The position numbers were made by a program, and so were the translations under genes. The notes under the pieces were generated by a model. It was not told where the DNA came from. It saw only the letters and a program-made list of their open reading frames with translations, and did not search any database. Source: Rozella allomycis CSF55 (taxonomy: Eukaryota). Taken from it: a stretch of DNA of 64,000 nucleotides. The stretch covers positions 62,001 to 126,000 of the forward strand of contig KE560848.1 in assembly GCA_000442015.1 (NCBI GenBank), written 5' to 3'. The stretch's first letter is position 1; every line of letters starts with the position of its first letter. Of this stretch, positions 1-64,000 are shown one piece after another.

Positions 1-10270: not shown

Positions 10271-10822
10271 CTTGACGACTAGGTAAACACCCTGGTTATT
10301 TTTATCTTTGGTAATTAACAGATTTAAAGATCTACCATGTTTGCCGGCTGCAAAGTGCAGGAATTTTTATTTTTGGAATACATCTTGATCATCTGACATG
10401 AGATCACACTTTAAACACTCATACAGTCCAATTTTCTTAATCTTATCCATCTTTACGAAAATTCTGGAGATAATTGCCTTTTTCGTAAATGCCATTGCGG
10501 AGACTGTATGTGGTAAGCGACATGACCTACTCGCGTTTGAAAGGTCTAGAACGTTGTGATGGATGTCATATTGTCAGTTTAGTGTCATGTAAATGCCAGA
10601 ATTTAATAGTCGATTCGGGTATTACTTGACTCGTACATTTTTTATTCAATCAAAACATTTTTATAGCGGCGATAGTGTAATTTATTTGTTTACATATTTT
10701 CGTGCTTGGCGATTACATCTGATGCTGAAATATACTAGTAAACACCTAAACTATGATTACTAATCACTGAATGGTTGAAATAAAAATGTTATCCTTAATT
10801 TAGTTTTATTTTTTATACAATT

Positions 10823-12561
10823 CTATTCGATTAATTCAGTAATCACACTGTATGAAGTAGCATCCCAAGCAGGTATGGTTGACAACAACTTTGTCAATTT
10901 CGCTCTATACATTTGATTAATAAACACTTTCCAATTGAAACCGGTTCTTTTCCGTGATAACTTATCAATAAAGACGATCAACCTATGATATATAACATAA
11001 ATAGGTGGAACTGTCGTACTAGTCATGGCGCCTTGCTGCCTAGAGTATTGTGGATAGCATCTGGTAGAAATAATAAAGAGATAAGAGAGCGTAGATTTAA
11101 CTTGAGTCGTATGAACCTCTTCTAGGGCAAATGAAAAATGGTTTATAACTATTATGCAAAGTTCAAGAAATGTCTTTTCAAAATTTTCTATTGAAGGCGC
11201 TCCTGTTTGTTTTAAAATTATCTCATGATTGAAAATAGAGTGCATGATATGAAATACACAATCTATTACATCATAAAGCAGCTTCTTTATGGTTTGGATT
11301 TCCTTGTAGGTGTTTATCAGAAACATTTGAATGTCGTGTTTATAGAACACCTTGGCAAGTATTTCTAAACAGCAAGAATGTATATAATGCTTGTTTTTAA
11401 TTGGCAACTCTAGACGGCTTTTACAATGGGCCAATCCAGAATACGAAATTTCCAATATTGCAGTTAAATCGTCAATGGAAAGACGATTGTAGTATTGGCA
11501 TGTATTACTTATACACAAAATAATATTTTTAAAAGTCTCGAAAGATATTTTACACTTTCTAGTAAAATCCAAAAGAAATGAAAAATGGTGCATGAATGTA
11601 GATTGAAGGTCTTCTTGGAATGAAAAATTCCGTAGGATTATGGAGATCAATGTAATAAAATTACGACCAGGCAAATGGTTTAAAGAAAACAATTCAATTT
11701 CATCCAACTCGATGGAATATCTTTTTGTTAAATTAAAACCTGAATTCGTAGGATCTGTTTCTGAAAATTCACGCAAATAATAAACCAGCCAGGTCATTAA
11801 GCATGGAAATAAATGCCCCGGAAATAAAATATTTTCATCTGAAGAAACTACAACCAGCCTTGTTAATGCGAATTTGACTTGTATTTTCTCTTTCGACTGC
11901 AGCGCCATTAGAATTTTGTTTGGGTCTAGTTTGCCTTTTAATTAATAGAATGTTTCATACCAAAGTCTTGTTTTGAATAAGGATAGCAAGGTATTCTAAA
12001 TTGCGATAACCGTTTAATGTCAACGCCTCCAAATGTTTCCAAAGTAATAACCAGCGTTTTATCCGCATCTAAGATTTGTTTGTTTTCTGTTTCGTCTTCG
12101 GGGCTAAATAAATGCTTCAATTTTTCATAAACTGTATTAATAGTTTAAGTCAGTATTACTTGTTGATAATTCTATATGTGAATTTACAGCCAATTCAAAT
12201 GGCAAAAGAACTTTTTGATATAATGATTTTGTATTAATTTTAAATCTTTCATCCAAGGAAGACCAAAAATCCCGCGTCAACGACTATTGCATTTTTGAAA
12301 AATAATTACTGCATCAAATCCGCCTATCATTACCACATATGTGTACAGTTTGTAAAGAGAGAGGGGAAATCCGTCGTTAAAAGTTAAAGTTGATTCAAAT
12401 CGTCTCTTGGAACCCCATAAAGAGTAAAACTTGTTCAGTAGAGTGGCAAAATCGGTTTCTGAAATAGAAGAAATGTTGGTTATTGTTATTTGATTTGTTA
12501 TATCTTTTAAAGAACATTTTGGCGGACTAAGCTTATCTATAAGGGAAAGCGAATTTGACAT
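10823..12561 (-). CDS. ARID-domain SWI/SNF subunit (Swi1/BAF250-like), multi-exon
   Basis: ARID motif LSLYKLYTYVVMIGGFDAV...W...LYQKVLLPFE, then ETFGGVD...MALQS...FAL and ILRNFSF resembling the Swi1/BAF250 C-terminal region. Confidence 0.7.
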
Positions 12562-12654
12562 TTCCCGAATTTTTCTTTCAAGAGAAATTTCCGAAACTTT
12601 AAACACACAAGAAAGAATGAAATGAAAATCTTTTAACAACTATTTTTTATTCTT

Positions 12655-14158
12655 TCAGTTGCGGAGCCATAACATGTGGGATCTAATTCTTGAATAATCA
12701 GGCATTGTAGCAACTGGACCAAATCCAACGACTGCAGGACTGCGATCATAAACATAGTTAGTAAAGGTCTCTTTAAAGTTTTTAGCATTGACTGCATCAA
12801 TCTGTTGAAAGATTTCATTTAAGTGGTAGCGTTTTCCATAGCAAAGCATTTGTCTTCCAATATCTTCACAGACTGCAGTAGTTCCATCTAATTGAAGTCT
12901 ATTTTAAAGCGAATAGGTTATGTTTACAAAAAGTTTGATTTTAAAAAGACTTTGGCACGTTCTACTTCTTCAGGGGATATCTTTAAACACATGTGGTTGA
13001 ATGCTTGTTGAAGATCAAAGAATAGATCATCCAAACCATAAACCCTGTCAGAGACCATGTAAACTCCAAATAGACCAGTATCTTTATAAGATGTATTAAA
13101 GGAAGTGTAGGACTGAGCTAAATCAAATTCAGAAACCAGTTGAGCAAATTTAGAAGATAAATGAACCCCACCAGCCATAGATCTATCCCAAGATCCAAGT
13201 GCTGCTTGGGCAACCAACATTTTGTAATAATCTGGACTTGTCCATGAAACACCTTCAACAGCTAAAACCATGTGAGCAATATCCATAGTATCATCCTTAA
13301 GTCTCACTTCACTACCAGTAAAATGAACTGGATTCAATATCTGAGGTCCCTTTGGGCTAGTCTTCTTTATCTTGCTAAATGCTGCCTCTGTTAGTTTGAC
13401 TAATTGTCCATGATCTACACCACCAGCTAAAATCTAATCATCATAAACAGTTTACCAGCTGCAACAACCATTCTGCTTCCAACGTAGTTCTGATCAACAA
13501 AGTTGGTTAAATCTTTTCTATTAATTCTTTTGATATTCTTCACGGGTCCTAAAATGGTTTGTCCAAGTGGAGTTCCTTGGTATGCAACTCCATGCAAATG
13601 ATCAAATACAGTCTCATCAAATTGTTGACTCACTTCTTCGTACTCTCTTAAAATCACTTTTCTTTCTTGTTCAATGGCTTCTTCCTCATATTTAGCATTC
13701 TGTAATATATCAGAAAGAATGTCAACAGCCTGTGGTATATCCTTCTTAAACACCTTGGCATAATAAACAGTCTGCTCTCTTGAAGTATACGCATTTAAAT
13801 GTCCACCCATATTTTCAATTTCAATTTCCAAATCTCTTTGAGATCTTTTTGCTGTTCCCTTTTACCATCATTGTTTATGTCTTACCTTAAACGCCATGTG
13901 TTCAAGAAAATGAGCTGTTCCGTTATTACTGGCATCCTCATATCTACTACCAGCATCAATCCACACTCCAACTGTCGCTGTTTCTGTTTCAAGGTTTTCT
14001 GAAGCCACCCTCATTCCATTAGGCAATGTTGTAACTTGTGTACGCACTAAATTGTTAGAATATGAACGCAGAAACTATAATTGTTATCAATCAGATCATA
14101 TTCTTACCGAGGATATGCTTGGGCGGGATTGGGTGAATCGGTTCAACAAACGCAACAT
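12655..14158 (-). CDS. MAS1: Mitochondrial processing peptidase beta subunit (M16)
   Basis: [49 protein letters not shown]; mitochondrial presequence-like N-terminus. Confidence 0.93.
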
Positions 14159-14428
14159 CTTGTGCAAGGGTTGTTTATAGACATTCCAAAAGATTTACAA
14201 TAAAAAAGAAAATTATCGAAAAAATAAATTAAAAATCATTATTGAATGGTATATTATTACAAAATACGGGCGCCATGAGAGTATTAAATTTCCTTATTTT
14301 CCTCTACCAAAGAGTACGATTTGTCAATATTCAATAATAGATAATATTCTTTAAACGAAATAAAGAATCAATATTAGATGAGATAAATGACATCATGATT
14401 CATGCCTATCTATATTGTCCAGCCACAT

Positions 14429-15069
14429 ATGGCAGGAAAACCGTTTTTACGTGGAAAAATTCATCAATATATGCCTCACCTTTATTGGCAATCGTTTTAC
14501 TTTCAAGTGCCAAGACATATGAATCGCTAATTTCAGCCATAGTGTATTCTTTAGCGACAGTTATTTTATATGGGGTAAGTTCTACATACCATACAGTTTT
14601 GTGGAACAGTACATCAACAAAAAGATTAATGCAAAGGTTAGATCACGCATCTATATTTATCTTCATTGCTGCCACCTACACTCCGATCTGTCTGTTGACT
14701 CTTGGTGAACATGAATTTGCAATGCCTTTGCTAAGAAACACTTGGATAATTGCTTTCTTTGGTATTTTAAAAATCTTCTTGACAAATGAGTCCTATCCGA
14801 TCATCGATATCTGTCTTTATCTGCTTTGCGGATGGATGTTGGCTCCACATCTCAACTTAATTATATCTCATATCACATTCGCCGATACATTGTTATTTTT
14901 GCTAGGCGGAATGTCCTACTCAATAGGAGCCTGCATATTTGGCTTGGAGAAGCCAAATCTCATGCCCCCATTTTTTGAATATCATGAATTGTTTCACGTG
15001 CTAACAATAATAGGGCATTTGTGCTTTTATTTTCCAATACTTAATGCCATACAAAATAATTCAAAATAA
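14429..15069 (+). CDS. Hemolysin III / PAQR-family membrane protein with an apparent frameshift near 14470
   Basis: SSTYH, RLDHASIFIFIAATYTP, YHELFHV and about 7 hydrophobic segments; the family N-terminal motif MAGKPFLRGKIHQY lies in a different frame starting at 14429. Confidence 0.85.
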
Positions 15070-15305
15070 ATTGTTCATCGTTTATTCATCTGAACTGAGG
15101 TATTGGTGCGCTAAAATCAAAACTCCAGCAGCTATTCCACATACGTTCACCATTAGTGCTAAGAATACGTCTGTCATATTATCTATAATGCAATAAATTA
15201 CATCTTACTCTAAAAGAAACGTTATGTGCCTAAGCCACACACTAATTTTACATCTATTTACTGCCCATAAAGATATTAATAGATTTATTTAAAAAAACTA
15301 ATAAT

Positions 15306-15888
15306 TTATTCGATTTTCAATGTGGCACCTACGGCAGTTAAAACTTTCTTGAGATTTTCTACCTCTTCTTTTGTGGCACTTTCTTGTATGACTTTGGGTG
15401 CACCTTCTACAAACGCTTTTGCCTTAAAAAAATCATCATTAAAAGACTACTTGAACGAGATTTAGATTTGGAATCAGACCCTTAATTTCACGAATAAGTT
15501 TCGCCTTTGACGCCGCATCGAATTTTTCTAGAATGACTTTGAACTCGGTTTGTTCTTTGGCCTTTAATCTCTGGATATATCAATTTACTTTTGGTGCTGC
15601 TTCTGCTTCAGCGGATTGGTCTTCAACTGGTGCCGACGTGGGCGCTGAAGCGACGGGCATGGCAATTTCTTGAATATTTAGTCTTTCCTTGGTATAAAGG
15701 ATTTAATTGAATACTTTTAAATGATTTACAAGCTCTGAAGTCTCCATTAATGATAAAGAAGCAATGCTGTCGACAATTGAAATAATTTTTGGGGATGGTT
15801 GAGTTTGAGCAGAGACAAGATTAAGTGCTTCTGAATAAAAACGTGATAGTCGGACAATTGGACGTCTTGCATAACGTGAAACAAACAT
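15306..15888 (-). CDS. MRPL12: Mitochondrial ribosomal protein L7/L12 (bL12m), multi-exon
   Basis: IVDSIASLSLMETSELV, EQTEFKVILEKFDAASKAKLIREI, AKAFVEGAPK. Confidence 0.9.
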
Positions 15889-16021
15889 TCTTGACTATGG
15901 TCTTGGCAAGGGTGACAAATCCAAATTTGGAAAATTGAATTGAATAAATGCCCAAGAATCTGTTATATTTTATTAATGCCGAATTAATATTCTTTTGGAA
16001 TAATAAGCTTGTAAATTTCTC

Positions 16022-16976
<955 letters not shown>

Positions 16977-17109
16977 CTCAATAAAAATGTTAATTAATAT
17001 CTAGCGAGATAAAGTTTTTAAAAAATAAAACGTTACCGAGATGATATTCACGACAATATATTTGAGAAATGGTTAATATTGCTTAAATTGTGGCTTGCTT
17101 TAAGTTGCA

Positions 17110-19613
17110 ATGTTTCTTTCCTTTTCTGTACATTTTCGTAGACATCAAGTTCAAAGATCACTTTTGATACGCACAAAGACAAATATAATAGACAATCCCC
17201 AATATCTTGCGTCTCAATGCAGCGGCTGTGGAGCGAAATTTCATGATACCGATGAAACGAAGCCGGGTTATTTGAAAGATTATTTGTTGAGAGCCGAGAA
17301 ATGGGTTGCGCAATTTGAAAAATTTTATGGTACACCAACAAAGGGGATTCAACCACGCAATTTTCTTCAGAGATATTTCGGGAGCGAAAGAAAATTGTCG
17401 AGACTGGAAGTTGAAAGAATGCAGAAGAGAGCTGAAATGAAGTCGGAGGAGGTTAAGGAGAAAACGAGGACGGGTTATTTAGACTTTATGAAGGTTTGCT
17501 ATAAGGATATGCCAGAGAGGGTTTCTGAAGCTTTGGAGAGTGTTAAGAATCCTACTACAATTAAGCTTGTGCCTTCACTGACTAAAGATATTGTGTTTGA
17601 TGAGAACATGGAGAATGAAGCACTTGCTGAATTGTTACGCCATAGATTTCAAGAGACGACTGGCAAGAATTATGATGAATTGATGGAAGAGAGCAAAAAG
17701 AATGAGGAAAAGAGAAAGGCACTGGAGTCGATGACCAAAGAAGAAAAAGAATTTCAAGATATTTTATTTGAGGATGATGAATTGAAGGAATTGAGAGGCG
17801 AAGAAAATTTGGACGTTGGCAATTTTGTAGAAAAGAGTGAAAATACATTAGTGTTTGAAGACCCTGTTTCATTTACGTTTAATGTTGTCACTGAAGATAT
17901 TTTGAAGAGAGTTAACAAGGAATATTTAAAGCCATTGATTTGTACACGTTGCCATACTCTAAAATTCAAGTCTGTAGCTATTGGAAAGAGATCAGAAATT
18001 GTTAATAATTTATGGACGAAAAGTGAAAAAGATTTTATAAAAAAAGTTATTGGGAAATCTGTTAAATGCATTATAGTTTACATAGTAGATGTTCTAGACT
18101 TTCCAGGCTCATTCATCAATAATTTATACGATGTGTTCCCCGAAGAATCTAGGGTTCTTCTTATTGGAAATAAAGTTGATGTTCTTCCAGAATACATTGA
18201 CCAGAACCAGGTAATGTAATGTTCCTTATAACAATAGTTGCGACATTGGCTAAAGGAAGAAGCACAGAAACGAGGATTGAAAAATATCGATCAATTAATT
18301 CTTACTAGTGGAAAAGAAAACATTTGTGCCATGAAATTAGGAAAAGAAATATATAAAATGTCTTGCTTCTTTGCCAAGCCTGAAAATGTTTCTGTATTTT
18401 TTGTGGGTTCTACAAATGGTAAGTGCTGAATTATTAATGTTTATCAAGTTGGTAAATCTACTTTATGGAATTCCATCATTAATGAATTTGACATAAAAAC
18501 ATCAGCATTGACCACTTGTTCACCAGAGCCAGGAACAACCGTAGGATTTTTAAAACTCGCATTAGAACATTTAAAGCCTAAAGATTTTAATGAATCAGTT
18601 CAATTTCCTGCAAATGGGTTTGTATATGATACCCCGGTAATTGATATTGATAAAGTTAAAAGGGTATTAATAATCCACACAGCTTTTCTAATGTTTTAAA
18701 ATTAAAGGAAATTGAGATGATAAGTTTTAAAGAAAAGATCGTGCCTGTATCATGGAGAGTTAAACAAGGCCAGTCATTGTTCATAGGTGGCCTTGTTCGA
18801 TTGGATTATGTAAGTGGCACTGAACCTATTTTCATTACAATGATGGTTTCTAAATATGTTATTGGACATCTCGTGGAAACAACAAACGCTAATGATGAAT
18901 ATGAAAAAATGGCTGGAGATGAATCTAGAAAAACGAAATACTTATTGCCACCATTAGGAGGAAAAGAAAGAATGAAGGATTTCCCACCTTTACAGAAAGC
19001 AATGACGATAAAACCAAATTGTAGTCAAATGAGAATTCCAATATCTGATTTTGTATTTTCTGGTCTTGGTTGGGTTTGCTTTACTTCAGCTGGTGCTAAA
19101 AATGTGACAATTGACGTTTTCACACCAAATGGTATTAAGCCCTATGAAAGAGAACCTTTTTACCTTGAAGCTGCAATTCATGGAATGAGTGGCTATAAAA
19201 AGGGTAAAGAAAATTACTACAAGACAGATAAACTTTCAATTGCTGAAATTGAGCACGTGGAAAAGAATGCCGCAAGATTCATCTACCTAAAAGAGAAATC
19301 TAAATTCACTAAAAAGAAACGCGCGTTATTGAAAGAAACTTTGGAGACTCTTAAAACTGATAAGAAATACGAAGACTTTAGCTACCACGAATTGGCAGAA
19401 GAGGCTGAATCAATAGTAATGGAAAAACTAAAGGATCTTAAACCTCCCTCTTTACAAGAAATTACTCTCGCAAGAGCGAAAATTGTTCATGAGAAAATAA
19501 ACAAACGAAAAGAAGAACTAGAAAAATTTAAGAATTCAAAGCAACAATATTTCGATCCTCCAAATGAAGAAACAGAAGAATTAAATACCCAAGAAGTAGA
19601 AAACGATGTCTAA
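17110..19613 (+). CDS. Mitochondrial circularly permuted GTPase (YqeH/NOA1/Gep3 family)
   Basis: CSGC...CTRC zinc site, DVLDFPGS, NKVD, GSTNVGKST, PGTT, DTP, GQSLFIGGLVRLD, SGLGW. Confidence 0.85.
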
Positions 19614-19665
19614 TTCAACTGGAATAAATTTTCATATTCATTTTCTATTTTTCAGAAACTTTTTC

Positions 19666-20602
19666 ATGGCCAAACTCACCTTTGAAGCCCAAGTTTATAA
19701 GCAAATATATCCCAGAGAATTTTTGTCGCGCTTTCTTCAAAATGGCTTACGTCCAGATGGAAGGAAGGTCGACCAACAACGCCCTTTGGAAACAGCTGTT
19801 GGTAACTATTTCATTGATTATTTATAGACTGTATATCTACAGCAGATGGCTCCTGTCTTTTAAAACTAGGCAAAACGTCAGTTCTTTGCGGTGTAAAAGC
19901 TCATGTCACACAGCCTTCTTTAGCGCATGCAAACAAAGGCTATATTGGTACGACAATCTCTAATTTTTAATCAGTGCCAAATGTAGATCTAAATCCAATG
20001 TGCTCACCCTCATATAGACCTGGCCCACCGCCAGACGTTGCTCAAGTAATGAGCGAGCAGCTTAATAGGCTTTTTGAATCAGGGTATATATTATTCATTC
20101 ATGAAACATCAGAGAAATTGTAGACTTGAATGAATTGTGTATTATTGCTGGAAAACTCGTGTGGGTATTGCATGTCGATGTCACTGTTTTATGCGACGAC
20201 GGTAATGTCTTTGATGCCGCGTTAATGGCAATTCAAATGGCTTTACAAAAGAGTATGCCATATTTCTAATATAAATTAGCCAAACTGCCAAGAGTACATT
20301 TGGATGAAGAGGAAATGATAGTATCTGTCCAAGAGGATGAAAAGCCCTTGTTCGTGACAATGAAACAATTGGCTATTCCAGTTACAGTCGGCTTCTTTCA
20401 AAATCAAATTTTGTTTGATTTGTCCAAAGACGAAGAACTTAATTGCGATGGTACAATGACTGTTGTTGTCAATCCAACCAAAAATATCATGTCGGTTTGG
20501 AAGGCAGGTTCGATAGCAGTTCCTCTAGAAAGTATTCAAACCGTAATACAAAAATCTTATGACTCCCATTTTGCGAAAGCCTTTTACAATAGGCATAAAT
20601 AA
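19666..20602 (+). CDS. RRP43: Exosome complex subunit Rrp43/EXOSC8 (RNase PH-like)
   Basis: IYPREFLSRFLQNGLRPDGR, STADGS, PNVDLNPMCSPSYRPGPP, LCDDGNVFDA. Confidence 0.9.
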
Positions 20603-20917
20603 AATACATTATTTATCATTCATACTTTGGTTGAGTGGAAACAAAAAATTAGAAGTTAATGCATTATATGCTTAATTGGTTATGATATTAATTGATATTG
20701 CAAGCACTGAATGACTACTTTCATCATATGCTTCTTAATTCAGTTATTATTTCGTTCATTAAAAATTCAAACACAGATTTAACAAGTTGCAACATGTATG
20801 TAACTTTCTTGAAAGCCAAAGAATCGTTTGAAAGATTCCTCAGTTAAAAAACAAGCCGCCTTTTACTCTACCAAAGAGTTTTGTGCAACCATCAACAAAA
20901 AAATTGGAAGAAGTTAA

Positions 20918-21250
20918 AAAAGAAGGTGAAAACATGAACGAATTAAAAGAGATGTTAAAAGAATTGTGTTTAAGCAACAAACAAAACAGTGAGACCCACA
21001 ACTCAAAGATATCTAATATATTATTTAGAGTGTTTTGTATTAGTTCCTCCTGATCCACAGGAGTTCTTTTATTTCTTTTTTTATCTCATTAGACAAAATA
21101 ATATTTATGTTCTCAGCCATGTACTGAGTGGCCGAAGTGTGTGCTCTCAAGCACTCTAAGATGTGTTTTGAAACGTCACTGTTTTGTTTGTTACTTAAAC
21201 ACAATTCTTTTAACATCTCTTTTAAATCGTTCATGTTTTCACCATCTTTT
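20918..21250. repeat. 75-bp inverted repeat (20918-20992 / 21176-21250) with 183-bp spacer
   Basis: AAAAGAAGGTGAAAACATGAACGAATTAAAAGAGATG...ACAAAACAGTGA is matched by its reverse complement with 3 mismatches. Confidence 0.9.
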
Positions 21251-21269
21251 CTAATTCGAAATTTTCAAA

Positions 21270-21679
21270 ATGGACAAATTATTGGATGACAGGTTTTTAA
21301 ATGACTGTAAAGAAAAAGATATCGAAACGCTTGATAGAATGTTGTCATTTGAAATATATAAAGGATGGAAGGTAATTGTTCATCGAAATGGTGGTCTGCC
21401 TGATATTGAATTTTTTGTAAAGAAAAGCGACAGAGTCAGCGATCTTAGGGCTGAATTCCAAAAACATATCCAACTAAAGATTACAAATTTCAATTGGTAT
21501 GACTATTATGACGTTAGAATAGGAAACACTTTTGGAAAAGGTATACTTTCTATGGAAGGAGGCAAAGATTAAATGAAAGAAATGAAAGGTTGGAAAATTA
21601 TCAATGTTTTGATAATAATGAGGAATTCATTCATCTTACACTTATGCGTCAGAACATCAAAAAATATACAAAGCATTAA
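21270..21679 (+). CDS. SNRNP25: Probable U11/U12 snRNP 25 kDa protein (ubiquitin-like fold)
   Basis: After removing intron 21497-21522: LLDDRFLND...VSDLRAEFQKHIQL...NWKHFWKRYTF...LNERNERLENY, which follows the SNRNP25 pattern (DPLL.D, TVLDLK.AI, SW..VW..Y.L, L.D...L.DY). Confidence 0.65.
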
Positions 21680-21934
21680 GTTACAAATACATAGCTAAAT
21701 TCAAGGATTCATTAATGGTGATGACACTTATAAAAGTTAAAACGTTCAAAATGATAAATATTCTGTATCGTTAATTTGCATTGTTAATTATTTTTGATAT
21801 TGATTAAATGTTCTTCTTTGGTGAAGATTAAAAACTCAAAAAATCGGTACTAATTAATAATGTAAATTCCTTTGGAGCGCCACTATTATGTTTTTTTGGC
21901 ACGTTGACTTGAATGTGAACCAGGGACCAGGGTA

Positions 21935-23745
21935 ATGTTGAAGCCGATAGTAGTCTTCTTCTTGATAATATCAGTGATATCAAATTTTCCTGTTGACAAT
22001 GAAATCGAATTTGGACCTGGAATCGGGCATCTTGTAGATAGATCGTCAGATCTCGTCGGGTACTTTGGGCTCATATCGAATGAGTGCCCTAACTGCCACG
22101 TTTATTGGGAGCCCCCTTCATACAACACAAAGAGCTTGATTCTCGTACCTTTATTTATAGAAAATGTGTGGGTTTTAATCACTACGGACACCTTTATAAG
22201 CCAGCCCGAACAACACCGACAGTTTGACGTATACGATAGCACAAATGTTTTAGAGAAACATCCTGGTCGCGTTAAAGTATTTAATATTATGACGATGTTA
22301 AGTAGGATATTTGCGTCTACCTAGGAATCAATCTATTGGATTGTAAAATGAATAAAGTAGATGTAGAAAAACAGGACAATGAAAATGCTAGCTGGATTAA
22401 TTTGTGCTTTAATGCAAGATGGGCAGCATTAGACCAAAAATTCACTGGTCTTTCTTATCATCACGTGGAATTGATGAAATTTGAGTTATATATTGGAAGG
22501 TTGTTCATGATAAATATCATAGAACTTGGAAAATTAACCCAATATGAATCCAGTGTTCCCATTACAAGAAGCTCGATTATTAAATACGAAATTGATCCAT
22601 CAAACTCATTTCACAATCCCAACCACAATATTAATAATCAAGCACGGGATATTGAGAGTGCTGCTAATTTGCCTTTTGATCATTTTGGTAAAGATAGCGG
22701 CACGTTAGTTCTTTGTTATTTGAGATTTATAAAAGGTCTTTCTCCTTCTCAAATATCAGCAATCTTCGGCTTGTCACAAATGTATGTCATTTCAAGAATA
22801 AATGATTTTAAACGGCGTTCGACAAGGCGCCAGGATAAATCTTTTGAAACCAATTTTAATGATGCCCTAAGATTGCTTGAAAGTTTGTCAAGCATTCCAA
22901 AGCCAATGTTTTCTTCTTCTTGTAAAAATACATTTCAGGATATTGAAATGATTCCTTTAGTGATTTGGTTAACAAAAGAGTTAAAATATGAAGAGGGCGA
23001 AGTGGCGATATTGACAGGGATCCCAAAATGTTTCATCAAGTTAATAACCCAAGAATCTACCAATGAAGCTGCTAATCAAACGCAAATTCAACATTTCCAT
23101 GAATGGTTACTGAAAAGAGCACCGAAAGTCGATGTGCCGATCAAACAATTAGAAAACGATGCCAATATTTACGCTGATCTAGAAAAGGCAATAGAAGAAT
23201 TAAAAATAGAATTGGGCGGTCTTAAATTTGTTATATATTACTTGAAATATGTTAAGCGTTTGCGCCATGATCAAATCGCTAAATTTGCAAAAATAGAACA
23301 AAGAATATCACGGGACACTTGCCATAGATTAAGGAAACGAAATAATAAAGACTTTGAAACTTTAAAGAAGAGTTTAAGAAAGGTGAAATTCGCTCTTGAA
23401 AACGTCAAAATCCCGTTCCCCACAGTTTATTATACAGATGCCTTCAAAAATGTTAGTGAAAGAGATTTTTTGATAGTTTGGTTATCAGAAATGAAGAAAC
23501 TCAAGTCAAATGACATTGAGACATTACTTGATGTTCCTGCAGACATTGTAGATTTCATTGTTGAAGAATATAAGAATGAGAACCAAATCTTTTCCATTGA
23601 TGAAACGCGGATCAATTTTTTTGAGACTTGGTTGAACAAGCGCGCCGAAGATTTATCCATAGTCATCAATAACGGCATGAACGATCCCGAACTCGATGCT
23701 CTTGAAGAAATGATATTCCTTGTGGATGATGTGGATGAAATCTAA
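21935..23745 (+). CDS. Putative secreted protein (about 590 aa) with a duplicated C-terminal module containing HTH-like units
   Basis: Signal-like MLKPIVVFFLIISVIS; intron 22277-22305 joins it in frame to ORF 22336-23745; two ~150-aa repeats each ending F..WL.KRA. Confidence 0.7.
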
Positions 23746-23828
23746 ATAAATAAATATTGATAGATAATATAAAAACTCATTTTATTCGCTATTAGATTTT
23801 TAATTTCGTCTCCAGGGCCACCAGACAT

Positions 23829-25270
23829 ATGAACATTCCTTTGCTAAAAAGATTTTACCGAGTAAATAAATATTTCTTTATTTTTTTAGAAATCCTCAAA
23901 CCAATTAAGCTTAATTGACACATTACAAATTCCAGAGGCGATGCCTCTTTTGATGGAATATTATAAGGGCAAAAACTTGGATATGTATTTGCAACTACAT
24001 GTTTCTGTGCAAGGAATTCAAGCCATTAATAACTTTAACGAATGCGATGATCTAAAGAAACTAGAAGTTTTAAGAGAGACTATAGTGCAAATTTACAACA
24101 AGTTTTTCAATGGGAGAATTCTAGTAAAGTCTGAATTAATTGAAAGATTTGATTCTCTAGTTAAAATCACCAAATCAAATCAAGGAATCCATGAAGATGA
24201 TAAAAGCACAATTGAAGCCATGTTCGCTTTACTATTAGAAATTGACCAGAATTTCTTTAGCATTTTAATGGAAAACTTTAGTGAATTTTTAAATACGGAA
24301 GAATTTAAACTCCTGAATCTAGAAAATACTGCAAAGGCTAGTCAAAGAGAATCGGTTTCCTCTTCAACTACGAATTTAAGCGATTCTTTAATCAAAACCA
24401 AAACCTTTCATCAAAAATATTTCAATTGGAAGGGTGAAAACATAAAAGAGCTTGTCGAAGCCTATAAAAGAGATGGTAAACCTACTTTGTTACATTGATA
24501 GGCCCTCCTCCGCTTTCCACTGATCTGAGTGATATTTTATCCGTTTCATATGGAATATCTTGTTTTTATGAATATTTGGAGAAAAATGGAAGTTCCCAAG
24601 GTATAATTTGGCAGGGCGAATCAGGAATCGACTATTTGGACTATTGGTAAAATAACTTTGGTCCTATTCCAGGGTTCTTATTGAATGTTATGCAGACTGG
24701 AGCTTAAAAGATAAAGAAGCAATGAAAATTGACGAAAATAGCCAGAGAATCGCTGCAGCAAAAATATTTGACACATTCTTCGATGGCCCAAAACAAATTA
24801 AACAAATGCCAAAAGAGATAATTCAGGGCATGGAAAGATATATATCCAATAAATTAGATGAAGATGGAAACGTCTCCTACTTTGATTCATTTATCAAGGC
24901 GCAAAAAGAAGTACTTGATCGCCTTTCCAAAAGATATTGGATTAAGTTTCTGGAAAGCTCCGAGTACAAAAAATTTCAAACCCTTCGTTTCAAGCATGTA
25001 TCGAACTTGGATAAATATCCGAAGGCAACAACCGATCATGCAAGTTCGGGGCCTAATTCTCCATTGAGCGTTCATGATGATGGTCAGGCTGAAAGTTCAT
25101 CTCTTAATGCAGAAGTTAAAAGAAAAGAAAGCGGTATAATATTTCGGGAGAAATAATTAGATATTCAAAAGATCAAAGAAGATGTCTTTCCTAATGTGTT
25201 CGCGAGATTGCTAATATCTGAAGTGGAAAGAAAATCTAACGATGTTCTTTCTGGTGTGTCAGTCAAATAA
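23829..25270 (+). CDS. Tandem RGS-domain protein, multi-exon
   Basis: L.DTLQIPEAMPLLMEYY...IYNKFF...F.EFLNTEEF and LSDIL...FYEYLEK...IFDTFF...AQKEV...YWIKFLESSEY are RGS-like boxes. Confidence 0.6.
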
Positions 25271-25312
25271 ACCTGGTCCAACTACTCCTGGTCATACTTT
25301 TTCGAAAAAAGT

Positions 25313-26364
25313 ATGGCTGATTTGACCGTTCTTTTATCTTTAATTTTTTTCATCTTCAATATAGCTTGCGTGCCTTCTAACCGCAGAAGAAATCCAAGAC
25401 CACTAGAACATCGCGAGGTTGATCTCTCAAACGCAGAACACACTATGGCCTTGGATGTCGCTACCTACTCTTATCCAGTCGGCGATCTTGAAAAAGCAAA
25501 AGAACTTGACCTTTATGTAAAGGGTCATGGCTTGGGCAGTAACAAATGATGTTTTGTACATTGGATATCGTGGTACGGCAACACGTAGAGACGTATGGCT
25601 TGACACTTTGGTAGGGAAAGGTAATTTGTCATTTGATGGTCTCCACTCAAAACATAGCATTGGTTTGGTCATTGAAAACTTTTTCACAATTACGTTCCGC
25701 TTATTATTTGGAGAATCAGAATTGCATGTACATACTGGATTTTTGAAACGATCTGATGAAGTGCTTGCAAACAAAGATATTACTCGACAATCATGGAGAA
25801 AATGTTAAGAAAATAGTTTTTACGGGGCACAGTTTAGGAGGAGCTACTGCCTTTATCACTGCCTTTCGTGCAGTTGAGAGTGTTCCAGCTCTTAAATCGA
25901 AAACACGTATTGTGACATTTGGCGCACCAAAGTTTGTGGAATCTGCATCAAAGTTAACAAACTGGATTGACAAGTATATCCGCTTTGTCAATGAAAATGA
26001 CGTCGTACCTACACTTCCACCGGCTCCGACAATTTACGAGCACTTTGGTCAAGTTGTTACTTTACATGATTGCCAGAAAGATGATTTTCACATTCAAATG
26101 TACTGTAATCAATGCAGTCATGAAGATTTCAAAACTAATGCTGTTGGCAAATTTTCGGCCTACACACAATGGATTTTGGAGCAAGAGAGTATTCAGCCCA
26201 TGTTTGACATCCGCAAATCTATTCTTGAATTAGTGAACAAAATATCCGAAGATACTGGTTTAAACAAAATTGTGTATTTTCACAGTCTTATTCAATATCA
26301 TGCTCTGGTCTCGCAGTTCCTAACATTATGCAAAACTTGCAGAAAGGCATTTGAGCGCGAATAA
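25313..26364 (+). pseudogene. Secreted class-3 lipase split by two +1 frameshifts
   Basis: Signal peptide, IGYRGT, VHTGF, FTGHSLGGA, TFGAPK, RFVNENDVVPTLP and HSL..Y are spread over three successive frames. Confidence 0.8.
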
Positions 26365-26451
26365 AGCCAACTTTAAATTCCACCCCTTTAATATTTTTTT
26401 TCTGATGATTTCGGTCAAATTAAGTAACTCAATTTCCGTTGGTGGCTGGCA

Positions 26452-27204
26452 ATGGATTTTCAAAAAGTTTGTCGTAAAGCTAAAAAGAATAAAAAGAAAA
26501 TGCAAAAATCCATTCTTGAAAGATTCAAAAATGCCTAGTAAATTCCTTTATTACTGTGTATTATAGCGAAGATCTTTCAATTCAAATGAAAGAGGCTGTC
26601 GAATCTATCGAAGGTACATAAACATTATCACTTCAACAAGAAATAATAAGATCAAGATTTGATAATTCTATTTTTGTTGGTTTAGGAATAGGTAGCATTT
26701 GCACTAGCCAAAACGCAATGAACCAACTAGCTCTTTTGGAGCTTTTAATAGATAGATTTTCAAATAATGGATCACCAGTGAAACTAATATTTGATCCCAT
26801 CTTTTCAGAAAAAGAGATACACTTTCTTGAACAAGAGCTGAATTATAATTCGTTCACATTTTCAGAATACGTATTTCTCTATTGAATTTATTAATATAGA
26901 ATGATGTTCAAAATCTAATAGTTTATATGCCTCACTGTGATCACGAATTGTATAATATGATATTAGAAGCAGTACCGAAAAGTCATTGGGAGCACTTAAT
27001 CATTATTGGGAATTCATTTGACGCTATTGTGAGTTCGTAACATATTATTCCGACCTGTATTACAGGAAAAATGATGCAGAATTAGCATCTTCATATCCTT
27101 TTGTACAAAAATATCAAAAGAGATGTTGTGAGAAACCAATTAGTTACCCAAAAGATTTAATGTTGTCTTTCAATCTAACGTCAATTCATTGGATAGAATA
27201 CTAG
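26452..27204 (+). CDS. SRR1/Ber1-domain protein, multi-exon
   Basis: GLGIGS...AMNQLALL, FDPIFS..E, YMPHCDHELYNDIL, IIGNSF, FNLTSIHW. Confidence 0.85.
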
Positions 27205-27274
27205 GAGATTTGTGGTAGTTATATGTAAAATAAAGTTTTGGTTCACGAAATAAATTTTATTGTGTATTTGAATT

Positions 27275-28738
27275 TCATTTTGTATAGTTTGGCAGAAAGT
27301 CGCTTGTGGAATCAAGTTTCTTTGATTTACTTGAAAAGAAGTCTTGCTCTTTGTCGTAACTAGTCAATGTGATGTTTTAAGTTTACTATAATCGTAGCTG
27401 TTGGAGATGATGCAAGGCCTGCTTTAACTTTACTGATAATTCCGTAGACTTAGGTTTATTTTGCTGATCAAACAATAATGTCATATTTTTAGTATCGTGA
27501 TTTACTTCTGGTGATAACGGTAACGAGATTTTGAATGTTGGTATTATCCTTTCAGTCACAGGATTGCGTAATAAGGGTTTTGCCGTAATTGGATTTATTT
27601 TTCTAAATGCAGACTTTACATTCACATCTCTTTGAACATTTATAGGACTGTCAGGTTTAATGACACTTTTTTCGTTTGTGGATTGCGAAGTTATTGGGTT
27701 TGAATTTAGACTTGGCAGGACAGTCTCAATATTTTGGTTTTCAGTAACTGAAATATTTAAATTTTGTTCAATCTTAGTTTGTGCTTTATCCTTGTCTTTA
27801 GCGCTCTCTCTTAGAAACGCTTCTTGGAGAATGCGGTTTTCATTTTCAATCCTTCGCAACTCCTTTTCTTCTTCCATTCTTTGCCTTTCTAGTTCCATTT
27901 TCTTTTTATCTTCTTTTTCCTTCATTTGGAGTTGAAGAACTTTCTTTCAAAAAATACTCTTGTTTGATTTACTTGAATCTCCATGTTTTGTATTCTCTGT
28001 TTCTCCTTTTTTGATCTATATTCTGGATCTTGAATCTGTGATCTTCCACGATGAAAAATTTGCGCTTGATCTTCTGAATTGGGGCTGATTGGACTGCTGA
28101 TTGCATTCGATGGGTCTATTTGGGAAGTTTCAAATGTTTCTCGCTTATCATTTTGAGCGAATATCTCAACTTTTTCTATCTATTATTGATTTCATTCTGA
28201 ATACCTGGACCCTTCATTAACTGAGACGTAAATTGTGACCGCCTGTTAAAGTTGGCCCTGTTAGGATTTCCTGCACCCGGTTTGCCCCAAGGATCATAAA
28301 TTTGAAATTCTTTTTCCTTTAAAACATCCAATTCCATTTGTTTTTGCTTTTCAAGAATCTTCCTATTCTTTCTTTCTTCTACTTGCCTTTCTCAACTTTG
28401 GGTGAAAGCTGATCAAGTTACCAAGATCTTTATAATATGCCATCTTCTTATCAGAATCATTTTTGGACCCTTGTTTCGACTGGTTTATTTCCGTTCCGGT
28501 ACTAAAAATGTCTGCTTGCTGAAACCCGCCAGGAGGTTGCAATGGTCTGTAATCAAGGGACGTTTCAATATATACCTTCGAAAAATCTCTGGTACTTTAT
28601 TTTCATTTTGGCCTCCAGCTGTTTGATTATTTGTATTTACAATTGTGTGTTTAGAAATTGCCATTGACAAAGGTTTCGATTCCCATTCTCTAAAAAATAT
28701 GTTATATTAACCTACTTTAACCAATCAGGTTTGTTCAT
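27275..28738 (-). CDS. Hypothetical protein with coiled-coil segment, multi-exon (boundaries approximate)
   Basis: Minus-strand open frames (27386-27925, 28485-28670) linked by short GT-AG introns; no motif recognised. Confidence 0.45.
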
Positions 28739-28919
28739 TAAGGAAAGAAAAATAAATAAAAACAATCCAACGACAACAATTATTTTTCCAAAGGTATTAA
28801 TTTAGGATTTAGCAGCACGAAATTTTTAAAAATAGCATTTACTATACATAATTTTTTTAAAACTTAAGTGACAAATACAGGAGAGAGCAAAGATCAATGC
28901 TAAATATCACAATTTATTT

Positions 28920-31600
28920 TTATGTTTGCAATTTTGAAGCATACAAGGCCCTTCTCGATGGCGGTCTAAGAATTTTTGGTAGAGACAATCTTTGGAACCT
29001 ACTGAAAGCATATTTGTAGCGTCCAATGTTGTTGAAAACATTTAACATTCTCAAACTACTAGAGTCTCTCAACGTTGTCAATAACTGTGCAAATTCTTGA
29101 TTTGTAGAGTTTAAAATTGAAATCAATTCGTTTGCAGAGTAGAAGGAGTTGAAATCCGACAGAAATATTGCTTGATGAAGAGTTGTTGCCATTGCTGTTC
29201 TATCTTTGCCAGATTTACAAAATGTTATTCTTGCTCCATTAAGGTTTTGAATTATTTCATTAAAAAGAAGCAAGAGATCCATATTTTTCTGGTTATTTGA
29301 GTTTAATTGACATTTGAATTGAGATAGCAATTGTTTTGCGTGGGAATTTGAAGTTGACCCAAGACGAAGGCAATAACTTTCCAAAAGAACCAGAGCTTCT
29401 TCATTGATCATTTTTTGATAAACATTAGTTCCTAACGAAGCAGAAAGAGTTTGGGTTTCATTTACACCCTGGTTCATAAATACCGGAATTATTTTGATGG
29501 GAGTGTAGCTAACAAATTTTTCGTTAGGGATAACTATGATGGTGTAATTTTCAAAAGATTGAAAGTCTATTTTTTCGAATAACCCAACTTTTATTGCATA
29601 TGATTGTTTCAAATTGTTTATTGCGCCAGTTACATCTTCTAGCATTCCTAATTCATCGCCATATGTGCTTAATAAGCCTTCAAAGCTTATGAGAAATCCA
29701 TAATTTGTAACCTTTGTAAACCAATCGGATGATTTATTCAATGAATCGTATTTTTGCAATTCTGTTTGAAAAGAGCAAACTACAAGGGTAATTAATTGAG
29801 ATAACACTATGTGCTTTCTTAAAACATTTAAGAATGTTGGAACGTATTCATAATCTTGTTTAGTGAATGGATACCTTGCCACCAGTGACTTTAGCATAGG
29901 AAAGGTTTTTAACAATGAATCCAATTTAGGGGGTTCTCTTATTATTGATGAGATTGCATGATTCGCTTCAAAAGTAAAAACATTTAAAATTTCAGCCAAA
30001 TCATTTTTCAAGGCAACTTTTGCATTCTGAAAATTCGAAAATAGAACTTTTTCAGGTTTCTTAAAACTTTCCTTTATTTTCTTATCAAAAGTATCTGAAT
30101 TATCATCAATTGGTTCATCACAAATTTGAATTAAGCATTCATTTATGCAAGGTAGAAATTCATTGATTATTTTGTTCATTTTCAATTCAAGAAGATTTTT
30201 ATCTGAATCTCGATACTGTAAAATCTTTTTTGAAATGCTGATAAATTCATGAATTGACCCTGAAAGAGTTTGGCCAAGCTCCAAATGATAAAAATAACGC
30301 ATTTCTGTTAAGCATTCATCTATTTGATTCAAAGCATTCAAAATTTTATTGTAATGATCGTTTAATATTTTAACAGACTCTTTAATGCTAAAAAAAATTT
30401 GAACGTCGCCAGGTTTATGAACGGAATTTCCCATCGTAAACTTCTTCAACCCGCCATTTTCAAAACCCATGCCGTGACATGCGAATGCCCCCTTGATGAT
30501 CAAAATAGAACATTTATTACTGTAGTCAATGAAGAAAATATAATTTCCTCATTTTCATTCATAATAACTTGTTTTTGAGCATTGATAGGAAACCATTGAA
30601 GTTCCTCATCCTTTTTGTACACTGACTTTCTGAATTCGTTAACATTCTTTATCTTTTCGTAAATCAGCCTGTAATAAGTCAATATTCGCAAGTAAAATGT
30701 ATGAAGGCGATGATTTTCATCAAAATTTGACATGTATGACTCATAATGCCTTATCAAATACTTTAAAAACAATTTTGGAACTTCCATTGGGACTGGAGTC
30801 AATCTCTGACATAACAAACTATTTCTAACATGGAAATACCTTGCTTCTGAATACAAATACGTGCATTCTTTTTGAAAAGGTATAACATCTAAATAGATCT
30901 TCATTTGTTCCATCGGCGCCATTTCAAATCTACTTGGTTCAACAAATCCATAAACAAAATCAGCAAACGCAAGCACAGTAATTACATCGTTATCAGCATC
31001 TTCCATTTCAAACAATTTAACTTTAATCCTTCGACTATGTTGAATATAAACTGTAGGAAACAGTGTTATAAACTTGCATGGTTGTGATACAGGTATTAAG
31101 CTTTCTGTCTTAAACACTTCATGAGACGTGTTATTGATTTGATCATATACTACAATAAATATCGGAGACTTTGGAATTGGATTGAGAAATAAATTAAACT
31201 GCAATAATTGATTGTTTTGTAATATTTCTTTCTTTTTGTTTTCATTCCCTGATTCTTTAGTTTTGCAGTTGCAAAGTTTGGACAAGTGCTTTAGCCAAAC
31301 TTCAAGTTCTTTTTCGTCTTGTGCTGCCAGATAATATGTTCGTGATTTATCAGCAAAAGATATTATAAATGCACACAAACTTGATGGAGAAGGTGTAATC
31401 AAGCAATCATAAAGATATATAAACCCAATTGGCGCTTCCTTGGGATTTTTAAAGTAAAACAAGAATCCAGTCGACTTGAATACAAAATATCGACGTTTAT
31501 AATTTGTATTAATGTCCCCTCGCTTATTCAAATAACCAGAATGGATATTATCTTTTTCAGATAAAGCGTAGCTACTTAGATTCAGCTCATTAAATTTCAT
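28920..31600 (-). CDS. Inositol polyphosphate 4-phosphatase with N-terminal PH domain
   Basis: PH domain GYLNKRG...KRRYFV...W; FEGLLSTYGDELGMLED, GVNETQTL, catalytic CKSGKDRT; intron near 30490-30515. Confidence 0.88.
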
Positions 31601-31623
31601 AATTAATTTCGAAATTTCGTTTA

Positions 31624-33149
31624 TTAATTAGCAGAGTTAGACGCCCATTGTACATAGTCTGGACTTTCACATGCATCATATTCATCCAGCAATTGTTGAA
31701 CAGTTTGTCTGTTTTTACTTGAATTAATTCATTTACCTAGAATCATCAAACTCATCCAAAGAATCTGCAAACTGACTTTGTTTGCGATAGTTTTCAAGAA
31801 AGGCGTTACGTTTCCTCAGTTTATCATATTGGTCGCATACTCTTTTAAATAGCTAGTTAAAGAACAAAAATTGCTTTTACGGATCCAATGCTTGTGTGAT
31901 TCGCCAACATCAGTCCCGAAACTCTGTGTGGAGTTTGAACGTAAGGACTCTTTTTACTTAAAACAACCTGAATGGATGCTGGTCCCCATGGAATAAAGTT
32001 TGCTAATCTTCTTTCTCGAATACGAAGCAAACTCTTATGCACGTCTGTAGGGTCAGCCTCGCCTTGAATTATGTTTAGAACTGAAATGTAGCAGCTTCGT
32101 TTTGAAGGAGCGACTGAAACCATTCGGTTCTTTGGCTGTAATAGACGACGCATGACATCCAAAACTGTGGTCTTTCTTACAACTTTCGCCTGGTCAACAG
32201 TTTCAGCGGAAAATGGCGTGTATCCAGTCATCAAAAAGTGGCATCTTGGCGTAGGAACAAGAGATGCAATCTATAAAAATGAAATGGATATATTTCTTTA
32301 CAATTCCTACTAAATCATTATTCATATAACCCGGATAACGAAGTGTTGTTGTGCTGGCAGCCATCACTGTAGAAACAAGTTGATTAACTTGTTCCAGTGA
32401 GGGATTTGTAAGATGAAGTCTGTCGGTAGCGATTCTATTCAGTGCCGCATTGTCCAAAACAACAACACAATCAGCATTCAAAGTTAATCTCTTTAATGAA
32501 AGAATCGAGTTATAAGGCTGGACGACAACATCAGATGTTTCTACAGAATTTGGAAACACCGAGTATGTTTTTATGAGCTTTTTTGGATATCTATCATTCA
32601 ATTTTTCCAGCAGAAACGATCCAAGACCACTTCCTGTACCACCTGCAATAGAGTGACATAGTGTAAATCCCTTTGATAATAAATATTATTTAATACTTCT
32701 AAACTGTCAGATCCATCTGCCTCTCTATCAATCATGTCGATAATGTCTTCGTGAACACTTTCGGCTTGTGAATAACCATGAGCCCAATTATTCCCAGCTC
32801 CTCCTCCATTCTGAGCAACGTATATATTCTCGGGATTATATAAATTCGAATAGGCTGATGTCATAATGCTGTTAACTACCTTCATAACATGAAATTGGAA
32901 TCTATACTCGAGGCTCTAAATCAACAAGCACCGCTCTTGGAACATAGTGATTATCATCTGCTTGATAAAAGAATACATCTTTTCTATCAAAGTCTTCTGT
33001 AGCAAAATCTTCCAAAGTTCCAGTGGGCGATATTCCGTGTTCAGCAGTCAGCCTTTTAAAAAATTCATGGCCGACTATATTTTTCTTGTATAAATAATGT
33101 TACTCTGATTTCCACATTGTCCAGCCAAAATCGTAATGATTTCACGCAT
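31624..33149 (-). CDS. TUBG1: Gamma-tubulin
   Basis: [68 protein letters not shown]. Confidence 0.97.
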
Positions 33150-33253
33150 TTTGTATTAAGGCAGTGGCAAGGGTAAACTCTAAAACAAGGAGACCATCTA
33201 ACGATTAATGAAGAATTAAAGAATAATAATAAAAATGTTATTTATTGAAATTA

Positions 33254-34906
33254 TTATTGCTTTGGATCTAAAACTTTGAGAATCTTTCCAAGAGCAATTG
33301 TTTCATTTTCATTACGAAGGGTAAATCTACCAAGTTGAGGAAAATCTTTAAATGTTTCAACACAAATTAATCCAGCGCAATCAATACGAACATCGACTAG
33401 TTGATTCTTTTTAACAAACGCAGGTTTCTTGGCAAATCTCTTTTTGGTTTTACGATCGATTAAATGCAAAAGATCTCCAACGACAACTTCTTCAACACAT
33501 GTGTGAATATGAAGTACGGTTTGATAACCAGCAGACATGATGGATTTCAAGTTGTCTAAAATTTGAATTCTTGCAATAAAAGAGTTTGAAACTTTGACTG
33601 GCAAACTAGCGTCACAAACAAGAAAGCCTGGAAGGACGTCATTTTCATTCAGATTCTTTAATTTCAAAGTTACATTTTCACCAGCCACTGCGTGTTTAAC
33701 TGGATTGTCATCTCTACCAATTTCCATCACTTCAGAAGTTGTCTTTTGTTTCAATAAAAGAATCATTTACTTTATTTGGCATAATAACAACTTTTTGACC
33801 AAGAAAAACTTTTCCAAATTCAATTTTTCCAGTGACTAACATACCCATGTCTTTAACCTTTTCAGCAATTGGAATCATCAAAGGAGCGTTAATGTTTCTA
33901 TCAATAGCTGGAATCGAGTCCAAAAGCTCAAGTAATGAAGGACCCCTGTGACATTCACATTAAAATACCTTACGAGTAAAATGGGCATGAGTGTCTCTCT
34001 TTTATGTTCTTTCCAGTGAATCCAGAAATTGGCACAAAATAAATATCATTTTTAATGTTAAATCCAACATTCTTCAAATATTTTGTCATTTCTGTCACAA
34101 TTTCATCATAACGTTGTTTTGACCATTCAACAGTTGGGTCATCCATTTTATTAACTGCCACAATCAATTTATTAATCCCATTTGTCTTGACTAAAACCGC
34201 GTGTTCTTTTGTTTGACCTCCTCTTTCGTATCCTGCTTCAAATTCACCCCTTCTAGCAGAAATAACCTTTCACAAATACGCATTCACTTTACCAATACAG
34301 CAACATCAGCTTGCGCTGCTCCATTAATCATATTTGGTACGTAACTTTTATGCCCTGGAGCATCAAGAATAGTAAATCTTCTTTTCTCAGTCTCAAAAAA
34401 GGCTTTTCCGACATAAACAGTTTTTCCCTTTTACAATATTTTTGTAATAATTACTTTGTCTCTTTCTTCGTCGTTGGTATCTAATGCCCAAGACAAATAC
34501 CATGATTCACTAATTCTTCCCTCTTCAAATTATTACCGTCCTAGTTCCTTGGATTCCCTCTCATATTTTTCTATTGTTCTTTTGTCAACCATCCCAGTTT
34601 GTACAAGTATTTGCCCTCCTAGAGTGGATTTTCCAGCATCTTCATCAAATATGACCCAAATTTCATACCAACATGTCCAATAAAAATGACACTCATTTTT
34701 TCTTTTTTATCTGTGGCATCTTCTTCAGTAAATAAAGCTGCTGCTTCTTCAGATTGCAAATCTTTGGCCATTGTATATAATGGACCATTATCTTCAGTCT
34801 TTGGTTTAGCTGCAGGTGCAACACTTTCTTTTTGTGGAGTTGGTGGAATTTCAAAAGATGGAACAAATGCAGGAGCATCAAAATTAAAGTTGTACTTGCC
34901 TGACAT
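33254..34906 (-). CDS. SUP35: Translation release factor eRF3 with short N-terminus carrying a PAM2-like motif
   Basis: [65 protein letters not shown]-terminal [10 protein letters not shown]. Confidence 0.92.
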
Positions 34907-34994
34907 ATAAAAAAATTGCAAAGCCACATAACGAGTTAAAACAATGATTTAATTGGTTTTTAAAAAAGGTTAAATTTCAAATGAAAATGGCTAT

Positions 34995-35433
34995 TTATTT
35001 AGCAGCAACCTTCTTTTGGAAGCGTGGTGGTGGAGTGCGGACTCTTCTTCCTTCACGAGATCTAACTCTGACGATCTTAATGTGAATAGCACAAGAGATA
35101 CAGTAGTGTAATTTAACAAACAATTTTGGTAAAGCATATTCTTGGTAAACTGATGCTTCAGCTAAATCACGAACTGCTGCGGCTTCAACCATGTTACGGA
35201 TATGAAAACGTTTAATAGCCTTATCCTGATTTTATTTGACTATTTTAATATTCTACCTTGGAAACACAACGGTTGCAGTTCACACAGCGAACATTGACAA
35301 CGTGTCCACGGTTCTTTTTAGAACGACCACAGTTTCTTCTTTTTTGAGTCTAAAATTTAATATCATTCTTTAACATAATAAAATTATCGAATTCAGTCAT
35401 AAAAATCATAGTTTTTGTTAAAACACTTACCAT
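34995..35433 (-). CDS. RPS26: 40S ribosomal protein S26 (eS26)
   Basis: ATG/intron/[41 protein letters not shown]. Confidence 0.96.
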
Positions 35434-35519
35434 TTTGCAAGGGTCTAATAGAAAAAAACTGTTTCTGAAATTTACTACTGCCTTTCTACTTTGAAAATTC
35501 TAAAACATTTCAAACCACT

Positions 35520-36594
35520 TTATTGTTGAGGTTGTTGCTCTGCTGATTCTTTGGATTTCTGAAGGTTTTCTATCTTTTGAAGAATAGTATTTTTCAAATC
35601 TTCCATTTTGGCTGAAACCGCCTGGCCAACTATTTGCTGAATGTATTTAGTCGCGAGTTCTTTCTGTTGATCCTTGTCATTTGGATCTTTGTCTTGTTTC
35701 TTATATTCTTACCGAACTTGTCAATTGGATCTTCAGCTTTTAGGTTTTCTGATTCCATATTGACATCGTCAACAGCGGAGTCGGGCTGCAGTTGTTCTTG
35801 ACCTTGGTTGTCTGTTGAAAGAACATTCAACTGTTCCATACGAATGTCCTGAAATGACGGGACCTATTGCGTCATTGAGTTATGAGCATTTTACTTTGCT
35901 GGATAAATCAACTTTCAACTGGTCATCTGCTAAATGAGCTTCTGGTTCTGGCTCAGGTATAAAGTTAACACGTAACCGTACATCTTTTGTGAAGACATAT
36001 TTGTACATTCCGTAATGCCTGAAAAATCTTGCTCACAAGTTTTCATTCAATTTACGTTTGTACAGCGTAATCAGTTACAATTTTGGACTCATTGAAATCA
36101 AATATCTTTTCGCTATATGGTGGTCTTTGAATAGAGTGTTTTAAAACCAATTGCTTGAAGTACTTATAATCTTCTTCCAATTCTAATTGTGGAACTTCTA
36201 AATAATCAAACCATTAAACTATTTGCTACTGATTATTTTCTCAAAGACATCTTTCATTATGGAGAAGAATGTAGAGATCTTATCTGGGGAAAGTCCTTTC
36301 TCCTTTCCAAATCTGCTTTACAACAAACTCAAAAGTTACATTAGAATGTAATAATAAAAGTCCAAAACTATAGCATCACGCGAATTATTCAAATCTTTTT
36401 TCATAAGGGATGCAAGGTATCTGTGATACTAAGAAAGTGAATTTTCTACTTTAGCTTATCTTGTGGATTTTCCAACGAATCAAATTTGAATAATTGATTA
36501 ACGCTTAGATCAGCCCTTGTTTCTTGATATTTAAATCGTTACCAAAGTTTGGTCCCAGCCTATAATCTAAAATTAATTGACTGTTTACCATCAT
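35520..36594 (-). CDS. CFAP119: Flagellar central-pair protein CFAP119/CCDC189 (C1a-32 family), multi-exon
   Basis: ISTFFSIM, FKQLVLKHSIQRPPYSEKIF, FFRHYGMYKYVFT. Confidence 0.75.
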
Positions 36595-36649
36595 GATGAG
36601 TTACGCGGTAATGTAAACATAAATATTGAATTATTGCATTTTATTAAAA

Positions 36650-37372
36650 ATTATTGACATCAATTCATGAATGCGCTAAATAACCCAGATTGTATACTTA
36701 CGCATTTGACGTTTATTGAGTTTGACCACTCATCGTTAAGCTTCGCTAAGGCATCATGGATATTTAGTTTCGAAAGCATCTTTGGTGAAAAATTATTGTT
36801 TTATTTACCTCCTTAACTTCTTCAAAAGAGTAGGATAAAACACAAAGAAATTCGAGTGAGGACAAAAGGAGTGACTCTTGGCACTCATCGAATTGGCTGA
36901 TTATCATTAAACATTCCATTATTTAGATTTCATTTTGGTTACTGAAGCAATAATGACAAGGTGGTTTACATAAGTAAGCGAGTATTCGATTGTTGTTGGC
37001 GCCATCAAAACGATTCCAGATAGCACTTCTTGAAAAAGAATCATTTCATCCAAAGCTTTGATTTCATTCAATCGTGACTTACTTTGATTCTTTTTCATCT
37101 GTGCATACCTAAAATTACCAATGAGGTGAAAAACTAATAACTTTTTGATTTGAAAAAATTACTTCTTTCATGTATTAAGTTCCAATTTCGGAGCGATATG
37201 TCTTCTTCCTGAGAATATTTGCAAAGTAGTTTGATTAGCCTCTTCAATCCCTTTCTCCTTACATCTGAAAACATGGATTCCAACTTAGGTTCAGTAAATG
37301 ACGTAACAATACCAATACAAAGGATTCTTGGAATTCATGTCGCAATTTTAATTCATTTAAGATCAGGCTCAT
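36650..37372 (-). CDS. Hypothetical helical protein, multi-exon (3' boundary approximate)
   Basis: MSLILNELKLRHEFQESFVL/LESMFSDVRRKGLKRL... joined through short GT-AG introns; divergent from VPS36. Confidence 0.4.
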
Positions 37373-37402
37373 ACTTTTGTAAATTGTAATTTTTCAAAAT
37401 TG

Positions 37403-38923
37403 ATGGACTGCTTTGATTCTATACTGGCGTTCTCTTTATTTAAAGATGAAGCTGAATATGCTATAACAAACAAAGTTGGTTTGTATGATCGTGAAACGAG
37501 GTTAAAAGAATATGATTCAGGAATACTGAGATTGACCAACCAGAGGATGGTATTTCAAAATGAAGATAGCAACATTTTGTCATTGAGTTTAAGTTTAATA
37601 CAAAAGATAGAAATCAAAGTAGAAGATACCAATTATTTTTATTAAGAATCCATTCCTTAGGTCACACGGAAAGATTATACTATTTTTGAATGATAAATCT
37701 AGCGTACACCAAGGATACCTCGAACAATTACATTCACAAAACGCATTAAAAGAAAAAGTAAAAAGCTTTGTCAATGATTGGGCATGCGAAATTTGTAATC
37801 ACAACAATCAAGGATTTACGATAAAGTGTGAGAGTTGTGGTGTAGCTAAAGCGTCACCGAAAGAATGGCCATGTTCAACTTGTACATTTTTAAATAAAAT
37901 TGATAATACAAAGTGTGAAATGTGTGGCTCCGCAATGGGTAGCGATGAGTCTCTTCCATTAAAGTAATCCTGATCCATCAGTAATACAGAATCAATGAAA
38001 GCATAGGATCTAAATACATAAAATTGTCTTTCAGGGACACTGGCTTTAATAATTTTGTCAAAAAATTGCAAATTGCATTGGAAGAAAAGACTTGGGTAAT
38101 AAATCAAAATTTACTTTAAACAAGAATAAGATTAAACTAAATAACTCTTCAGAGTTAGCAGCCCCTGGAATAAGTACGAAGAATATCTTTCTTTCCTAGG
38201 CGGGATAGTCAAAAAGTTGGACAATGAAGAAATAAAAAAAGATCAGCTTTTGAATGAAGCCTTTAAGGATTTGGATTCACTCATGCGAAAAGCTTCCGAA
38301 ATGATAAACATGGCAAAATCATATGCGAAATCATCCGGGAACAATGCGAATAACGTGTTTGCATCACTTGGGCTAGAAGTTGATCTGACAAAGTAATCAA
38401 CAAGGCATTTAAACAAAGAGGAATGTATGAAAGCCAATTTGATGTTGCATTGGCGAGGCAAATAATTAAGATTCTAGACACATGGCTGGATTTCCAGGTT
38501 GTCGATATTGTCGACCTGTATTGCATTCTCAATAAACAAAGAGGAACAGAGCTTTTGTCTCCGAAAGATGTCTTAAATGCGTGCGAACAGTTATCACGAA
38601 TGCAAGGAAATTACAGAATGCGAAGATTCGAAAGCGGTACTATAATTGTACATAAAAGTATTTTCATATTTTGGTATTTTTGAGGCGACTATGAAGATGA
38701 AAAAATTGGCGAGAGAATTCAAAAATACCTGGATGATAAAGAATGCTTTAGTGCTATTGAGTTTGCTGCTGCCGAATCATTGTCCATTGAAGTAGCTACT
38801 GAGTTTATCAAGGTATTGAGAAGTGTAGTATTAATATAGACGGTGGAAATGAAAGGAAACCTATGTAGGGACGAATCAATTCAAGGAACATTATTTTATC
38901 GAAATAAAATACTTTTGCGGTAG
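37403..38923 (+). CDS. VPS36: ESCRT-II subunit Vps36 (split GLUE, two NZF fingers, winged helices)
   Basis: VGLYD...G.LRLTNQR, WACEIC, WPCSTCTFLN, YIKLSFR, AFKDLDSLM.KA, RGTELLSP.D, LCRDESIQG..FY.N. Confidence 0.92.
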
Positions 38924-39029
38924 TGCAACATCCTTCTATGCTTTTTGAAGAGGAATATTATTGCTCCCCTCATGATTTTTTCTCCATTTTTTCACCTTTA
39001 ATCTATTTTTTTTTTTTTTTAAAGTTAAA

Positions 39030-39575
39030 AGAATTTATTTAATAAGTAAATTTTTCTTCAAAACTTCAAGAGCATAGGAATGTGCCATGAGGATGTCTAT
39101 TTCTTCCTTCGAAGGCTTCCCTAGATTTAATGTTTCAAAGAACATGATATAAGCCGATAAACTAGATTCTTTTAATTGAATGTTGAATTTATCATTAATG
39201 TAACCTATAAATTGTAACCAATATGGTGCACTGACTACAGGACATTCAAAAAGTTTGTGAAAATTTGTACAAGGTACTGTAAGAATTAATTAACTAAATT
39301 AATAGAAAGAATATATGTTTGTTAATTATCTGAATTAACAAGACTATAGAATTGGAAAGTTGGAAATTTACTATTATGAAGAAGAGGTTTTTCTTTGAGA
39401 TTGAGGGTTTCCCTATTCCCTATAAAGAAATGGTCAAAGATAAAGATTTTCAAATCTTTGTAATATTTATTTTGTGTCCCGATAGAATATAGAAACAGAA
39501 AATCCAATGATGAAATGGAAGGACTACATGTTTCAAGGCACAGTAAAGCAAGTAGTTGGAGAAGACGTTCTAGTT
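39030..39575 (-). pseudogene. Degraded or unknown coding sequence
   Basis: Two protein-like minus-strand frames separated by a putative short intron; no in-frame ATG found after an upstream ACCCTG motif. Confidence 0.3.
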
Positions 39576-39674
39576 AAATTATCAGGGTAAAACTTTAAAT
39601 TTTTATTTATTTAAGAAATTCAACAGAAATGGTGTTTTCTACAGACAAGAGAATAGTCTTTAAACCTATAATCG

Positions 39675-40690
39675 CTAAATAATGTCGAAAATCTGCTTTC
39701 TTTTTCTTGTGATGCCTTGAAACGCTAATGGAGGTTCAAAAAATGTATTTCTTTCATTATCGATTCTATTTTCTTGCTTGTTAGATTCCTTCGTTTCCAA
39801 TTCTTTATTCTTTTGCGATTCTCTGCTCTTTTTCATTTCTTTACTCTTTTGCAATTCTTTACTCTTTTGCAATTCTTTACTCTTTTCCGCATCTATAAGC
39901 ATGTTCAATTCTTCGCTCTTTTTTGGCTCTCTATTCTCTTTAAATTTTTCGCAACTTTTCGACACTTTACTCTTTTCCAATGCCTTATTCATTTCTAACC
40001 CATTACTCTTTTTCGACTCTTTAAGCTTTTTCAATTCCCTTTTCTTATCCAGTTGTTTATTCTTCTCCAGCTCTTTACTCAATTCAGACTCTTTACTCTT
40101 TTCCTCTTCTTTATTCTCTTTCAATTCATTACTCTTTTCCGCTTCTTTATTCTTTTCCAATTCGTTTTGCTTTTCCAAATCCATATATTTTTCATCATTG
40201 ATTTGAGATCGATTATCTCCACTCAACCTTTTCGCTTTCATCATAAAAGCATCTCTATTATGCAAAAATTCATTCGCAATATCGACATCCAAGGGATCAT
40301 TCGGGTTCGGTTCTTCTAACAGCATTCTAAGTGCCTGCAATATATACAAAAGATTAAAAACTGGCTTCCAAGATCCTTGTGGAGGCAATTTAAGCAGATC
40401 CAAGCAAATGCGACCGTCCTTGTCAATATTCGGGTGATAAACTGGTGTAACAAACTTGATCCCCGGAGGTTCAAACGGATATCGATCTGATATTGTGATA
40501 CTGAGAGTGAATTTTATGTTTTCATAAGCAGTGTTGGAAGGGCCTTGCAATTCTATGTGTTTATAACCATATGATTACTGGCAGTCAAATTATCAATTTT
40601 GTTTTCATCTGATAATTGAATACTAATAAGATCTTGATTCTCATTTTGTATTTCTTTTATTTCTTTGAGCAACCTTTTTTGAAAACTCAT
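39675..40690 (-). CDS. Ubiquitin-conjugating enzyme E2 (UBE2T-like) with charged repetitive tail
   Basis: RYPFEPP..KFVTPVYHPNIDKDGRICLDLLKLPPQGSWKP; KSKEL-type repeats at the C-terminus. Confidence 0.88.
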
Positions 40691-40754
40691 TACGAAATTT
40701 CATAAATTAAAGAGTGTGAAAATAGTTTATTGATGTGTTAGTTTTTTGAATAAA

Positions 40755-43714
40755 TTAAGAAGATTTTGCAGACCTTTTCTTTTTCTTTTTTGTGTCTTTA
40801 ACGAGCTTGTCAAATTGGGGTGCAGAGACTTTAACTTTGCCTAGCATTTGATTGATTAATTCGTTTTCAGGAACAGCTTTAATGACTTCTTTTTCTCTTT
40901 GGGAGAGTTCTTTGATTTGGAGGAATAAATTGAGAGCCATTTTGGATGCTTAATGAGGAATGTGATAGAGACTTACCTTTTCCTTTTTTCAGAGAGCCTG
41001 GGGTCAACTTTACTTTGAATTTGTAATTTGAAAGACAAGAGTAAGGGGCACAAACAGGAATAGCGAATAGAATGATATCATCAGCTTGTGGACATCCAGT
41101 TAAAGAATCGATAAAGGTCAAAGTTTCTTCATTAATGTCTTCAACAGTTTCAATGTTCTCTTCAGTCATTATCTGTGTTACTTCTTGTATGTTGGATTCT
41201 TTCTTCTTTTCTTTTGGTAATTTTTGTTTAATTTCCTTCTTTTCTGGTTTCTTTTCTTCTTTTTTCTTTCCAGCAGATTGCAAAAGACTCATTCTTAATT
41301 CTCTTTCTTCTTCATCTTGATTTGAATATTTTTTCAACATCTTTTTCTTTTTTCCACTTTTGCCTCGTGGAACTTTTTGCTGTTGCTGTTGTGATTGGGT
41401 TTGCTTTTCTTTTTTCTTTTCAGGAATAGGCACCTCATTAATAGATCCAGATCCAGTTTTTCCTTTTTTCATCATTTTTCTTTCCTTTGCGGATATTCTC
41501 TTTTTAGATCCAGATCGCATTTCTTCAAAATTTTCAACATCTTCTTTTGAATTTTCATCTCCAGCCGCATCTAGATCTTCACTCTCAACATTTATATCTT
41601 CAGATTCTTGGTTATCGTTTTCAGCATTAATATTAGCATCATCTTCAACGTCTTTAATGTTTAAATCACTTGAACCCATATTCTCGGGTTGATCTACTTC
41701 AATTTCTAGATCTTCAATTTTATTCTCTTCAACTTCATCTTGATCTTCTGCTAATTCAATTTTGCTAAAAGTGTTTGACAATTCATTTTGAAAATTTTCA
41801 AAATCTATGTTTTCAGGTTTCCTTCTTTCATGTAAATGACGAGAAATGCAAGATTCATCAACTTTAAATAAGAATCCAAATCCATAAACAAGCTGCGTTG
41901 GAGATAAATAATTCTTCTTTCCTCTAATCATAAAACTTCCAGTTCCCAAATATTCTCCAGAGGGGGCTGTCTTTGATACCTTTACTTAAGAGGAGTTAAT
42001 TTAAATTACTTGGTCAGCATAAACAAAGTATGCGCTTGTAACTATTTTTGCATCCCAAGCCCTACTTTGACACACAGACATACAACCAGCTTGGTTTAAA
42101 GTAGCTGGTGGCACTGGATTCCCACTAGGATTCTTTATTATAACACTCCCAGCACCATGGATATCCGCATGCACGTACAAATCACCTTTTACATTCAATT
42201 CACTCAATTACCTTTTCTTAAATGTCTTTTAACAAGCAATTCATTTTGTTGCATATCTCTTCCAGCCAAAACCAAATAATTCTCTGATGAAATAAACCAA
42301 GAAAACTTTTCAAACCAAAATGGCTTTCTAACTTTATTAATCGTTGTTGTCACTTTCACTTGCTTCAAATCATGCTTAATTTTAATCTCTGCATTCTTCA
42401 AAGCTTGCTTCGTTGCATTAATTGTTCTATCATGTTTATAAAGTGCTTGCCTTTTCATATCGTAGTATTTTTGTGCATTTGCAAAAGCTGACATTGAAAT
42501 ATCTAAATCCACTTCAATTCCATCCAACTTTAAAGTTATTCTATTTCTCTCCAACTTTAACTTTACAAACAAAAGAGCTATTGGATTATCATCTTCTTTT
42601 TCGTCTTGAATTAATTCTTCCAACTCTTTCCAATCCATCGCATTCATCAACGCACTTTGAACCACCTTGATAGCTTCATCTGCTGCTTCTAAATTATTCT
42701 CAATAGCCATCGCCTTGTCCTGATATTGTTTCTGATCCATCTCTAAATTTTCAATTCTCTTTTCCAATTCTTTTCTAATTGATTCTAGTTTCTTATTAAA
42801 CACTTCTTCTTGCTGCTTTGCTTTCAGCTCCAATTTTTGTACATCAGATTTCATGTAAAATTCATCCATTGCCAATTCAAATCTTTCATATCTTAACAAC
42901 TTGAATGATTTCAATTGCAAGAGTTCAATTGGATGATACTCTTCATAGATCCCTTCGCATTTTTCATACAAGAATCCTTTAGATGGAGTTTCTTTTATTT
43001 CTCTCAACTTTTCTTCCAATTTTAATAAAAGAAACTGGAAATCTTCATCTTTCATTTTTATAGATGGCAATGAAGGCTCAATTCCATTTTCTAAACACAC
43101 ATGCTCTACCAAGGGAAGAGGAAACAATGATTTTGAAGAAACATACTTTTTTATCGCCTCTTTAGATTTATTATTCAACAACCATTCAGCATTATATTCA
43201 ATTTCATACCTCGCATTTTCAAAAGAATACGCTTCTCCAATCACCATCTTAATATTCTCTGTATTCACAGATCTCAATATACACTGAATAACCTTATTCT
43301 TATCCAACAATATCACATTCCCAGATGCATAAAACTCCATCACCAAATAATTCTTGCTCTCTCCCTCCCCAAACTCCATAACAATAATCCTATCATATCC
43401 AAGCTGATATACAGCATTGCATCGCTTTGTCCGCAAAAACTTTCTCATCTTCATTGTAAATCCATGCGGCATATGCGTTCCCTCCTCCTGCCGATCATAC
43501 GTTGTCAAATTACATCTAAACCCGCTCTCAACTACAAAATATTTCTTTTCACTCGGTTTCGCAAACTTGAACACGAACAGCTTTGCGTTGCCTGGCGTGT
43601 CGTATATATTCTGGCATCTCAGACCTATCAACCTTTTATCAAAAAAACACTCTTTTACGATTGAAGATCATGGTGGAGCGCACATATATCCAAAAGAGTC
43701 ACGCGTTGCTTCAT
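40755..43714 (-). CDS. RQC2: Ribosome quality-control factor NEMF/Rqc2
   Basis: [75 protein letters not shown]. Confidence 0.95.
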
Positions 43715-43746
43715 TTTTAAGATTCCAGAAAATTACTAGTTGACAG

Positions 43747-44605
43747 ATGTACCGGCCAAAATTAATTTCGCGTGGAACTAGTTTTACTGCAAAGTTGCTG
43801 GGCATCACTTGTCCATTGATTTGTGCGGGACTCGGTGTTTGGCAAATGCAGAGATTGGAATGGAAATTGTCGTACATTGAGGATGTCAAGGAACAAATGA
43901 AAATGGAGCCGTTGGATTTCACCCAGTTAAATGAAAAACAATGGCCTATTTGGAGATACATTAATATTAAAGGGAAATTCGAGGAGGAAAGTATACTCGT
44001 TGGGCCAAGGTACTCGGAAGATACTTCTGTTGTCTTTTATGTTGTCACACCTTATGTACTGGAGAATGGGTATGAGATATGCTTTAATTGCATTTAGCGA
44101 AAGAATATTAGTCAATAGGGGTGTCATTGGAGGACTAGATGATAAAACACCAGAAAAATGGTTCAAAGCGGACAATTCGAAATATCCAGAGACACTTAAA
44201 GTTATAGTTAGACCCCACGAAAAGGTGAATTTATTTGAAAAGTTTAAAGTAGATGCCTAGATGGGCAAATGTTAGTCCAGAGTTTAATGGAATCTCATTT
44301 CCCAAGTTTGAGCATAACGAACTACAGAAATGGTTTGATATGGAGAATGTTAATGTTGTAGACATTGTTCCACGTATTATTAACCTTTATTATTAACTGT
44401 AGAACCGGGAATTGAAAATTATCCACAGCCGATTAAGCCGAATCTGAAAATACGAAACAATCATTATGCATATGCTGTATTTTGGTAATAGTTTATTGTT
44501 TATTTGATTAACAGGTTTACAATGTCGGTAGTAACGGCTGGACTACCATTCTTGGCACAAAGGAGTAATCAGTTCAACAAACACCAAAGAAGTCTTCAAT
44601 TATAA
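43747..44605 (+). CDS. SURF1: SURF1/Shy1 cytochrome c oxidase assembly factor, multi-exon
   Basis: GLGVWQMQRLEWK, VGPR, VVTP, ILVNRG, RNNHYAYAVFW. Confidence 0.9.
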
Positions 44606-44615
44606 ATTAAATATT

Positions 44616-45626
44616 CTAAGATTTATTTCCTAATGCTTCTCCAACTTTCACTTTGTCGCCAATTTGCTTTAAAAACTTAAACTCTCGAGGCCCTTCGAAA
44701 AGTAAAACGATCGTGGAGCCTAATTTAAACAATCCAATCTCTTGTCCTCTTTTTAATTCACAGTCGACATTTAAAGCTTCTGTTATCTTTTTCGAACCAA
44801 GAACAATTCCTTTATTTGTTTTAATATCTGTGTCAAGATGGAGCTGAATATTTCCAACATTGGTAGCCGCAACAGGAATCATGTTGAAATAGCCATATCT
44901 CCATTTACCAATCAAATTAATTCTTTCGTTTAAAGAAAACAGCCCTTTAATCTTTCTGAGTGCAATTGGATTAACAGAGAGTAAATCACCCTGTATGTGA
45001 CGAACCCGGAATAGATTCCATTCTGTTGGGGAGTGGAATCTATGATAGTCACCAGGGCCAAGATAAATAATACAGTAATGAAATAGTTGATTGGGATTTG
45101 ATGTAATAATATCTTCATTCATAAACTTTGACATGTTAAATTTAATTCCTTTTTATAAATTAATTTGCGTTTTACCTTTAATTTGTTCTATGGTATTGTT
45201 CTCAACAATTCCCTGGGATATTATTACTCCATCACTCGGGCTAATAAGATTCGCTTCTTCATCAATAGCTCTTTTGGACATGTCTATCTTTCTGGTAAAA
45301 TAATCTTGGAGACTTTCGTATTCTTCTAAATTTTTATTAACCAAGTCATCTAAATCACAACCGAACACTTTCGTGTAAAGTCCAAGGACTGGTTTTCTTA
45401 AGGGTCGTGGTAACTTGAGAGATGTAAATTTTCCCCATGAATAGGATATATATCTGGTTGGTATCAATTGAAGCAGCGCCAATTTCAAAGTAGACTCTGC
45501 CGTAACTTGTCTTTGTTCTCTAACATTCATAGCCGCCTGAACAACGAAACTGGCTACTATAGGTGACGATAAAACAAGTATTCTTTTCCTTCTAGTGTTA
45601 AACATTCCTGAAAAAAATCGTTTCAT
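44616..45626 (-). CDS. PSD1: Mitochondrial phosphatidylserine decarboxylase
   Basis: SPSDG, YLGPGDYHRFHSP, LNER, VAATNVG, FKLGST cleavage motif. Confidence 0.93.
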
Positions 45627-45676
45627 CTAGCCAAAATTCCACCCTGAAATTTCAAAGTAACCCCTGGCGAATTTTT

Positions 45677-47091
45677 ATGTTGGATAGAAATTTATTTCGT
45701 GCTGAATGTGGAGGAAACCCTGAATTAATAAGAGTTTCTCAAAGAAAAAGAGGTGCTTCTCCTCAAGTTGTCGATGAAATCATCGAAGATATCAAAAATT
45801 GGGTGGCAGGTATTCATGTCTAACAATAACCAACTTAGCCGATTTTGCTGTCAGCCAAATGAATAAAGAAATCAATAAAATTCAAAAAGAGATTGGTCAA
45901 AAGAAAAAGAACAAGGAAAATGCTGACGATTTAATCCAACAAAAATCTGATTTAGAAAAACAAAAAGAAGGGTTGTGTCAAGAAGAAAGACGCGTTTATC
46001 AACAAATGGAGGAAAAAATTATCAATGTTGGAAATATTGTCCACCCTTCAGTTGTTGATTCATTGGATGAAGCAAAAAATAAAATTGAGCGTTTGTATCC
46101 TGAAAATGAAGTTCCAGTTAAAAATGAAAAACTGTTGTATCACTTTGAAGTATTGAAAAAGTTGGACGGATTTGATACAGACAGGGGTGTCAAGGTTGTT
46201 GGACATCGCGGTTATTTCTTGAAGAACTGGGGAGTGCGTTTAAATCAAGCGTTAATAAACTATGCAACTGACTTTCTTTTCCAAAAGCAATACACCTTGC
46301 TTCAAACTCCATTCATGATGAAACGGGATATGATGGCAAAGACTGCTCAATTGTCTCAATTTGATGAAGAGCTTTACAAAGTTTCAGGTGATGGAGAAGA
46401 TAAATACTTGATCGCTACCTCTGAACAGCCAATTTCTGTTTTTCATGCAAACGAGTGGCTTGATCCAAAGGAACTTCCATTAAGATACGGAGGTTACTCA
46501 ACATGTTTTAGGAAAGAAGCTGGAGCGCACGGAAAAGATGTTGGTAAGAAACATTAAATTTCTCAATTTAAAGCTGGAATTTTTAGAATCCATCAATTCG
46601 AAAAAGTTGAGCAATTTTGCATCACTGAACCTGAAAAGTCTTGGGATATGTTTGATGAAATGATTAAAACTTCTGAAGAATTTTATAAATCTTTAGATCT
46701 AAAGTTTAGAGTCGTCAGCATTGTGTCTGGAGCATTAAATAATGCTGCGGCCAAAAAGTATGACTTGGAAGCTTGGTTTCCCAGATTCGGTAACTATTAG
46801 ATTATTTTTAAATATAAGGTGAATATAGAGAGCTTGTCAGCTGTTCAAATTGTACCGATTATCAATCAAGAAGGCTAGAAATTAGATGTGGGTATTTTTA
46901 CATCATGTTCTTTACCTAAGATGGGTGATAGGGAAAAGAAATATGTTCATTGCTTAAATTCAACATTATGCGCAACGGAAAGAACTCTTTGCTGCATTTT
47001 AGAAAACTATCAAACTGAAACTGGGCTCAACGTACCAACTGTTCTTCGCCCTTACCTTGGTGGAATCAAATTTATTCCATATTTAAAATAA
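45677..47091 (+). CDS. SES1: Cytosolic seryl-tRNA synthetase
   Basis: [58 protein letters not shown]. Confidence 0.96.
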
Positions 47092-47155
47092 ACAGTTTAA
47101 GTTTTATCTACTTAATACATTGATATTTGACTCATTTATTCGCTATTTATTAATG

Positions 47156-47855
47156 TCACTTAATCTCAATTGGACAATCAGGTTGGTTTTTTGGATGGGC
47201 TATTGAAAATGCATCAATTCTACACAAACGCTCATTAATGGACTTAATTTTTGGAAACTTGTTCATGTCTACTGAAAACCTATTATCTTCTAATCATCAA
47301 CTAACCTCTCAGCATTATAGACTTGAGGAACCAAAAGTACATCCGCCATTGTTATATCATCCCCAACACAATATAACCCAGACGACTGAGTTAATACTTG
47401 TTCAATTGCTTTTATCAAGTTTAATATTAGTTACCTTCAAAACCCTTATTAATCCAAAAAGACCCCCATTCGTTTTTCTTTTCTACTTCGACTTCATTCA
47501 ATACTCTCAAGTTTTGAATTGGCTGAATATCACTAGCTATCATTTGAACTATTTCCCTGACTTTAGCTCTTTTAATTAGATCCTTAGGAAGCAATGGTAC
47601 GTTGTTGTATCTTTCCTCAAGAAATTCTAGAATCGCAACAGACTGACCAAGTATTATTGTCTGTCCGGATTCGTTTTTTAGTTCAATGGAAGGGACTAAA
47701 TGAGAAGGATTAATATGGGAATATTCTCCAGAGTTTTGTTCATTTTTTAAAAGATTAACCGGGACTATTTGGTATTCAATTTTCTTTAAATTTAATGCTA
47801 TTCGAACCCTCCAGGAGCATGAACTGCGATAATAGGAATACAATTTTAAGGCCAT
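47156..47855 (-). CDS. GSTZ1: Maleylacetoacetate isomerase / GST zeta
   Basis: [38 protein letters not shown]. Confidence 0.93.
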
Positions 47856-47906
47856 AAAGTGATAAAGGTAAACGCCACAAAATTAATTTTAAAAGTTAAA
47901 TACACT

Positions 47907-48560
47907 TTATGAATTTAATCCCATTCTCTTTCTTTCACCTCCAAGCTGGAATATGTAAGTTAATAATATATATTACCACTCTTTTGACACGATCTAAAGC
48001 CGCTTCATTGCTAGATTTACAACTCGAGGTATTATATGGCGGTGATACAATGACTTCATCCATTACAACAATGTTCTTATTGTCCCATCTACATGGCAAA
48101 CTGTTGTTACTAATTCTAATTTTTACGTTTTGGATAAGGCATCAAAAACTTTTTGAGCTTCTGTAGTAACTCCAACACCCTTCTTTGATGCATCTATTCT
48201 TCTCTTGTAAACTTCTTTTGCTTCTCTTTCTGCTAATTTTTCTGCATGCAATTTTCTGACAGGGGGTGCTTTTAGCATTCTTGGATCTGAATATGGTGGC
48301 GACTTTAATCTTTCTGTTTTAATTATGCTTTTGGAATTTAAAACAATAAAGTCGCTTTTTGGCGTAACATGCGGTGGCAATGGTTGATTCAGAACATCGT
48401 CTGGTTTTCGCTGTAGAAATTAAGGATTTCACCAAAATATAAAATTTTGAATAACAAAAAGGATATCTAAAACAACAAAGAATTCATCATAAGCGTAAAT
48501 TTGACCCGTGTGTTTTCCTCCATGGACGGTAACAGTAATCCAGTCACCCAAGGAAAACAT
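47907..48560 (-). CDS. LSM12: LSM12 (Lsm + anticodon-binding domain), multi-exon
   Basis: GQIYAYD, GVGVTTEAQKVFDALSKT, CRWDNKNIVVMDEVIVSPPY. Confidence 0.88.
48413..48466 (-). other. U12-type (minor spliceosome) AT-AC intron, 54 nt, in LSM12
   Basis: 5' site ATATCCTTT, branch-site AATCCTTAAT, 3' end TTCTAC; removal restores the frame (TTA G|AG CGA = L-E-R). Confidence 0.85.
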
Positions 48561-48650
48561 TATTGAGAAAATTACAAAAACGAAGAAATGAAATAATTTG
48601 AGGTGTATTTATTAGTGGTGATCTCAAATGTTTGTTTTCGGAATATTATT

Positions 48651-49567
48651 ATGGTACCTTACAACCAAAAGGATAAAAATGCGCAAAACAAAAAGACCGT
48701 GAAAGTTGCCAATATTGATCATCTTGCTTGTATGTATTACGGATTGATTTCCATCAAAATTTTAAAGAAACATGCCAAAATTCCTAAAGAAACTCAATTA
48801 GTTGACGAGACAGACGATATAAATTTCGAGTTTATTTCTCCCAACTCAAAAGTAAAAAAGAAACATTATTTTGTTAAGATTAGAGTGTGCGTTATACAAG
48901 AACTAAGAATGATGAAAAAATTGATGATAACAACACAAGTAAATCATTTGGACATAAAAAAACAACTGAAATGAAAAAGGAAAGTAAACTGGTAAGTGCA
49001 TACTTCATAATTTAGAGATTTCGCCCAGTATAAAACTACCTCCAATTCTTATATCGAATCGTAAAGTACATGGCTACTCGGATGGTTATCAAAAAAGAGC
49101 GACTGAAAATGATACACATAAGAAGAAACCTCATTACCAACTTCCAATTATACCGAGGCCTATTCACAAGAAAAAAGAAATCTTCAGCGTAATTGGACTT
49201 GTTGGATTTTAGTTGAGACCTTTAAATCCTTATTATCAGAACCAAGTTTCTGAAGAAAGAAAGAAAATACTTGATAATGTATATCAAAATAGAATGAAAA
49301 ATTACTTCTTTGGTCCCTACCATGGAGAAGATTTAAACAGAAAAATCGACCCCGTGGAGTTAAATTTAGCACAAAAAAATGAATCTAACCAGATTGGTGT
49401 AGATTACAGCGAAAATTGGCTTTTGAAGCCTGTAAAAAGAACAAAGGTATTATGGCGCTTAATCTTAAACCTAGGCCGACATTAATTTTGATAATTTTTT
49501 TGAAGGACGACCACATAGTGCACCACCAATGTCTGGAGGCTACTATGATCATCTTTTCAATAAATAA
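48651..49567 (+). CDS. Hypothetical protein, multi-exon (boundaries approximate)
   Basis: Protein-like open segments (e.g. 49213-49440) separated by short GT-AG introns; ends GRPHSAPPMSGGYYDHLFNK. Confidence 0.45.
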
Positions 49568-49606
49568 ATGTGCTTCTCTTTTGAATATTATTTGTGATTT
49601 TTCAAA

Positions 49607-51080
49607 ATGAGCTCCCTTCAAGATTATCTACAGAAAAACTATAAGCAGTCGAAAAAGAAAAAAAATTCTTCAAAGAATGTGAAGATTATTGATAACGACG
49701 CGGATTTTATCAGTGAAAATCAAACTGAAAGCCATGATGATGGGGAATTAGTGAGCATCGCAATGCAGAGAGCTGAGCTCAGCGTTGATAATACAGCAAA
49801 GTTTAAGCCTGCTTTTACAAGTTCAAATTTAAAGAAATGGGATAACTTAAATGATTTAACAATTGACAGCAATACTTATAAATCACCTTGGGAAAAAGAA
49901 CAAATGGCTCCAAGACAATCTAGACATGATTCGGATAACGATATATCTCCTCCAAGAAGAAATAGACATGACTCTGATAATGATATGTCTCCTCCAAGAA
50001 GGAATAGACATGACTCTGATAATCCAAGAAGAAATAGACATGACTCTGTTAATGATATATCTCCTCCAAGAAGAAATAGACATGACTCTGATAATGATAT
50101 GTCTCCGCAAAGAAGAACTAGGCATGACTCTGATAATGATATGTCTCCTCCAAGAAGAAATAGACATGACTCTGATAATGATATGTCTCCGCAAAGAAGA
50201 ACTAGGCATGACTCTGATAATGATATGTCTCCTCCAAGAAGAAATAGACATGACTCTGATAATGATATGTCTCCGCAAAGAAGAACTAGGCATGACTCTG
50301 ATAATGATATGTCTCCTCCAAGAAGAAATAGACATGACTCTGATAATGATATGTCTCCGCAAAGAAGAACTAGGCATGACTCTGATAATGATATGTCTCC
50401 TCCAAGAAGAAATAGACATGACTCTGATAATGATATGTCTCCGCAAAGAAGAACTAGGCATGACTCTGATAATGATATGTCTCCTCCAAGAAGAACTAGG
50501 CATGACTCTGATAATGGGGAAAGTAAACACAATGCATCATCATCCCTCAAAAAGTATAATTCTGAAACTGCTAACACTATTGTAAGAGATCATACAGGCA
50601 AGAAAATTGATGTTGCAGATTCCCGCTCAAAAGCCGATATTGCAGACGAAAGGCATGATAAAGTCAAACTGATCAGCTACGGAATGAAACAATTACAAGA
50701 AAAAAGAGATAAGATTGATTTGCTTGAGAAAATGAAAAGCGCTAAATTTTCGAGGTAATGTTTACACTTTAATTTACATAGATATGCCGACGACGTTGAA
50801 TTAAACCAGAACCTGAAAGAAAAAACTCATTGGGATGATCCCTCTAGAACATGGTTAAAGGTACGAACAATGAATTTTAAATTTTTAGTCAACTAACAAG
50901 AAAGTTATCAAACAGGAGTATCAAGGCCCTTTTCCACCAAATCGTTTCAACATCAAACCCGGACATAAATGGGATGGTATTGATCGCTCTAATGGCTTTG
51001 AGAAGAAATATTTTGACCAACTATACATTAACAAAACCAGGGAGCATGAGGCTTACAAAATGGGATCGGTGGACATGTAG
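49607..51080 (+). CDS. BUD13: RES complex subunit Bud13/Cwc26
   Basis: [58 protein letters not shown]. Confidence 0.93.
49922..50515 (+). repeat. Coding minisatellite, 42-nt unit ([10 protein letters not shown][P/Q]RR[N/T]), about 15 copies, 84-nt higher-order dimer
   Basis: Directly visible tandem AGACATGACTCTGATAATGATATGTCTCC units. Confidence 0.97.
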
Positions 51081-51205
51081 TTAATCTTTGATTTTTTTAC
51101 ATGTAAAATAAATATTGTATTTATTCATTTCACTGATAATATTTTGAAAATTTACAAAAAAGGAATTTAAAAATTTCCAAATCCTTACCCTTGTAGAAAG
51201 AAAAA

Positions 51206-64000: not shown

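Follow-up and report, generated by a model that had tools for sequence, protein, structure and literature searches.

LSM12 and its first intron

The stretch of DNA considered here, referred to below as the window, comprises 64,000 nucleotides of Rozella allomycis CSF55 (contig KE560848.1, positions 62,001 to 126,000), and on its minus strand it carries a gene of four exons (Table 1) which is identified by its Pfam matches as LSM12, with an N-terminal LSM and a C-terminal AD domain. The AD domain scored over the cut-off in exons 2 and 3, while the LSM12_LSM match of exon 1 alone was weak and stayed below it (E 0.004). The public R. allomycis protein, P0001, differs from the window LSM12 by one residue over its full length. 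The surroundings of the gene (window 43700-52000) are dense in reading frames, which were labelled by eye as resembling SURF1, phosphatidylserine decarboxylase, seryl-tRNA synthetase and ribosomal protein L1/L10a; a GST-zeta-like frame, labelled in the same way, begins about 25 nt past the LSM12 stop codon. On the plus strand, a frame of 386 aa (window 49598-50758) contains about a dozen tandem 14-residue repeats of the RHDSD type, and we take it to resemble the splicing factor BUD13.

Table 1. Features of the LSM12 gene (window positions) and of family junctions (Pfam positions on either side)
Feature	Position	Strand	Remarks
LSM12 exon 1	48467..48560	-	94 nt; start codon through base 1 of codon 32
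Intron 1, U12-type, AT-AC, 54 nt, phase 1	48413..48466	-	Assigned by motifs, frame and position common to L145, L157 and L155
Extended 5′ splice site ATATCCTTTTTGT	48454..48466	-	+4 to +13 pairable with both U11 and the U6atac candidate
Branch site TCCTTAAT	48419..48426	-	48420 taken as branch A; complementarity to the U12 candidate
Cryptic in-frame GT-AG, 45 nt	48411..48455	-	Junction of public gene model P0001; rival to intron 1
LSM12 exon 2	48127..48412	-	AD domain E 3e-7; 100% identity to P0001
Intron 2, major GT-AG, 26 nt	48101..48126	-	Junction same as in P0001
LSM12 exon 3	47977..48100	-	AD domain E 6e-14
Intron 3, major GT-AG, 31 nt	47946..47976	-	Junction same as in P0001
LSM12 exon 4, up to stop codon	47907..47945	-	
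Kinase junction	Pfam 122/124		AT-AA; HRD restored; branch A 6 nt from end
XPG junction	Pfam 31/33		AT-AA; branch A 6 nt from end
CBM48 junction	Pfam 31/33		AT-AA; branch A 9 nt from end
Dehydratase junction	Pfam 88/90		AT-AA; branch A 6 nt from end
Syntaxin-6 junction	Pfam 64/66		AT-AC; branch A 9 nt from end

Classification of intron 1 as U12-type is supported by every DNA-level test that was run. The sequence-only reading of this locus had proposed a 54-nt AT-AC intron here, and it was confirmed in the sequence with respect to the donor, the branch site and the open frame of 180 aa which results from AT-AC removal; RNA retaining the intron would run into stops. The intron has a GC content of 20%, and both signals named in that reading, an RTATCCTT donor and a TCCTTAAY element close to the 3′ site, were found, as ATATCCTTTTTGT and TCCTTAAT, respectively, with the second A of the latter located 7 nt before the last base of the intron. 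The pattern consisting of the donor, TCCTTAAY and A followed by C or G did not occur in any of 60 third-order Markov simulations of the window size, and its two matches in the real window represent one site with two ends. Base +5 is C, rather than the G reported for U2-type AT-AC introns (PMC2831892). The intron is also, as had been noted, about twice as long as the major introns around it, since the two others in LSM12 have 26 and 31 nt, and 63 of the 205 major introns predicted in the window fall into a peak of 26-29 nt (the long tail of this distribution is probably in part an artefact).

The argument that the AT-AC boundaries restore the reading frame, and that ending the intron at the neighbouring AG (+2) breaks it, proved correct, but the solution is not unique, as the cryptic 45-nt GT-AG intron and cuts at 60 (AA), 63 (AC) and 66 (AG) nt are likewise in frame. 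Thus, frame alone cannot fix the 3′ end of the intron. Moreover, the predicted junction, ...VVL-E-RKP, lies within a variable loop, so that the end is left unfixed by protein alignment as well, and the PDB provided no LSM12 chain that could serve for this purpose. The branch spacing of 7 nt is shorter than the optimum of 11-13 nt given in the available text of PMC3584512, the counting convention of which may differ.

Comparison with relatives indicates that the position of the LSM12 intron is conserved among early-diverging fungi. In three of 22 metagenome loci compared, whose lineages were judged from likeness to named proteins, genomic DNA is available across the site and contains an intron, each time in the same codon and phase as in Rozella; the other 19 have no intron at the site, are too short, or belong to other groups. 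In the Umbelopsis-like L145 and the Glomeromycota-like L157 the intron starts with ATATCCTTTTTGG and has an in-frame AC end (120 and 103 nt, respectively). The presumed branch A in L145 lies 11 nt from the intron end, by the same count as in Rozella, and the best branch motif in L157, 39 nt from the end, fits the pattern poorly. The third intron, in the Mortierella-like L155, is 197 nt long, starts with the degenerate donor ATATCAAT and ends with AC; L155:825-1021 thus retains AT-AC ends, and its donor hints that the minor donor was altered in the Mortierella-like lineage.

One alternative, which we consider unlikely, is that the major spliceosome excises the cryptic GT-AG intron (48455-48411), giving a protein with DILF at the junction and leaving the U12 signals as a relic or as marks of a minor-to-major conversion under way. 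This intron is in frame and is the one taken by the public model P0001, and our gene finder favours a major-type solution for LSM12 once the AT intron is penalised. Besides, DILF or HILF occupies the intron column in four of the 16 LSM12 rows aligned out of 46 homologues, P0001 included. However, DILF/HILF is the translation of the minor donor itself, and the DNA of L145 and L157 has it as the beginning of the intron. At the same column the close relatives P0027, P0019 and P0039 have QTS or QTP, not DILF, and the intronless L142 reads VVLQCPS. The cryptic donor is also atypical in that it reads GTT; 83% of the predicted major donors carry A at +3. The earlier expectation that standard gene finders would mis-model this gene is borne out by P0001, which reads through the donor as ...VVLDILF/RK. 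The LSM12 models of Apophysomyces, Lichtheimia and Rhizophagus irregularis (P0002, P0008 and P0020), which read into the same donor as DILF or HILF, are probably mis-annotated in a similar manner.

A genome-wide family with the same donor

The 13-nt donor of LSM12 intron 1 is not confined to this gene. The genome contains 23 exact copies of ATATCCTTTTTGT, with about 2.3 expected by chance as derived from 91 sites bearing one mismatch, and 35 copies of RTATCCTTTTTG, compared with four of its reversed control. The 23 copies represent 22 distinct sites, as syntaxin-6 is duplicated. A branch motif is located 40-55 nt downstream at 15 of the 22 sites, versus 23 of 300 decoys, and the GC content of the intron body is 24%, versus 34% at the 86 other RTATCCTT sites. 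When the cost was neutral, introns were placed by the gene finder at 17/22 sites of the family, 10/86 other RTATCCTT sites and 24/300 decoys. This finder is rough and self-trained, and its cost for AT introns was tuned after a first run, in which 6 of 108 sites gained, all six from the ATATCCTTTTTGT family and LSM12 not among them; with the second cost, the 3′ end agreed with our own model in 9 of 16 cases, and 54 nt were chosen for LSM12. Sites with one mismatch to ATATCCTTTTTGT (69 of the 91 examined) behaved as the decoys, both in use as introns (7/69) and in presence of the branch motif (7/69), and the 13-nt donor thus appears to be nearly invariant. A mere relic would not hold an invariant 13-mer at about 20 sites with its one-mismatch variants at background level, which is a further argument against the cryptic GT-AG intron.

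Introns of 49-59 nt can be modelled at 18 of the 22 distinct sites. Eleven of them have AT-AA and seven AT-AC ends, with no GT-AG intron, and they are distributed among phases 1, 2 and 0 as 13, 3 and 2, the same order as that reported for minor introns (PMC10639083). According to Pfam, the products of the host genes include a kinase, an XPG family nuclease, a CBM48 enzyme, a cullin, a dehydratase, syntaxin-6, PEN-2, Snf7, UBE2O, CLASP, a GTPase and an LRR protein. In the 16 introns with a branch motif, the presumed branch A is 6-9 nt from the 3′ end (6 nt in ten of them), a spacing that is in part circular, as the 3′ ends of 13 of the 18 introns were picked partly by nearness to the branch site. 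Where Pfam hits are present on both sides of the junction, the profile positions run across it without gaps in all five cases (Table 1). Not counted among the 18 were L046, which can be read through in frame, and the GC-rich L072, both lacking a branch motif; L055, L056 and L032, whose 3′ ends could not be settled (L032 has G at +13, like the Mucoromycota loci); and L076, a duplicate of L075.

It is still less probable that intron 1 of LSM12 is a true U12 intron cut further downstream, at a branch spacing similar to the human one. The cuts at 60, 63 and 66 nt fall into the variable loop and, as mentioned above, keep the frame, and the 60-nt end would be 13 nt from the branch A, that is within the optimum of PMC3584512. 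On the other hand, the five sister introns whose ends are fixed by homology have distances of 6, 6, 6, 9 and 9 nt between branch A and end, and the gene finder chose the 54-nt form.

Several further observations were made during examination of these sites. The extended donor at L055 belongs to a RasGAP gene. Two copies of the syntaxin-6-like gene with its AT-AC intron lie 5.7 kb from each other (L075 and L076; G000:C861:545001 and 550701), as a result of either a recent duplication or an assembly artefact. The intron-like, AT-rich stretch at L119:745 (G000:C819), whose donor lacks one T (ATATCCTTTTGT), is not used by the gene finder.

A pattern search for minor introns of the GT type gave 26 rows versus 14 for the control. 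Among 29 GTATCCTT sites examined, the gene finder took a single one (L244) as a donor, and no recognisable gene was seen around it. Two exact GTATCCTTTTTGT sites had no branch motif. We found no convincing GT-type minor intron among the 29 GTATCCTT sites; GT introns with weaker signals may exist. A looser donor-plus-branch pattern, which gives several rows per site, returned 123 rows versus 40 for the control and was background-like outside the 13-mer family.

Candidate components of the minor spliceosome

The Infernal-type search for minor snRNAs that had been suggested as a check was successful in part: the U11 gene scored well over the Rfam cut-off (78.1 versus 39 bits), U12 and U6atac were obtained as candidates below their cut-offs, and U4atac was not found. 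The U12 candidate (36.4 versus 53 bits, E 6e-5) matches the model over its full length and has the branch-pairing GUAAGGA and the 3′ loop motifs intact, but without the upstream element ACCCAYAAG. This element precedes the U1, U2, U4, U5 and U6 genes (L253, L259, L254, L260 and L005, respectively) at -59 to -62 with 0-2 mismatches, and the 1.29 Mb of sequence examined contain 15 copies of it. The U6atac candidate (L003; 26.8 versus 33 bits, E 5.5e-4) has an AAGGAGA box, a T-run end and an exact copy of ACCCAYAAG at -62, as in U6; the shared element provides independent support for this assignment. ACCCAYAAG resembles a proximal sequence element and is associated with snRNA genes of the Pol II and the Pol III type alike. 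A TATA-like stretch near -30 is also common to U6 and the U6atac candidate, and compared with the usual start the 5′ end of U2 (L259) seems extended or divergent.

The U11 sequence AAAAAGGG is directly preceded by AC in the DNA, and if the RNA began at these two nucleotides, ahead of the Rfam match, its predicted duplex with donor positions +4 to +13 would grow from 8 to 10 bp (-6.7 and -10.5 kcal/mol, respectively). The upstream element of U11 is degenerate (three mismatches) and lies at -64, a location that fits weakly with an RNA start 2-4 nt earlier. The same ten donor bases are predicted to pair with GCAGGAAGGA of the U6atac candidate (-11.7 kcal/mol), with C opposite the G at +12, and the U12 candidate is predicted to form a 6-bp duplex with TCCTTAAT. 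At two paired positions, U6atac and U12 differ from the Rfam consensus such that helix I is preserved, yet the U6atac/U12 helix by itself was not significant relative to shuffled sequences (p about 0.1). The triad reads GGC instead of AGC, and plants likewise have GGC.

In the case of U4atac, a filtered search of the assembly, which consists of 1059 contigs, gave no match to the Rfam model, four patterns derived from complementarity to U6atac and from the upstream element occurred at control level, and candidate loci scanned with cmscan (9 of 14 and 8 of 17) were all empty. A look-alike at window 45018 was rejected, being the antisense of a decarboxylase-like reading frame and having no Rfam match. 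Of seven minor-associated protein families searched, CRIPT was the sole one found, with a match to chain 7dvq_0; 7dvq is presumably the activated minor spliceosome. None of the other six (48K, 59K, 25K, 35K, CENATAC and TXNL4B; the searches for these included PDCD7, a second Dim1 and a second U1-70K-like gene) was detected in exon-by-exon searches, which take no account of introns and are insensitive amid tiny ones.

A separate observation is that the 5′ end of U4 (L254:1501-1642) can pair partly with stem II of the U6atac candidate (L003:1501-1610), at -12.2 kcal/mol versus -20.2 with U6. The least probable of all readings is that the AT introns are spliced by hybrid or major machinery, either through U11/U12 recognition with U4 in place of a lost U4atac or as U2-dependent AT-AC introns: the failure to find U4atac, the few minor proteins detected and the partial U4 pairing would favour it, but stem I does not form in the cofold of U4 with U6atac, the Rozella introns have C and not G at +5, and the absences are themselves uncertain with filtered searches and an assembly in 1059 contigs.

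Proposed mechanism and relation to known minor introns

We return to the explanation that we favour, with a probability of roughly 0.87, namely that LSM12 intron 1 is an ancestral U12-type intron excised by a retained, compact minor spliceosome, which would cut at the first AA or AC located 6-9 nt past the branch A. The motifs, the frame, the shared position, the sister introns and the snRNA genes are observed in DNA; that the intron is spliced, that the RNAs pair in the cell, and where branching and cutting take place is inferred from them. One RNA run labelled with the species yielded no alignments over 47208-51217, an outcome that speaks neither way. According to this model, the 5′ end of U11 would pair with the extended donor, over 10 or 8 bp depending on where the RNA begins, U12 would pair with the branch site, bulging the A, and U6atac would then displace U11 at the donor through its own 10-bp pairing. 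The 3′ cut would be set mainly by distance, and in LSM12 this rule would lead to the AC at 48414-48413. Under such a rule, the excess of AA over AC ends in the family would be accounted for.

The occurrence of a minor intron in this organism is less surprising than the sequence-only reading implied by referring to the loss of the system in most fungi. Loss has indeed been reported for Ascomycota and microsporidia (PMC10639083, PMC2396436), but Rozella belongs neither to Dikarya nor to microsporidia, and minor introns and snRNAs were reported in Mucoromycota, Zoopagomycota and chytrids (PMC10639083, PMC2396436, PMC2846911). As far as the available text of these papers goes, the U12-type AT-AC introns described in early-diverging fungi (Rhizopus, Phycomyces, Rhizophagus, Basidiobolus, Spizellomyces) share with those of Rozella the RTATCCTT donor, the CCTTRAY branch site, the lack of a pyrimidine tract and the phase-1 bias. 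L145 and L157 share with Rozella both the LSM12 position and the G at +12, hence the extended donor is not specific to Rozella, and the idea that this G is a Rozella-only trait was discarded. What distinguishes Rozella from these fungi is the intron length of 49-59 nt, the majority of AA ends, the distance of 6-9 nt from the branch A to the end, as opposed to 11 nt in L145, and the AT-only set in which no GT-AG minor intron was found; both minor subtypes are described in Rhizopus and Phycomyces (PMC2846911).

Human and fly LSM12 also have a minor intron, which is intron 1 in the fly, and it is of the GT-AG subtype according to the accessible portions of the sources (PMC2831892, PMC6717393, PMC1874599, PMC12084885). 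In the human gene the exon ends with TAA ahead of the donor, consistent with phase 1 following Leu, and this may point to the same position; if the position is the same, a switch between the GT-AG subtype in animals and AT-AC in Rozella would have taken place. Human and fly STX6 carry an AT-AC minor intron as well (PMC2831892, PMC6717393).

More distant parallels are available. Blastocystis, another parasite with a compact genome, is reported to have short minor introns (mean about 42 nt), 77% of which are AT-AC; however, there are 253 of them, enriched in phase 0, compared with about 20 in Rozella, with a phase-1 bias and an AT-AA majority (PMC10639083). In Physarum, as in Rozella, an intron signal and an snRNA appear to have been altered together, and AT-AA makes up 27% of its many non-canonical ends, but there the branch site and U12 are changed and the introns exceed 20,000, whereas Rozella would have lengthened the pairing of the donor with U11 and U6atac in few introns (bioRxiv 2020.10.12.336362). 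In animals and plants, AT-AA is described as the commonest non-canonical end among A-type (AT-AN) minor introns (PMC8280824, PMC10639083); non-canonical ends account for about 4% of conserved minor introns in these groups, versus 11/18 AA ends in Rozella (PMC10639083).

The LSM12 intron itself is, on its sequence features, an ordinary and old U12 intron of a known class. What looks new is the combination of an AT-only, AT-AA-rich set with a spacing of 6-9 nt and an invariant 13-nt donor that is matched by U11 and U6atac. In the literature covered, which included few subscription papers, we found no report on a Rozella U12 spliceosome, Rozella AT-AC introns or a Cryptomycota U11 snRNA. The supplement of PMC9887622 has no Rozella entry, and the available text of PMC11039992 and PMC8280824 does not mention this organism. 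Rozella is absent from the main text of PMC10639083 but is listed among the species of its Figure S1, and this figure, together with the FigShare and database files of the same authors, may already record the Rozella minor system.

A more speculative proposal, which we put forward tentatively, as it may well prove wrong, is that Rozella possesses a stripped, A-type-only minor spliceosome. In such a system the 10-bp donor helix, formed by U11 and then by U6atac, may replace lost or diverged U11 proteins, e.g., 48K, and the 3′ end would be measured by a ruler of 6-9 nt, with the last base being of little weight; under these circumstances AT-AA would become the main subtype. This would correspond to a late stage of decay, at which all GT-AG minor introns had been lost or converted and only the AT introns, hard to convert, were left.

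The Rozella lineage adjoins microsporidia. Since the latter are reported to be devoid of the minor spliceosome (PMC2396436), its presence in Rozella would place the loss after the split of the two lineages. If our main reading is true, the public LSM12 model is wrong at the intron 1 junction, and surveys based on annotated introns are blind to introns of this kind. With about 20 natural substrates, a branch spacing below the reported optimum and a majority of AA ends, Rozella makes distance-based choice of the 3′ splice site directly testable. It has been proposed that GT-AG minor introns convert more readily than AT-AC ones (PMC2831892), and Rozella, in which only AT introns seem to be left, would be a natural test of conversion proceeding from the GT-AG subtype first.
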